DNA from: Paramoeba atlantica
Taxonomy: Eukaryota > Protista > Discosea
Direction of reading: 5' to 3'
Length of the DNA stretch: 64,000 nt
Assembly (NCBI GenBank): GCA_977017575.1
Contig: CDRNVI010000008.1
Span: forward strand, 1 to 64,000
This document shows positions 1 through 64,000 of this stretch, piece by piece. Position numbers and translations under genes: made by a program. The notes under the pieces are model-generated. The model saw nothing but the letters and a program-made list of their open reading frames with translations. It had not been told where the DNA came from and searched no databases. Position 1 is the stretch's first letter. The number at the start of each line of letters is the position of its first letter.

Positions 1-147
1 ACGATATTCAGAACGAGATCTCTCGTTTGCAACAAAAATTAGCTCAAACGGCCTCACGAGGCTAAAATGCGAAGCTAGTCAGTTTTCGTGGCCCCCCCTG
101 TATACATGTATATTGGCGTGCCGTCCACAATCGCAGTAACGCGAGTA

Positions 148-388
148 AACTGACGGTGCTGATACATGAGGCGATACAAAGCTCTACGTCTTGCTTTTGC
201 AAAGAAGTACGAGCATTGGACGCACGCCGACTGGAGACGTGTGCTTTTTACTTATGAAAGTAAGATCTGACTTTCGAGTCGAATGGCAGCCGTATTTGAA
301 TATTTCACTGTAATATTAAAAAATATTTCCAAAATCGGCCAAAATACAAGACCTGCAGAGAGGGTACATATCGTTGTCCGACACTGTA
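148..388 (+). mobile_element. Tc1/mariner relic: transposase fragment plus right terminus
   Basis: 172-270 translates to RYKALRLAFAKKYEHWTHADWRRVLFTYESKI*, the Tc1 segment around the first catalytic Asp (here D>Y). The relic ends in ...GTCCGACACTG|TA (382-388), the reverse complement of a TA|CAGTG Tc1 end. A second, CAGGG-type end (GCCCCCCCTG|TA) sits at 91-102. Confidence 0.8.
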
Positions 389-459
389 TGTCAGAGTGTC
401 AATCCATTTATATGAAATTTATTTCATGTCTTTAAATATAGAATTGTAGTTTTCTGGCA

Positions 460-2499
460 ATGTTGGAAGAAAATATATGCTCTCATCTGTGCATTTCCTT
501 GTGCGCCAAAACTTGCTCCTCCTTCGAAAAATTGACCAATGAATGTTCGTATTGTTTTTTGGGTCTTTCAAAAGTAACAATTCACATTTGCTTAACTTGC
601 TTTAGTGCATACTGTTCTTCACATATTGCAGCACACGGGAAGCGTTCTCCAGATCACTTTTGCTTTCTTAGCGCTAGCGTTACATCAGATCCACTGCAAA
701 ATAAATTTGATGTTATCCAAGGAACCTTGGTTTGTAATTTTTGTGACATCCGATGCAAAAATATCCTGAAAAACGAAACCATGAACCACATTTTAGGCAA
801 GTTGGAGCAAATTCACCCTCCTGACTCAGAATGCTACATACCAGAAGCACCCATAAAATTTGATTGTTTTCACCAAATGGATCTCACACAAACCAATAAA
901 TCAGCAAAACCCTTGGAAAGGTGTAGTTTGTGTTCAGCATTCAAAAACCTCTGGTTATGCCTCACTTGCGGAAACGTTGCATGCGGAAGAAGAGATACTG
1001 GAGGGCGCGGTCATGCGCGCGCACATTATCAGCTCACCAATCATCCGATCGCAGTAAAGTTGGGCACTATCCGGGCCGATGGAACTGCGGATGTATGGTG
1101 CTATGCTTGCGATGATGCGATCGTAGATTATTCTTTACAAAGTCACGTTGGAAACTATGGCATCAATATGGAAAGTCAAAAGAAAACTGAGAACACAACA
1201 CGGGAAATTGAGGCTAGTCACGCAACGAAGACCTTTAAAGAAACTAGTATTGAAGAGGCGAGAGACGAAGAACATCCTGTGATAGGCAGACATCTAGTAG
1301 GTTTCAAAAACACTGGCAATACGTGTTACATAGCATGCGCCTTGCACATGTTCTTTGCTTCAAAGTTCGTTGGCAACGCCTACTCTACGGAATCATGCCT
1401 GAGACATATTATGCTTTCTCATCCGAATGGTGAGCTTCACTGTCCCACATGCCAGTTAATAAAAGTAGCCAATAGTTTACTGAGCAGTTGCGCGTCAGCA
1501 GATTCTCCTTTACACGTTCATCATTTCAAGATCCCATGGTTGAAGGGAACAAGGTTTGAGGCCCCTGTTCAAAACGATGTGGATGAGTTCATACAATTCT
1601 TTTTGGAGAAATTATCCTACGAATCTTATCAAAGTGGATTGGACTTAAATTCAAGCCATGCAATTTATGTGCTGGAACGTCGTAAGTGCGACGGATGCCA
1701 TAAATTAGAATATAACATCGAGCGACACTTCACAATGTCGGTTCCACTACCCAGTGTGCCGAAACATAAAAACTGGAATCATTCAAATTTCTTTCCTCAA
1801 ATCTCATTTCAGGATTGTCTTAAAGAGTTTGCAAGGCCTTACACACAATACCGCACATGCGCTGAGTGCAAGGGTACTTCTCATACTCTATCGAATTCCG
1901 TGTTGCGTTTTCCTCCTATTCTGTTTGTAAGCCTACAAAGATTCTACTGGGATCAAGATAAACAAGAAGTAAAGAAGGTGGGCGTCGCTGTTAAAGGGTT
2001 GAACTCAGAGGTGCTGAATTTTTCTTCGGTGCAATACTCAGATTTCAAAAACGCTGATCCTTCAAAAATGTGTACTAGCCATGAGTCGCGCGATACTATG
2101 CAAGAGAATTCGCTTCCCGAAGTGACTTTGGCTCAACTTATTTCCTTGGATGTGCCACAGGACTTGGCAGAGGAGGCGCTCAAGCGAGTGGGAGGCAACC
2201 TGGAAGCGTCGCTGGCGCTTATACCTGCGCTTTCTTGGAGCTCCTACACACCTACGGGTTTGCCCAGTGATGGACCGCGCTCTAACGACAAAAGCGAAGG
2301 TACCACTCCCTTATTCGGATACATTCTACGTGGAATGATTACCCATTTGGGGCCAAATGCTGAGTGTGGACATTATGTGGCCTATTTACTGCTTCCCGGG
2401 CAAGGATGGTTTTCATATGACGATAGCAAGGTAAGAAAATGCGTGGCTCCTCCCTTCGAATCGGCCTACGTGTATTTCTTCGAACGAGTAGGTACTTAA
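460..2499 (+). CDS. UBP14: Ubiquitin C-terminal hydrolase, USP5/UBP14 (isopeptidase T) type
   Basis: zf-UBP (CSLC...LWLCLTCGNVACGR...GHARAHY), Cys box GFKNTGNTCY, UBA-like insert (LISLDVPQDLAEEALKRVGGNLEAS), His box HLGPNAECGHYVAY and YDDSKV. Confidence 0.92.
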   Translation: MLEENICSHLCISLCAKTCSSFEKLTNECSYCFLGLSKVTIHICLTCFSAYCSSHIAAHGKRSPDHFCFLSASVTSDPLQNKFDVIQGTLVCNFCDIRCKNILKNETMNHILGKLEQIHPPDSECYIPEAPIKFDCFHQMDLTQTNKSAKPLERCSLCSAFKNLWLCLTCGNVACGRRDTGGRGHARAHYQLTNHPIAVKLGTIRADGTADVWCYACDDAIVDYSLQSHVGNYGINMESQKKTENTTREIEASHATKTFKETSIEEARDEEHPVIGRHLVGFKNTGNTCYIACALHMFFASKFVGNAYSTESCLRHIMLSHPNGELHCPTCQLIKVANSLLSSCASADSPLHVHHFKIPWLKGTRFEAPVQNDVDEFIQFFLEKLSYESYQSGLDLNSSHAIYVLERRKCDGCHKLEYNIERHFTMSVPLPSVPKHKNWNHSNFFPQISFQDCLKEFARPYTQYRTCAECKGTSHTLSNSVLRFPPILFVSLQRFYWDQDKQEVKKVGVAVKGLNSEVLNFSSVQYSDFKNADPSKMCTSHESRDTMQENSLPEVTLAQLISLDVPQDLAEEALKRVGGNLEASLALIPALSWSSYTPTGLPSDGPRSNDKSEGTTPLFGYILRGMITHLGPNAECGHYVAYLLLPGQGWFSYDDSKVRKCVAPPFESAYVYFFERVGT

Positions 2500-2753
2500 A
2501 CATGCAGTTTGTCCTTCCCCTTCTAGATTGCTATCATAGTTGAAAATTCGTGTTTTGTCCCAACTGTAGAAAATGTGTTTTTTTGAGTTAGTCTCAGGGT
2601 GTGTCCCAAAGAATCTTCGATCTATTCAGTGCACAATAAGTACAATATTAAGTTTGTACCTTTCCATTCTTTCTACGTTTTTGTGCCACCCCTTTCATTT
2701 GTGTCGTTTAATTTCGTACATGTTGCGTTTTTCGAGTTCCCACGCAGACCCTT

Positions 2754-4130
2754 ATGCTGTTTCCTTTCCTCTTGTTATGTAGTCTCACCCTACATTGTAC
2801 CTCAGCGCACGAGCCCTGGGCCATTATCCTCTCCAGCAGTCGGTTTTGGTTCAACTACAGACACACCGCTAACGCGCTCACCTTCCACCGTCTCCTCACC
2901 CAGCAAGGCGTCCCGTCCTCCCACATCCTGCTCCTCCTCGCGGACCCCCTCGCCTGTAACTCACGCAACCCCTACCCTGGCACCATCTACGCCCACCCGT
3001 CTCTCACCGACAACCTCTTCGCTCCCCCCCACCCCTGTGGAACACAACCCCCAATGTCTCTTCTCTCCCACAAAGGGTACGACGTCACCCCGGAGTCTCT
3101 GTTTCGTGCCCTCCAAGGGCGACCGTTCTCTCCTCGTGCCTCCTCCTCCTCCCCCTCATCTCCTGCTTCCTCTTCTCCTACGAACACCGAAAAAGGAAGA
3201 AACGCTTCGGCTTCGTCTTCTTTTTTTTCTCTTTTCCCTTTTTCGCTTTTTTCTTCCTCTTCACCCTCTCCCAATAAGAATACAAAAGCAACGCGTAAGA
3301 AACGAAGAAGAAGAGACAATGAAAAAGAAGAAGGAAAAAAAGAAAAAGAAGAAAAACCAGAAGAAGAAGAAGAAGAAAAACCAGAAGAAAATGAAAAAGA
3401 AGAAAACACACGTTATTTTTCCTCTTCTTCCCCTAAAAACAGAAATAAGAAAGACCACGACCACGAGACCCCCCCCTTCACCCCCCCCTCCCCCTTCACC
3501 CCCCCTCCCCACGCCCACCTCCTGCTCTACCTCACCGGCCACGGCGCCCGCGGGCTCCTCAAGTTCCACGACGCCCGCGAGATGCCCTACGCCGCCCTCG
3601 CCGCGGAGGTCCACCGGCTGTTCCTCCGGGTGCGGTTCGCGCGGCTGCTGGTGCTCGCGGAGACCTGCGAGGGGGCGTCGCTGTGCGCCGCGCTGCACAC
3701 CCCGGGGGTCGTGTGCGTGGCCGCGAGCGACGTCGGGGAGCCCTCCAGGTCGTGGGCCCGGGACCCGCGGGTGGGGCAGCCCGTGGTGGACCGGTTCGCC
3801 AGGAGCACGGAGAGGGGGGTGGGGGCGGGGAGGGCGGAGAGGGAGAAAGAGAAAACAGAAAAGGGGGGAGGGAAGGAAGCGGGGTGTGGCCCTCCGATGT
3901 TGCGGAGGTTGATGCGACATTGGAGGGAGGGGAGGGGGGAGATACGCTCGACGGTGCGGGTGTATGTGTCGGGGAGGGAAGGGGAGGGGGAAGGGGGGAA
4001 GGTGGTGAAAATGTACCCTGTGGAGTCGTTTTCGGGGGAGGAAGAGGAGGGGTTGGATGGTTTGTTGGAGAGTATATGGGATGTGGAGGAGGAGACGGTG
4101 TCGTTTCCGGATTTGCAGGACGTGGAGTGA
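2754..4130 (+). CDS. GPI8: GPI-anchor transamidase catalytic subunit (C13 peptidase) with a large low-complexity insertion and no C-terminal TM anchor
   Basis: Signal peptide, SRFWFNYRHTAN, LADPLACNSRNP, catalytic His in YLTGHG and catalytic Cys in AETCEG, matching PIG-K/GPI8 motifs. Confidence 0.93.
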   Translation: MLFPFLLLCSLTLHCTSAHEPWAIILSSSRFWFNYRHTANALTFHRLLTQQGVPSSHILLLLADPLACNSRNPYPGTIYAHPSLTDNLFAPPHPCGTQPPMSLLSHKGYDVTPESLFRALQGRPFSPRASSSSPSSPASSSPTNTEKGRNASASSSFFSLFPFSLFSSSSPSPNKNTKATRKKRRRRDNEKEEGKKEKEEKPEEEEEEKPEENEKEENTRYFSSSSPKNRNKKDHDHETPPFTPPSPFTPPPHAHLLLYLTGHGARGLLKFHDAREMPYAALAAEVHRLFLRVRFARLLVLAETCEGASLCAALHTPGVVCVAASDVGEPSRSWARDPRVGQPVVDRFARSTERGVGAGRAEREKEKTEKGGGKEAGCGPPMLRRLMRHWREGRGEIRSTVRVYVSGREGEGEGGKVVKMYPVESFSGEEEEGLDGLLESIWDVEEETVSFPDLQDVE

Positions 4131-4596
4131 GGTCTTTTTTTCCTGGAGGCGCGTAACGTGTATCCCTTTTTTACCATAAAGGAGAGTATATCAGAAAGAT
4201 GTGTGTACCATCTGAGAGAAAATTGGTCTTCCCCTACAAGCTTCAAAGGTGATACGTGCTGACGGTTTGTCCATAAATTACCAGGACAGTGAGAAACGAC
4301 CTTTCGGTCTGCCTTCTTAGGCATGCTGATCTGCACGACATAGAGAATTACTTCAGTAGAAAGGTGGAAGGGAAAAGTTATGTGCAGACGCTCATCTTGC
4401 TGCACACGAAATATACATGGCGTGAGTGGGATTGGGTTCATGGTGCTTGAGCAATAATACTTTTTTCACCATCAAATTTCTTTCTCTTTGGAGGACTTTA
4501 ATATGGATAAACTCAGAAGAAGATTTGTGAATATGAATGTAATCTGAACGTATTGAAATTTGATACTCTTTTCCGTTTTTTCAGTTTTCCCACACA

Positions 4597-5265
4597 ATGG
4601 CCGTCACCCCATGGCTCGGGCCTTTGTGCTCTCCAGCAGAGGTAGAAACCTATCTTAATGACGAGGACCCCAACTCCTCTCCCCCTATGTCCTGCCTCAC
4701 CTGGATCAAATGGCTGCGTGAGGCCGAAGATGACGAAGACACCCGCCGCATTCAGTGGGATCGACTTTTTGCAGAGCTCAATTGGATTCGACACGAAAAA
4801 CAGCAACGGCAGAACCGTGCAAACCATAAAAGTACAGGAAAAGATTCAATTCCATCGGGTTCAGAGACACCTCTTGTTCCACCTCCACCCGTTGATGTCT
4901 CTAGTTCGGAAAAGAATCCCATTTCAGGTCCAACCTCAAACGAGGAACCGCGGGGCAAGAAGCGGCCTGCGGCTTCTACAGTTCCGGATAAGGTGGAGCC
5001 CATACCTGAACCAGTGGCAATGCAACACCCGCCTCATACCACTGGTTCATGCACGGCTGATTCGCTGCCGCAAAGCTCTGAGCTCACACAAGGACCGCCG
5101 TCAGAGGAGAGGAAGCCTTTGCCGGAGGAAAGTTTGGTGGGGAAGGAAACTATAGTCCATGAGGAAATTGCCAGAGCGGGAACCAACGTGACAGTCCCAC
5201 GTCCAGCGCCTCCTCGAGCCGTTCGTATGAAGTTACGGACGAAGCCCCCACGAACAGTGAAGTAG
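4597..5265 (+). CDS. Hypothetical protein (short helical N-terminus, Pro/Ser/Glu-rich tail)
   Basis: 222-aa ATG-initiated ORF on the gene-bearing strand; no motif recognised. Confidence 0.6.
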   Translation: MAVTPWLGPLCSPAEVETYLNDEDPNSSPPMSCLTWIKWLREAEDDEDTRRIQWDRLFAELNWIRHEKQQRQNRANHKSTGKDSIPSGSETPLVPPPPVDVSSSEKNPISGPTSNEEPRGKKRPAASTVPDKVEPIPEPVAMQHPPHTTGSCTADSLPQSSELTQGPPSEERKPLPEESLVGKETIVHEEIARAGTNVTVPRPAPPRAVRMKLRTKPPRTVK

Positions 5266-6679
5266 GGAAGGTTAAACGGTTCGTTCGTTAGGAGAGAAAG
5301 AAATATTGGCGTTGCGGGAGGTGTGTGGATAGGATGAAACCCTGTAGATGGTTAGGTTTCGGATGTGAGGTACGTAGTGATACACAAAGGACTTGTAAAA
5401 TAAGTTTCTTCCTCTTTACTAAATACATACAAATATACACATACATATAATGTATGTGGACTTTCGATTAGATGTTTTAGTACACTCCGTTTTGGCTACC
5501 ACTCAGAATTAGAAAGTCGTCATGACGTCAACAGTCTTTAGCACAACGATGGGCCGGATTGAACGAATAATGTACGAATTTTCTTCTTCGTAATTTTTTA
5601 TAAAACTTTTCCATAATGCAACCTTTTGGCTTCCTTCATTAACGAATGGGGGCTGCATAATAGGTAGTAATATAGTGCGCGCAATACATGCGCAGATCGT
5701 CTAAAACTCGCTTCTGCATACTTGTCCCATTCACCTGCAGATATCCGTTGCACTTTTCTGCTAGGGTGCGTAGACGCTCTTGGGTCAATTCCCAAAAGCA
5801 ATTTGCACCAATTCACCGATAGGGTGTTGTACTCAGAAGGAAATGTAAGAGTGCCTTCCTCAGTTCTTTGCGCGCCTTGTGTCGGTTTAGGTTCTGCGGA
5901 TCATTAAAAAAGACTCGCACCATACCCTCAAGTAGGTCGTCAGAAAGATGTCTCTTCTTGTTTTCTATGTGTAGCATGTGACCAAATTCGCGTTCCGTGT
6001 GTGTTTCGGAAAAGTGAATCCGGTTTATTGCTTGTCTAAACACTCGGATGTGCTTGTATTTTTGAGAAATAGAACTTCGCCAATAGCTCTCCACAACTTG
6101 TCGCTATGCATCATCAACCAGGCGATCAAATTCCGACTCCAACACTTCTCGTGACACATTATTTTCGAAGATATGCGTTACCCTACTCTTTTTACCGTAA
6201 TATTTTGGCATTGCGTCTACGACAATTTTTTCATGTGTTTCACTATTGTATTAGAAGGGAAATCCAAGTACTTAACAAATGATGATGAGCGCACAAGCAA
6301 ATGAATGCCGGGGATCGCAGTTGCTTGTAATAGCGCATGCGCAGATAAAGTAGTAGCTGTTGCGGCGGAGGTATGTCAGTATTCAAGCAGGGTGAAAACC
6401 CCGTTTACACTGAAGCACAGTCGTGTCCGACGCCTCACATAATTTTCCAAAAATTCTGAGAGGCATGGGAAGATGAAATACCCGCATCATATTTTCCTGA
6501 TCCTGAGTAGAGAACGCCTGAAGTGTGTCTGGACTATTAGTTGCCTTCAAGGCGGAACGAATGCGCTCATAGCCAGACCCGCAACAACAGTGTGATGGCA
6601 CCGCGCTTCTGGATGTACACCTATGTTATAATGTTTATATAAAATAGGTGGTGTTATAATATTATATAACATAGGTATA

Positions 6680-8240
6680 CAGGGGTGGGCGCCTTCAGAG
6701 TGGGGGGGTCTAAAATTCGTAAAACTTGACCAATTTTGGAAAGTAATAGCGCATTCGAGAGCTCTCAAATAGTCTGGTGTAATGGCAACATCCGTTTCCC
6801 GTTTTTAGACATTCGAGATAAATGACAGAAAAACAAGGAATTTATTTTTCCCCCGAAGATGCAATTTTTCAGTTTTTTTGGCTTTTTTTAGTTTTTTTGC
6901 GCCGTTAATGCCTCAGAAACGTGTACGATCGCGAACATCACGGTTTCCCTTCCAGAGAGATGCTTATTCACCACCTGGGAAGGTAGGGCCGTCGCATCGC
7001 ATGCTTCTCGTAGACCATTACTTTCGTTCTGGGTCCTACAATGCTACAGCACGCCACTTTGAAGTAGCGGAGAGCACTGTGAAGCGATGGGTCATTCGTT
7101 ACAGCGAAACTGGTGATGTCGAAAGCATTCCCAGACGTCTGAATTTTACAGTTAGGACATCACTGTTTATCGGAGAAGCACTCCGCATAGTAGATGAGGG
7201 TACACGGGATCTTCCTTATGGTGTGGAATCATGGTGCGCTCTACATCGCGAACTTCTATCCAGAGGGTTTCAGTGTTCCAGACGCACTTTGGCTCGAGCT
7301 TTGAAGCCCGATATTATCCTCCGCGTAGTTCAGCGTAAACCACGACTAACCCAACAGCATAAAGACGTTAGAGTCCGATTCTGTAAGGACATGACGGGCT
7401 GGAGCGAACACCAGCTTGATAATATTATTTGGTGTGATGAGAAAAAGTTTACCTGCAAGAAGTCTACCAAAAACGCCTACCTTTGCCGACGGTCCGACCC
7501 TGTAAAAGAGCAGCTAGGTGAGCTGGAAGCGTGGGTAGGGGGCGATGGTATAATGGTGTGGATGGGGGTAAGCATAAAGCATGGATTTCATCTGCACATT
7601 TTTCCTAATAGAGGATGAGCAGGGAAATAGAGTTACTGTGAACGGGGCTGTTTTCGAAGCTGCCATGACCAAGCGTAATGGTCTTTTGAACTACCTACAC
7701 AGGCACCGTGCAGTTGTTGCTATGGACAATTGCCCTGCGCACAACTTGGCAAGGCGTACTTTTCAGCAGCAAAACGTGCGAACGCTCCCCTGGCCCGCAA
7801 AGTCACCAGATCTCAACCCCATCGAAAACTTGTGGAATATCATGGATCAGCACAAGGATCGCATGCGACCACGCAATCGCGCAGATCTCCTCTCTTCTAT
7901 CGAGAGTGCATACGACGCACTTCAAACCGATCTCAAAAGTACTTGCGTGAAGACCATAAAGAGTGTCTCCAAGCGCTTTCAAATCGTTATTGAGAAAAAA
8001 GGGGGAAATTGTGGGTACTGAGATTTTTTTTTGGAAAAAAAGGACTTTTTCGCTTAAAAAATAAAGTTGCAATTCGTGTTTGGGACCATTCTAGCTTTCT
8101 TTGATTCCCGTAAACTTTCGCAGAGTGCTTTTTACGATTACACTAGACTATTTGAGAGCTCTCGAATGCGCTATTACTTTCCAAAATTGAACAAGTTTTA
8201 CGAATTTTAGACCCCCCCACTCTGAAGGTGCCCACCCATG
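6680..8240 (+). mobile_element. Full-length Tc1/IS630-superfamily DNA transposon, 1561 bp, 104-bp TIRs, TA target duplication
   Basis: Left TIR 6680-6783 and right TIR 8137-8240 match with 5 mismatches. TA at 6678-6679 and 8241-8242. Encloses a transposase reading frame. Confidence 0.95.
6908..8021 (+). pseudogene. Tc1-like DDE transposase with a single +1 frameshift near 7610
   Basis: HTH (SYNATARHFEVAESTVKRW), RKPRLT, WCDEKKF, VMVW-like IMVWMGV, MDNCPAH, WPAKSPDLNPIENLW. The two ORFs (6878-7618 and 7581-8021) join if one G is removed from AATAGAGGATGAG. Confidence 0.93.
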
Positions 8241-9502
8241 TATGTTGTATAATATATGTTATATAATATATGTACACCTATGTCAATATATTCAACATTT
8301 TGAATCTTACCCAGGTCAATGAATCTACTGGCATCGATAATGTTCCTAGGAAGAAGGTCTTCGCCTTCTTCGCTGTGTTTATGGTTGTGCGCAGTGGGCC
8401 ATGCAAAATGGTGAATGCGGTGGGAGTAGATGAAAAAAGAAGACAAATTTGAGATTCTGACGCCTCTGGGATTACACGTGTATTCAAGTATGTTTGACTC
8501 AAGGAAGCCTCAGCAACTGTCCCAGTTACCTCCACCACCTCATTATTTCTCTCAAGCGATCGCTTACGCTCCGGTTGTTCATGGCGTCGAATAATATTCG
8601 CTCTCGCGGCAACAAACTCTTCTTTGTGGGCAGTAGTTGACATAACGTCCTTCCAGTTGCCGTGCATCGATTTCATGTGTTCGATAAGGACAGAATGAGA
8701 TCGTTCTGCAGACTTCTTCGCTTTGTAGCCATATTTTTCATTGGCTCTTGGGCACTTCGTACACAACCAATAAATAGCATTCCCAGGGTCCCGCACAAAT
8801 CACCACTCCATTAACTGATCACCATTGCTTTTTGACCACCAATGCTTTTTGGCATGTGAAAAGATTGAAATTAAAATGACTGAAAATATGAACCGTGATC
8901 CCTAAAAAAGTTTGATTATCAGTAGTAAGAAAAGTGTGTTGTGTGTGGGGGGGGGGGGTTATTATTTCTATAAAAACGGGATGTCGGCTCTATTTGCTGC
9001 TTACTCCACCTTTTTCCCGTAATCAATCTTCAATTGATCGTTTCCTTCCAGTACCGGCCGTACTCCCGCCCGAACTTATTCTTATACCGTAGGTAATGGA
9101 GGGTCTCGAAAGCAGGCTCAACCGAAATGGCGGACTTCAGGGCTTTCGCTCCGATTGCGGGACTAATTCGATTTTTTACAGGAACGCGCGGTGGCAGACG
9201 AGGGACCTGATTTGGTTCAAGAGATTCCTCGGCAATGCTCAGTTGTGATACATGTGAAGTGATGGCTGATGCATCCACCATTGACTCCGTGATAACGCTT
9301 GAGGAGCGTCTGAGCTCGGCTCTGGATTCTATGGGATCCCAACATTGTCGGTTTCGTGACTGCCGAAAGAGCCTCGCGTAGCAAAAGCAGTTGTGTCAAC
9401 CCTATTTCATAAATAATTATAATTCTTTATTTGATCGAGGGGGGTGATACTGAAACAATTTCCCAAAGCCAAGTTGAGTAAATTTGTGCAATTTTTCTTT
9501 TT

Positions 9503-9733
9503 TTAGTTTATCTTCCGATAAACTCTATGTGCCGTGCTTACCTCGACCTTGTAATCTCGGGCGGCGGCGCTTACAGACTTGCCAGCATCCATACTGGCAC
9601 ATAGGTTATTTTTTAGTTGTATGGTAAGATCTACCCGAACCTTCTGCAGCTGCTCAGCGAGCTGGTAAGATGCATTTAATATTAGTGCGGTGGATGAAGT
9701 AGATGAAGTATCATCGGGAAAGGGCAGTTTCAT
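9503..9733 (-). mobile_element. Transposase N-terminal HTH relic (Tc1/pogo-like)
   Basis: GKSVSAAARDYKVEVSTAHRVYRK parallels the HTH of the 6.9-kb transposase; no catalytic domain follows. Confidence 0.5.
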
Positions 9734-9917
9734 GTGGCAACGGTGAGGATAGAGTCTGGCACATAGGTTATTTTTTAGTTGTATGGTAAGATCTACCCGA
9801 ACCTTCTGCGGCTGCTCAGCGAGCTGGTTAGATGCATTTAATATTAATGCGGTGGATGAAGTAGATGAAGTATCATCGGGAAAGGGCAGTTTCTTGTGGC
9901 AACGGTGAGGATAGAGT
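9594..9917. repeat. 162-bp direct tandem duplication
   Basis: 9594-9755 and 9756-9917 differ at 4 positions. Confidence 0.95.
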
Positions 9918-10056
9918 CAGTTGGCTCGCGTTAAAGAATAGAAGTGGTGGGGCCATCGGGTATTAAACGAATATTGAAATCAATGAAACTCTACAATTTC
10001 TGACCTGGGTTAGCTATCATCACAGAGTAGGGATGGGGGGGAATCTGATACCTCCC

Positions 10057-10476
10057 TTACTTCGCCACACACGGAGTGGCTAAGTGTGGTGAAGTAAGGG
10101 GGGGAGTAAGGGGGGGTAACGGTACGCTCTTTAAGAAGACGATGTGTACCCATCTAGGCTCAAAAACATGCAAAAAGAGCCCATGATTAACACTTATCCC
10201 CAACCAAGCCATCACCCCCTCTACCCCATACCATCTCTGATTCCTGGCGCAGTTTTCTTGGGCCATCTTTTGGGGCGATGTAAAATTGTAAAGACCCGTA
10301 CACACCGCACTCGAATAATTTCTGATCGGTCCAAGAGGAATGCGCTTCAACTTGTGCGCCTCAGTTAGGTTACAGCTGGGCCCCTTGGATAACCTGCTGC
10401 ATCCTTCATTGTTTAAAATGCTCGTCACTTTATTAAGAGAACAAGTGCGCCCCTTGTTTTTAACCATTTTATGCAC
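10057..10476 (-). mobile_element. Second, older Tc1-like transposase relic related to the 6.7-kb element
   Basis: LTEAHKLKRI and GVEGVMAWLGISVNHGLFLHVFEPR align by eye with LTQQHKDVRV and GGDGIMVWMGVSIKHGFHLHIFPNR. Confidence 0.75.
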
Positions 10477-10704
10477 CCAAGAATACGTGAGGCATCCATC
10501 AGGGCTCTCATTCTCTTCGTTACCTATGTTTTTTACTGGGGAGATAAATCTTTTTTATGTTTTTTTTCTTTATGGTGATTTTAGAGGGGACAAATCTTTT
10601 TCTTTCCACAAGTTGATAAATTTTCGTGCTGTGCGGCGGTCACGCCCAAAAGTCGACGCTAATTTGTGAATCGACGTACCGCTTTTCTATTGTTTAATTA
10701 TTTG

Positions 10705-11032
10705 CAGTCTCTCAAACAGGGGGACAGAGAAAGTAGTTTTATGTGATATGGGGGGGTGTCTTATCTTTCGCCGCTCCATCCCTCAACGTATTCACCGCAC
10801 TTGGGGTTGCTTCGTCTTGTTTTCCTAACGAAAAACAATGGATGTGTTCCAGAAAATGAGTCCAGGGGTCCCCACAAAAAACGTGCGGCAAAGCACTTCG
10901 CCAGGGGAACGAGCTCTATCCAATGCTGAAAAAGGAGAAAATTCCCGTAGTCTTTTTAGATATCAAAAAAAATGAGAAAAAACGGACAAAAAAAGTCAAA
11001 TTTCTGCGGGGGGAGATATCTTGAAACCACTG
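10705..11032 (-). mobile_element. Non-autonomous CAGTG-ended Tc1-type element (MITE), copy 1
   Basis: Ends in TTGAAACCACTG|TA (11021-11034). The reverse complement of about 10840-11032 is homologous to 35860-36045 (e.g. cagcattggatagaNctcgttcccctg, tttctggaacacat). The left end at 10705 is degenerate and uncertain. Confidence 0.75.
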
Positions 11033-11178
11033 TAAGTACGGGGGTGAATTTACTATCTTTTCCTAGAACTTACAAACAAGTAGGGAGATAGTACCTAAAA
11101 CATTTATAGCATCTAAAAAAACTTCCCTCTTCCCCCTTCTTCCCTCTTATCTACCTCTCCATCCCCCCCGCCTTCCCC

Positions 11179-12020
11179 ATGTTCCCCCTCCGCTACCGTC
11201 ACCCCGACCACCCCGGTCTCCACCCCCTCCCCCTCCCCCCCTCCACCCCCCTCGACCGCTCCCCCCTCCCCCCCTCCGGCACCACCCTCACCCTACGTCG
11301 TCTCTCCCGTGCCCCTCGAGGGACCCAACCCACGGGCCCCTCCCCCTGCGGTACCCCCTATCTCCCCCCCTGCGGCCCCACACGCCTTCCCGTGGTCCGA
11401 CACGTCCCCCCCGACCACTCCTGTCTCTTCCACGCGATGGCCTACGTGCTCCACCGTAGCCGCCGTCGTCGTGACCCGGCGGGGGGATGCGATCACAGGT
11501 CGCCGCTGTGATCGAAGCCAACCCCCGGGAGTTTCATCAAGGGGTGCTGGGGAGGGGGAATGGGGAATATGTGGCGTGGATACAGGGGAGGGGGGCGTGG
11601 GGAGGGGGGGTGGAGGTGGAGGTGCTGGGGGTGTTGTATGGGGTGGAGGTGGTGGTGGTGGTGGGGGGGGAGGACGGGGAGATAGGGGGGACAGAGGAGA
11701 TCAAGGGGACAGGGGAGATCAAGGGGATAGGGGAGGTCAAGGGGACAGGGGAGATCAAGGGGACGGTGGTCAAGTTTTGTCAAAACCGGGGGTACAATAC
11801 CCGGGTTTTTTTAAAATTGGAAAAAGGGCATTATGATGCGTTAGCAATGGCGGTGGGGGGGAGAGGGGAGGAAAGGGATGACCAGGTGGTGTTTAGTGTG
11901 ACGGACGAGGAGGTGATGAGGAAGATGAGGGGGTTGGTGGGATTGGGGCGTGAAGGAGAGGGCGGGAGGAAAAGAGGGAGGGTGGAGTGGGGGAGAGGAG
12001 TGAGGGTGGGGAGTGGGTGA
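11179..12020 (+). CDS. OTU1: OTU1/YOD1-type deubiquitinase, reading frame broken at a G6 run (11481-11486)
   Basis: VPPDHSCLFHAMAYV (catalytic D/C) lies in ORF 11179-11511. LGRGNGEYVAWI..WGGGVEV and GHYDAL (catalytic His) lie in ORF 11487-12020. One extra G fuses them. Confidence 0.85.
11676..11765. repeat. 18-bp tandem repeat x5 (GGGGAGATCAAGGGGACA) inside the OTU domain
   Basis: Read directly; encodes GEIGGT-EEIKGT-GEIKGI-GEVKGT-GEIKGT. Confidence 0.95.
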
Positions 12021-12208
12021 AGCGATTAGTTGCGTTCAACACCCCCCACCTGTATGTGAGTAAGATAGTTCTGTACATGAAGAAACCGTGATGGAGGGTA
12101 ATTGGTATGCAATTTTTTGTGTTATCATTGTAACCCACATCCTTTTCTGTTTCTTTTCTTCCGACACCCCATAAAAGTACATGTTTGATCTACGCAACAC
12201 CGTCTAAA

Positions 12209-13570
12209 ATGGAAAAACTTCACTCTGAGTATGAAACCGGAACATTCTGCGTCGAGCTCGCCATTCTAAGCCTACATTGTGCTTCTCTGCAGCGCAACAA
12301 GGTATACCGCGTGTGCTGGGTGCGTGGCTCCAACGGGGGAAAGACCCCATACATCGAGTGCATGGACCGTGGCGTGCTACAGCTCTCCCCTACCCCCTTG
12401 TTCCGCTTCACTACACATCTCAAAAACGCCCCCAAACAGCTCAAATTTAAAATCGAGGAATATCTCTCCCCCAAAGATACAGAAAAGCCCGCCAGAGTCT
12501 ATGTGGTGCAGTATAACTTGCAGAATGCTCACCCTCGGGCACAGCGCCCAACCCACCCCAACGTCGCGGAGCTACGGTTCTACATGGGAGCCTCCGATGC
12601 CGTGCTGCGGTTTTACTGTCTGTTGTACCGAGAGAAGCACGGCCGTCCTCCACAGCGGCTGTTTACGGACTCTGGAAACGGCGTAGAGACTCAGCGCAAT
12701 CAGGGGAGTCGTTCTCCAATTTCTCCGGAACAAGAATTGCCGCAAACAAATTACAACGGGGGTCGTTCAGAGGGTTCGCCAAACAACCATGTGGAAAATT
12801 TGTCGCGTCGATTGGATCATCTGCAGCACGCGTTTGCGGAACTGCATCAGGAGGTTCGTGGGTTGAAATCGGAGCTGGAAGTTCTTCGCGGCGGGAGAGT
12901 GCAGGGTCCAGTAGTCTTAGAAAAAATGAGTGACCTAGCCACTTCGCAAGCTCCGTTTGGTGTGACATCCAAGAAAATAGAGATAATGTCAGGTAATGCG
13001 ACAACTTCACAAGGTAATGCAGAACCCGTTGTCGAAGGCCGGTGGCGTTCCCTATCCTTTGGGGAGCCCAGCAAGAGCATGTCAAGCATACCGAGTAATC
13101 TGAGCTTTAGCTCGACTCACACCGCACCGCCGAAAACGTCGTTCGACCTTGTTGACGCGGACGAGTTCAAGTTTGGTAGCTCAGATGAGTCCTCTGAAAA
13201 TGGAGACAAACCAAATAGCAGAGCAGGATCCGTTGAGCGGATGGTTGGGTCGGATAACACGTTCACAGTACAGCCTGCTAAGGAGATCAAAACTAGTGAA
13301 ATTTTAGCTACATCGAAATCATACGATACAGAGAGCTCCAAACTGCAACAGAGGGAAGCCAGCGACAGCAACATCAATCTTCATGAAGATATGTTTTCAT
13401 CGTTGGCCTCACTTGCAGTGAATGTTCAAAGTTTTTCAAGGACGTCGAAGCCGAATTCGGAGGGTGATCAAGCACCAACAGTTGGAAAGAGCACCTCCGG
13501 ACTTTCGAAGCAGAACGGCACGGAACAGAAAAGCTCGCAGGATTGGGCTCGTTTTCTTGAATCTGTGTAA
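12209..13570 (+). CDS. Hypothetical protein with probable N-terminal NT-C2 (EEIG1/EHBP1-like) domain and coiled coil
   Basis: FCVELAILSLH...YRVCWVRGSNGGKT resembles NT-C2; heptad segment LSRRLDHLQHAFAELHQEVRGLKSELEVL. Confidence 0.6.
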   Translation: MEKLHSEYETGTFCVELAILSLHCASLQRNKVYRVCWVRGSNGGKTPYIECMDRGVLQLSPTPLFRFTTHLKNAPKQLKFKIEEYLSPKDTEKPARVYVVQYNLQNAHPRAQRPTHPNVAELRFYMGASDAVLRFYCLLYREKHGRPPQRLFTDSGNGVETQRNQGSRSPISPEQELPQTNYNGGRSEGSPNNHVENLSRRLDHLQHAFAELHQEVRGLKSELEVLRGGRVQGPVVLEKMSDLATSQAPFGVTSKKIEIMSGNATTSQGNAEPVVEGRWRSLSFGEPSKSMSSIPSNLSFSSTHTAPPKTSFDLVDADEFKFGSSDESSENGDKPNSRAGSVERMVGSDNTFTVQPAKEIKTSEILATSKSYDTESSKLQQREASDSNINLHEDMFSSLASLAVNVQSFSRTSKPNSEGDQAPTVGKSTSGLSKQNGTEQKSSQDWARFLESV

Positions 13571-13811
13571 ATCACCAGCCAATACTGCCTGTGAGAATCT
13601 TGAGAAATTGCTCATCTACAGAGTTGAGTCTATACATTGTCATAGTTCCTCTTATGCAACACAAATCCAAAGACCATAGCACGTAATTCATGTCCTTTTT
13701 TGTTATGATCATGCTTTTTTATGGCTAGGTATGATTTTGCGATTCATCTCCATTATCGATCCTCACATTTTTTCTTATCTTGACCCCTACCTCCTTATTC
13801 CTCACCTCCCC

Positions 13812-16800
13812 ATGCGTCGACTCTACCCCAAACTCCCCTCCCCCCTCTCCACTACCCCTTTCCTCCTACGACACTTCACCGATGCCACGCAATCCCGCAA
13901 ACCTCACCCCCACGAATCCTTCGTCAACGGACTCCAAACCGAGTTCCTTGACAACCTTCTCACCACGTGGCAAACCACCCCAGCGGCCGTCGACCCCTCC
14001 TGGCACCCCATCCTGGAAAAACTCACCCATGCCCGTCCAGAGGATCCCTTAGTGAAATCCTTTGACCGCTCCCAGGCTCTTGCTCAAGGCTCTGCGCTCG
14101 AGGACACGCTCTCTTCCACTTCTGAAACATCTTGTGCTGCTGCTGCGGCTGCGGCTTTAGCCTCTCGCAAGGACATCATGGATCACTTCAAGGTGACCTG
14201 GATGATACGTGCCTATGAGGTCCGTGGACACCGCATCGCGGATGTGGACCCGCTGGCCCCCGTGGGAGATCGGGACACGACCCGGGCCCATGAGCTCCAG
14301 CTGCAACACTTTGGGTTTCAGGAGAGTGATTTGAGCCGTGAGTTCCATATGGGGGTAATCCCCGCTCTTGGGGGGATACACGCCGCGAATCAAAAAATGA
14401 CCTTGCGTGCGATTGTGGAGAAGCTCCACAAAACGTACTGTCAGAAGGTAGGCTATGAGTTTACCCATATTGTGGATGCGCGTCGGGCACGGTGGATGCG
14501 GGAGCGTATTGCGGCACCGCAGCCCCCGACGGTGGCGGAGAGAAAGGCGTGTTTGCATGATCTTGTGCGTACGTTCTCGTTTGAGCGCACGTTGCTTTCG
14601 GAGTTTGCGGACGCGACACGGTATGGGATTTCCGGTGTAGAGGTACTGATTCCGGTAATGAAACTGCTGGTGCGCCACGCCGCCGCGAGTGGGGTGCGGG
14701 AGATTGTGATTGGCGGCACCCACCGGGGGCGGTTCAACATGCTCGCCCACGTACTGAGCACCGACATGGGGTTCGTACTGCAGCAGCTGTACGATCACAA
14801 AAACGGCACCCCCCACCGCACCGAGTCCCGCGACATCCTCGCCAACCAAGGCTACGGCCTCGAACGTGCCACCCTTAACGGCGACCGCATCCGTCTCACC
14901 CTCCTCCCCAACGCCACCCACTCCGAGAGCGTAAGCCCCCTCGTCGCGGGCTACGTCCGTGCCCGACAACACTACGACCAAGCCGACCCCCACCGCACCC
15001 GAACCCTCGCCGTCCTCCTCCACGGCGACGGCGGTTTCGCCTCCCAGGGGGTCGCCTACGAGACCACCGGCCTCTCCGACCTCCAGTTCCACAACATCGG
15101 CGGCACCCTCCACCTGGTCCTCAACAACCGTCTCGCCCACACCGCCTCCCCCTCCCAGTACCGCGGCCCCACCGCTGCTGCCGCCTGCACCAACCTCGCC
15201 CTCCCCGTCCAGGCCCCCGTGTTCCACGTCAACGCGGACGACCCCGACGGGGCCCTGCGGGTCGTGCGGCTCGCGCTGGACTACCGCGGGGCGTTCCACC
15301 AGGACGCGATCGTGGACCTGGTGTGCTACCGGGCCCACGGCCACAGCGAGACGGACGACCCGACGGTGGCCCACCCGCAGCTGTACCGCACCGTCGCGCG
15401 GCACCCCGACGTGCTGTCGCAGTACGCGGGGCGGCTGGTGGGGGAGGGGGTGGTGGGGGCGGGGGAGGTCGGGGGGGTGGAGGCGGGGGTGAACCGGGAG
15501 CTGCGGGGGGCGCTGGCGAATGTGAAGAGGGGGAGCGTGAGTGGGTGGGAGAGGGGGGCGAGGGCAGGGGGTACGGGGGCGGGGACGACGGCGACAACGG
15601 TGGTGGGGGGGAGTTGTGTGGCGTTGCCGGGGGTGACGGGGGTGGGGAGGGAGGGGTTGCGGGATTTGGGGAAAAGGTTGGCAAAGCTGCCGGAGGGGTT
15701 TGATCCGCACCCGACGTTGCGGCGGATTTTGGAGGAGAGGGCCAAGCATTATGATTCTGGGGAGGGGTTGGATTGGGGAGCGGCGGAGGCGTTGGCGTTT
15801 GCGTCGTTGCTGCAGCAAGGGGTTCATGTACGGGTCAGTGGGCAGGATGTCGAGCGTGGGACGTTTTCTCACCGGCACGCGCTGTTGGTGGATGTGAACA
15901 CTGCGAAGGTGACCATTCCGCTGGCGAATTTCCTGCCTGGGGTCCAGGCCCCGTTTCGGATTGTCAACTCCTCGTTGTCGGAGTATGCCGTCTGTGGATA
16001 TGAGTTAGGGTATAGCACGGCGAATCCGAATGCGGTCGTGATCTGGGAAGCGCAATTTGGGGATTTTGCAAACGGTGCCCAGGTGATTTTCGACCAGTAT
16101 CTGAGCTCCATGGAGTGGAAATGGGGTACCGCCGTGACTGGGTTGGTGGTGAATCTCCCCCATGGGTACGACGGCATGGGCCCGGAGCACTCCAGCGGGC
16201 GGATTGAGCGGTTTCTACAAGGTAGTGATGATGACGAGGAGCTCCCGATGGCGTTGCTGCGCAAGAACCGCGTCTTGCTGCGTCAAGTCGCTGAGAATCG
16301 TGACCTGAACTTGCTCTACCCCGTGTTGGAGGACATGATTCGCACGTACAACTGGCAGGTGTGCTTCCCCTCGACGCCTGCGAATTACTTCCACGTGCTA
16401 CGAAGACAGGTGCACCGTGCTTTCCGTAAGCCGTTGATTAATTTTTACAGCAAAGCGTTTCTCCGAGCCCCAAACATTTCCAGCTACGCCGAGATGGGGA
16501 CCGGTACGCTCTTCCAGCCGATCATCGATGACCCAAGCGTGACGCACTACGACAAAGTTAAGAAGGTGATCTTGTGCACGGGGCAAATCTATTTCCATCT
16601 AAGAAAGCACCGCGACAGCAGCAAAAAAGCCTGTAAATTGGCTTTGGTACGATTGGAACAACTCTCCCCCTTTCCGTGGCTACACGTAGATGCCGTGCTC
16701 TCTCGCTACCCGAACAAAGTGGCTATCTCGTGGGCCCAGGAGGAGCCCATGAACATGGGAGCGTGGAACTACGTAGAGCCCCGGCTACATAATCTCCTCT

Positions 16801-16931
16801 CTTTCCATCACAGGAAAACTACTGTTCGCTACGTGGGACGACCGCCCGCGGCAGCCAGCGCAGTGGGAGCGAAATCCATGCACGATGCCGAGATCGCGCG
16901 GTACTTGGAAGAGGCTATGAGCGGTATTTAG
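13812..16931 (+). CDS. OGDH: 2-oxoglutarate dehydrogenase E1, paralog 1 (canonical beta/Pyr half, diverged alpha/PP half)
   Basis: Arg-rich mitochondrial-type N-terminus, FVNGLQTEFLDNL, HGDGGFASQG, GQDVERGTFSHRH, SSLSEY, WEAQFGDFANGAQ, LPHGYDGMGPEHSSGRIERFLQ, WAQEEPMNMGAW. The ORF is open from 13731; ATG 13812 was chosen as the likely start. Confidence 0.95.
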   Translation: MRRLYPKLPSPLSTTPFLLRHFTDATQSRKPHPHESFVNGLQTEFLDNLLTTWQTTPAAVDPSWHPILEKLTHARPEDPLVKSFDRSQALAQGSALEDTLSSTSETSCAAAAAAALASRKDIMDHFKVTWMIRAYEVRGHRIADVDPLAPVGDRDTTRAHELQLQHFGFQESDLSREFHMGVIPALGGIHAANQKMTLRAIVEKLHKTYCQKVGYEFTHIVDARRARWMRERIAAPQPPTVAERKACLHDLVRTFSFERTLLSEFADATRYGISGVEVLIPVMKLLVRHAAASGVREIVIGGTHRGRFNMLAHVLSTDMGFVLQQLYDHKNGTPHRTESRDILANQGYGLERATLNGDRIRLTLLPNATHSESVSPLVAGYVRARQHYDQADPHRTRTLAVLLHGDGGFASQGVAYETTGLSDLQFHNIGGTLHLVLNNRLAHTASPSQYRGPTAAAACTNLALPVQAPVFHVNADDPDGALRVVRLALDYRGAFHQDAIVDLVCYRAHGHSETDDPTVAHPQLYRTVARHPDVLSQYAGRLVGEGVVGAGEVGGVEAGVNRELRGALANVKRGSVSGWERGARAGGTGAGTTATTVVGGSCVALPGVTGVGREGLRDLGKRLAKLPEGFDPHPTLRRILEERAKHYDSGEGLDWGAAEALAFASLLQQGVHVRVSGQDVERGTFSHRHALLVDVNTAKVTIPLANFLPGVQAPFRIVNSSLSEYAVCGYELGYSTANPNAVVIWEAQFGDFANGAQVIFDQYLSSMEWKWGTAVTGLVVNLPHGYDGMGPEHSSGRIERFLQGSDDDEELPMALLRKNRVLLRQVAENRDLNLLYPVLEDMIRTYNWQVCFPSTPANYFHVLRRQVHRAFRKPLINFYSKAFLRAPNISSYAEMGTGTLFQPIIDDPSVTHYDKVKKVILCTGQIYFHLRKHRDSSKKACKLALVRLEQLSPFPWLHVDAVLSRYPNKVAISWAQEEPMNMGAWNYVEPRLHNLLSFHHRKTTVRYVGRPPAAASAVGAKSMHDAEIARYLEEAMSGI

Positions 16932-17112
16932 TGTTCGCTGTGTCTTCAGCAGGGAAGTGCTAATTTTAGATTGAGAATTCTGAACCATTTTTTCATGTAA
17001 TTCAATGCATTTTTTTCGTTTCTTACGTTCCCTTAATAATTAAATTTTGTGCTGATAATCTGTTTCTTCCAACTGTCCTATTGAAGCGCTTTGTGATACA
17101 ATGTATACACCA

Positions 17113-17161
17113 ATGACACGTTACATCACTAGGCACTATGACACGTTACATCACTAGGCAC
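17113..17161. repeat. 25-bp tandem duplication in the OGDH intergenic region
   Basis: ATGACACGTTACATCACTAGGCAC(T) x2. Confidence 0.9.
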
Positions 17162-17287
17162 AAATAAAATGCGCTTTTCATCAGCCCTTCTGACGACTCT
17201 CCATTATTTTTACCACAAAACAGTATTTTTCTTCTTTCTCTTCCACACCTCCTCTTCCATTCTTCCTCCCCCCTCTCCCTTCCTTTC

Positions 17288-20266
17288 ATGATGCGACGCG
17301 TCACTCCCCGTCTCCACACCGCCACTCCCCGACGCTACCCCCTCCACCCGTGCGACAACTTCCTTACCCCAGAAAACGCCTCCTATCTCGACACCCTCCC
17401 CCCAGACACCGCCCCTCCCCCACCCCACCCTACCCCCAGCCTCGATCCCCCCACCTGGGCCTCTCTCCTTCACAAAGCCGATGACCTCCCACGAGAGCAG
17501 CCGTTGCTACGCTCCACCTTTCGACCGCTCTCTTCTTCTTCTTCTTCTCATCCCCACAAATCTTCTTCCCCTTCTTCCCTTCACAACGTTTCTGTGAATT
17601 ACTCTATGAGCGAGGCGGCACGGCTAGCCTGGATGTGTCGCGCCTGGCAAGTCCACGGTCACCTCACCGCCACCCTTGACCCGTTGAATTTACACCAAGG
17701 CATGCTGCGGATGCCCGACTCCTTTGGGGTGCGCGTGGAGGAACTCGAGCCCGCGTACTTTGGGTTCACCGAGGCCGACCTCGAGCGCTCGTTTTATCTC
17801 GGCATGTCCTCCACGAAAGGGGGACTGCTCGGGGAGGACACCACCATGACCCTACGGGAGCTCCATGCGAAGTTAAAAAGTATTTATGGACAGAAAATTG
17901 GGTACCAGTTTATGCATCTCGCGGAGCCGGAGTGTGCAAAATGGTTCCGGGATCGGATCGAGACCCCGGAGCACTATCCGGAGTATTTGGGGTTCTCCAC
18001 GGAGGAGAAGCTGGATGTGCTGCATCACCTGGCGCGCGGGGAACTCTTCGAGCAGTTTCTCCACACGAAATTTGTCGGGAGTAAACGGTTTGGGCTGGAT
18101 GGTGGGGAGTCGCTGATTCCGGGGATGATGGAAATGATCCAACGCGCGGCCTCTCATGGGGTGGAGCACATTGTGTTGGGGATGCCCCACCGTGGGAGGC
18201 TATCGGTACTCACCAATGTGTGTGGGAAACCTATGGAGGCGCTTTTTAAGGAATTTAAGGGACTCACGCTGGATGATATGCAGGGTGAGGGTTCCGGAGA
18301 TGTGAAGTATCACTTGGGGATGACTAACCGACGGGTGTTGAAGAATGGCAGCGCCATCCAGCTCAGTCTGCTTGCGAATCCAAGTCACCTTGAGGCGGTG
18401 AACCCGTTAGTGGAGGGTAAGGCACGGGCGAAGCAACACTGTCTTGGGGACACCTCCCGGGACCGGGTGATGGCCGTCCAGCTGCACGGCGATGCGGCGT
18501 TTGCGGGCCAGGGCGTGTGCTACGAGACCATGGGTCTCGGCGAGTTGGAGTCATTTAGCACTGGGGGAACCATTCATATTGTGGTGAACAACCAGATCGG
18601 GTTCACCACGGACCCGAAAAAGTCACGCTCCTCCCCGTATTGCACCGATCTCGGGCGTGTGTTTGGGTGTCCGGTGCTGCACGTGAACGGGGATAGCCCA
18701 GAGGACGTTGCCCGGGTGTTTCGCCTGGCCGCAGATTTCCGTAAAGAGTTCAAAAAATCCATCATCGTCGACCTCGTGTGCTACCGCCGTTTCGGCCACA
18801 ACGAGACCGACGAACCCATGTTCACCCAACCCCTCATGTACCGCGCCATCAAAAACCACCCCACCATTCTCACCCAATACACCCAAAAACTCATCTCCGA
18901 GAACTGCATCACCCCGGAAGAAACCCAAACCCTCCACCACACCATCACCCAAGCCCTCCGCGCCTCCCTCACCCACCTCGACGCCTACACCCTTACCAAA
19001 TCCGAGTGGTACGACTCCTACTGGAAAAACTTCCGCAAGGCCTCCCATGTCTTTGCCAAGCTCTACCCCACCCAAGTCTCCGGGGAGGTCCTCCGCGAGC
19101 TCTCCACTCTGGTCATCCAAGTCCCCCCGCGTATTGCGCTTCACCCCAAGTTAGCCTCCCTGTTCAAGGCCCGGCAGCACACGCTGGACACCGGCAAGGG
19201 GATCGGCTGGGCCACGGCAGAGGCCCTGGCCTTTGGGAGTCTCCTGCAGGAGGGGATCCACCTGCGGCTCAGTGGGCAGGACGTCGCGAAGGGGAGCTAC
19301 CACCAGCGGCACGCGGTGGTGCGGGACGCGCTGACGGGGGTGGAGTACAGCCCGCTGAAGAACATGTCGAGTGGACGGTTCGTGCTGTGCGACAGCCCCG
19401 GGGGGAACTACGGGGTGCTGGGGTACGAGCTGGGGTACTCCATGGAGAGCCCACAGGCGCTGGTGATCTGGGAGGCCCCGGAGGGGGAGTTGGTGAACAG
19501 TGCACAGATTGTGGTGGATCAGTTTATTGCGTCCGGGGAGGCGAAGTGGGGTCGGCAGTGTGGGTTGGTGGTGGCGTTGCCGGTGGGGTGTGAGGGGGAG
19601 GGACCGGATTTGTCGGGGGCTCGGGTGGAGAGGTTTTTGCAGGCGGTGGATGAGGAGGTGGCGGAGGATGCGGAGGGGTATGGGCCGAATTCTCATGCGA
19701 GGGTGAATATGGAGGTGGTGAGCCCGACGACGCCGGCGAATTACTTTCATTTGTTACGGCGCCAAATTCATCGGAATTTTCGTAAACCGTTGGTGTTGTT
19801 CCTGCCGAAGACCACCGTAGGTAGTGCAAAGGAGGAGTTGGTGGATTCTGAGTTCGCCCCAGTGATCGCTGACGAGGCACGCTGTTCGCCGGATGCCGTG
19901 ACAAAGGTGGTGTTGTGCTGTGGTCCGTTTTATTACCGTCTGTGTGAGGCCTTGTCAGACCTCTCGAAAAAGGACGTCGTACTGGTTCGTGTCGAACAGC
20001 TTGCACCGTTTCCCGACCGCCTTGTGAAGAAACAGCTTGAGCGATTTCCTAAGGCAAAGGTGGTGTGGGCTCAGGAGGAGCCGCGGAATATGGGCGCCTG
20101 GAGTTATGTCCGTCCGCGAATTAACGCCGCACTACGCTGTGGGAAAAGGAAACATTCCGAGTTACAGTATCGAGGACCCCGGGCGTGCTCCGTGGTGTGT
20201 ACCGGAGACAAGCACATATTCGCACAGCAGCAAAAACAGCTTGTTAAATCAGTGTTCGACGAGTAG
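17288..20266 (+). CDS. OGDH: 2-oxoglutarate dehydrogenase E1, paralog 2 (canonical alpha/PP half, degenerate beta/Pyr half)
   Basis: KRFGLDGGESLIP, GMPHRGRL, GDVKYHLG, NPSHLEAV, HGDAAFAGQG, NNQIGFTT, RRFGHNE are all canonical. C-terminal motifs are altered (GQDVAKGSYHQRH, SPGGNY, WEAPEGELVNSAQ, LPVGCEGEGPDLSGARVERFLQ). Confidence 0.95.
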   Translation: MMRRVTPRLHTATPRRYPLHPCDNFLTPENASYLDTLPPDTAPPPPHPTPSLDPPTWASLLHKADDLPREQPLLRSTFRPLSSSSSSHPHKSSSPSSLHNVSVNYSMSEAARLAWMCRAWQVHGHLTATLDPLNLHQGMLRMPDSFGVRVEELEPAYFGFTEADLERSFYLGMSSTKGGLLGEDTTMTLRELHAKLKSIYGQKIGYQFMHLAEPECAKWFRDRIETPEHYPEYLGFSTEEKLDVLHHLARGELFEQFLHTKFVGSKRFGLDGGESLIPGMMEMIQRAASHGVEHIVLGMPHRGRLSVLTNVCGKPMEALFKEFKGLTLDDMQGEGSGDVKYHLGMTNRRVLKNGSAIQLSLLANPSHLEAVNPLVEGKARAKQHCLGDTSRDRVMAVQLHGDAAFAGQGVCYETMGLGELESFSTGGTIHIVVNNQIGFTTDPKKSRSSPYCTDLGRVFGCPVLHVNGDSPEDVARVFRLAADFRKEFKKSIIVDLVCYRRFGHNETDEPMFTQPLMYRAIKNHPTILTQYTQKLISENCITPEETQTLHHTITQALRASLTHLDAYTLTKSEWYDSYWKNFRKASHVFAKLYPTQVSGEVLRELSTLVIQVPPRIALHPKLASLFKARQHTLDTGKGIGWATAEALAFGSLLQEGIHLRLSGQDVAKGSYHQRHAVVRDALTGVEYSPLKNMSSGRFVLCDSPGGNYGVLGYELGYSMESPQALVIWEAPEGELVNSAQIVVDQFIASGEAKWGRQCGLVVALPVGCEGEGPDLSGARVERFLQAVDEEVAEDAEGYGPNSHARVNMEVVSPTTPANYFHLLRRQIHRNFRKPLVLFLPKTTVGSAKEELVDSEFAPVIADEARCSPDAVTKVVLCCGPFYYRLCEALSDLSKKDVVLVRVEQLAPFPDRLVKKQLERFPKAKVVWAQEEPRNMGAWSYVRPRINAALRCGKRKHSELQYRGPRACSVVCTGDKHIFAQQQKQLVKSVFDE

Positions 20267-20457
20267 GTTCATTTTTTCTTGAGATTTTACAGGTATGAGA
20301 TGATAAATAATGCGCAAGAGGTTTCTTAAGAAGTGTATGTGGAGCTAAGACTCCAATTATGGGTTTTGACTTGTAAGAGCATATGTAATGAAGTATGTTG
20401 CCCCTCTTGTTTCTAATGCTTTTCTTTCTTCCGTTACATTGATTACATTTCGGTATC

Positions 20458-22110
20458 TTGGACAAACATTTTCATCCGAATTTTCGGATTCTTGTTCAGA
20501 ATACGCATGCAATTATTCTTTGTTTTGGTTGTCTTAGGGATACGCTTGCCTACGTTTTTTGTATCACTAATTTTGCCCTTTTGCATGTTCACCAGTGGGT
20601 CACGGCGGGCCACGGTGGGTCCAGCATATTATGCTTTTGCACCGAGCAAAACTGCGAGCTGTGCCTGTCAGGAACACTTCTCCGGTTGTGCATTTGCTGC
20701 CGTCATCTGTGGTACCCTTTGCTCCATCAAGTAGACTTCGCTGCTGAAACACTGGATTCACTTGTCAGCTCACAAACTTGCTCTCGCCAAAAAACGTATT
20801 TTGAGTATGTGACCAAGACAGTAGTCCCGTACTTACGTTCTTTAGGAACACCCTCCGATGTTTTCCTCTCACTGGAACTGCTGGAATTAAGGGTTAAAGA
20901 GTGTTTAGGTCATCGAGAACTTTTTATCCCGGAATCGGGAGCTTATAGCGGTTGTACAAAACGTTTCTCGTATTCAGATCGAGCGTGTGGCGATGCTTCT
21001 ATGCGGTACTCCGGGTGGAAGTTATTTGCTGTTCGATTGCCTAATGCTTTTGTAGCGAAGAGCAGTCGAATGTTATCTTCACAAAGAGCCATACGGCGTA
21101 AGAAAAAATGGCCAATTAAGATTGACTGCAGCTTTCCTCCTTCAAACTCTGCACCACTTTTCATAGAGTGGAAACTTAAAAATGCCACCTTACCAGTTTG
21201 GAATACACGCGTCAAAACGCTTAAATTTCTACGATCGGGGTATTGTAACAACGACAACGTCGCGTTACTCTACCGTGTTTGTCACTACTGTCTGAAATAT
21301 GGAGCGCCTAGCAACGTATACTGTCCGCTGGAAATCTTTTCGTTAGATTTTTCTCGCGCATGTCGAGCAGTCGCATCGCTTCTGTTGGATTATTTATCCT
21401 ATTCTCGCGTCGTACCGTGTCAGTCCATGAACAGCAGAGAGAGACTCAGAGCAAGACAAGATTTTTCTGATACACTAACTGAAACAAATGTCGGTAGATG
21501 GCCTATCACACTGCACACTCCTATCCCATCAAGCTACGGAATACTTCACACTATTCCGAGGATCATTGAAATACTGTTTCAAAGTCGCATCTTGCCTTCT
21601 CTACGGCTTGCACAACAACGAAACCGATTTACCGCACACGGCTTGCTGTGTCTAGAAAAAACGTTAGAAAATCTTATTTTGGTCGAAGGCAGAGAATCCG
21701 AAAATTACTTGCGTTTCATGCATGATTGTCTTACGCACGTTCTCGAATCGCCTACCGAATTCCCTATTTGTCACCGCACACCAAATAAAAAAATATTGTG
21801 CGAAGAACTGACAAATGAAGAAACTAATAAATGTGAGACTAGTGCAAAAGCCGATATGTCAAAGTCCAATGCAAGGAGTTCCAAAGAGTTGCTTCAAAAT
21901 CTGCAGGCGCTAATCTACAAGGCTAGAGAAATTTATTTCCTTGCCACTTCTGTGCGTGATTGCAGTGTTCTCATGGTGGTCCCTTCCTTTTCCCAGGCTG
22001 ATTCCCTTCCGACTGTGTCACTCATCGATTTCGATGACAAAAGCCACAAAGGACTATTACATTATGTCAAGCAAGAGATCGCACTATGTAAAGAGTATCA
22101 GAACGCTTAG
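20458..22110 (+). CDS. IPK1: Inositol-pentakisphosphate 2-kinase (IPK1/IPPK family)
   Basis: WVTAGHGG (GEG-like), FIEWKLK (EIKPK-like), CHYCL, YCPLEIFS, ATSVRDCSVL (AKDCS-like), LIDFDDK (LDLDLK-like). The start codon is uncertain. Confidence 0.78.
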   Translation: MDKHFHPNFRILVQNTHAIILCFGCLRDTLAYVFCITNFALLHVHQWVTAGHGGSSILCFCTEQNCELCLSGTLLRLCICCRHLWYPLLHQVDFAAETLDSLVSSQTCSRQKTYFEYVTKTVVPYLRSLGTPSDVFLSLELLELRVKECLGHRELFIPESGAYSGCTKRFSYSDRACGDASMRYSGWKLFAVRLPNAFVAKSSRMLSSQRAIRRKKKWPIKIDCSFPPSNSAPLFIEWKLKNATLPVWNTRVKTLKFLRSGYCNNDNVALLYRVCHYCLKYGAPSNVYCPLEIFSLDFSRACRAVASLLLDYLSYSRVVPCQSMNSRERLRARQDFSDTLTETNVGRWPITLHTPIPSSYGILHTIPRIIEILFQSRILPSLRLAQQRNRFTAHGLLCLEKTLENLILVEGRESENYLRFMHDCLTHVLESPTEFPICHRTPNKKILCEELTNEETNKCETSAKADMSKSNARSSKELLQNLQALIYKAREIYFLATSVRDCSVLMVVPSFSQADSLPTVSLIDFDDKSHKGLLHYVKQEIALCKEYQNA

Positions 22111-22214
22111 AAAGCGGTGTGGTCGTCTTTTTAAAAGTCTTTGTCGTATTCTCTTTTTTTAGCTCGAAATAACGTACTGAACCAGCAACAACGAATCATT
22201 GTCTATTTTAACAA

Positions 22215-22830
22215 TTATGAAGGACATGTTCGGTCGTAGCTGTGGCCGCTGTCAATATCTGAGCGTTGTCACGCTGGATCGCTACCTCGATGGCCATTAG
22301 GGCGTGCTTTGTAAAGCCTCTTGGATTTGGAGTTTATCTCCCCAATTTCCTCAAAAAGGAGAGTGTCGCATTTCCCTGTACTCCGAAAACCGTAAATGCT
22401 AACGGGAAGAGGGTCATCCCCTCTCACTTGCCAACCCTCCATACTTCTTGAGTATGTCAGCTTCAGCTTTTTGGGCCGTGCTGCCCGGATATTTGACTTT
22501 AACCTCTACGTAGGAAGCGGCAAATGGTTGACGATGGTTACGTCGACGAGAACAACTTGATTCCCGACTAGCAAGCACACGTCTGGCCCGCTTCCATCCT
22601 CGAAACGCGGTTCGTGAGGGTCTGGACGGAAGCCATGTTGACGGAGTATGCGCAGGAAGCACTCTTTAACAAGTGCGTGGCGTGTTGCTGCTGTCTTGCC
22701 TCGGACTCGGCGGCCCATGTATCGCAAATTTATCACTTGGGTAGGATTCACCGCAGGTGCATTGAATTTCTTGCCTGAATGGTGGCGGAAGGAGGTAACA
22801 ACGTCGGAGAGCTGTCTGCCACTCTGAGTT
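22215..22830 (-). mobile_element. 3-prime relic of an RLE-endonuclease non-LTR retrotransposon (CRE/SLACS/CZAR-like)
   Basis: Across at least 3 frameshifts: CTCG...H, RHALVKE..LRQHG..EP..GPD..DVTIVN, PFAASY..AQKAEADILKKY, LFPLAFTVFG..G..T..FL, EVAIQRDNAQIL. This is the typical CRE-clade C-terminus. Confidence 0.8.
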
Positions 22831-22945
22831 CGACATCATGTATTCTCTTTTTAAAATTTCAGCTGTAAAAATCTTTTTACGTTCAATACGGGTTACAATA
22901 CTCTAAACAGAAAAAAGAATAGTTTTGAGTTTTCGCTGTTTCTCA

Positions 22946-23899
22946 ATGGTATCAGCAGAGTCTCTGTTTCACCAAATCGACTCACAACAATTCATAACCA
23001 CTCGGCTAGCTGAGATATGCTGGGAGAGATTGCAGGAGAGTATTGAGGACAAAGTAGCTACGCTCGTCAGCCAGTACGTAAAGAAGCATGCCGTTCCCTC
23101 CAACCGTGGGCTTCTTCGAGATATTTACATTGCACGAGCCACAGATGCTCTGATGTCCTCCATTTGCGATTTCTCGCTGAACAATAGCGCGAAGCAAAAT
23201 TCTCCATCTGTAAACTCAGCAAACTCCAAAGCAAATGAGCCGAATCGGCTAAGAGAGTATGTTGTACGAGAGTCGTGCGAACTATTATGTGCGCCTGGGC
23301 CATCTGGAATGGAATACTTGCAAAATGAAACTCAATTTTCGGAGACCGTCTACAAAGCAATGGAACAGAGCTTACGAGAGTTGCAAAGAAAAGAACAGGA
23401 AGACTATCTTAAGCTCTGGACGGAGCTTGATGAGGTTTCTTCACGTCGAGGGCACGTTCACTCAACGCGCGAAAATGAAAAAGTATCTGAAAGAAGCAAA
23501 GCTGTTTACTCAAAGAAAAAATCTCGTCCAGATTTGTCGATGAAGAAACGTGTGCTGCAAAAACCAACGTCTATCAAAGAGGAAACGGTGGAAATCTTAA
23601 AAAGGGAACATCCTTTATCTCCTCAAAAAGTTTCAGAAGCGAAGGCACACAAAAATAGAGAAACGGGAAACTCTAGGAACGTGAGTACGAAGAGTGTATC
23701 TTCAAAAAGCTCTAGCACTGATGAAAGAGTCGCTATGAAAGAGGCACAAAGAACTGATGCAGCCGTCCCTACCAAATCGCGTCGCGTTCGCGTGCTTCTC
23801 CGAAGCTCACACGAAGCACCATATGAAAGGTCGCCTCCTGAAAACAAAATTTTTATCAAACGAGGTGTAAAAATAGTTCCTCCTTCAATAGGAAACTAG
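22946..23899 (+). CDS. Hypothetical protein (helical N-terminus, Lys/Ser-rich tail)
   Basis: 318-aa ORF on the coding strand; no confident motif. Confidence 0.65.
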   Translation: MVSAESLFHQIDSQQFITTRLAEICWERLQESIEDKVATLVSQYVKKHAVPSNRGLLRDIYIARATDALMSSICDFSLNNSAKQNSPSVNSANSKANEPNRLREYVVRESCELLCAPGPSGMEYLQNETQFSETVYKAMEQSLRELQRKEQEDYLKLWTELDEVSSRRGHVHSTRENEKVSERSKAVYSKKKSRPDLSMKKRVLQKPTSIKEETVEILKREHPLSPQKVSEAKAHKNRETGNSRNVSTKSVSSKSSSTDERVAMKEAQRTDAAVPTKSRRVRVLLRSSHEAPYERSPPENKIFIKRGVKIVPPSIGN

Positions 23900-24076
23900 T
23901 GTGCGATTTCGGATTGCATTCACCTTTTTTTGTATTGCACAAACATAATTTATATGCTCTTTTTCCTCATTTTCTCCATTACTTCACCAACGCTTTTCCC
24001 TTCCCCATTATCACCCTATTTTTATAAAAACAAAAACGATAGTTTTCCTTCCCTACCCATTCTACCCCACCACAAC

Positions 24077-24676
24077 ATGTGCATCCTCGCTCACCGCCGC
24101 AAACTGCGTAAATCCAGCCGTCGTCAACCCACCCACTTGGACGACGAGATCGCAAAAGCCCTCTACGACCTGGAGCTTCACCATCGTAAACTTAAAAACG
24201 CCCTCACCCCGCTTCACATCACCGGGGTCAAAGAGTTCCCCGTGGGGCGCACCCACCGCTGTGTGGTCGTTTACTACCCGCTGCGATTCATGCGAAAGAT
24301 GCATAAAATCCAGTCCGCACTCATCGCCGAGCTCGAGAAGAAGTTCAGCGGGAAGCAGTTTGTGCTGCTGGCCTCACGCAAGGTGATCCAGCGCCCCAAG
24401 TGTGTGTATAAGGCCCAGGAGGTGCCACGCTCGCACACGATGACCGCCGTGCACGAGTCGCTGCTCAGTGACCTGGTCTACCCGTTAGATGTGGTCGCCC
24501 AGCGTACCCGGCACAGTGTCGACGGGACGAAACAGCTGAAGGTGTTTCTCGATGCCAAGGAGAAGGAGAAGGTGGAGAACCGGATCGAGACCTACGCGGC
24601 GGTGTACAAAAAATTGACCGGGAAGGATACCGCGTTCGGTTTTATGACCAACGCTGCGCTGCAGCAGGTGCTGTAG
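24077..24676 (+). CDS. RPS7: 40S ribosomal protein S7 (eS7), kinetoplastid type
   Basis: HRRKLRK, YPLRF, AELEKKFSGK, RSHTMTAVHESLLSDLVYP, DGTKQLKVFLD, VYKKLTGK, FGFM.N..LQQV. Confidence 0.96.
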   Translation: MCILAHRRKLRKSSRRQPTHLDDEIAKALYDLELHHRKLKNALTPLHITGVKEFPVGRTHRCVVVYYPLRFMRKMHKIQSALIAELEKKFSGKQFVLLASRKVIQRPKCVYKAQEVPRSHTMTAVHESLLSDLVYPLDVVAQRTRHSVDGTKQLKVFLDAKEKEKVENRIETYAAVYKKLTGKDTAFGFMTNAALQQVL

Positions 24677-24948
24677 CAAGGTGGCGGTCGTGTATGAATG
24701 AGAAAAAAAGAGGAAGAGAGTAGAAAGAGGATAAGGTGATGATAAGGAGGAAAAGGAAGTGTGGTGATTTAAGTTAGAAAATAGCTGAACAAAAGTTTTA
24801 AATGTGAAATGTAAAAGTCTATCGTAGAAAATGATTTCTAAGAAAAAAATGCCGAACCTCATACGCATCATGGTTTTACATCAATTACGGTATTTCCCTG
24901 GAAAAAACAATCCTTAGTCGTATTTTTTTGTATTCTCATCTCCAAATT

Positions 24949-25323
24949 ATGCCACCTCAACCGTTTCGTTCCTTTGGGGTACCCCCCGGCTATGGCCGAG
25001 GAGATCTACTTGGCAACACTAATCCTACAGAAGGGAACACTAATCTTATGGGAATGCCCAGGAATGCTTTACCCCGCACAAACACTCCCGGCATGGAGGT
25101 CACCGGTACGGTGCCTCGATACGATCCCATAGGATACGGTTCCATCACTGATGCTCCACCCACATTTACTCCATCGTTTCCTATGGCAGAAGGCAATCCT
25201 GTGCCTCGTGAGGAGCAATTTGAGCCGGACACACACAGACGTATCGATACAATTGATCCTCGTCCGCGGGAGGAGAAAGACCCAGATGCCTATCATGATA
25301 TGTTCCCCACCCCTCCACAATGA
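24949..25323 (+). CDS. Small Pro/Gly-rich protein, possibly the C-terminal part of proteasome inhibitor PI31
   Basis: PPGYGRGDL, VPRYDPIG, EPDTH and AYHDMF occur in the same order as PI31 motifs (GGEDL, ARFDPFG, PDH, GYDDM). The PI31 call is tentative. Confidence 0.45.
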   Translation: MPPQPFRSFGVPPGYGRGDLLGNTNPTEGNTNLMGMPRNALPRTNTPGMEVTGTVPRYDPIGYGSITDAPPTFTPSFPMAEGNPVPREEQFEPDTHRRIDTIDPRPREEKDPDAYHDMFPTPPQ

Positions 25324-25717
25324 CCTGAATAGTTGTGGGTCGTTAAATAAAATGAGAAAACAGAGTCATTGATGTCAGTCATGCCGTCTAGCTAAGCAAA
25401 ATTCGTGATTTCGAAAAAAGGTCCATAGAATTAGTCTTCGCATACATGAACGGCGATTTGTTCTCTTATGTAAATGTGTTCATAGGATTTCGAGTATCAA
25501 AACAGTGAATTTACTTTGTCCTTTGTCCTTCAATCTCGTTTTAGTTGTACAGAGTTGTAGGTGCCATAGTCCGTATACGAATTTCTTTTGAAGTTTTTCG
25601 TGTGGTCGATATCTTGGATAGGTAGATAATCTACCTACGTGTAGCTTGTTTTGGTTGACGGTTTTATGCAGTCTCATCGATGAGGGTGTGATCTTGCGTG
25701 ATTTTACGGGTCAAAAG

Positions 25718-25790
25718 TGTCCCTTAATTAAATGTCCCTTAATTAAATGTCCCGTAATTGATTTGTCCTGTGATTTAATCCCGCACTGTA
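25718..25790. repeat. Degenerate 15-bp tandem repeat (TGTCCCTTAATTAAA) ending at a CACTG|TA transposon-like terminus
   Basis: Read directly; CACTG at 25784-25788 is followed by TA. Confidence 0.55.
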
Positions 25791-26076
25791 CATGATGAAA
25801 CATTGCTTGTACGAGAGCTAATCCTTGAGATATAGCTACCATGATCTCCAAACGATTTCGATTCTGCAATGCTGAATATACAATGTACATGTATGCCTCG
25901 ATACTGAATTTTGAAAGTGAAAATTCGTGTATTTACAGGGTATACAAGGTTTACATTGTTTTGCGCAAGAATATTGGGACCGTTTTATTCCCTACGAATT
26001 GTCATCTTGCGTTTAAATAGCAAGTAATCAGTAGCATTTCTTACCGCTTTTTCTCTTCTCTTTTTTTTTCTTACAC

Positions 26077-26448
26077 ATGCTTCGTCGAGTACTTACTCCG
26101 GGATCTGCACATCGCTACGCGGGATCCTCATTGAAACCAGTACAGGCAGTAGGACTTCCATTGTCCTTGGCGGTTTCGAATCCTCTACATCAACAATCTC
26201 TTCGCGCGGCTTCGACCGTGACAGTCTCTATTCAAGGATTGCACTACATCGGCACTGGGCTTGCGGCGATTGCTCTGGCGGGCGTTGGTCTGGGAATTGG
26301 GACCATTTTTGGCAACCTTTTGGTGGCATGTGCCCGACAGCCCAACATGGCAAAGGCTCTGTTCAATTATGCGATTTTGGGATTCGCTCTCACCGAGGCC
26401 ATTGGACTTTTTGCGCTCATGTTGGCCTTTTTGATGTTGTTCTCTTAG
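26077..26448 (+). CDS. ATP9: Mitochondrial ATP synthase subunit c, nucleus-encoded with presequence
   Basis: [26 protein letters not shown] loop, proton-binding Glu in [10 protein letters not shown], about 45-aa targeting peptide. Confidence 0.98.
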
Positions 26449-26905
26449 GAGGCTCAAGATGTCACGATATGAAAAAAGAACCAATGACACATAAAGATGA
26501 AATAAAAAAAACTTATTTTTTACGGGTAGGTATTATTTCTTTAAAGTACTATTAGATTGTGAGTATACTCGAATGTGTGCCATGATAATTTTGATATGGA
26601 AGAATGATTAGCAAAATTTGTAGAAATACATATTGCACACATTTTTCAAGAATCATGTATTTACGTTCGTGATCCGAAACCATATTTTTTTACAGCTGAC
26701 TGCAAAAGCGTTTTACGTTGAACCAAATACTAATAGCTTCAGCAAAATTTCTGTGTTATACTGAAGTGACGTGCCTTATGTAGATAATTTATTTGAAAAA
26801 GTTATTTACATGTTACACGCATGTGATATGGAAAACGGATAGAACTTCGCTTGGAGCTTTTAGAAGTAAACATTTTACCCCATGTTTGTCTTTTTCTAGG
26901 TCTTC

Positions 26906-28636
26906 ATGTCAGATCTTTCGGTACCTGCCTCTTCTCCTGCATCACCATTTGATTCCGAAGATGAAAATGCTTCGAGTAGAAAGGAACACGGATTACAGCA
27001 CGAGTCTTTATCCAACGGCATGCAAGATGAGGTCAGGTCAGATTCAGTTGATGTACAGCGTGGAACATCTACCAATGAACCAGGTAAGGCCACTGTGTCG
27101 CACGAATCAGGACGATCTGAAATATCATTCTTGGAAGTTGAATCGATGCAGTGCTCCTCTGTTTACACTATGATGCAACGAAATGGGGAAGCGGTACAAG
27201 AGTTGGAGGAAGATCTCTTAACTGAATGTGAAAGTTTTTCTTCGGAAATGGACCCGGATGTAGTAGAAAATGTGGAGGAATCTCAAAGTAGCGATAAGGC
27301 ACCTAAGGAGCGGCGAACGCTATCGGAATTGGAGGCACCTCCCTCGGACTCCGAGGAAATTGACAAGGACCAGTTCTCAGAAGACATTTTTCAAGAATGT
27401 TTCGGAATACGCTTTCAAGATTTGGCTGTAGATCCTGAGAATGAGCAAATTGCAAACTCGAAACAGTACATTGCAGCGCTACAAGCCATGCGCGATATCT
27501 TTGGAGACGACGACGGACTGGAACAAGCATTGGCACTTGAGAGAACGGCATCAGGAGATGGTATGGAGAAGCAATCGTTGCGGTCCGTGGTGGAGGCTGC
27601 AAGGGCGCAGCAAAGCAAGGAAGAGTTTGCTGAGATTTTTGGCGCGGGCTACTCCTATGATCCCTCTCTTGATGCTTACTACGGTATGAAACCGCTACTC
27701 CTCAGACGTGAGACAGCCCGTGCGCCACCTTGTCCTACAGGCAAAGTTGCCGTGGTTCGACTTCCCTCCACTTACCCCCACCGGCACATTCTACATCTAA
27801 GCGCTAATCGATACGTTCCCTCTGAGGAGACTCTTTGGAAAAGTAATTTTCGAAATGTCTACACCCCAGAGAACATCATACGCTGCGCGCGCAAAGAAAA
27901 CCGGGTACTCAGCAACACCCGTTATGTGACCTGGGACAACGGTGACGTGACGCTCCACATTGGTCGTGAGACTCACCTACTGCGTCGTAAAACACGTCAG
28001 GAGGATCCTCACCTCCTTATGACCCGAGCACAGTTTTCTACACCCAGCGAAAGGCTCGATAAAGGAGAGATCTCCTCTCAAGATCCCTCCTCTCATCTGT
28101 TACGTGGAGGTCTTAGCCTCTCGGGTGTACAGAACCCGATCTCAGTAGAGTATTCTCATGGCACGTCCTCATATTCGGGTGTGGCCTGTGTTCTCGCACA
28201 TGAAGCTCGACAACGGAGCCATAAAACGCCTGCCTTAGTTCGTCCAACTATTCCTCCAGAGCAGCGCCCTGCCGTGGATGAACGCCCGAGACGTCCTCCT
28301 CGTCCCAACACGCTCGTCCCTGCAGGAATTGCGGAGATTGTGGATCCGTTGCAGGAGATGGTCAGTGAGAGCATCTATGAGGAAGGGTTGCGTGAGCAGC
28401 GACACAGTAATGTAGAAAATGATGAGGAAATCTCTCCTATCTTACGTAATCGTCTGCGAGAAGCGCTGAAACAAATTACCGTTGTGATGGAGAGCGTTGG
28501 GGTCGCGGAGCGAACTCAGTTGGAAATTTCCTGTGCTCCTCTTTATCAAATTTTGGAAAATAGTGAGGCAACTTCTCATGTGCTTCGTAAAGGGCTTCAA
28601 TCTTGCGAGGAAATTTCTTCACTGTATCACTTGTGA
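26906..28636 (+). CDS. LEO1: Leo1-like PAF1 complex subunit
   Basis: Acidic disordered N-terminus, then ENIIR...SNTRYVTWDNGDVTLHIGRE, matching the Leo1 core (ENTIRW...[20 protein letters not shown]). Confidence 0.75.
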   Translation: MSDLSVPASSPASPFDSEDENASSRKEHGLQHESLSNGMQDEVRSDSVDVQRGTSTNEPGKATVSHESGRSEISFLEVESMQCSSVYTMMQRNGEAVQELEEDLLTECESFSSEMDPDVVENVEESQSSDKAPKERRTLSELEAPPSDSEEIDKDQFSEDIFQECFGIRFQDLAVDPENEQIANSKQYIAALQAMRDIFGDDDGLEQALALERTASGDGMEKQSLRSVVEAARAQQSKEEFAEIFGAGYSYDPSLDAYYGMKPLLLRRETARAPPCPTGKVAVVRLPSTYPHRHILHLSANRYVPSEETLWKSNFRNVYTPENIIRCARKENRVLSNTRYVTWDNGDVTLHIGRETHLLRRKTRQEDPHLLMTRAQFSTPSERLDKGEISSQDPSSHLLRGGLSLSGVQNPISVEYSHGTSSYSGVACVLAHEARQRSHKTPALVRPTIPPEQRPAVDERPRRPPRPNTLVPAGIAEIVDPLQEMVSESIYEEGLREQRHSNVENDEEISPILRNRLREALKQITVVMESVGVAERTQLEISCAPLYQILENSEATSHVLRKGLQSCEEISSLYHL

Positions 28637-29102
28637 TGGTTGTGTTGGCTGTCAATGCTTCATTTTAGCCATACATTTTTCTGGATTCAATACATAGCAG
28701 AGCACCCAGTGTGCAAGTTAAATATTCGACGATTTTTTACATATCTAATACCAGTACACTGGCTGCATATCCGTACACTGGTGTTCGAAATGAAGATATG
28801 ATCAAATGCGTGAATATCTTTCGCATCTTGCTTTGCGGTGAAAGTTTTTAGGAAGCGTTCTACCAACGGATTGTTAGTACTCACTTTATTAGGCAACAAA
28901 GATTTCTCGAGCTGTGAACATGCCTCAGAAGATGTGTGATCAAGACAGCTTGAAGACCAACAGTTTACTTTTACTAACGTAAATTTTGAAATAAATTAAA
29001 TACAATCTAAAGTGTTTGGGATTCATGTGATTCAGTCTGTGATTTTATCTACTTTGAAACGGCTCTCAAAGTTCACTAAAATTCCTTTCCTTTCTTATTG
29101 AC

Positions 29103-29630
29103 ATGATTCGCAATCCTCCGGAAGGGTACAGTCGTCATTTTTGGATGGGTCCATACCGCTCCCAGGCCGTGTTGCAGCCCGACTGCTTTCTACGAGAGCC
29201 GCTTGCGCAACGCCATCGATCGCGTCAGCAGCGAAGGCAAAACACACAACGCCTGCAGCAATTCGTTCACAAAACACGATTTCAAAACCTTAGTTTGGAC
29301 GACGCAGCTACTTTGGTGAACAGTGCCGTACGAGGCCATCGTGCTCGACAGTCGAATGCGGTAATTTCATGGCTGAACGGTTCTCTTGTACCGTTAGAAG
29401 ACATCCGTTCTCATAACGAGACCACACATGAAAAGCTAAGTGAGCTACTCCGAAGTCAAGGCCTTGATCCCACGGAAGCACTTGTGGCACCTCTTTCGGA
29501 AGTGCCCCTTCCCGGTTGCACGGATGAGGAAATCACTGCTTACAACGATGAGGCTTTGGCATGTGCAAAGCAAATCGCTGCAAAGTATGGGCCCATTCGA
29601 GAGATCCTTTTTATCACTGGTACAGAATAA
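29103..29630 (+). CDS. Hypothetical protein
   Basis: 175-aa ATG ORF on the coding strand; unrecognised. Confidence 0.6.
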   Translation: MIRNPPEGYSRHFWMGPYRSQAVLQPDCFLREPLAQRHRSRQQRRQNTQRLQQFVHKTRFQNLSLDDAATLVNSAVRGHRARQSNAVISWLNGSLVPLEDIRSHNETTHEKLSELLRSQGLDPTEALVAPLSEVPLPGCTDEEITAYNDEALACAKQIAAKYGPIREILFITGTE

Positions 29631-30180
29631 AAAATATTTGAGCCTTTATTTTTCTGTAGTGGTGTTTTCCTATCCCCTATGAGTTACCTTTTACTATGCA
29701 GCGTAGAATACTTTTACAAGTATTACAACTTGAAGTGTGTGTCTATTCTATGGAACAAGAAAATTAATCTATAGGGCCTATTTTTCGTAACCATGTTGTT
29801 AGAACGTTGTTGATGCTCCAAGGTGGTAGTCCTTGTCAGAACAGCTAGTCATATTTTCGATAACACATTCAGATTCATTATACAGTCGTCTTTTTTAAGA
29901 AATCCTATATTCATTGTATTTAATCAACAATCAATCTGTAGTATTCGTAGAAGCGAACACCTACACCCTAGTTCGTTAAAACTCGAAACCCTCGTTAGAT
30001 GATTCTTCAAAAAAAGAATCCGATACGGGTCAATCTCTACATTCCGAGCATTACCCCAGAACACACACACAACCTCCTCTATACACACATTCCATCCAAG
30101 TCCAAGCCAAACTTTTCTACCCTTCCCCCCTCTGCTCTTTCTTCACACACCCCCCATGTTCCTCCCCTTCCACCCCTAAC

Positions 30181-30380
30181 CCCCCCTCCACCCCCTACCC
30201 TTCCCCTCACAACCCTCCCCCTCCACCCCCTACCCTTCCCCTCACTCCCCTCCCCCTCCACCCCCTCCCCTTCCCCTCACAGCCCCCCCTCCACCCCCTA
30301 CCCTTCCCCTCACTCCCCTCCCCCTCCACCCCCTCCCCTTCCCCTCACAGCCCCCCCTCCACCCCCTACCCTCCTCACTC
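30181..30380. repeat. About 33-35-bp C-rich tandem repeat x6 (CCCCTCCACCCCCTACCCTTCCCCTCAC...), G4/i-motif capable
   Basis: Read directly upstream of the helicase-like ATG. Confidence 0.85.
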
Positions 30381-30415
30381 CCATCCCCCTACCCTTTCCC
30401 TCCCCCCCTCCCCCC

Positions 30416-31795
30416 ATGTCCCTCCCCCTCCCCCCCCTCCCCCTCCGCTCCATGACCCGTCACGCCCTCACCGGCACCCCGCCCCCCACCCGCTCCACCC
30501 TCCTCTCCACGGTCACCAACAAAATGGACAAAGCCGCCCACCTCCTCCCCACCACCCTCTCCCTCCACACCCCCCTCCTCCCCGGCCCCCCCCGTCGCAC
30601 CGCCTTCGTCCGCACCCCCACCACCGAGCTCGGTCTCTCCCCCTCCATCGTCTCCTGGCTCTCCGCCCATGGCATCCACGCCTTCACCCCCACCCAGGCC
30701 GCGGTCCTCGGGGCCATGCTCCGGGGGACCAGCGTGGTGGCCCAGGCGGAGACGGCCTCGGGGAAGTCCCTCGCGGCGGCGCTCGGGGCCGCGCACCGGC
30801 TCCTCCACGGGCTCGTCGCGGCGTCCCGCGTGCACACCGTCGTGGTGGTCCCCAGCGAGGGGGTGGGGCGGCAGTACGTGCGGTGGGTGTCCGCGGTCGC
30901 GGGGGGGTCGCGGCACGTGGTGGGGTGGGTGGGGGAGGGGGAGGGGGGGAGGGGGGGGGAGGAGAGGCTGATGGGGTTACGGGGGGTGGCCCCGCATGTG
31001 CTGGTGGGGACGGTGGGGGGGGTTGCGATGGTGCGGAAGTATGCGCCGGAGTTGTGGGGGGTGAAACTGCGAAAGGTGGTGGATACGTTGGTGGTGGATG
31101 AGGTGGATGCGGTGTTGGCACAGGATGGGGGGGTGGAGCTGGTGGAGAGGTTGTATCGGAGACAACGGGATGAGATTCCGGCGCAGCTGGTGGCGTTGTC
31201 CGCGACGATGGATACCCGGACGCGACGACAGGTGAATCGGTGGGTGCGGGATGAGAGTAATGTGTTGCGGGTGTGTAGCTCCGCGATGGAGCATGCCCTG
31301 CCGGAGAATTTGTCGTATTTTTTGTACTGTGACCCGACACGGCGTGGGGCCGCGCTGCTCGCCAATGTGCTGTTGTACAGTCAATATGTGAAAGAGGGGG
31401 GGTTTCGTCCGTTGGTGTGTGTTCCCACGTCCGAGCACAAGGCGGAGTTGCGGCAGACAATGCAGGAAATAGTCCGTCCGAAACTTCAGTCCACGTCTTG
31501 CGTGCCCAAGGACGATTCCGGGGGCTTTCTCCCGACCTCCCCGATTGAAATTTCTTCAAAGATACTGGTGTCGGATTTCGAGGAGACGCGCGGGTTAAAC
31601 TATGAGGGCATCTCGGATGTTATTATTTACGGAGGCGTTCCCTCACCCGCGCAGTTCGTGCACTTAGCGGGATGTGCTGCGCGCAACGGGGGCAAGGGGG
31701 AAGTGAGTCTAATTTTTTCCCCATACGACTCGAGGAGTGTGCAACGTCTTTGTAGTGTTTATGATATTCCGTACAAATTATCAGTTTGTAGATGA
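30416..31795 (+). CDS. DEAD-box helicase-like protein with degenerate motif VI, probably mitochondrial
   Basis: Q motif (GIHAFTPTQ), motif I AETASGKS, motif II DEVD, motif III SAT, motif VI FVHLAGCAAR. The ORF is open from 29999; the start is uncertain. Confidence 0.8.
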   Translation: MSLPLPPLPLRSMTRHALTGTPPPTRSTLLSTVTNKMDKAAHLLPTTLSLHTPLLPGPPRRTAFVRTPTTELGLSPSIVSWLSAHGIHAFTPTQAAVLGAMLRGTSVVAQAETASGKSLAAALGAAHRLLHGLVAASRVHTVVVVPSEGVGRQYVRWVSAVAGGSRHVVGWVGEGEGGRGGEERLMGLRGVAPHVLVGTVGGVAMVRKYAPELWGVKLRKVVDTLVVDEVDAVLAQDGGVELVERLYRRQRDEIPAQLVALSATMDTRTRRQVNRWVRDESNVLRVCSSAMEHALPENLSYFLYCDPTRRGAALLANVLLYSQYVKEGGFRPLVCVPTSEHKAELRQTMQEIVRPKLQSTSCVPKDDSGGFLPTSPIEISSKILVSDFEETRGLNYEGISDVIIYGGVPSPAQFVHLAGCAARNGGKGEVSLIFSPYDSRSVQRLCSVYDIPYKLSVCR

Positions 31796-32545
31796 AGATT
31801 TGCTTAAGTGTGTGATCTCTTATGGAAATTATTTCCCTAGGAGATCATTTCAAATGATAACACTTGAAATATGGAATCCAACGCTTTAAATACGGTAAAG
31901 CGCATACCCCTTGCATGAACAGCGAAGAATGACAAAGATGTCCCGCAAATCCCACGAACCCGAAAAACATGCGGGGGGTGTGTTCTAGAGAGACTCGAAA
32001 TTAGTCCATCTTAAGGAGTTTTGACGTTGAAAAAGTGAAAATACCAGTGGAGTCTTCGTTTCCACTACATATTCGCTTTGCTGAATGTCACCAGCGTGTA
32101 TTCGCTTTGCTGAACTTCACCAGCGATGGGTATGGAATCATACAGCGCGCATGCAAATCCTTTTCCTGAAGTCTTTACTATTCCTGGTGCTTTTTCACTC
32201 TTAAACAGCTCATGAGTAATATTGAGAAAATCGTTTTGTACTTGAGAGTGCAAGATTATAGCCCATCGGGAGTACTCTAAGGCGAAATACGTCTTCCCCA
32301 ATTCGTACGCAACATGCAAGAGCTGTTAGAGAAAGCATATGCTGTCATTTTGTAACATTTTCTCTATTTCTGCATTCTGTTTATTACACTGTAGCTACGA
32401 TTGGTTGCTGTACAAACTGCAGTTTGCATACTTTATGGGTTTTTAACGTATCAATTTTGAAGAATAAATTCTCCCAGTGTTTATGGCATATGCTTCTTTG
32501 CGTATCACACATTCGTAAGCTTCGATTTTCTTTAGCAACTCGATC

Positions 32546-32887
32546 ATGTGTATCAATCCAGTAGAATTTTGCACAACGGAAAAGCACTTCGATGCCGAAG
32601 AGAAGCAAACGGAAAGAGAAGTGTCTCCAAATGTTTTCTTTGATTTAAATTTAGAAAATGATTCAACAAGCGAAACACTTTCTGTGATCAATCAGCAGCC
32701 CAGAAGTGGTCTCACTTTAGAAAGGATTTGTAGCATGCATGTAAACGCTTTGAAATATCAAGACGTTGGAGAACGACATCTTTTTCATATCGGTTTGCGA
32801 GATGCAAAGACACAAATGCTGCTTGAAGAAACCACTGATATACTACACTGGCTGCAATACTTTTGCCTCGAAAACATTGAAGCTTGA
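32546..32887 (+). CDS. Possible small hypothetical protein
   Basis: 113-aa ORF on the coding strand; no other support. Confidence 0.3.
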   Translation: MCINPVEFCTTEKHFDAEEKQTEREVSPNVFFDLNLENDSTSETLSVINQQPRSGLTLERICSMHVNALKYQDVGERHLFHIGLRDAKTQMLLEETTDILHWLQYFCLENIEA

Positions 32888-33165
32888 ATATGCAAGTTTT
32901 CTTTTCTTTGCTGTTTTAACTCATGGAGCGGATAGAAATTTACATTAAAAAAATATTTTTTTTCTTTCTTGCTGTGTTTTTCCTTGCTTTCATTTAGTAA
33001 GTTCTTGTTATTGTAAACAAGTTACTGATTTTGTCGGTGGTAAGAAACTGAGTGAGATACAAACTGAGATAGGAAAATTGAAGTAAGATTAATTAAAAAA
33101 GGAGAGTGACGTTTTTTATCCTATAAATTTTCATACATATTTTTTAGCTCATACGCCTACCCATC

Positions 33166-33924
33166 ATGTCCTCTGACGATTCGGATGAAGATTTCCGCAC
33201 GCTTCGCCGGCGACCACGAAAGAATCGCGAGGCCCAGTACGCCCAGGAGGATGCCGCGGCGGAAGGTATTGTAGATCTCGCCACCACAGACCTTGACGCA
33301 CTCTCTCTTGGTGATTTCCTAAAAGCCTACGAACGACGTCCTAGACCTCAGCAGATATGTCGCACAGGTGCAGCTCACCCAAACGCCAGGACGCGCATTC
33401 CATCCTGGTCCGAGTTGGAGACCAATACGGCCCCCTACCCCTACATTCGCATGTTACAACGCGCAAGTCACTGCGCTCGAGAGCGAAACCCGGAGGCCAT
33501 TCGGGCCGGAGAGGGGACGATTCAAATTCTGGGCCCGAAAATGCAAAAAGACGGGCCTCGGAAAACTGTGATTACAAACTTCCGAGATGTCTGTGCCTCC
33601 ATGGCCCGCACCGAGGAGAACGTCATGGACTTTTTAACCAAGGAACTTAGCACGACGGGAAATTTGGATTCTAATCAGTGCCTGGTGTTGAAAGGGAGCT
33701 ACCGCGACCACAACTTGGAGAAAGCCCTGCGTAAATACGCCGATGAGTTTATTGTGTGCTATGCCTGTGGCTCTGGCCAGACCACACTCTCGCGCGACCC
33801 CGTATCTCGTCTTTTTGAGCTTAAATGTGAAAAATGCAATGCGTCGCGAAATGTGTCGTCCGCGACAGCCGGATTTGCCGCCCAGACCACACGGCGTGCC
33901 ATTCAAAGAATGAAGCAAGGCTAG
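33166..33924 (+). CDS. EIF2S2: Translation initiation factor eIF2 beta
   Basis: KTVITNFRDVC..M.R..E.V.DFL.KELST.G, LKG, KYADEFIVCYAC, TTLSRD...LKCEKC zinc ribbon. Confidence 0.92.
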   Translation: MSSDDSDEDFRTLRRRPRKNREAQYAQEDAAAEGIVDLATTDLDALSLGDFLKAYERRPRPQQICRTGAAHPNARTRIPSWSELETNTAPYPYIRMLQRASHCARERNPEAIRAGEGTIQILGPKMQKDGPRKTVITNFRDVCASMARTEENVMDFLTKELSTTGNLDSNQCLVLKGSYRDHNLEKALRKYADEFIVCYACGSGQTTLSRDPVSRLFELKCEKCNASRNVSSATAGFAAQTTRRAIQRMKQG

Positions 33925-34056
33925 ATAATGGGAAACGTATGGGAATTTTGAGAAACAAGTGGGCATGGAAGAAAACAGATGATGTTCCTTTTGGTTGATT
34001 TTATAGTCATGCAATTTGATATGAAATTTTCGTAAACTTTGCAGTTTTTTCTGGCC

Positions 34057-34111
34057 ATTCTTACTTATCGACTATGATTCTTACTTATCGACTACGATTC
34101 TTACTTATCGA
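34057..34111. repeat. 20-bp tandem repeat x2.7 (ATTCTTACTTATCGACTAYG)
   Basis: Read directly. Confidence 0.9.
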
Positions 34112-34454
34112 GTTGTGCTGTTCATTTTTTTCGGAATAACGCTTCAATAGAAAGAGAACTCGCTTTAAATTTAAATAGCTTCGCTCGGTCTGCTTAAAAG
34201 AGTTTTAATTTGAAAAGAATATGGAAGATGTACCGTACAAACATCGGTTCACGCAGCATGCAGTATTGTCAATATTATTGACGTCAATTATTGAATAATT
34301 GACGTTAAAGTAAATATACCAAGACGGCGAAAAAATATGAATCGATTTCAAAATAAATTTTAAGTAGTTGAACTGCAGTAATTCTATGTTATTTGAAAAT
34401 AAATGAAACGTTTTTTGCTCTAAGATAAAATAAAACTTTGTTTCATTTGACATT

Positions 34455-35522
34455 ATGATTACGTATCGCTTTGACATTCTGAGCACAAGTGCCTTAGGTA
34501 TATGTGGCTATACTATCACGGCTGGTTATGCATGTGTAGCATTATGGAAATGGAGGCGGAGAAATGCAACTTCGAGCCTCGACTCTTCACAAGCACCAGA
34601 CGATCTTGAAAAAGAAAGGACCATTTTTGCTTTTGTACGAGGCAGGCGAATTTTGCCAGTATGTGCCAAATCTCTATATGCTTTCGGGGTGTCCTTTATT
34701 GGTACCTTACTGTTTTACCTCGAGCCACGAATTCCGCTAGCACTACCCGCGGCGCTCACTTTTATTTGTGGTTTGCTTAATTTGACTTCTCCAAGCGAAG
34801 CTCTGTCTCCTCGCGGAAGAAATGGAATGTTGACTCTTCTTGCGCTTTCTTGTGGATACGCCATGGGTCCAATTAATGTCACTTTTCCTAGTATGATTGC
34901 ACTACCATTCTACTCATGTGTGTTCTCCACTTTATTGAGTCACATGGTGGCAAGTGAAGTTTGTCAAACGTCCTCGTGGTATTTGATACACGCGTTGATC
35001 TGCAGCTTAACCTTCGGAAATTCGTTGTTGGAAAGTATATTCAAGCACCCATGGCGCGCCCTCCCCTTTCATATATGGCAAATAGTCCAGAGCGGTATTT
35101 GCGTAGGGATGACTGTATACTGCTGGTATGCCTGCATTGGTTCTCGACAACGAAGGTCGGGGACAGTAAAAGAGGTGTATGTTGCAATGGACGATCCTGC
35201 CAAACAGGATTGTATGATTCATCGAGACACAACAATTATTTTTGGTGCTACAGCCTCCATTTTGTTTATTCTTACGCGTCAACTCATGCGAAAAGTATTC
35301 AGGAGACGAGGTCCACCTCAGTCTTCTCATAATACTGCCTCCTCGACTATTATATGGCCGGGTTATCCCACCATCGGTCTCCACGTGGGGTTCTCAGATA
35401 TAAGCTCGGCTTTGATCTGTGTCGCAGGGTACATATTAGCTGTCAGCACATTGCAACATACATATGGCACAACGTGTGGTCATCGCATGAGCGAACTGGG
35501 GCGTGGCATTATGGGTACGTAA
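34455..35522 (+). CDS. Polytopic membrane protein, possibly Bax inhibitor-1/TMBIM family
   Basis: 7-8 hydrophobic segments. RNGMLTLLALSCGYAMGP..FPSMI and QDCMIH resemble BI-1 (RLGLL..FA..G..LGP...PSI; QDYIWH). Confidence 0.55.
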   Translation: MITYRFDILSTSALGICGYTITAGYACVALWKWRRRNATSSLDSSQAPDDLEKERTIFAFVRGRRILPVCAKSLYAFGVSFIGTLLFYLEPRIPLALPAALTFICGLLNLTSPSEALSPRGRNGMLTLLALSCGYAMGPINVTFPSMIALPFYSCVFSTLLSHMVASEVCQTSSWYLIHALICSLTFGNSLLESIFKHPWRALPFHIWQIVQSGICVGMTVYCWYACIGSRQRRSGTVKEVYVAMDDPAKQDCMIHRDTTIIFGATASILFILTRQLMRKVFRRRGPPQSSHNTASSTIIWPGYPTIGLHVGFSDISSALICVAGYILAVSTLQHTYGTTCGHRMSELGRGIMGT

Positions 35523-35565
35523 GCATTCTAGGCACGTTAATCTTTTTTCAGACCTTACTGAACTA

Positions 35566-35856
35566 CCGTATACCCCCCTCAGTACGATACCCCCCCCCCC
35601 CCAGTGAGAGAGATTTGGCCCTTTTTGGGCTGACCCAGTAAGAGAGATTTGGCTCGGGGGCCCCACAGGAGGGGTATAGGGAGTAGGGGATGGGTGTCTG
35701 CATGTTGGGGGCCTCGGGGGTAACCCAAATAAGCGTTTTAACACGTTTTCCGAAGAAACAATACAAATAAATAGTCAAAAAAGTCGGGAGAAAAGAAGAA
35801 ACCTGCCAAAAAAGCATACCCCCCAGTAAGAGAGATTTGGCCATTTCTACCCAAAA
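35566..35856. mobile_element. Tc2/pogo-type MITE, copy A (one end lost next to another MITE)
   Basis: TA|CCGTATACCCCC terminus; internal CAGTAAGAGAGATTTGGC repeats; inverted homolog of 55042-55397. Confidence 0.85.
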
Positions 35857-35859
35857 GTG

Positions 35860-36208
35860 CAGTGTTTCCAAGATGTCTTCTCCCCTGCGGAAATTTGACT
35901 CTTTTTATTTGTTTTTTTCTCATTTTTACAGCATTGGATAGATCTCGTTCCCCTGATGAAGAGCTTTGTCGCCCTTTTTTTGTAGGGACCTCCTGGGTCC
36001 AAAACACATGGTTTTTTGGGTCATTTTTCTGGAACACATACATTTTTTTCATTTTTTTATGCTTTGGTAAAATATTTTCTTTCGCATTTTGGCTTGTTTT
36101 CATTTTCTTTGATCTCGTTCCCTTAGCAAATGCCTTTGTTAGTTTTTCTTCCCAGTGATCCCCTAGGGCTCTCGTGAGATTAAAAACACAGTTCATTTGA
36201 AACCACTG
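35860..36208 (+). mobile_element. CAGTG-ended Tc1-type MITE, copy 2
   Basis: Left end CAGTGTTTCCAA, right end TTGAAACCACTG|TA (imperfect 12-bp TIR); homologous to 10705-11032. Confidence 0.8.
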
Positions 36209-36269
36209 TACATGTGGCGCATGTGCCCATTTACATAATCGATCGAATCCAAGATGTCGGCGAAGATCA

Positions 36270-36450
36270 TCGACAAAACCTTGGTGGTGGCTCGACAAAA
36301 CCTTGGTGGAATCTCGACAAAACAATGGTGAAACCTCGCCACCCTCGGCCCTTCAATTGTTTTGAGAGAAAACGTTTATTCGTCTTCAAAAGACGTATAA
36401 CGTTTTTATACGTCTTTGAAGACGTATAACGTAAAAGACTTTTACGTTAT
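36270..36450. repeat. 22-bp-period tandem repeat x3 followed by two adjacent hairpin palindromes
   Basis: TCGACAAAACCTTGGTGG at 36270, 36292 and 36314 (degenerate). Inverted repeats at 36381-36424 and 36426-36450. Confidence 0.85.
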
Positions 36451-36726
36451 CAAGACTTGCAATGTATGTTCTCATTATTTTTGTTTCTGCGCAAGAAGAC
36501 AAAGATTTTGCTCTCAGTAACAGCACCAAAAGGAATTTTTTAATTGAAATATAGAAAATCTGTAGAACGCAAATTCTCTTTGTTAGATTTTTTTACAACT
36601 ATGGCCGTACTTTCAATCGAAACCATGAAACGCTATTCCTCGCTGCATCAGAGCTCGTCATCACCCAACTCCTTCCCGACATAGCACACTCCCTCCCCCT
36701 TTCCCTTGCACACATAACCGACACCC

Positions 36727-38568
36727 ATGAACCACACCCTCACCCAGGTCACCAAACACACCCCCACCCCCACCGTTGTCGAGGCCATGCTCCACGGCAC
36801 CGGGGTCGTCGCCATGGACTTTGGTCCCCACCTCATGCACTGGACCCTCGCATGCCGCGCCGCCCTCACCCACGGCCACCCCCCCACATCCCCCTCCCCC
36901 CTCCCCGGACCCGGCCACCGTCTCCTCTCCAACCTCCACCTCGCCCGCGAACACGCCCGTCTCACCCGGGACAAACTCCGTCGTCTCTACGTCGACCCCC
37001 ACGCCTGGGTCCCCGCCTACACCTCCACCCTGGTGGACTGGATCAACACCAACACCGACCCCCCCGGCGCCCTTCTCCCCCCCTCCCCCCACGGACCCCT
37101 CCCCGCCCTCCCCTTTGCCGCGGACGCCACCCAACGCGTGCTGCCCTTCCCCCAGCTCCTGGCCTACGAGCACAGCCTCGCGCGGTACAGCCACGGGGTA
37201 CGGCCCCTCGCCCACCTCCCCGCGCTCCACCCCCTCCACGGGGTCTACGCCCCGGGGGTCGTGGAGGGTCGCCTGTACCGCAGTCTGATCGGCTGGTTCC
37301 GCTCCACGGTGCGCACGGAGAGGTGCTGGCACGCGCTGGACTGGTGCAGCCAAAGTGGGGTGCTGAGTTGGGGGCTGCTGGTGAATGGGGTACGGCACCT
37401 GGTGTGTGTGGACCACGGGGTGAGGGGACTGCGCTCGACGAAGGGACAGGTGAGACGGTGCGCGGGGGAGGAGAAGTTTCAGAGGTGGGAGGGGGCGGGG
37501 AGGGTGACGTTGGTGCCGTTTGAGTATGAGAGTGCGGAGGGGGGAGGGAAGGGGGGTGGGAGGAGAGGGGGGGAAGGGGGGTCGACGGTTTCGTTTGAGG
37601 CGTTGGAGTACCAGTGTCCGGAGGCGTTGAAGGGGATGAAGTTTGATTTGATTGTCACGCATGTGGGATTGCCTGAGGTATCGATGACCCCTCTTACGGA
37701 GATGGGCCCTTTTCGCGCCCAGGTGCAACAGTCTCGTAAGAATACCATTCTGTCATTTTTGGAAATGTGTGAAAAGCACTTACTAAGGTGTGGAGGGCGC
37801 TACGTTGCAATCATATCCCACAATTACCATTGGCTTCTCTCAGGGGAGGTTCTTCCGTTGCCTTTAACCCCGCCTACGCATTGGGAAACGATTCTCGACG
37901 AGAGCTGTTCTCTTGGTGAGTGTGAGGGTATTCTTGGTGGCATTGAAACCGATATAACCGCTATGGCCACCGCTTCGAGTGCGATGCAAAAAACGCAGTC
38001 TCAGGACACGGACAATCCACTCAAAGTTACGCGCACAACACACAAGAAGCGCTCACAACTATGTGATTCCTTGTGGGTTCGAGATTATTTGCGTGATGTC
38101 ACGGGTCACCTATGGGTTCTACGGCTGAAAGGGGCCAATGAGCGCTATCTTAAATCGAAGCCTTCTAGCTATGAGGCTGGGGAGTCTTCGACGGACCTAC
38201 AACCTTGCGCTTGGAAAGAAACGCGTGATTATCAATACTACCAACCAAAGTCTGGTCCTCTTGATGCCGCTCTTGGAGCTAATGTGCCCACACTTTCATT
38301 TCTAGAAGACGCTTCATCTCAACGCCGAACTGACCTTGATGTTTTACATTCCTCACCTGAACCGCCAATTGCAGAACTCAACAAAAATGATCAATGCTCT
38401 AATAAAGAAATTGACGCACAGTCTTCTTTATCAAGTACGCCTCCTAGAACACGTGCCTCCGTGTCTCAGAACAAAGAAGATAAATATGCAAGAGCAATTC
38501 GACAGCAAAAAACAGCATTGAAAACACAAATTGACTTGCTGAATTTTCTTTCCAGCAAGCGTCTTTAA
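36727..38568 (+). CDS. Class I SAM-dependent methyltransferase-like protein (MTS/PrmC-like, degenerate)
   Basis: GVYAPG, ALDWCSQSGVLS (motif I-like), FDLIVTHVGLP (motif IV-like, NPPY lost). Confidence 0.55.
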   Translation: MNHTLTQVTKHTPTPTVVEAMLHGTGVVAMDFGPHLMHWTLACRAALTHGHPPTSPSPLPGPGHRLLSNLHLAREHARLTRDKLRRLYVDPHAWVPAYTSTLVDWINTNTDPPGALLPPSPHGPLPALPFAADATQRVLPFPQLLAYEHSLARYSHGVRPLAHLPALHPLHGVYAPGVVEGRLYRSLIGWFRSTVRTERCWHALDWCSQSGVLSWGLLVNGVRHLVCVDHGVRGLRSTKGQVRRCAGEEKFQRWEGAGRVTLVPFEYESAEGGGKGGGRRGGEGGSTVSFEALEYQCPEALKGMKFDLIVTHVGLPEVSMTPLTEMGPFRAQVQQSRKNTILSFLEMCEKHLLRCGGRYVAIISHNYHWLLSGEVLPLPLTPPTHWETILDESCSLGECEGILGGIETDITAMATASSAMQKTQSQDTDNPLKVTRTTHKKRSQLCDSLWVRDYLRDVTGHLWVLRLKGANERYLKSKPSSYEAGESSTDLQPCAWKETRDYQYYQPKSGPLDAALGANVPTLSFLEDASSQRRTDLDVLHSSPEPPIAELNKNDQCSNKEIDAQSSLSSTPPRTRASVSQNKEDKYARAIRQQKTALKTQIDLLNFLSSKRL

Positions 38569-38722
38569 GCGCTTGAAGTGGTCCCTGGAGCATATCACAC
38601 TTAATACTAAAGATTCTAGAATATCTTTTCTTTTATATCTTTTTGCAGGTTCAAACCGAGGAATCGAACCAAAAGTGTAAATTCATCTCAATTTTGATTA
38701 TCAATTTTATTGGAGGTCTCTA

Positions 38723-39865
38723 ATGCTCTCTGTGATAACATCGTTTCCTCTTGCGGTGTTCTACATCCCATGCACTTTGGTTCGTGCTAATAACCTTCAG
38801 TATCCTACTACGGGGTTCTCGTGCGCAGATGCAGCGGTTAAACTTACTACCCAGCAATGCACAGGATTTTTAACGTCTGATGAATCACACGCACGTGTGG
38901 CGACTCGAAAGGTCCATAGCAGCGTTCTCCCAATAGAATATGACCTTGCCAGAATGGTATCTAAAGTGAAGAATCTCTCTCCTAGCTGGCGTGTAGAACG
39001 GTCTGCGAACACGTGGGACGGAATTGTTTGCGACGTAGACGGTAGTGTAACACGAATTCATTGGAGCGATCGGAATATGGCAGGTGAACTCCTATTTTCC
39101 TATCTACCTAGAACTTTGGAAGAGTTGAGAATGAACACTAATAATCTCATTGGTCGCTGTGATATTCCCCATGATTGTCGCGTTCTTACTAGTGTAGATG
39201 TCAGTCACAATGAGTTGTCGGAGATCGACATTTCTTTATTACCAGGCTCTGTAACATACTTGGAGTTATCTTCTAATCTATTTCACGGCCTGGTTGATTT
39301 CGAAGCTTTGCCTGAAATGCTTCGAAATATACATTTAGCGAACAACAAATTCGTAGGTCCCGTCTCACTTGTATCTCTTCCAAATAACACCAGGTATATT
39401 TATCTTGATTTTAATTCTTTCGAAGGCCCGCTTGACCTGACTTGTCTCCCGTCAAAATTTAACACTATTTCAGCTTACGACAATCGTCTGAACGGAGAAT
39501 TAAACATATCACAATTGCCGCGATCAACGCGACAGCTTGCTCTTGCGAAGAATCAGTTTCAAGGTACCATTGATCTTTCATATTTACCACCCCTGGTGTA
39601 CTATGTTTCTTTTTTCGGGAATAACCTTACGGTATACATGGACACTTCGAAATTTTCAGAAAATTTCAGAGAATTCTGTATCAGCTATCCTCCACGAAGA
39701 TACGCGAAAGTTACGTCTTTACCGGGCATGAAACTAAAATGGCACGGAAATAATAACACTTTTTACGGCCTCCAATCGGCGGACATCAAAAGGACTAAAG
39801 CTGCTTTGTTAATTGAACAGGAACTTGAGTGGAAGCCAATTGAGATAGAAATCGCTACAGAATAA
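38723..39865 (+). CDS. Leucine-rich repeat protein with hydrophobic N-terminus and LRRNT cap
   Basis: W...W.GI.C...GSVTRIHW cap, then about 9 LxxLxLxxNxFxGxL/V repeats. Confidence 0.9.
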   Translation: MLSVITSFPLAVFYIPCTLVRANNLQYPTTGFSCADAAVKLTTQQCTGFLTSDESHARVATRKVHSSVLPIEYDLARMVSKVKNLSPSWRVERSANTWDGIVCDVDGSVTRIHWSDRNMAGELLFSYLPRTLEELRMNTNNLIGRCDIPHDCRVLTSVDVSHNELSEIDISLLPGSVTYLELSSNLFHGLVDFEALPEMLRNIHLANNKFVGPVSLVSLPNNTRYIYLDFNSFEGPLDLTCLPSKFNTISAYDNRLNGELNISQLPRSTRQLALAKNQFQGTIDLSYLPPLVYYVSFFGNNLTVYMDTSKFSENFREFCISYPPRRYAKVTSLPGMKLKWHGNNNTFYGLQSADIKRTKAALLIEQELEWKPIEIEIATE

Positions 39866-40288
39866 TCTTGGATGGGATTGGCAAGGAATACGCAAATACG
39901 CACACTTATGAATAGTCCTTATTAGATTGTATACACAAATGCTAATGTAAAGAAGTGGTATAGGAGTGTTTATAAAGAAGTGGCATAGGAGGATGTAGAA
40001 ATATTGTGAAACATACGGACAACGTGGATCAAGCTAAATTTGCATCAGTTTCGCCAGGATTTCATACTGATCTGTAGTGTAAATACTGTAGTGTAAATTA
40101 GGAATTACATGAATAAAATTTCTCCTTTGGAATACATGAACAATTTTAAACTACTTTAGATCATCGCCAAATAATTAGTCGCATTTTTTCGGTTACAGAA
40201 TTCCTTTTCCGAGCGTTCGAGTACTCGAGATTTTCTTTTGCTCGAAATTTAGTTTTTATTTTTGAGTTTGCACACAATTCTCTTATTA

Positions 40289-42214
40289 ATGGAAGTTTCA
40301 GAAACATCGCTTCAAGAATTTGTACATAGTTTAGAGTACGAAGAGTCAGTAGACCTTGCTCAGTTGTTGTACGCTTCGATTAGAAGTTCCGATTTTTTTC
40401 ACTTGACTTGCCCTGCTTTTCCGTTCGGTGTGGTAGAATACTTCCTAGGGACAATTCTGCGCAATTTTGATCGAGCAAGTGAGGATAACGCATATAAGAA
40501 ACGCATCGAGGTCTTCAAGCTGCTTATCTTTCACCCTTGGTTTTGCATTGGTCATTGGAAAATCGGGCCCTCTATTGATTTATGCAATAATTCGGGTCAC
40601 ATCCATCTCTATCACGCTCTGCTTCATTGGAGAGGATTAATGGAATACAGCATCCATTGTTGCACGAACAAGAGATGTCCTCATCGCTCTTCCGTTGTAG
40701 GTCAAGCTTCCGTATCAGTCCGAGAGGACACATTACCTTTGTGGACGACCCTCGCCTTCTCACTTTATCCGATATCCCATAGACTAGCCGTGCGGGTTTT
40801 GTTTCATGCCACTATAAACGAAATTCTGTCTGATCGTGCAGCTTATGAGATAGCGACATTTATGTCACCCTTAATTCTTCCTAACTCCTTTGTGTTTGAA
40901 TCTTTGTCTAAGTCTTCACCAGAAATTTCTAGAACCAATCGGGAATATGGCACCTCTCCCTTACTCCCGAAGGGTTCTGTCCTTCCAACGCCAATCGCAC
41001 AAGGAAGAACTGCTCAAACAAACCCACTGCTACACCAAAACTTGCTTGAGGAAAAAGTTGAGGGAATTGATATTTCTCAATCCTATGGTACACCTCTTCC
41101 AATACGACATATGGAGGGCAGCAGACGGAGTCTTCTTCCCTCGGGTGTAACAACGGTAAACAATTCTTCGGAATCAACGGAGATGCACTCCTTTGACAGG
41201 TCTAATATGGAAATCTCTGAAGAATCCCTCAAATCTCGTGCGACACGTTCGTTTCACTTGGATCACCCGTCTCTGGTGGAGTACGGAATAGAAATCTTAG
41301 GTGACAATACGTCGAGTATTGAGGTTCGCTGCCGAAAAACGAATACACTTGTAGACAAAGGAAAGCTTCTGGGGGTGAAGAACAAAAAACTCTATTGGGT
41401 ACCAAATACACTCCAGCACTTGAATAGTCACGCCGAACTTGGAACTCCACAATTCGTCCGAAGTAAACTTGTTATTCAACATATCACAGATGAAGATCGT
41501 CGCCAATCAAGGAATTTTAATAATAGTACAGAGCGCGTTATTTCTGGAGCTACTCCCTATACGCAATCAGATATATCTGGAGGAGCAATGCAGTTCAAAA
41601 GTGTTGAAGACGTTAACGAGACAGTGTCGGAACTCATCACTCCTAATGACAGCTCAGTAGGACTTTCCCCTTTATCTGCTTATGAATCCAATTCGTACCT
41701 TGAAGTCACCCAGTTCACTGATTATTCACAAAGTGTCGATCGTAATTTTACTCCCTTGCCGAATGAAAGAGTAAAAACGGACAGGAAGACATCGCCATGG
41801 GAAAGACTTCACGAAGGTCGTGCGGAGACCCTTTCTTCATTTCTTTCTCACCGTATGGTAAAAGGGAAAGAGTTGCGTTCCCTTTCGGAGGCTCTCGAAG
41901 AAGTGGCTGAATACAACGCTCCACTCAGTTTTCGTTGTAGGCTGGCGGCTGACGGCTTAGAGTCTCGATTGTTGGATGTGTCCGGAAAGGCAACTATGCC
42001 ATACGGACTGTACTTTGGCCAACGTATCTGTCGCCCGTGGGGATCGATCACCGAAGAAGGAACAATACTCGGATTAGGGGAAGACAAGGCTCTTTGGTGG
42101 CTACCAGATTACAGTATCGGTATGGCTCGGCTTGCTCTTTCTCCGGAGCAAATTTCTCTATTAGTTAAGCCAAAAATTATCGGAGCCGCGATTCCTCGTG
42201 AATACGAAGAGTGA
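40289..42214 (+). CDS. Hypothetical protein with two copies of a small G-x-(I/L)-LG...L-(Y/W)-W-x-P module
   Basis: 642-aa ORF; GKLLGVKNKKLYWVP and GTILGLGEDKALWWLP. Confidence 0.7.
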   Translation: MEVSETSLQEFVHSLEYEESVDLAQLLYASIRSSDFFHLTCPAFPFGVVEYFLGTILRNFDRASEDNAYKKRIEVFKLLIFHPWFCIGHWKIGPSIDLCNNSGHIHLYHALLHWRGLMEYSIHCCTNKRCPHRSSVVGQASVSVREDTLPLWTTLAFSLYPISHRLAVRVLFHATINEILSDRAAYEIATFMSPLILPNSFVFESLSKSSPEISRTNREYGTSPLLPKGSVLPTPIAQGRTAQTNPLLHQNLLEEKVEGIDISQSYGTPLPIRHMEGSRRSLLPSGVTTVNNSSESTEMHSFDRSNMEISEESLKSRATRSFHLDHPSLVEYGIEILGDNTSSIEVRCRKTNTLVDKGKLLGVKNKKLYWVPNTLQHLNSHAELGTPQFVRSKLVIQHITDEDRRQSRNFNNSTERVISGATPYTQSDISGGAMQFKSVEDVNETVSELITPNDSSVGLSPLSAYESNSYLEVTQFTDYSQSVDRNFTPLPNERVKTDRKTSPWERLHEGRAETLSSFLSHRMVKGKELRSLSEALEEVAEYNAPLSFRCRLAADGLESRLLDVSGKATMPYGLYFGQRICRPWGSITEEGTILGLGEDKALWWLPDYSIGMARLALSPEQISLLVKPKIIGAAIPREYEE

Positions 42215-42372
42215 TGCAAAGTATCATTGTGCACACATAACCAATCACAATTCCATTTTTCGTCAGTATTCCTTTACTACTTTTCCGTTCACAAAAAAAA
42301 ATGCAACAAAAACTTTTTACAAGCATAAAAAGATTCTTTTCTTCATGTAAAGCACTATTCTCTCTCGTGTAC

Positions 42373-43686
42373 ATGCTACTCCGCATCTCCTCCTTCCGTA
42401 CCCCCCTACGTATCGGTCATCCCTTTCACACCCAACCCACACCACCCAACAAACCACATCCCCCAAAGCCCGCCCCATTCCATCCTAAACGACAACAACA
42501 ACAACCCCCGAACACCACAACAACCACCACCACATCAACAACAACAACCCCTCCCCCTCCCCCCGAACCCCCACTGGCCTTCCTCACCCAACTCCAACAC
42601 GGTGTCGAGGAACACACTGAACCCTACCCGTCTCTCTCTCTCCACAATTTCCTCTTCCCCAAAAACCTTTTCTCTACTTCTTCTACAAGTACATCTCCTA
42701 GGTCCACAAGCACATCTACAAGCACATCTCCTAGGTCCACAAGTACATCTACAAGCACATCTCCTAGGTCCACAAGCACATCTACAAGCACATCCACAAG
42801 TACATCTACAAGCACATCTACAAGCACACCTACAAGCAGCACATTTACAAGTACGTCTCCTAGATCCACAAGTACATCCACAAGTGCACCTCCAAGTGCA
42901 CCCACAAGCACATCTACCCGTACATCCACGAGCCCCCCCACAAGCCCCCCTCCCCCTCCACCCCCTAGATCCACACCCCCCTCCCCCCCTCCCCCCGACT
43001 TCCCCGTGATGCTCCCCCCACGCTGGTGCACCGCCCTCACCCACGCCGTGCACACCACCTTCCCCGGGCTCACCTTCACCCACAACCGCACCCTCCTGCA
43101 GGCCTTCATCCACCCCTCCTACTGCGGGCTGTCCGCAGCCCACACCGCGGCGGGTCTCGCCCCCGTGGGACGGGACCTGCTGCGGCTGCTGTACACCGCC
43201 TGGGTGGTACGGGCCAACCCGCACGGGGGTCTCGGGGAGGGGAGGGGGGGGGAGGGGGGACCCGAGCAGGTGGTGCGGGACCTGATGGGGACCGCGGTGC
43301 TGTGTGAGACCTGTGTGCGGGGGTGGGGGGGGCTGGGGGGGTGGGTGTTAAGCAATGAGGGGTTGTTTCGGCTGCCGAGGGCGTTTGAGCCGGGGAGTTG
43401 GAAGAAAGGGGAGGGGGGGGTGGGGGGGTGGAGACGGGGGAGGGAGGGGACGGTGTGGCATTATGTGAGGAGGAGGAGGGGGGAGGGGGGGGTGGAGAAG
43501 GGGGTGGAGGGGAGGAGGGAGAGTGGGGAAGAGGAGGAAGAGGATCCGGTACCTGTGGAGGAAACGTTGGTCCTGGCCTTTCTGGGTGGGTTGTATTACG
43601 ATCAAGGTCTCCCAGCCGTTGTTGATTTTGTGCAAAAGTACATGCAAAAGCACGCGCTTGCGTTCTTGTTAGAGAGGGACGCATAA
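42373..43686 (+). CDS. RNase III-fold protein lacking catalytic acids (mitoribosomal mL44/mL57-like), with Ser/Thr repeat insert
   Basis: Mitochondrial-type N-terminus. FTHNRTLLQAFIHPSY, GLAPVGRDLL and TLVLAFLGGLYYDQGLPAVVDFV correspond to RNase III helices. Confidence 0.7.
   Translation: MLLRISSFRTPLRIGHPFHTQPTPPNKPHPPKPAPFHPKRQQQQPPNTTTTTTTSTTTTPPPPPEPPLAFLTQLQHGVEEHTEPYPSLSLHNFLFPKNLFSTSSTSTSPRSTSTSTSTSPRSTSTSTSTSPRSTSTSTSTSTSTSTSTSTSTPTSSTFTSTSPRSTSTSTSAPPSAPTSTSTRTSTSPPTSPPPPPPPRSTPPSPPPPDFPVMLPPRWCTALTHAVHTTFPGLTFTHNRTLLQAFIHPSYCGLSAAHTAAGLAPVGRDLLRLLYTAWVVRANPHGGLGEGRGGEGGPEQVVRDLMGTAVLCETCVRGWGGLGGWVLSNEGLFRLPRAFEPGSWKKGEGGVGGWRRGREGTVWHYVRRRRGEGGVEKGVEGRRESGEEEEEDPVPVEETLVLAFLGGLYYDQGLPAVVDFVQKYMQKHALAFLLERDA
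42680..42930. repeat. Coding minisatellite: 12-nt TCTACAAGCACA units with a 33-nt higher-order repeat (STSTSTSPR)
   Basis: Read directly. Confidence 0.92.
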
Positions 43687-44034
43687 GCTAAGTCCTTTAA
43701 GTGAGTGGACATTTTTGACTTGATTGGTCCGAAAGCGACGAGGAGATGGTTGGACTTCGACACGAATACGACACGTAGAATGAGCCGCTTTTTGTGATTT
43801 ACTGGTCAGTCGTATCGAGGCAGAGAATTTTCCTCCGAAGCACTTGTGAACATAGCAATGTTTAGCGTGGGCATGCGCCTGCATTTTCTCGATGTCAGCT
43901 TTCTTGTACGTCTGCATGCACTATGCACTGGATGGAATCTCAAACGATGCATTCATTCGCCAATATGCTCCTCTATCGAAGTAGAAGGTGTTCTTTTCTT
44001 TTCTCACAAGGTGTAGATTTATCATGAATAAAAA

Positions 44035-46374
44035 ATGTACCCCGACGTACACAATTTTTTCTTTGTCCTCCATCAACTCTCTTTTTACAGAAAATCATTC
44101 ATGCAACAACCGGGTGCTCAACTGTCGTCCAGTCCCGGGCACCCCTATCTCTCCCGTGTTCGCTATTCCTTCCTCGTTTACCTCCTGTGGTTTCTCTTCC
44201 AACGGCGCCAGTTACGGTCCTATGCCGCGGCCCACCTCGGTAGCATGGGTCTCTCCGCCGACAAGCTCTTCACCCCCAACTTCCTCCCCTCCCTCCGTCG
44301 CATCGCCTCCATTGCCCTCCCCACCTGGCGCAGCCGCGAGGGTTTCAGCACCGCAACCTTCATCGCTCTCTTCTTCCTCAAAGCCTACCTCGTCGTCCAA
44401 CGCAGTGTCATGGACGGGGCCGTCCTGGAAGCCTTCCTGGCCGGCACCCACCGTCTCGTCGCCGTACTCAACTACGTCGGGTTCAGTCTCCTCGGGGCCG
44501 TCGTGAACGGGGCCATCCAGCACGTCCGTTACACCCTGATCGCGGCCTACCGTCTTCGCCTCACCACACACTTCCACGCGCGTTACCTCAACCACTCCAT
44601 CTTCTACTACGGCACCGTCCTGGACGACCGCATCCGTTCCCCCGATGTGGTCCTTACGAAATACTGCCATGAGTTTGCCGAGCACTTTGCCGAGCTCCCG
44701 TATTATTTTCTCATGCCGCTGTTAGAGGCCACCTCCTCGTTGTACATTGTGGGGCGGGAGCTCGGGGTGGGCACCGCGGCAGCGATTACCGCAATGGTGC
44801 TGGTCTCGCTACGCACGCTGCGGGTGCTTACCCCACCGTTTGGGAAGATTCACTCCGGACTGCTGCATGCCGAGGAGACGTTTAGACGGCACCACACGGA
44901 GCTGGCTGTGAATACGGAGCAGATTGCGTTGCAGCATGGTGGGGGGTTTCTTCGTCGGCGGCTGGACCAGGCTTGTGGGAAGGTGTGCGGGATGATGCGG
45001 CATATGGCACTCGCCCGGGGGTATTTTGTCGGGGTCGAGATGGCTATGATTACGTTGTGGAATACCGTGGGGTTTCTGGCGTGTGGGCTAACGTGGGGAG
45101 GAGAAGGGAAGATTACCCAACAGGATTCGGCGAATGCGTTGCGTACGTTTGTGGTGCATCGACATTTGATACGTAATTTTCACTCCGCGGTGAAGAAGTT
45201 GGCACTGAATTTGAAGGAGATTTCGCATTTAACGGAGTTCACCAATAAACTTGCGGAGTTTGACACCGTGTTGTCGAGTCTCGCTCGTGGGGAATTTCAC
45301 AAGCATGTCACGACGCCGGTACAACAGGAATCGGAAGAGACCGGTGGGGACTTGCCGTACAATTGGTCGCAATCCCTGCCTGATCTCACTTCCCCATCGG
45401 AGATCACGGAGCCGAAAATCGGGCAATCCACCTTTGAGACGGACATGGAGCCCGACGAACTTATTTGCGCTTATGACATTGATGTTGTCACTCCGGCCCG
45501 AAACATTCTCGTACATGACCTTACGTTACACATCCGTAGAGGAGAGAACTGGGTTATTACCGGGCCGAACGGGGCAGGAAAGAGCTCCTTGGTACGCATG
45601 CTTGCTGGTCTGTGGTTCCCCGCGAAAGGGGCGATTCGCGTGCACCCCTTGGTCGACTTTTTTGTACTCCCCCAGCAAGCTCTTATGGTCGCCGGATGCA
45701 CACTTTTGGACCAAGTTATCTTTCCAGATTATATTGTGCCCCAAGGGGAGGAGCATAGCTCGACGGAGCCGTGCGCGGTGGTGCATCCACCTGGAGCATT
45801 TGAGCTCGCAAGCCCTTCCCTCTCCCCCTCTGCTTCGGATCCCACCACATATAGCCCCGCAAGTTCCCCCATCGTACTCCGGGAGGATACAATGGAGAGT
45901 CGTGGGGCCCGAGGCGTGCGTCTGGACGAGGATCTCGTCTCCCGTGTGAAGCAGGCACTGGAAATTTCCACCGGAATGTCGATTGTTCCAGAGGTGTTCG
46001 GAAACTGGACTCATCCAAGTGCGGGTCTCGCTGCCTCACCGGACCTCAACTTCGAGTGGTCATCCCTGAGTGGAGGACAGCAACAAAAAGTGGCCCTCGC
46101 TCGCATGTTTTATCACGGCAGGAGGTCTGTGGACCATGGTCGAATTCCTGTGGTGGTGATGGATGAATCCACCTCTCAAATGGATTTCGATGCCGAAGAG
46201 AAGCTATTCAAAAACCTTGCGACCTCAAATATACAACTTATTTCCTTAACACACCGTCCGGAGGTAATGAAATATCATGAGCGTGTGCTAATTTTGGATC
46301 GTGAATCTCACGGATGGAAAGTACGACACATGTCCGCAGACAATCGATCCATTTCACCTGCGCGAGCTAAATAA
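44035..46374 (+). CDS. ABC half-transporter subfamily D (peroxisomal/glycosomal GAT-like)
   Basis: LDDRIRSPD, EAA-like EETFRRHHTELAVNTEQIAL, Walker A GPNGAGKSS, signature LSGGQQQK, Walker B VVMDEST, H-loop THR. The start may be ATG 44101. Confidence 0.92.
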   Translation: MYPDVHNFFFVLHQLSFYRKSFMQQPGAQLSSSPGHPYLSRVRYSFLVYLLWFLFQRRQLRSYAAAHLGSMGLSADKLFTPNFLPSLRRIASIALPTWRSREGFSTATFIALFFLKAYLVVQRSVMDGAVLEAFLAGTHRLVAVLNYVGFSLLGAVVNGAIQHVRYTLIAAYRLRLTTHFHARYLNHSIFYYGTVLDDRIRSPDVVLTKYCHEFAEHFAELPYYFLMPLLEATSSLYIVGRELGVGTAAAITAMVLVSLRTLRVLTPPFGKIHSGLLHAEETFRRHHTELAVNTEQIALQHGGGFLRRRLDQACGKVCGMMRHMALARGYFVGVEMAMITLWNTVGFLACGLTWGGEGKITQQDSANALRTFVVHRHLIRNFHSAVKKLALNLKEISHLTEFTNKLAEFDTVLSSLARGEFHKHVTTPVQQESEETGGDLPYNWSQSLPDLTSPSEITEPKIGQSTFETDMEPDELICAYDIDVVTPARNILVHDLTLHIRRGENWVITGPNGAGKSSLVRMLAGLWFPAKGAIRVHPLVDFFVLPQQALMVAGCTLLDQVIFPDYIVPQGEEHSSTEPCAVVHPPGAFELASPSLSPSASDPTTYSPASSPIVLREDTMESRGARGVRLDEDLVSRVKQALEISTGMSIVPEVFGNWTHPSAGLAASPDLNFEWSSLSGGQQQKVALARMFYHGRRSVDHGRIPVVVMDESTSQMDFDAEEKLFKNLATSNIQLISLTHRPEVMKYHERVLILDRESHGWKVRHMSADNRSISPARAK

Positions 46375-46674
46375 ATAGTTTGTGTCATTCATACAAATTC
46401 GCTTTTTATCAATTTGACTGCACGTAGGCAGGTGTAAATTTCTTATGTTAATTGTTAACAAACCTAATAATAATTGGGCGTGTCAAGTTCTTGCTTGCAG
46501 ATATCTGTTTTTAAAATCAGTTTTCAACTAATACAGTGTTCTATAGAATTTGAACGTACTTCTCGTTGAAGCGTCTGTGCTAATTTTTCTATTAAAATAT
46601 CATTGAAAATACAATTAAAGAAAAATAGGACCTGAAAATAGCACGTGCGCAAATTGTTAATGTGTTACATGTAG

Positions 46675-47808
46675 ATGAAAACTGGAGTTAATCTCAATTC
46701 TTCGAGCGGAGCCTCTCGCTCTTCTGGGCGTATTACTCCGCTTTCAAGGTCTGTGGGGTCAACGAATCTTTCTTCTTCGAGAAAGGAATTTCCTTATATT
46801 TGCAGAGGATCACCAAATACTGAACACACCAATTTACTGAGTTCGAACAATAAGATTTCCAATTTTGAGACTAAAGGTGAGATGAGATCTGTAAGATCAG
46901 CTGATACGTTGATTGCCACTCAAGCTACTAGAGTTAAAGTGCAAGAAAATAGACTTTCTTCGGATAACGTCATTCGTGTCCGCGTTGGTTTAGGAGCAGA
47001 ATCGATTCATAAGAGTCCTAGAGTTTCCCTCAAGCGGTCGAGTAGCAGCTCTTTTGGAACTCCATATCTTCAAAGCCCAGTCTATTCATCAACGCCAAAG
47101 AGTACACTCTCGTCCCCAAACAGTGATTACGGCAATCCACCTTCTCCATGGATTCGAGAAGGTCTTCCTGCGCATCGTACCAAGATGCGAATGTCACTTC
47201 TTTCTGCATTGCAGAAATCGCGATCATGCGATTCTTTAAACACGCAAGAGGGGACGAATACTGATCGCATTCAAACCCCCATATTGCGTGGGAATATGGA
47301 CGAGTCTCCGAATTCCGAAACTCCAAGCACTGATTCTCTCCGTACTCCAATAAATCGTTTGTCGCAGCTCACAACGGCCAGCACTCCTCCAAATTCACAC
47401 CTTCATGTTGTAGTGGCTCAAATAGAAATGGCATTGCAGTCGCTTCCTTCAGGCAGAGTTCTATCCCAATTTCGAACCCTTCATTTTAATCTAAACGATG
47501 ACAAAAACGAAGACTTGCGCACGGCTGTGCTGGATAGAACGCTTGATTCAGAAAAACTGGTACGCATGACAAGCGCTGAGCTAGCCAACCCCGATCTCCG
47601 CGTGGCTCGCAAGGCGAACGTCGAGGCGCACTTAGATCGTATTAATACAAAAAATCACAAGGTGGGGACTAGAACAACTTTTTTTACATGCAGCAAGTGC
47701 CACGGTAATGATACAACGTTTTACGAAATGCAAACTGCTAGCGCAGATGAGCCAAGCACTAAGTTCGTGACGTGCCTAAATTGCGGAAAGTCGTGGAAGT
47801 TTCGTTAG
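46675..47808 (+). CDS. TFIIS: Transcription elongation factor TFIIS (domains II-III; Ser-rich disordered N-terminus)
   Basis: FNLNDDKNEDLR...RMTSAELAN; zinc ribbon CSKC...QTASADEP...CLNCG. Confidence 0.9.
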   Translation: MKTGVNLNSSSGASRSSGRITPLSRSVGSTNLSSSRKEFPYICRGSPNTEHTNLLSSNNKISNFETKGEMRSVRSADTLIATQATRVKVQENRLSSDNVIRVRVGLGAESIHKSPRVSLKRSSSSSFGTPYLQSPVYSSTPKSTLSSPNSDYGNPPSPWIREGLPAHRTKMRMSLLSALQKSRSCDSLNTQEGTNTDRIQTPILRGNMDESPNSETPSTDSLRTPINRLSQLTTASTPPNSHLHVVVAQIEMALQSLPSGRVLSQFRTLHFNLNDDKNEDLRTAVLDRTLDSEKLVRMTSAELANPDLRVARKANVEAHLDRINTKNHKVGTRTTFFTCSKCHGNDTTFYEMQTASADEPSTKFVTCLNCGKSWKFR

Positions 47809-48244
47809 GGTTCCGTTAAGCACTATTGAGAATCTAAAAAAATGATCTCTTGAACTTCCTTTAGAGAATACCATCTTGATCTTCCGCGCGAACACTCGTG
47901 TTTGGGCATATTTCATAGAACGTCAAGATGTGTATATGATTTGAAATGCGTGAAACATACCTGATACTTTGTACATGATATTTTTCCTTACGAATTTGAA
48001 TGGGAGAACTAAATGACCTCTGTAGTACTCTTGTGTCCCAATATTTCTTAGGTAATACAGTAAGATTCGCATAGTAAGATAAGTCGGAAACTGTAAGAAA
48101 CTTCTGTGGATGAAAACTTAAAATTTAGCAGGAATTTTATTTATTTTGAAGCAAATAGTTTTAAATCGGAGCATAATATATTTTGAAAGGAAAAGAGGTT
48201 GATATGCTCACAGCACTTCAGACAGCGCAATTTAAATAAATCGA

Positions 48245-50935
48245 ATGGAAGGCTCAGAAACCTTGGATAAAAGTTTAGAAAAAGTTCCGCTGCAACCCTC
48301 GAGAATCATCAAGGAGCCTATAAGGTGTTGTGCATCTAGGAAATGCATTGGGCGGCATCAGCTTGACGAATCCACTGTTTTCCGTCGGCCGCGTTCGAAA
48401 ACATGGGCGCTTCTCCGAGCTCCGGGACAAGCCGGTTGTCTGCTTCCTGTGCGTGAGGTCTCACGGCAAGCCGAGACGCCGTGCTCCACGCTCTATGTCG
48501 ATTCCACGCGAAATTTCGCCTCCTTGTCGCTCCGTACGCCTTCTCCGGAGATGCAATCCACAGAGGTTAGCTCCCCACAGTTCTCTCCGTTCCCGTGTGA
48601 TCCGGAAAACGACAGCCATGCACGTTCTTCTCGTAAGGCTGTAGTCTCCTACAGCTACCGCCGGAGTTGTCGTTTAGGTCGAGCCCTGGTACACACCTTA
48701 GGGTCTCCTCGTGAGACATGCACCTCCTCGTTGTCACAATCGAATCCCAGTGGGATTAGTCCAATACGAAGTGGGGGGACGCAGCCGCAACGATTGGAGT
48801 CCTGCTCTCATACAGCAGCGGTTAGATCAAAGAAGCCTTTTATCCCCTCGCTGGCGACTTCCTCGGGGTTGAGTGGTTCCGTGGTCTCCTCTTCGGGTTA
48901 TGATCCCGGTCAGTTTTCCTCTCCCGAGTGTAAAGGGCTTACACTACGCAGTACGCGTAGTAGCGCAACCACAGAACGTGAAACACGAAAATCGAGAGAG
49001 AAATCTGATACACAATCCGGAACTGAACACACGGTGGCCCATCGGCTATTTCCCTCTGATATGAATGGTGTGGAATCTCCCATAAAGGTAAAGAGTACCG
49101 ATGGAGAATCATCGGCCATAACCCTTCATTGCGCACAATCGAAGAGGGAATTGTTAGTTGTGGGAAAAGAGGTGGCCTCAGTAGCGCACCATAGCAAGAT
49201 TTCGAATCTATTTTTAGACACAACTTCACATGAGGATGACACAGAAGTGCCAGGTCAGAGTGATTTGAGTCTTTGCACTAATTTTGTCAAAGAACTCGTG
49301 GACACGTTTGGAGAAAAGACACAACCTGAAGAAAAGATAGTAGAGAACTCGCCTTCTCAGAAATCATTGAAAACAGTAATCACGACTCAGCAGGGCTGCG
49401 AATCAGCAGAATATAGCTTTTCTGACTGTCGTGATACAGTGCGACCGTTAGAGGCAAGGAGCATTGGGGGATCATCTGCCGCCTCGAAAAATTGGCGAGA
49501 TATTTCTTTGGAGCCGAACTTGAATTCTTCCTCTTTACACACTACTTACCCTCTACCTGACAGCTTTTCGTTGGCATTACGACATCACATGTGGAACACG
49601 CTTGCAATCATACCGTGCGGAGCACATGTGTATTTTACCGCATTTTCTCATCTTCTTACACTCATGCGAGACGTACGTTGGCTCGCAGTAAACTGTCCTA
49701 GAGGAATTTCGAATGCCTTAACACGCGCTACCAATGGAGTCATATTCCTAACTGTAAAATGTGCTTCTTCGGAGGTTTGGAAGGATGTCATGTCTCGGGT
49801 TTGCCACGTCAGTGACGCACACTCGCGCCACACACTTTTTCGCACAGAACACTATGTAATTAGTGTCCTAGGGTGGAATCTTAGACCACGAACTTTACTT
49901 AGCAGTTACGAGGTTGTGCGTGATCGCTATCTTGAGACGCGCTGCTTCCACTCCCCTTTGCAATGTAAGGCATCTCTGAGAAGCAACGAGGTAAGTTCTG
50001 TACCGCAAGATCTCTCAACCGCAATAGAAGATAGAGATGCAGCTTGCGAGGAAACAAGCAATGAATCTGGTGAAAGAACTGTTGAAAGCATAAAACTTTG
50101 TCCGTGCCACACGGCAAAGGAAACTATTTGCGAGGCTGATTGGATGAGGATCTTTATTTTATCTGAAACGGTTATGGCGTTTTGTCCCCACAGCATCCTG
50201 ATGCATGATATTGATGGGGGATACGAGCGTCTCTTGCAAGTAAGTGCCGAAACATTCTCGAACGTGATGCTGCACAAAGAAGGCTTTGCAGATCGGGTAC
50301 AAGATAATTTTACATTGGAATCGTATACTTTACACGGTGTCACGAAATTATGTCTGGTCTTCCTGCAAATATTGACTGGACAACGCATGGATCACTCGAT
50401 ATTAAATCATGAATCAACAATGCCAGTGTCGCTCGCTTCGTCCGAAACAAAGCTCTCAATGGATCATTTTGAATCCATGGCCTCACACAGCATTTGTGTC
50501 GGCGGACTTTCCATGCACGATTTTCCCTCCCTTATGTCGTGGCTCTTTAAAGAACTCAAAGTATGTCTAGCGTTTCCTCCTACACGAAATGTTCAGTCGG
50601 CAGCTTCGATCTCTCCGGGACGAGAGTCAGGAAGCGCCGCTTCACCATTGACTTGTAGAACTGTGCATTCACCAATGCACAGCGCACAGCCCCAGGATGT
50701 GGACCCTTTGAACAATGAAATTACCAAGCCAGTGACAAGACTGAACGAAACTCAATTTCAGACTCCACCACTGCGAGCGCAGGTAGCGAATAATATACAG
50801 GTGGGCTTGCACGCCGAATACCCCATGCCAGTATGTATCACGTGGCTTTCATTTTGCCAATACGCTGCCGTATCATGGATGGATGCAACCCGAGTGGCCT
50901 CTCAAACCAAGCGCTCGTCGACTGTGTGCCCATAA
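48245..50935 (+). CDS. Large hypothetical protein (Ser-rich N-half, globular C-half)
   Basis: 896-aa ATG ORF on the coding strand. Confidence 0.75.
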   Translation: MEGSETLDKSLEKVPLQPSRIIKEPIRCCASRKCIGRHQLDESTVFRRPRSKTWALLRAPGQAGCLLPVREVSRQAETPCSTLYVDSTRNFASLSLRTPSPEMQSTEVSSPQFSPFPCDPENDSHARSSRKAVVSYSYRRSCRLGRALVHTLGSPRETCTSSLSQSNPSGISPIRSGGTQPQRLESCSHTAAVRSKKPFIPSLATSSGLSGSVVSSSGYDPGQFSSPECKGLTLRSTRSSATTERETRKSREKSDTQSGTEHTVAHRLFPSDMNGVESPIKVKSTDGESSAITLHCAQSKRELLVVGKEVASVAHHSKISNLFLDTTSHEDDTEVPGQSDLSLCTNFVKELVDTFGEKTQPEEKIVENSPSQKSLKTVITTQQGCESAEYSFSDCRDTVRPLEARSIGGSSAASKNWRDISLEPNLNSSSLHTTYPLPDSFSLALRHHMWNTLAIIPCGAHVYFTAFSHLLTLMRDVRWLAVNCPRGISNALTRATNGVIFLTVKCASSEVWKDVMSRVCHVSDAHSRHTLFRTEHYVISVLGWNLRPRTLLSSYEVVRDRYLETRCFHSPLQCKASLRSNEVSSVPQDLSTAIEDRDAACEETSNESGERTVESIKLCPCHTAKETICEADWMRIFILSETVMAFCPHSILMHDIDGGYERLLQVSAETFSNVMLHKEGFADRVQDNFTLESYTLHGVTKLCLVFLQILTGQRMDHSILNHESTMPVSLASSETKLSMDHFESMASHSICVGGLSMHDFPSLMSWLFKELKVCLAFPPTRNVQSAASISPGRESGSAASPLTCRTVHSPMHSAQPQDVDPLNNEITKPVTRLNETQFQTPPLRAQVANNIQVGLHAEYPMPVCITWLSFCQYAAVSWMDATRVASQTKRSSTVCP

Positions 50936-51334
50936 TTCCGTGTCACATACAGAGCACATATAGTTAAAGGTGGTCCTTTTATCTAATGTAAGAAACATTG
51001 AGATGGAACACGAACGTGCATATTCAGAAAACTGAAAGGCGCATTCTTCCTTTGTAAACAGCATCTATTTATGAAGGTGTAACGCATTTGAGCCCCTGTT
51101 CTTAAACACTTTCTATTATTCTTTGTGGTTCTTCTGTATACTGATACAATTTTGAGTTGAACAAAGCTTTTTTTTCGAACCTTCTGAGATTAATTTTGTC
51201 TTTTAGTTATTAAAGTTCTTCATAGGCATTTTTGTTTTTACTTTGTACTTCAAAGAACTTGGCGCACTCGCTGCTTCACAGCGGAGTTATGCGTTATACG
51301 TGGTGAATCCCTACATCTGAAATGGTCGCAAAGC

Positions 51335-52543
51335 ATGAATGAAGAGCTCCCCTTGTCGGACAGTGGCATGCATCGTACCTCGTCAGTTCGAGAGCGAGCT
51401 TGGAGACATAGGCTTTCGCACCTTATTGCTCAGGCGGACATGTTTCTTAAACCCCGAGAAGATTTCAAGTCTCACACCTCTTCTCCGTACGGTCTAGCAA
51501 TTCATCTTATCACGTTTCTTTTCTTATTGTCTCTCACAGGGTATGAGATATGGGCAACACGCATCTCCCCTTCCTTTTTTTCAAAATATGTTCGAGTGGA
51601 TGGAACTGTTGATGGAATGGTTCCACTGCATTTCAACATTACGTTACCTCACGTACAATGCCTTGATGCGACGCTCTACGTGATGGATGCTGTAGGACTG
51701 CAGCAAAATGACCTACAACAAAATGTGCAAAAAATACCCGTCGATCGCGGTGGTAAACTCCTTTGGGAGGGCTTCTACGAAGAGGGTAAGAATCCAAACT
51801 CACGACAGGGAAGCACTGCGTACGACCCTCGTAATGACCCGCTTTCTCCACTTTATTGTGGATCATGTAATCTCCCAGAACTCGTCTCTGAACAGCGCCT
51901 CTCCGACTCCTCTTCCTTTTTTTCCTCTGCTTTTTGTTGCAACACTTGTGAGAGTATTCTGAGTCTGTACGATAGGCATCAAATACCACGTCCCGCGCTC
52001 CTCACCATACCACAATGTCATCATGAGCTCTCCCTGTTCCACCCAGGTTGTAATCTCCAGGGCACCATACTTTTACACAAAGTCCGAGGGAGTATGCACG
52101 TGATCCCAGGAACGCGCACAGAGCTGTCGAGTCTTCTCTTCGAGCCTGGCCGCATCTGTCCGCTAAATTCTTCCCATCGAATTCACCATATATGGTTTGG
52201 GACCGATCGAACCGCTAGTGAACCGATGCCACTCAAGGAGTACACGCATATCTCGGAGCAATCACAATTTGTAAAATACTTTTTGCAAATCATGCCCGCA
52301 TCAAGGGAGACACACGACGGGTTTACCTACACAGCCAGTGCACAGCACTATGATGCCGAAACGGGCTTACAACCTGGTGTGTTCTTTTCGTTTGATTTTA
52401 CCCCGATGCACCTGCTCAGTTTGGATGACAGGGAGGATCTCAGCCGCCTTTGTATTCGTCTATGCGGTATTTTTGGCGGTCTATTTTTGTTTCATCGACT
52501 TGCCTTGTATTTTACAACATCAATGACGAAAGAAACCATGTAG
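51335..52543 (+). CDS. ERV46: ERGIC3/Erv46-type COPII vesicle protein
   Basis: NITLPHVQC..MDAVG, YCGSC, CCNTCE, GCNLQGTILLHKVRGSMHVIPG, SHRIHHIWFG, PGVFFSFDFTPM, LCGIFGGLF; two TM segments. Confidence 0.9.
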   Translation: MNEELPLSDSGMHRTSSVRERAWRHRLSHLIAQADMFLKPREDFKSHTSSPYGLAIHLITFLFLLSLTGYEIWATRISPSFFSKYVRVDGTVDGMVPLHFNITLPHVQCLDATLYVMDAVGLQQNDLQQNVQKIPVDRGGKLLWEGFYEEGKNPNSRQGSTAYDPRNDPLSPLYCGSCNLPELVSEQRLSDSSSFFSSAFCCNTCESILSLYDRHQIPRPALLTIPQCHHELSLFHPGCNLQGTILLHKVRGSMHVIPGTRTELSSLLFEPGRICPLNSSHRIHHIWFGTDRTASEPMPLKEYTHISEQSQFVKYFLQIMPASRETHDGFTYTASAQHYDAETGLQPGVFFSFDFTPMHLLSLDDREDLSRLCIRLCGIFGGLFLFHRLALYFTTSMTKETM

Positions 52544-52720
52544 TGCAGACGAAAATTTAGAATGCAGAAAACGAATAGTTTGAGAGCTATATTTTGCATG
52601 GTGATAGCTTCGTGGGATATTACGTCAGTTTTTTTCATCCGGTTTGATGGTCAATATGAAAAACGCATGACATATTCTACACCCATAAGTTAGCACTAGT
52701 AAATAAATTTACATTGGCAT

Positions 52721-53621
52721 ATGCTACGTTCGCATTTGATTAAAGTTTCTTGTCATATTGTTATTTGCTTATTCGCAATGCTATCTTTTTTTGAAATTGC
52801 AGATGTACGAAATACGGTGGGACGAGTGCGCGGCGCCTTCCTTCCACAAGCATATAAACTCAGTCGCGTACTACGGAATACTACAAAACTGCATTCGAGT
52901 TGGAGTACGGAAACGACAGCATGTCGATGGACGGGCGTGGGTTGTGATGCGTAGAAACAAGTCAGTGATATCCGGTGGGGCACGCAGGGACTGAGAGGAA
53001 CAATTTTTTGGATTGATTTTCCACAAACCGTGAAACTGATTATTCATGGAGTTTATAGTTTTAAAGGAGGTATAAATCAAATTGAAGGCGTTCTTCCCAC
53101 ATCGGACTTACCATCAGCGCTAAACATGTTCATACTTGACAGCAACAAGTTGAGTGAAGTAATACGCTTCGATCAGCTTCCCGTGAGTTTGGTATCATTG
53201 GAAGTGGCTGATAGTCAGTTTGAGGGAGTCGTGACCCTTCATACGCTTCCGCCTATCTTACTTAACCTGGACTTACGACAAAATCGATTCTCGGGGGACT
53301 TCACTATAATTTGCCTCCAGAGTTGGAATGTCTCAACATTTCCGAAAACTTTATTAGCGGGCATCTAAATCTCCCGAAAAATCTAAATCTCCCAAAAAAA
53401 AATTGGATTCAATTGATTTAGATGAAAATTCATTCAGCGGGAATCTTGATTTTTCTTCCCTTTCACCATTTCTCAAACTCCTGCATCTACTAGGCAATTG
53501 TCTTGATGGAAATCTAGACCTCAGTAACACCGTTTCTTTATGTGCATTGGACGTACGTTGAAATAATTTTTCATCCATCGTGCCAAGCCCTCCACAGGTT
53601 TATTTGCGCTACGACCCATAA
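52721..53621 (+). pseudogene. LRR-protein pseudogene paralogous to 38723-39865
   Basis: Same cap (W...CRWTGVGCD...IRW) and LRR consensus. In-frame TAG at 52952-52954, frameshifts near 53300 and at an A9 run near 53400, and a further TGA. Confidence 0.85.
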
Positions 53622-53646
53622 TAGCTTTGAAAGTCCCTTTCATATA

Positions 53647-54753
53647 CTCCCCCCTTCATTAATTTCTATAAATGCCTTACCGAAGTTTTTGAAAAAAAAG
53701 TTATAGATTTGTGAAAAATTATATTTTCGCTCGGAGGTCAACTTTTGCGACAGTTCTTTTCGGAACTATACCTATCTTGGATCAAGACGAGGACGAAGCT
53801 CATGAAACTTTCGCTTCGGAAAGTGCTGATCAACCTTTTGCACTCTGAAATTATAACCAGTGCACATTTTTCCGTCCGCAGCAACGGTTTTCTATTTGTC
53901 GTATCTAAGTTTTTTCTGTGGTTTTGCTCTTTTTTTAAGTTTTTTGGAATCGCCGAGTCTCTATCCCAATATACCCTGAATATTCCTGTTTCCTCATCGC
54001 TTTTTTAACACCTACGCTGGTCGATAATACTTTCTTTCTGACCGGCGACCTACCGGACCTTCCTTCTTGAACTTCCTGACAAAACGTCAGCGACGATTGC
54101 AGGATGGCAAATACTTTCCTCGACTGGATGCAAGTGCGTGCAGCGAATTCTTTGCAAGAACTCAAGGCTCCGCCCGAGCTGAACAAGAGTTTAGTCGCTC
54201 TAGATCGTGTCTTTCCGTTCCTTAAAATTCGACATGCAGATGCCCCCAATGAAACGCTATCCAATCCGTCAAACGAACCGTCTTCACGGTTAGCTGAAAT
54301 CGCCCGCAGACTACTTCGCGCATGAAATTAGCTGAACGACGTCTTGGAGGAAACGACCGAGCTGAAAGGGTTTTTAGGGCGCTCTAGAGCTTTTCCCTCT
54401 TTTCGAAGGACAATCAAGTTTTCACGAACGAAGGCTTTCTTTTTTCTACTCAGTTTTCGCGGACTGCGGCGATTGGGGGACACGATCAGCGAAGACCTAC
54501 GGTCAACACTTGGGGCTACCCAACCCCTCCATATTAAAGTTAGAAAACTTTTAGGTTTTGCTTAGTGTCGTGTAAAGTGAGAGTAGCCCGCACCCGGGAG
54601 GCCCACAAAAGTATGTTCGAACGTCCACCCACCAAAGTAACCGACCAAAGAGAATACCCCACTTCATTAATTTCTATAAATATTTATATTTTATAAATAT
54701 AAATTTGATTTTTTGTTATAATCTATATTTATAGAAATTAATGGAGGGGGGAG
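53647..54753. mobile_element. 1107-bp TIR element with Stowaway/mariner-like CTCCC termini and TA duplication
   Basis: 27-bp TIRs at 53647-53673 and 54727-54753 (1 mismatch). TA at 53645-53646 and 54754-54755. A third partial TIR copy lies at 54662-54681. Confidence 0.88.
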
Positions 54754-55041
54754 TACAGGTGTACGTCCTACACAGTTTTTATTATTTTATTTTACATGTA
54801 GTGTCGCGTACTAATAAAGCGATCCAGGCATAAGGGGGCGAAGGAGATACGAAGCAACAGATGTAGCAGATTCCCACTGAAAAGATATTGTATCTCCCTG
54901 CACGAGAAATGCTTGCCTTTGCAGTGGCTTGATCGGAGACGAGCTCGTCCAGGGACTTTATACCTGGATTCTACACTGCATAACCCCACGAAAAACTTGC
55001 CAGCTGGCCACCCACTCAAAAAGTGGCCAGCTGTCCAACTA

Positions 55042-55397
55042 CTGTATACCCCCCCAGTAAGAGAATGGGTTTTGGGTAGAAATGGCCAAATCTCTCTTAC
55101 TGGGGGGGGTATGCTTTTTTCGCCAGTTTCCTCTTTTCTCCCAACTTTTTTGACTATTTTTTTCTATTTTTTCTTCTGAACACGTGTTAAAACGCTTCTT
55201 TGGGTTACCCCCGAGGCCTCCAACATGCAGACACCCACCCCCTACCCCCTATACGCCCCCTGTGGGGCTCCCGAGCCAAATCTCTCTTACTGGTGGTCAG
55301 CCCAAAAAGGGCCAAATCTCTCTTACTGGTGGTCAGCCCAAAAAAAGGGCCAAATCTCTCTTACTGCGGGGGTATCTTACTGGAGGGGGGTATACGG
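55042..55397. mobile_element. Tc2/pogo-type MITE, copy B (complete, 356 bp)
   Basis: TA|CTGTATACCCCCCCAGTAAGA ... TCTTACTGGAGGGGGGTATACGG|TA; internal GCCAAATCTCTCTTACTG repeats. Confidence 0.9.
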
Positions 55398-56017
55398 TAT
55401 TTCAGAAGGTGATCAGCTGGCTACGTTTTCAAGAGGTGGCCAGCTGACCATAAAAAATCGTGCTTTTTTTCGTTCATTCGTTATGCCACCGGCCACTGAA
55501 ATGTATTTTGAGAAAAAAAGTATTTCTGGAACTTAGTTTGGGAGCTGAAAAATCTTCCCCGAGCTTGGAAAGAGATGTAGTTTATGAATTCGGGGATGAA
55601 TATCAATCCTCTTCGCGATTTTTAGTCACATTTTTAGTAAACAGGTTCTAAAAACTGCGTACTGTGCTCGATTTCTTTCATGTTTAATGCAATGCTGAGA
55701 TTCTGTAATGAAAAAGACCTGTGCTTTGAAATTTTTGAAAAATCATTTTTATACCAATTTCTCTTATACGTGCATCTTATGCTCGTCGAATTAACCTTAG
55801 TAAGCGAGTTAGATGCTCACCGTATCTCCCTCAATACACTTTATTCTGACTGACTGCACTGTGTCCATTGTGTAGTTACTCCATTGCATTCTGGTTAATA
55901 AAAGGGCAGTAGAATTCTTTACAAACTTCTAATGTTCACAATCATTTTCAATGGCTCTTAGAAAAGAGTTTTTTGCATGATCTCTGGAAAAGCGCTCTCC
56001 TCGGAATCCTGGAGCGT

Positions 56018-56434
56018 ATGATTACGTTATCTTTCTACTATTGGCATACAACTTCTATTGCATACTTTTTCCTCTGTCTTTTCTGCACAAAGCCCAATTC
56101 AATACGTAGGATAGGTTGCAGCATAGCATTCGGGAAAGAAGAGTTTGTTAGTACTAGTGACGGTTATATTTGTTTGAAGTTGGTAAACAATTCGTATACG
56201 AATGGAAGCTTTGCACCATCTCCTAACTTAAATAACTTTTCTGTCCCATCTTTTCCTGAATCGGGCACCAATACTTCTCGAAAAAAAGTAGATTATGAAG
56301 TGGCGCCACGAACTGGTATTCAGTTAGTTCCGGAATTTGTTCAGTGGATTATTGGATCTATTATTGTGCTGCTAGCGTTAGTAATTGGTCGGTACTTTGA
56401 TCCTCCTCCATACGGAACAGATCAGAGACTGTAA
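56018..56434 (+). CDS. Possible small membrane protein
   Basis: 138-aa ORF with a C-terminal hydrophobic helix (WIIGSIIVLLALVIG). Confidence 0.4.
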   Translation: MITLSFYYWHTTSIAYFFLCLFCTKPNSIRRIGCSIAFGKEEFVSTSDGYICLKLVNNSYTNGSFAPSPNLNNFSVPSFPESGTNTSRKKVDYEVAPRTGIQLVPEFVQWIIGSIIVLLALVIGRYFDPPPYGTDQRL

Positions 56435-56621
56435 TTTGTTTTTGAATTTGCGCCTGGGAACACTCCCAGTGAAAGTCTATCAATTCATGCAGTCATGGGT
56501 CTCATATTCAAATTATTTTGTTTAGATGCCTACGTGATCCTATCGCAAACTATGTACCTTGTTTAACACGAAAATTGATTTCATTTCTTCAATTACGTTC
56601 TTCATGAGACACTTGTAATTA

Positions 56622-57578
56622 ATGTCATTCTCAGAGTGTCTGCTGGGTGTGCCCAAAGACGCCACTATCGATTTTGAAAAGTACCTGAGTCACAAAATTG
56701 GTCCTATAAAAAAGCGAGAGGAAGTCTGCGTTGACTTCCAGGATGGCAAATGTCACAAAGAAGAATGTACGTTCCGCCATGCCTTGGTGAATGATGAGAT
56801 GTTTCTTCGCAAAGCGCGAAAAGAGGTTTGCAAATATTGGCTACGTGGTCTGTGCTGCGCTGGGGAGGACTGTCTCTGGCTTCACGAGTACGACGTGGAC
56901 AAAATTCCTCCTTGTATTTATGTCGAAAAATTAGGCGAGTGTGGGAACCCGGAGTGTATTTACCAACACCCGGAGGAGAACAGCCGCATCCCGCGGTGCG
57001 CGGCCTATGACAGGGGCTTTTGCAGTTTCGGTCCAAACTGCTCCTTGCGTCATGTCACGGGGATGTCCTGTCCAAGTTATCTGGCCGGGTTCTGTCCGTT
57101 TGGTCCTCGATGTACGTTACAACATCCTAAGATGGTGTTTTTTGATGAGGAGAGTGTGCGGGAGCGAATTCGTCATGATCTTGCGGTAAGTCCAGGCTCT
57201 CCTAACCTAAAAGTGGTGTGTGATCGCTGTCGCGATCCTGGACACATTGCCCCTCAGTGCCCTGGAAAAGAGGAGGGAAAAGTGTTTAAGGCGTTGCAGC
57301 AGCGTCAGGAGCCCGGAGCCCCTCCGATTCGGGAAGGTTGTTACTATTGCGGGGAGAGGGATCATGTGGCCCGTACGTGTCCGAAGCGCACGGACGATTT
57401 TCAAAAATCGAACCGTGTTCGCTCAACTCGGTATCAAGAGCGCTCTCATTTTCAACGTGGAGGAACGGAGGGCAGGTTTCCGTCTGATGGGAATTCAAAC
57501 GAAATGCGCTACAAAGAGCCGGGATGGGGGTCCAATTTCCGATTGCAAACTACGTCCGTTCAAGAAAATTCTAGATAG
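56622..57578 (+). CDS. CPSF30: Cleavage and polyadenylation specificity factor 30-kDa subunit
   Basis: Five CCCH fingers (e.g. VCKYWLRGLC..GEDC.WLHEYD) and two CCHC knuckles (CDRCRDPGHIAPQC, CYYCGERDHVARTC). Confidence 0.95.
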   Translation: MSFSECLLGVPKDATIDFEKYLSHKIGPIKKREEVCVDFQDGKCHKEECTFRHALVNDEMFLRKARKEVCKYWLRGLCCAGEDCLWLHEYDVDKIPPCIYVEKLGECGNPECIYQHPEENSRIPRCAAYDRGFCSFGPNCSLRHVTGMSCPSYLAGFCPFGPRCTLQHPKMVFFDEESVRERIRHDLAVSPGSPNLKVVCDRCRDPGHIAPQCPGKEEGKVFKALQQRQEPGAPPIREGCYYCGERDHVARTCPKRTDDFQKSNRVRSTRYQERSHFQRGGTEGRFPSDGNSNEMRYKEPGWGSNFRLQTTSVQENSR

Positions 57579-57852
57579 AAGTTGAACATGTTTTGTTTCG
57601 TAAACTTATGCTGGAATACAGGGTCCGCGGTGCAGTATCGTACACTGTATGGTATGGTATTTCCGTTCATTTTTCAGTGAGATACAGTGTATGTAAATTA
57701 TATCGTTGGGATTTATTCGCTTATTGTACATGTAAACTTATCGTTGTAAGCTTTATCATATTGAACACCACGTAATATTTATTTCGCTTTTTCTACTTTT
57801 GAAGAGTAGGTACACGTTCTATAATTTTGTTTCTGATGTGTTGTATCAAATA

Positions 57853-59217
57853 ATGAAAAACATCAACTTTCTTCTCAACGAACTAAAACGTTTACGAAGG
57901 CGGTTGCCATCGGTTGGAGACTTAGCTGTGGGAGAGAATTCACAAGTTACTTCATGTGCAACAGATATTCGAACAGAGGCTTGCAAAGCTTGGAACGGAA
58001 CGCTTCCGCTTTCTTCTCATGACCTCCAAAGCTTCCTTCAACACAACGGTATTACAATCAAATGTGATAACGTAGATGAACTTGGCGCAGCAACGCAGCA
58101 ACACAATGTACGAGCAGAAACAAGATCTGATTATATAGGTTGTTCAAAAGTTTTCATAGATTTGTGGCGCGAGGCCGGGTATTTGGGTCTAGATTTACCG
58201 AAACAACACTGGGATAAATTACTCTGTCCAATTTTGAGGGAAAGTAGCACACTCCCTCTCTTGTACCAGGTTTTGCTTTATTCTGTTCTCCTGCTTCATC
58301 GCAGAGACGATGATTTAGAACTACTTTCAACTCAAATATCTTCTTTAATACCTTGTGCTGGACTACCAGAACTCCTTACTCTTGCACGCACTCTAAGCTC
58401 TAACCTGAACAGAACCCATAGCACTAGACTTGAGGTAGCCTTAATGAGACGAGTGCATGCATTAGCTTTGTCCTTGCCATCCGAAAGCATGGTGGAAGTG
58501 TTGCTCTCGACGGCGAATGTACGTACAAACACGTTTCCTTGGATAGACCTTCTTCCTCTTTTTCTGAAACGTCATCTCCCACGATGCGGAGAGGACGAAA
58601 GCTACCGCGTACTACACACTGCTTTAACAACTCACAATTTTCGCAATGAGGCTAAAATTCGAAATATATTGGACCATCTCATCCTTCTTTCTCAATTGCG
58701 TATTGAAAAGAGTCTCAGTGGTGGAAAGCTCCGAAGTAGTAACTGTGAGCATGATGAATTACAGAACCCTCACATTGTTTCTTCGCGGAGGCTGAGTTTA
58801 ACGGAGCATCACGCATCAGAGTTTTGTACGCTAATTTCTCGAAACTCTTTTTTACAGCATATCATGCTCTCTTCAAGTCAATACCGGCGCTATCTACTCG
58901 AATATCTTTTGCCTGTCTGCTTTTTCGGGTCTCCAAATTTAAACGAAAAATTCTCGAACAAAATGAAAGAGTCCAAACGCTCCAAAGTTAAGGATATACC
59001 TGCTAAGCATATTATCGGTGTTGCTAAAGTACTACTACTGCTACACAATGCTCTCTGCTCTTCCAATACAACCGAAATGTCACACGACAATATGAGTCCG
59101 TACAGGTCGAAAACTCTGCTTCGATACTTTGCTGGTGAAGTAGGGCCGGAACTCGCTTCTCGTTCTCCTCCTTATCTACGTAGGGAATTGGAGCACACGT
59201 TTCGGATTGGTAACTGA
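57853..59217 (+). CDS. Hypothetical Leu-rich helical protein
   Basis: 454-aa ORF on the coding strand. Confidence 0.7.
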   Translation: MKNINFLLNELKRLRRRLPSVGDLAVGENSQVTSCATDIRTEACKAWNGTLPLSSHDLQSFLQHNGITIKCDNVDELGAATQQHNVRAETRSDYIGCSKVFIDLWREAGYLGLDLPKQHWDKLLCPILRESSTLPLLYQVLLYSVLLLHRRDDDLELLSTQISSLIPCAGLPELLTLARTLSSNLNRTHSTRLEVALMRRVHALALSLPSESMVEVLLSTANVRTNTFPWIDLLPLFLKRHLPRCGEDESYRVLHTALTTHNFRNEAKIRNILDHLILLSQLRIEKSLSGGKLRSSNCEHDELQNPHIVSSRRLSLTEHHASEFCTLISRNSFLQHIMLSSSQYRRYLLEYLLPVCFFGSPNLNEKFSNKMKESKRSKVKDIPAKHIIGVAKVLLLLHNALCSSNTTEMSHDNMSPYRSKTLLRYFAGEVGPELASRSPPYLRRELEHTFRIGN

Positions 59218-59464
59218 ACCTTCGCATGACCTTTCGATAAGCTTTGCTACAGTTAATGTCACCGTACGATGAGCGTTGTTAGCGCAATGGTCATTCATAA
59301 CGGTCTTCATATGACATACAGTTCTCAATGAATGGAGGTCAAAACTGTCCATATTTTCACTTTTTGTTTATCATAAATTACGGTGTCTATTAAAACTTCA
59401 ATCTAAATAGAAACAGGAGCTTCTCAATTATCATCATTATTTAAAATATGGATTACGGAATTAA

Positions 59465-61726
59465 ATGAATGTATCGTTGAGTTATTGTGTTCGTGAATTA
59501 GAACGCAGAGCTCACACATGGGGATCCGCTTGGATATTGCTCTGTGTTCAAGATCTTCGCCGAATTCAATATGAGCCTTGTGTACAAGGCACGAATGCTC
59601 TACTAAAAGCACAAAACGTAGTTTACAATCATTTACACTCAACCTCAGAGCGTTCAACACGTGACTCAGATACGCCAGAAAGAGATATTAGTTGCTGCGA
59701 AATAATCTCTAGTCTTCGGGAAATGAGTGAGCTTTCTCTCCTTGATTTCGAACTGACAAAAACTGCATGCGGTGTTTTACGCCCGATGCTCTGCAAACGA
59801 ATGGAAATGAAATTACTAAGTGTCGATGATCTTGTTTTTTCGGCAGAAGTATCTCTTTCATGCGAAGCCTTCTATGCCAATTCTCTTGCTCGGCGCATTA
59901 TAGAGTATCTTGTTGAACATCGAGGACACCAACTTACTTTGTCTCATTTCGCGTCTATTTTAAGCGTATACAGGAAAACGAATCTAGAACGCGAAGAATC
60001 TCCTTCAAATGTTGGAACACTTCCAAATCGTTTCGTCCATTTGCTAAGTAGGTCTCTGAAGACAGAAAAGGCAGTTTGCGCACTGGATTACTGCAAACTT
60101 CTTATTAACGCAACTGCCTTTCCTGAATTGTCCGAAAATTTAAGCGAAGGTCCCGCTATGCAGCTTTTGTGTCGTTATTGTGTTGACGGAATAAATGAAA
60201 TGAGCAATATAGACATATGGGTCGAGTTTTTATTAACCGCAGTACCACGTTTTCCTTATTTATACGTCAGCTCTGAAATTGGAAATGCCATGATACGAAA
60301 TTTTCCTAACCTAAAAATTTCTGAGCTTTCACTCGCCCAAGCAACAAATATCTTAGAAGGTATTCTGCGTTTAGAATGGGACGAAAAGACACCCGCAAAT
60401 AGTCGATCAATGCAAATCTTGAAAGCTTTTGTTCAAGATGTTCGTGACGCAAGTGAAAATGGGATTGTCATGAATTCGAAAAGTGGAAAGAAGGAAGACA
60501 AACGAAAAACATCTCGTCGTGACAAGACTACTCTTTCTGAATCTCGTTTTACTGCTATCACTTTAGCTTTTGGGGTTCGAGTGTTTGCCGCCCCGGATGA
60601 AGTTCTCTGCAATGAGTTGTTTGATTTTTTAATCAACCGTAATATTGAGGAACTAAGTGCCTTCGAATTCATTACCTTATTTAGGGAAGCTCGACGCTTT
60701 CCTCTTTTTTCTCAAACCCGCATGGTGAGGTTATTTGACAATCTCTTAGGTGCTCGTTTTTATAGGTTACAGAAAGAAAAAATGGACGTACACTCTTTGC
60801 TACTTCTTATTGAACTTGCAGGTTTGTACAAGACAGTTAATCTAGCTGTTATCAGATGTGCAGCAATCCATTTTCAGAAACTTATCCCTACTATGAGTCC
60901 AACTATTCTTTTACGTGGAGGAACGTCACTTCTGCGGTTTCGTGTGAACGTTCCGGAGCTATGGGCCGATTTCTCAAGGCGGCTTTGGGATTTCGTTTTG
61001 CACCCAGACACCGAAGGGGGTGGATGGGCCTTCGATACGTTTACTTTGGCTTCCGCAAGTAGACTTGGAGTTGAATTACATGAAATGCAGCTAGGGGTGG
61101 CGAACAGGCAAGCACTTTCCCTCTTAGAGGAAGCCTATTATTCACGTTTCTCGACACTCACTCTTGAAGGAATGCCACAAGCGTGGGACACACTTCGATA
61201 TGGACAGCTTGGTACAGTAAAACGGCAACAAGCCGGTGTGCAGCTTTTGGCCACATTGCACAATCATTTAGGGATTCCTTGGAGGGAAAGCGTGGGGTCG
61301 TCTCTATCCAGAACATCGACTCACGCAGAGCTTCCAATTGCGTCTTCTTCCGAATCGCACGATAAATATAAATTTTCTTTGGATGCGGATACAGATATTC
61401 TTTTATGTTTGCGGATTATTCATGGAATTGTGGGCTGCTCTAAGCTTCTTGAGTCATCACACGTAAAGGACTCCATTTTGCATCTTCTTAAAAACAATGT
61501 ACAACCAAAGCTGAAGCTCGTTCTTGCTCCTCTTTTTGTCACACTCATGCGCGATGTGCAATTTCTAGAAAAAGTGGAAGAGACCTTTCCTTATTTAGAA
61601 GACTTTCAGGACAACTCTCTTCGATTATGGGAACGCTTGTCTCCTCCAAGTAGGAAAGACGTCATTCGAGGCCTGTTGGTTCTCGGCGCTTCAAGCACTG
61701 AACTTGCCTCCAGATTCCAGAGTTGA
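59465..61726 (+). CDS. Hypothetical helical-repeat-like protein
   Basis: 753-aa ATG ORF on the coding strand. Confidence 0.75.
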   Translation: MNVSLSYCVRELERRAHTWGSAWILLCVQDLRRIQYEPCVQGTNALLKAQNVVYNHLHSTSERSTRDSDTPERDISCCEIISSLREMSELSLLDFELTKTACGVLRPMLCKRMEMKLLSVDDLVFSAEVSLSCEAFYANSLARRIIEYLVEHRGHQLTLSHFASILSVYRKTNLEREESPSNVGTLPNRFVHLLSRSLKTEKAVCALDYCKLLINATAFPELSENLSEGPAMQLLCRYCVDGINEMSNIDIWVEFLLTAVPRFPYLYVSSEIGNAMIRNFPNLKISELSLAQATNILEGILRLEWDEKTPANSRSMQILKAFVQDVRDASENGIVMNSKSGKKEDKRKTSRRDKTTLSESRFTAITLAFGVRVFAAPDEVLCNELFDFLINRNIEELSAFEFITLFREARRFPLFSQTRMVRLFDNLLGARFYRLQKEKMDVHSLLLLIELAGLYKTVNLAVIRCAAIHFQKLIPTMSPTILLRGGTSLLRFRVNVPELWADFSRRLWDFVLHPDTEGGGWAFDTFTLASASRLGVELHEMQLGVANRQALSLLEEAYYSRFSTLTLEGMPQAWDTLRYGQLGTVKRQQAGVQLLATLHNHLGIPWRESVGSSLSRTSTHAELPIASSSESHDKYKFSLDADTDILLCLRIIHGIVGCSKLLESSHVKDSILHLLKNNVQPKLKLVLAPLFVTLMRDVQFLEKVEETFPYLEDFQDNSLRLWERLSPPSRKDVIRGLLVLGASSTELASRFQS

Positions 61727-61954
61727 AGGATTGTGTTCCATTCTCTTCGTTTTCATGATTCATTTGTTGTCTTGTCGCTTTCATCATCACATTTTCTATA
61801 CTTCAGTTGCCTAGACTACCAATTCTGAAACAATTGTTTTGTACTCTTATTTGCTTTGGGTGAGATATCGATTGCCATATCACAAACTGAACATGTATTC
61901 TTTACATTCTTTATATCCAGAGAAATTATTGCACTACTTTTTCATATAAAAAAA

Positions 61955-62359
61955 ATGGTAAAGCCTACCGTACGACAGACCGTGGTAAAGAAGCGCAATA
62001 AGAAATTCTTCCGCGCACACGCCGATCGCTTCAACCGTCTTGCCAAGACCGGCTGGCGCCGCCCTCGAGGTATTGACTCCAACGTCCGTCGTCACTTCAA
62101 AGGGGTCCCGCTGACCCCTCGGATTGGGTACGGCAGTGCGAAGGCCACCCGACACGTGTGCCCGGATGGATTTCGCCGGTTTGTGATTCGCAACGTAGGG
62201 GAGCTGAACATGTTGACGATGCAGAATCGAAAATACTCGTGTGAGGTAGCGGCATGCATTGGGGCAAAGAAGCGCAAACAGATTGTGCAGCGCGCGAAAG
62301 AGTTGGATATTAAAGTAACCCGACCGAAGGCTCGTCTGAGAGAGGAGGAGAAGAACTAA
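61955..62359 (+). CDS. RPL32: 60S ribosomal protein L32 (eL32)
   Basis: VKKRNKKFFR.H.DRF, WRRPRGIDSNVRRHFKG, IGYGS, LTMQNRKYSCEVA, ARLREEE. Confidence 0.97.
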   Translation: MVKPTVRQTVVKKRNKKFFRAHADRFNRLAKTGWRRPRGIDSNVRRHFKGVPLTPRIGYGSAKATRHVCPDGFRRFVIRNVGELNMLTMQNRKYSCEVAACIGAKKRKQIVQRAKELDIKVTRPKARLREEEKN

Positions 62360-62617
62360 GGCAAGGGAGTGTTGTAAAACGAAAGAGGCTAAGGAAAATC
62401 TCATGTATGCTACGTGATACAAGGGAAATTTAAAAAACAGATTTGAAGTCGATAAGTAACAATACATGTACGTTTTGTAAATTATTCGTTGTTCCATTTC
62501 TTTGCGTGGTTTCCTTTCTTTAAGTAGTAAAAAAATCCCCTTTATCTCATCTTTCACACCTTATTTCCCTTCATAAAATTATATTTCCTTTCTCTCCCCT
62601 CCCCTCCTCCTCCTCTT

Positions 62618-63958
62618 ATGTCCACCGCTAAACTCGTCGACCTTGAAGACTTCGAGGACGACCAGCAGATCGTCCCCCCCTCCCTCCCCCTCTCCTCCGA
62701 CGGCCCCTCCGTCCCTGCCCCCTCCTACGCCGTCGCGCTCGGCGGGTTCAAGGACTTTTGTTTAAAGCCCGAACTCACCCGGGCCATCGCCGAGAACGGT
62801 TTCGAGCACCCCAGTGAGGTCCAGCACAAGGCCTTGCCTCAGGCTCTCCTCGGGAATGACATTTTAGCCCAGGCGAAATCCGGGATGGGCAAAACCGCGG
62901 TGTTTGTGTTTGCGCTGCTGGAACACATTGAAAAGCCCCCTGCGGATTCCGATAAGTATGTGCAAGCCTTGGTGCTGGTCCACACCCGGGAGTTGGCGTA
63001 CCAAATCGATCATGAGTTTACGCGGTTTAACCGAGCCCTGCCGCACTGTACCACCTGTGTGGTGTTTGGGGGGGTACCGGAGGAGGAGAACGCGAAGCTG
63101 TTTAAGGACAAGAAGAAGACCCCGTTGATTGTGGTCGGGACTCCGGGACGGACCCTGGCGCTCGCGACGAGGCTGAAAGTGATGGATTTGAATCATGTGA
63201 AGTATTTTGTGTTGGATGAGTTTGATCGGTGTTTGGAGGATCTTTCGATGCGTGCGGATGTGCAGGCGATTTTTATGAAGACTCCAAAGACGAAACAGGT
63301 GATGATGTTCTCGGCGACAATGTCGGAGGAGATGCGTAACCTCGCAAAAAAGTTTATGAACAACCCGTTGGAGATTTATGTCGATCAGCAGAGTAAACTC
63401 ACGTTGCATGGTTTGCTGCAGTATTATGTGAGTTTGGAGGAGAAGGTCAAGGCACGGAAGCTGCTGGATATTCTCGATGCCGTCGACTTCCATCAGTGTA
63501 TTATCTTTGTCAACAGCGTGATGCGCTGCGAGGCTCTAAGCACGCTGTTGAAAAAATGCGCTTTTCCCTGTGTCGCGGTGCACGGCCAAATGGAGCAAAT
63601 CGAGCGATTGAAGACTTACGATCAGTGTAAGGCGCAGAGCTCTAAAATTGTCGTCGCAACGGATCTGTTCGGCCGTGGAATTGATATTAATCGGGTGAAC
63701 TTGGTGATTCAATATGACATGGCGCACGATGCGGATACATATCTGCACCGCGTGGGGCGTGCCGGTCGGTTTGGGAACAAGGGTTTGACGATTTGTTTCA
63801 TTACTGACACAATGCACCGCACGAAGGTGGACTCCGGGGAGTGGAAGTCTGTGGAGGATAAGGATGTGTTGAAGGATGTACAGTCCCGGTTTGAGATTCA
63901 GATGGCGGAGCTTACCGATCTCGCGACCTTGGACAAAGGGAAGTACATGTTGTCTTAG
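62618..63958 (+). CDS. SUB2: UAP56/SUB2 DEAD-box mRNA-export helicase
   Basis: GFKDFCLKPELTRAIAENGFEHPSEVQH, AKSGMGKT, DEFD, MFSAT, LTLHGLLQYY, YLHRVGRAGRFG. Confidence 0.95.
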   Translation: MSTAKLVDLEDFEDDQQIVPPSLPLSSDGPSVPAPSYAVALGGFKDFCLKPELTRAIAENGFEHPSEVQHKALPQALLGNDILAQAKSGMGKTAVFVFALLEHIEKPPADSDKYVQALVLVHTRELAYQIDHEFTRFNRALPHCTTCVVFGGVPEEENAKLFKDKKKTPLIVVGTPGRTLALATRLKVMDLNHVKYFVLDEFDRCLEDLSMRADVQAIFMKTPKTKQVMMFSATMSEEMRNLAKKFMNNPLEIYVDQQSKLTLHGLLQYYVSLEEKVKARKLLDILDAVDFHQCIIFVNSVMRCEALSTLLKKCAFPCVAVHGQMEQIERLKTYDQCKAQSSKIVVATDLFGRGIDINRVNLVIQYDMAHDADTYLHRVGRAGRFGNKGLTICFITDTMHRTKVDSGEWKSVEDKDVLKDVQSRFEIQMAELTDLATLDKGKYMLS

Positions 63959-64000
63959 TTAAAGCAAAAAGCGGGTCTGCGGTATTTTTAAAAGTGGGTC

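What the first reader, a model, noticed from the sequence alone, without database searches (positions are those of the whole stretch)
13812..20266. Tandem 2-oxoglutarate dehydrogenase E1 paralogs with reciprocal loss of active-site halves: predicted obligate heterodimer with one functional site
Seen: paralog 1 keeps canonical Pyr/beta motifs (GQDVERGTFSHRH; SLSEY with the ThDP-activating Glu at 15981-15983; WEAQFGDF; GPEHSS). Its PP/alpha motifs are eroded (DVKYH>DILAN, PSHL>ATHS, NNQIGFTT>NNRLAHTA, GHNE>GHSE), although GDG..NN survives. Paralog 2 shows the mirror image: the alpha motifs are perfect but Glu>Asn (SPGGNY, AAC at 19406-19408), QFGDF>PEGEL, PEHSS>PDLSG. Established: in E1o/transketolase-type dimers ThDP sits between the PP domain of one subunit and the Pyr domain of the other. 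Inference: neither homodimer would be fully active, while the heterodimer rebuilds one complete site and a dead or regulatory second site. This would be a clean case of complementary subfunctionalisation. I recall that trypanosomatids also carry two E1o genes, so the split may be lineage-wide.
Basis: partly seen in the sequence, partly recalled or inferred. Interest (0 to 1): 0.8.

Follow-up and report, generated by a model that had tools for sequence, protein, structure and literature searches.

The report
Two half-dead enzyme paralogs, one site
Two neighbouring copies of the Krebs-cycle enzyme 2-oxoglutarate dehydrogenase E1 have each lost the opposite half of the shared catalytic pocket, and the same mirror-image loss is kept in the related symbiont Perkinsela, so the enzyme most likely works only as a mixed pair with one working site instead of two.

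Summary
Two tandem + strand genes (13812-16931 and 17288-20266) encode full-length E1o proteins. PAR1 has eroded PP-domain catalytic motifs and a canonical Pyr domain; PAR2 is the mirror image.

- **Unbiased test:** I used 180 columns that are at least 90% conserved in 381 other E1o proteins. PAR1 keeps 53/77 PP and 72/74 Pyr positions. PAR2 keeps 73/77 PP and 56/74 Pyr.
- **Conservation elsewhere:** Three Perkinsela-like genomes carry the same tandem pair in the same gene order, with the same reciprocal erosion but partly different replacement residues.
- **Timing:** Free-living prokinetoplastids (PhM-4, PhF-6), Trypanosoma and diplonemids have canonical orthologues. The duplication is therefore old and the reciprocal decay is confined to the window-plus-Perkinsela clade.
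- **Selection:** Both genes are under purifying selection. All 15 differences between assemblies are synonymous, and omega is about 0.1-0.16 between Perkinsela lineages.
- **No spare copy in Perkinsela:** It has only these two E1o genes, plus E2o and E3.

The best reading is an obligate heterodimer with one composite ThDP site. This is inferred, not shown biochemically. It is a new variant of the pseudoenzyme-paralog complementation known from trypanosome deoxyhypusine synthase, and I found no report of it for ThDP enzymes. The scan already noted this pair on another piece of the same genome (s1-377429).

The parts
13812..16931 (+). PAR1: full-length E1o paralog (1039 aa from MRRLYPKL; the ORF opens at 13731). 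PP half eroded, Pyr half canonical.
   Evidence: ORF; Pfam E1_dh + Transket_pyr + OxoGdeHyase_C; human OGDH 8i0k E = 3e-191; AF2 pLDDT 84.7 and TM 0.90 to 8i0k.
13914..14027 (+). PAR1 N-terminal segment resembling the E2o/E3-docking motif (PF16078), aa 35-72.
   Evidence: 23.6 bits against a gathering score of 27, so weak. The Perkinsela orthologue scores 28.9 bits. No match in PAR2.
14580..15530 (+). PAR1 PP (diphosphate-binding) domain with eroded catalytic and substrate residues. DILAN 14832-14846 loses E. coli K296, Y297 and H298. ATHS 14913-14924. NNRLAHTA 15123-15146 loses Q391 and F394. GHSE 15339-15350 is N461S. HRGR 14721-14732 and GDGG 15024-15035 are kept.
   Evidence: Keeps 53 of 77 conserved PP columns against 72 of 74 Pyr columns.
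15765..16463 (+). PAR1 Pyr (pyrimidine-binding) domain, fully canonical. Glu724 codon 15981-15983, WEAQFGDF 16044-16067, GPEHSS 16179-16196 (His = E. coli H729).
   Evidence: 0 of 28 key positions differ from the consensus.
16932..17287 (+). 356-nt spacer between the two genes, inside a same-strand gene array.
   Evidence: The corresponding spacer is 87-97 nt in Perkinsela-like genomes.
17288..20266 (+). PAR2: full-length E1o paralog (992 aa). PP half canonical, Pyr half eroded.
   Evidence: Pfam; 8i0k E = 7e-211; AF2 pLDDT 85.2 and TM 0.92-0.94 to solved E1o.
18047..18964 (+). PAR2 PP domain, canonical: HRGR 18188-18199, GDVKYH 18296-18313, PSHL 18380-18391, GDAA 18488-18499, NNQIGFTT 18587-18610, GHNE 18794-18805.
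   Evidence: 0 of 23 key positions differ. 72-75% identity to Perkinsela and PhF-6 orthologues in this domain.
19199..19816 (+). PAR2 Pyr domain with eroded cofactor-activating and substrate residues. AKGSYHQ 19286-19306. SPGGNY 19394-19411, with Asn707 (19406-19408) in place of the Glu. PEGEL 19478-19492 in place of QFGDF. LPVGC 19577-19591. PDLSG 19604-19618, which loses E. coli H729.
   Evidence: Keeps 56 of 74 conserved Pyr columns against 73 of 77 PP columns.

Best explanation
The two genes encode the two different subunits of a heterodimeric 2-oxoglutarate dehydrogenase E1.

In E1o dimers each ThDP site lies between the PP domain of one chain and the Pyr domain of the other. This is established from solved structures.

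In the mixed dimer, the PAR2 PP domain is intact. It carries HRGR, DVKYH, PSHLE, GDA...NN and GHNE, and so three of the four catalytic histidines and the Mg-diphosphate anchor. It faces the intact PAR1 Pyr domain, which carries the activating Glu, QFGDF and the PEHSS histidine. Together they give one complete site.

The other site, PAR1-PP with PAR2-Pyr, lacks residues on both sides and is catalytically dead. Either homodimer would have two incomplete sites.

PAR1 also carries the recognisable N-terminal docking segment for the E2o core. The pair sits in one same-strand gene array and is probably made in similar amounts (inference).

The state arose by reciprocal decay of an old kinetoplastid duplicate pair in the common ancestor of this organism and Perkinsela, and has been held by selection since.

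Shown: the sequence pattern, its conservation, the orthology, the selection, and the absence of a third E1o in Perkinsela. Inferred: heterodimer formation, activity, and a single working site.
For: - **Reciprocal pattern.** The reciprocal erosion is exact.
- **Site geometry.** The E1o site sits at the protomer interface. The predicted catalytic histidines are His543/583/747/1017 of OdhA, which I map (by motif and my own knowledge of MsKGD numbering, not from a tool alignment) to E. coli H260/H298/H460/H729 (paper PMC10415282). ThDP lies between the subunits, and F227, Y297, F394 and D688 line the substrate pocket (PMC8146983). PAR1-type proteins lose Y297, H298, F394 and N461. PAR2-type proteins lose E661, F686, D688 and H729.
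- **Conserved pair.** The same tandem pair, same order and same neighbours (UCH ... InsP5 2-kinase, S7e, Leo1, DEAD) occur in three Perkinsela-like genomes, with the same reciprocal loss.
- **Congruent trees.** A careful ML tree gives mirror-image congruent subtrees for the two paralogs with 100/100 support. The erosion maps to a single clade in each.
- **Shared derived states.** F282L and N461S in PAR1-type; F623Y, D688E, S731G and H918F in PAR2-type. These date the decay to before the split.
- **Selection.** 15 of 15 inter-assembly differences are synonymous. Omega is 0.10 and 0.16 between Perkinsela lineages. The only functional PP domain (PAR2-type) is 72-75% identical across the clade, against 53% in a canonical comparison.
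- **No third copy in Perkinsela.** K00164 is assigned only to KNH03824/5 and KNH09035/6, which are the same locus assembled twice. E2o and E3 are present, and the cycle from 2-oxoglutarate to oxaloacetate is retained (Tanifuji 2017, PMC5601477 supplements).
- **Fold.** Both proteins are predicted to fold as complete E1o chains.
Against: - No direct evidence of a physical heterodimer, of activity, or of expression in this organism. Only two small contigs of a run guessed to be RNA lie on PAR2.
- A heterodimer model could not be built with the tools.
- I could not search the window organism's whole genome for a third, canonical E1o. Only the scan notes were available.
- From my own knowledge, one ThDP enzyme (glyoxylate carboligase) works without the canonical Glu, so loss of Glu alone is not proof of a dead site.
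- E1 enzymes are often described as using communication between their two sites. A one-site enzyme may be slow, or the description may not apply here.
Confidence: 0.75

Rival explanations
1. Both proteins are pseudoenzymes kept for non-catalytic roles, such as scaffolding or moonlighting of the kind reported for trypanosome 2-oxoglutarate dehydrogenase subunits. On this reading 2-oxoglutarate dehydrogenase activity has been lost in this clade.
For: Each protein alone lacks essential residues. Perkinsela has a reduced, incomplete TCA cycle.
Against: Catalytic residues with no structural role would not stay at 23/23 and 27-28/28 key positions in exactly complementary halves across four long-diverged lineages. 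E2o, E3 and the downstream enzymes are retained in the reduced Perkinsela genome.
Confidence: 0.07
2. One or both homodimers remain active through non-canonical chemistry, with catalytic roles moved to other residues. On this reading the paralogs are two separate enzymes, possibly with different 2-oxo acid substrates, as for OGDH and DHTKD1.
For: Substrate-pocket residues are among those changed in PAR1 (F227, Y297, F394, N461). In DHTKD1 several of the same positions differ to accept 2-oxoadipate. From my own knowledge, a ThDP enzyme without the Glu exists.
Against: The replacement residues are not conserved between the window organism and Perkinsela: DILAN versus DRAYQ/EVAYQ, SPGGNY versus SPACSY/SPTCAY, PEGEL versus HDSES/HNGDC. 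That fits loss rather than a new pocket. PAR2-type proteins lose the Glu, the stacking Phe and the His together. The complementarity itself would be a coincidence repeated in both genes.
Confidence: 0.08
3. A heterodimer forms, but the second site has become a regulatory or structural cofactor site rather than a merely dead one. This is a variant of the main reading.
For: GDGG...NN and HRG are conserved in all four PAR1-type lineages. The eroded halves have omega of 0.095 and 0.127 and are predicted to be well folded.
Against: Other diphosphate and pyrimidine contacts are lost and vary between lineages: PSHLE becomes GPQQE in Perkinsela, and the Glu and Phe of the partner Pyr domain are gone. 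Low omega can reflect fold and interface constraints alone.
Confidence: 0.2
4. The pattern is an assembly, annotation or alignment artefact, or one copy is a decaying pseudogene.
For: Public gene calls for this organism cut both genes into pieces.
Against: Both ORFs are intact at 1039 and 992 codons. Two other assemblies span the locus with only synonymous changes. Orthologues are intact in three other genomes. Omega is about 0.1.
Confidence: 0.01

Closest known systems
Canonical homodimeric E1o (E. coli SucA 2JGD, human OGDH 7WGR/8I0K, M. smegmatis KGD, C. glutamicum OdhA)
   Same: Same domain architecture, length and predicted fold (TM 0.90-0.94, 33-39% identity). Same placement of ThDP at the interface between two chains.
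   Different: All solved E1o are homo-oligomers with two identical complete sites per dimer. Here each chain has one intact and one eroded half, so only a mixed dimer can have a complete site, and only one.
Trypanosomatid deoxyhypusine synthase DHSc/DHSp (Afanador et al. 2018, cited in PMC7581365; Nguyen et al. 2013, PMC3663545)
   Same: Two paralogs of one enzyme in a kinetoplastid form a heterodimer that shares one functional and one dead catalytic site. Both are needed.
   Different: Different fold, cofactor (NAD) and reaction. In DHS the losses are mostly on one paralog (DHSp lacks the catalytic Lys). Here the two losses are clean mirror images by domain. DHS has been shown experimentally; this case has not.
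Trypanosome prozymes (AdoMetDC/prozyme, PRMT1 ENZ/PRO)
   Same: A catalytically dead paralog is required for the activity of its partner (PMC5201418, bioRxiv 776112).
   Different: In those cases one partner keeps a complete active site and is activated allosterically. Here neither partner has a complete site.
Heterotetrameric alpha2beta2 E1 enzymes (pyruvate and branched-chain 2-oxo acid dehydrogenase E1); from my own knowledge, not tested here
   Same: The PP function and the Pyr function are supplied by different polypeptides.
   Different: There each chain carries only one domain type and both sites of the tetramer work. Here both chains are full-length E1o and one site is lost.
Vertebrate E1o paralogs OGDH, OGDHL and DHTKD1
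   Same: Several E1o-type paralogs in one genome share one E2o core.
   Different: Each vertebrate paralog is a complete homodimeric enzyme. Mixing happens at the level of the E2 core, not within an E1 dimer.

Membership tests
2-oxoglutarate dehydrogenase E1 (E1o, K00164) | Domain architecture E1_dh (PP) + Transket_pyr (Pyr) + OxoGdeHyase_C in one chain of about 900-1050 aa | tested here: met
   both proteins, E 1e-32 to 1e-49 for each domain.
2-oxoglutarate dehydrogenase E1 (E1o, K00164) | End-to-end similarity in sequence and fold to solved E1o | tested here: met
   E 1e-191 and 1e-211 to human OGDH; TM 0.90-0.94.
2-oxoglutarate dehydrogenase E1 (E1o, K00164) | Mg-ThDP anchor GD(G/A)...NN in the PP domain | tested here: met
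   GDGG...NN in PAR1 and GDAA...NN in PAR2.
2-oxoglutarate dehydrogenase E1 (E1o, K00164) | Cofactor-activating Glu in the Pyr domain (E. coli E661) | tested here: not met
   Met in PAR1 (Glu724). Not met in PAR2 (Asn707). So PAR2 alone is not a competent E1o.
2-oxoglutarate dehydrogenase E1 (E1o, K00164) | Four catalytic histidines (E. coli H260, H298, H460, H729) | tested here: not met
   PAR1 lacks H298 (Asn). PAR2 lacks H729 (Leu). All four are present only when PAR2-PP is combined with PAR1-Pyr.
2-oxoglutarate dehydrogenase E1 (E1o, K00164) | N-terminal segment that docks on E2o (PF16078) | tested here: inconclusive
   PAR1 scores 23.6 bits, below the 27-bit cut-off. The Perkinsela orthologue scores 28.9. 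PAR2, the Perkinsela downstream protein and PhF-6 give no match at E <= 10.
2-oxoglutarate dehydrogenase E1 (E1o, K00164) | Partner E2o and E3 encoded in the same genome | not testable with these tools
   Not searchable for the window organism. Present in Perkinsela according to PMC5601477 supplements.
Paralog pair with shared active-site complementation (DHSc/DHSp type) | Active site built from residues of two chains | tested here: met
   By homology to solved E1o, whose site is at the protomer interface. Not seen directly for these proteins.
Paralog pair with shared active-site complementation (DHSc/DHSp type) | Each paralog lacks essential residues that the other retains | tested here: met
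Paralog pair with shared active-site complementation (DHSc/DHSp type) | No complete third copy that could supply the activity | tested here: inconclusive
   Met for Perkinsela CCAP 1560/4: K00164 is assigned only to the pair, and no further Perkinsela hit appears. For the window organism only the scan notes could be asked.
Paralog pair with shared active-site complementation (DHSc/DHSp type) | Physical heteromer, with activity only when both are present | not testable with these tools
   Needs co-expression, pull-down and assay.
Split alpha/beta E1 (alpha2beta2) | PP and Pyr domains on separate short chains | tested here: not met
   Both proteins carry all three domains.

The most novel reading that the evidence does not exclude
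Heterodimerisation of the two E1o paralogs is ancestral to kinetoplastids, so the trypanosome enzyme would also be a mixed dimer. The reciprocal decay seen here would be the end point of a neutral ratchet. The decayed site would be kept as a non-catalytic cofactor or regulatory pocket, making this a natural one-catalytic-site E1o that still couples to a second ThDP-type pocket.

Hints in favour:
- The PAR2 lineage has already lost the recognisable E2-docking N-terminus in the otherwise canonical PhF-6 protein.
- Trypanosoma PAR2-type proteins show mild Pyr-side drift only (6-7 of 28 positions).
- GDGG...NN is conserved in all PAR1-type proteins.
- The eroded halves have omega of about 0.1.
Probability: 0.2. 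Interest if true: 0.85.

Novelty: new variant of a known kind. Interest (0 to 1): 0.72.

Why it matters
ThDP-dependent E1 enzymes are textbook symmetric dimers. Whether their two sites must communicate (half-of-the-sites or alternating-sites behaviour) is an old argument, and it has been tested mainly with engineered mutants. A natural E1o that has run on one composite site for a very long time would be a ready-made test case: how fast is it, how many ThDP does it bind, and what does the dead pocket do?

For evolution, it is an unusually clean example of duplicate genes locked together by complementary loss within a single shared active site. Three things help here. The intermediate (canonical) states are still alive in free-living relatives. 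There are four independent descendants to compare. And the genes are still in tandem.

It also extends the kinetoplastid habit of pairing enzymes with degenerate paralogs to central carbon metabolism.

Practically, genome annotations call both Perkinsela genes plain 'E1 component', and metabolic reconstructions should treat them as one enzyme.

Tried and rejected
- **Word-based homologue search with PAR1**. It missed the Perkinsela orthologue because only the 8000 candidates sharing the most words were scored. The exhaustive search and the genomic neighbourhood recovered it.
- **Literature searches.** I searched Perkinsela plus oxoglutarate dehydrogenase, and prozyme/pseudoenzyme plus thiamine diphosphate. 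No report of this pair or of a natural half-site ThDP heterodimer turned up. This is absence within the searched library only.
- **T. brucei gene-ID search**. It gave nothing on E1 pairing, and my remembered IDs proved unreliable: one paper uses Tb927.11.9980 for E2. I make no claim about T. brucei gene IDs.
- **Two canonical ENA proteins, P0396 and P0400.** I suspected these might be a third copy. They come from other samples and group with diplonemids.
- **RNA evidence.** No run on record as RNA holds the locus. One guessed-RNA run gives two short contigs on PAR2 only, so expression in this organism is not shown.
- **dS between Perkinsela CCAP and the ENA lineages** is saturated, so no omega could be computed. 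Only the closest pair gave values.
- **Heterodimer modelling** was not possible: the structure tool folds single natural chains only. I did not attempt a fused construct.
- **Tandem arrangement outside the clade.** It is not seen around the T. melophagium orthologue. The free-living relative's contig was uninformative.
Full report
**What is there**

They are separated by 356 nt. Both carry the three Pfam domains of 2-oxoglutarate dehydrogenase E1: E1_dh, Transket_pyr and OxoGdeHyase_C. Both align end to end with human OGDH, E. coli SucA and mycobacterial KGD, with E values of 1e-191 and 1e-211.

AlphaFold2 models of both chains are confident (pLDDT 85, pTM 0.84-0.85). They superpose on solved E1o structures with target-normalised TM of 0.90-0.94. 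Every ORF of 200 aa or more that is not nested inside a longer + strand ORF lies on the + strand, as in a kinetoplastid polycistron.

**Check of the observation**

I aligned the pair with E. coli SucA (taken from the K-12 record) and with many E1o proteins.

- **PAR1** keeps HRGR, GDGG and NN. It has DILAN for DVKYH, losing E. coli K296, Y297 and H298. It has ATHSE for PSHLE, NNRLAHTA for NNQIGFTT (losing Q391 and F394), and GHSE for GHNE (N461S). Its Pyr domain matches the consensus at all 28 key positions, including Glu724 (15981-15983), QFGDF and PEHSS.
- **PAR2** is the reverse. All 23 PP key positions are canonical. It has AKGSYHQ for ERGTFSH, and SPGGNY for SSLSEY, with Asn707 (19406-19408) at the Glu position. 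It has PEGEL for QFGDF, LPVGC for LPHGY, and PDLSG for PEHSS (H729 lost).
- The Asn-Glu equivalence holds in the HMMER pairwise alignment with human OGDH and in every multiple alignment.

**Is it more than chance or motif picking?**

Among 389 E1o-family proteins collected from three searches, PP-side mismatches at the key positions are 0-4, except in PAR1 (11) and the Perkinsela upstream proteins. Eighteen or more Pyr-side mismatches occur only in PAR2 (18) and three Perkinsela downstream proteins (19-23). The next highest, 11 and 12, belong to a truncated sequence and one other.

To avoid hand-picked positions, I took all 180 columns that are at least 90% conserved in the 381 other sequences.

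| Protein | PP columns kept | Pyr columns kept | Fisher p |
|---|---|---|---|
| PAR1 | 53/77 | 72/74 | 2e-6 |
| PAR2 | 73/77 | 56/74 | 1e-3 |

Controls keep about 91-100% on both sides. The controls were free-living prokinetoplastids, Trypanosoma, diplonemids, a euglenid, a fish and a plant.

**Related loci**

The closest relatives of PAR2 are proteins of Perkinsela sp. CCAP 1560/4 and two further Perkinsela-like assemblies, at 55-56% identity. Their genomic neighbourhoods show a second E1o gene directly upstream on the same strand, 87-97 nt away. The flanking genes are those of the window: ubiquitin hydrolase upstream, then InsP5 2-kinase, ribosomal protein S7e, Leo1 and a DEAD helicase downstream.

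- The upstream proteins show the PAR1-type erosion: DRAYQ or EVAYQ, GPQQE or GTQQE, NNEIANTS, GHSN, and also HRGI. Their Pyr domain is perfect.
- The downstream proteins show the PAR2-type erosion: Glu replaced by Ser or Ala, QFGDF by HDSES, HNGDC or HNADC, and PEHSS by EQSG or EHAG. Their PP domain is perfect.
- The replacement residues mostly differ between lineages, which fits loss of constraint at those positions.
- Several derived states are shared: F282L, N461S and GDAA-to-GDGG in the PAR1 type; F623Y, D688E, S731G, N265S and H918F in the PAR2 type. So the decay began before the lineages split.

**Phylogeny**

A careful ML tree (LG+C20+F+G4, 37 sequences, with a quick version) gives a monophyletic euglenozoan E1o group. 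Within it are two kinetoplastid paralog clades whose internal branching is the same. Each reads Trypanosoma-type, then a free-living prokinetoplastid (PhM-4 and a metagenome protein in one clade, PhF-6 in the other), then the window protein, then the three Perkinsela-like proteins. All of these nodes have 100/100 or near support.

The duplication therefore predates the kinetoplastid radiation. One clade may share it with diplonemids, at 89/86 support only. Trypanosoma has one orthologue of each. The erosion is confined to the window-plus-Perkinsela clade: PhM-4, PhF-6, both Trypanosoma paralogs and all diplonemid copies are canonical. In T. melophagium the gene is not next to its paralog.

The window organism is thus a relative of Perkinsela (Prokinetoplastina) that branches outside the three sampled Perkinsela lineages. 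Its intergenic spacers are much longer. I cannot name it.

**Selection**

- Contigs from other public runs of the same organism span the locus. They differ at 15 positions, all synonymous (5 in PAR1, 10 in PAR2), plus one in-frame TCT indel in the Ser-rich N-terminus of PAR2.
- Between the two closest Perkinsela-like lineages, NG86 omega is 0.10 for the upstream gene and 0.16 for the downstream gene. In the eroded halves themselves it is 0.095 and 0.127. dS is high, at 0.6-1.4, so these values are rough.
- Domain identities tell the same story. PAR1 against the Perkinsela upstream protein is 41-43% in PP and 76% in Pyr. PAR2 against the Perkinsela downstream protein is 74-75% in PP and 61-62% in Pyr. 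A canonical comparison gives 53% and 73%.

Neither gene is a pseudogene. The eroded halves are still constrained, presumably as folded parts of a dimer.

**Why a heterodimer**

Solved E1o structures place ThDP-Mg at the interface of two chains (PMC8146983; PMC10415282). The latter paper lists four predicted catalytic histidines, which I map (by motif and my own knowledge, not from a tool alignment) to E. coli H260, H298 and H460 in the PP domain and H729 in the Pyr domain. That the PP domain of one chain pairs with the Pyr domain of the other is established knowledge for transketolase-type dimers.

Combining the PAR2 PP domain with the PAR1 Pyr domain gives every conserved residue. The other pocket lacks residues from both sides.

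Perkinsela, whose genome is small and well inventoried, has K00164 assigned only to this pair, which appears twice because the locus was assembled on two contigs. [quoted passage not shown] 2017, PMC5601477 supplements). That paper lists both proteins simply as E1 subunits.

So if the complex works at all, these two proteins must supply E1. The perfect conservation of complementary catalytic halves says that it does work. This chain of reasoning is inference; nothing here shows the proteins together or active.

**Further detail**

The N-terminal segment that in human E1o binds E2o and E3 is detectable in PAR1-type proteins and in both Trypanosoma paralogs. It is not detectable in PAR2, the Perkinsela downstream proteins or the otherwise canonical PhF-6 protein. 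This hints that the PAR2 lineage may already have depended on a partner for docking before the catalytic decay. That is speculation.

PAR2-type proteins also lose a few conserved positions of the C-terminal domain.

**Comparison with what is known**

As proteins, both are E1o homologues, but neither passes the catalytic-residue tests alone.

As a mechanism, the closest case is trypanosomatid deoxyhypusine synthase. There two paralogs form a heterodimer with one functional and one dead shared site. Other trypanosome prozymes differ because one partner keeps a full site.

I found no report of a natural ThDP enzyme of this kind, nor of this Perkinsela pair. That is absence within the searchable library only.

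That piece is 6458 nt against 6455 here, which matches the allele with the TCT insertion. It is probably the same locus on another contig, not independent support.

**Verdict**

The lineage-wide suggestion is right for the duplication and wrong for the reciprocal decay.

Noticed in passing
window 460-31795 compared with L005 and L010: The window is collinear with Perkinsela-like contigs over about 30 kb: ubiquitin hydrolase, the two E1o genes, InsP5 2-kinase, S7e, Leo1, DEAD helicase. Its AT-rich spacers are far longer. The spacer between the E1o genes is 356 nt, against 87-97 nt there. It looks like a much less compacted relative of the Perkinsela genome.
   Followed up: partly
window 17288-17647; P0122, P0123: The N-terminal E2o/E3-docking motif (PF16078) is undetectable in the PAR2 lineage of prokinetoplastids, including the catalytically canonical PhF-6 protein. 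It is present in the PAR1 lineage and in both Trypanosoma paralogs.
   Followed up: partly
window 17530: An in-frame TCT (Ser) insertion polymorphism between assemblies lies in the Ser-rich, low-confidence N-terminal region of PAR2. All 15 single-base differences across both genes are synonymous.
   Followed up: yes
window 15530-15760 (PAR1 aa about 575-650) and 16220-16320: PAR1 has a Gly/Ala/Thr-rich insertion between the PP and Pyr domains (pLDDT below 50 at aa 584-605). It also has an extra helical insertion of about 25 residues after GPEHSS that is longer than in other E1o proteins.
   Followed up: no
L009 (ENA ERZ24900291 contig, same organism): Public gene calls for this organism cut both E1o genes into fragments (492 aa and at least 334 aa) and call antisense ORFs. 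The full-length pair is therefore not represented in the protein databases searched.
   Followed up: partly
window 14157-15878 minus strand: A 573-codon antisense ORF lies inside the GC-rich PP domain of PAR1. It is probably a by-product of composition (64.6% GC in this stretch), not a gene.
   Followed up: no
I did not examine it.
   Followed up: no
PAR2-type proteins, C-terminal domain (E. coli positions 904, 911, 918): Conserved C-terminal-domain residues are replaced in PAR2 and in the Perkinsela downstream proteins; H918F is shared. The erosion may extend to whatever this domain contributes to the dead site.
   Followed up: no
P0174, P0251 (Trypanosoma PAR2-type): Trypanosoma PAR2-type proteins differ from the consensus at 6-7 of 28 Pyr key positions (F686Y, Q694A/T, P727A) but at none of the 23 PP positions. 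This is a mild asymmetry in the same direction as the full erosion.
   Followed up: partly
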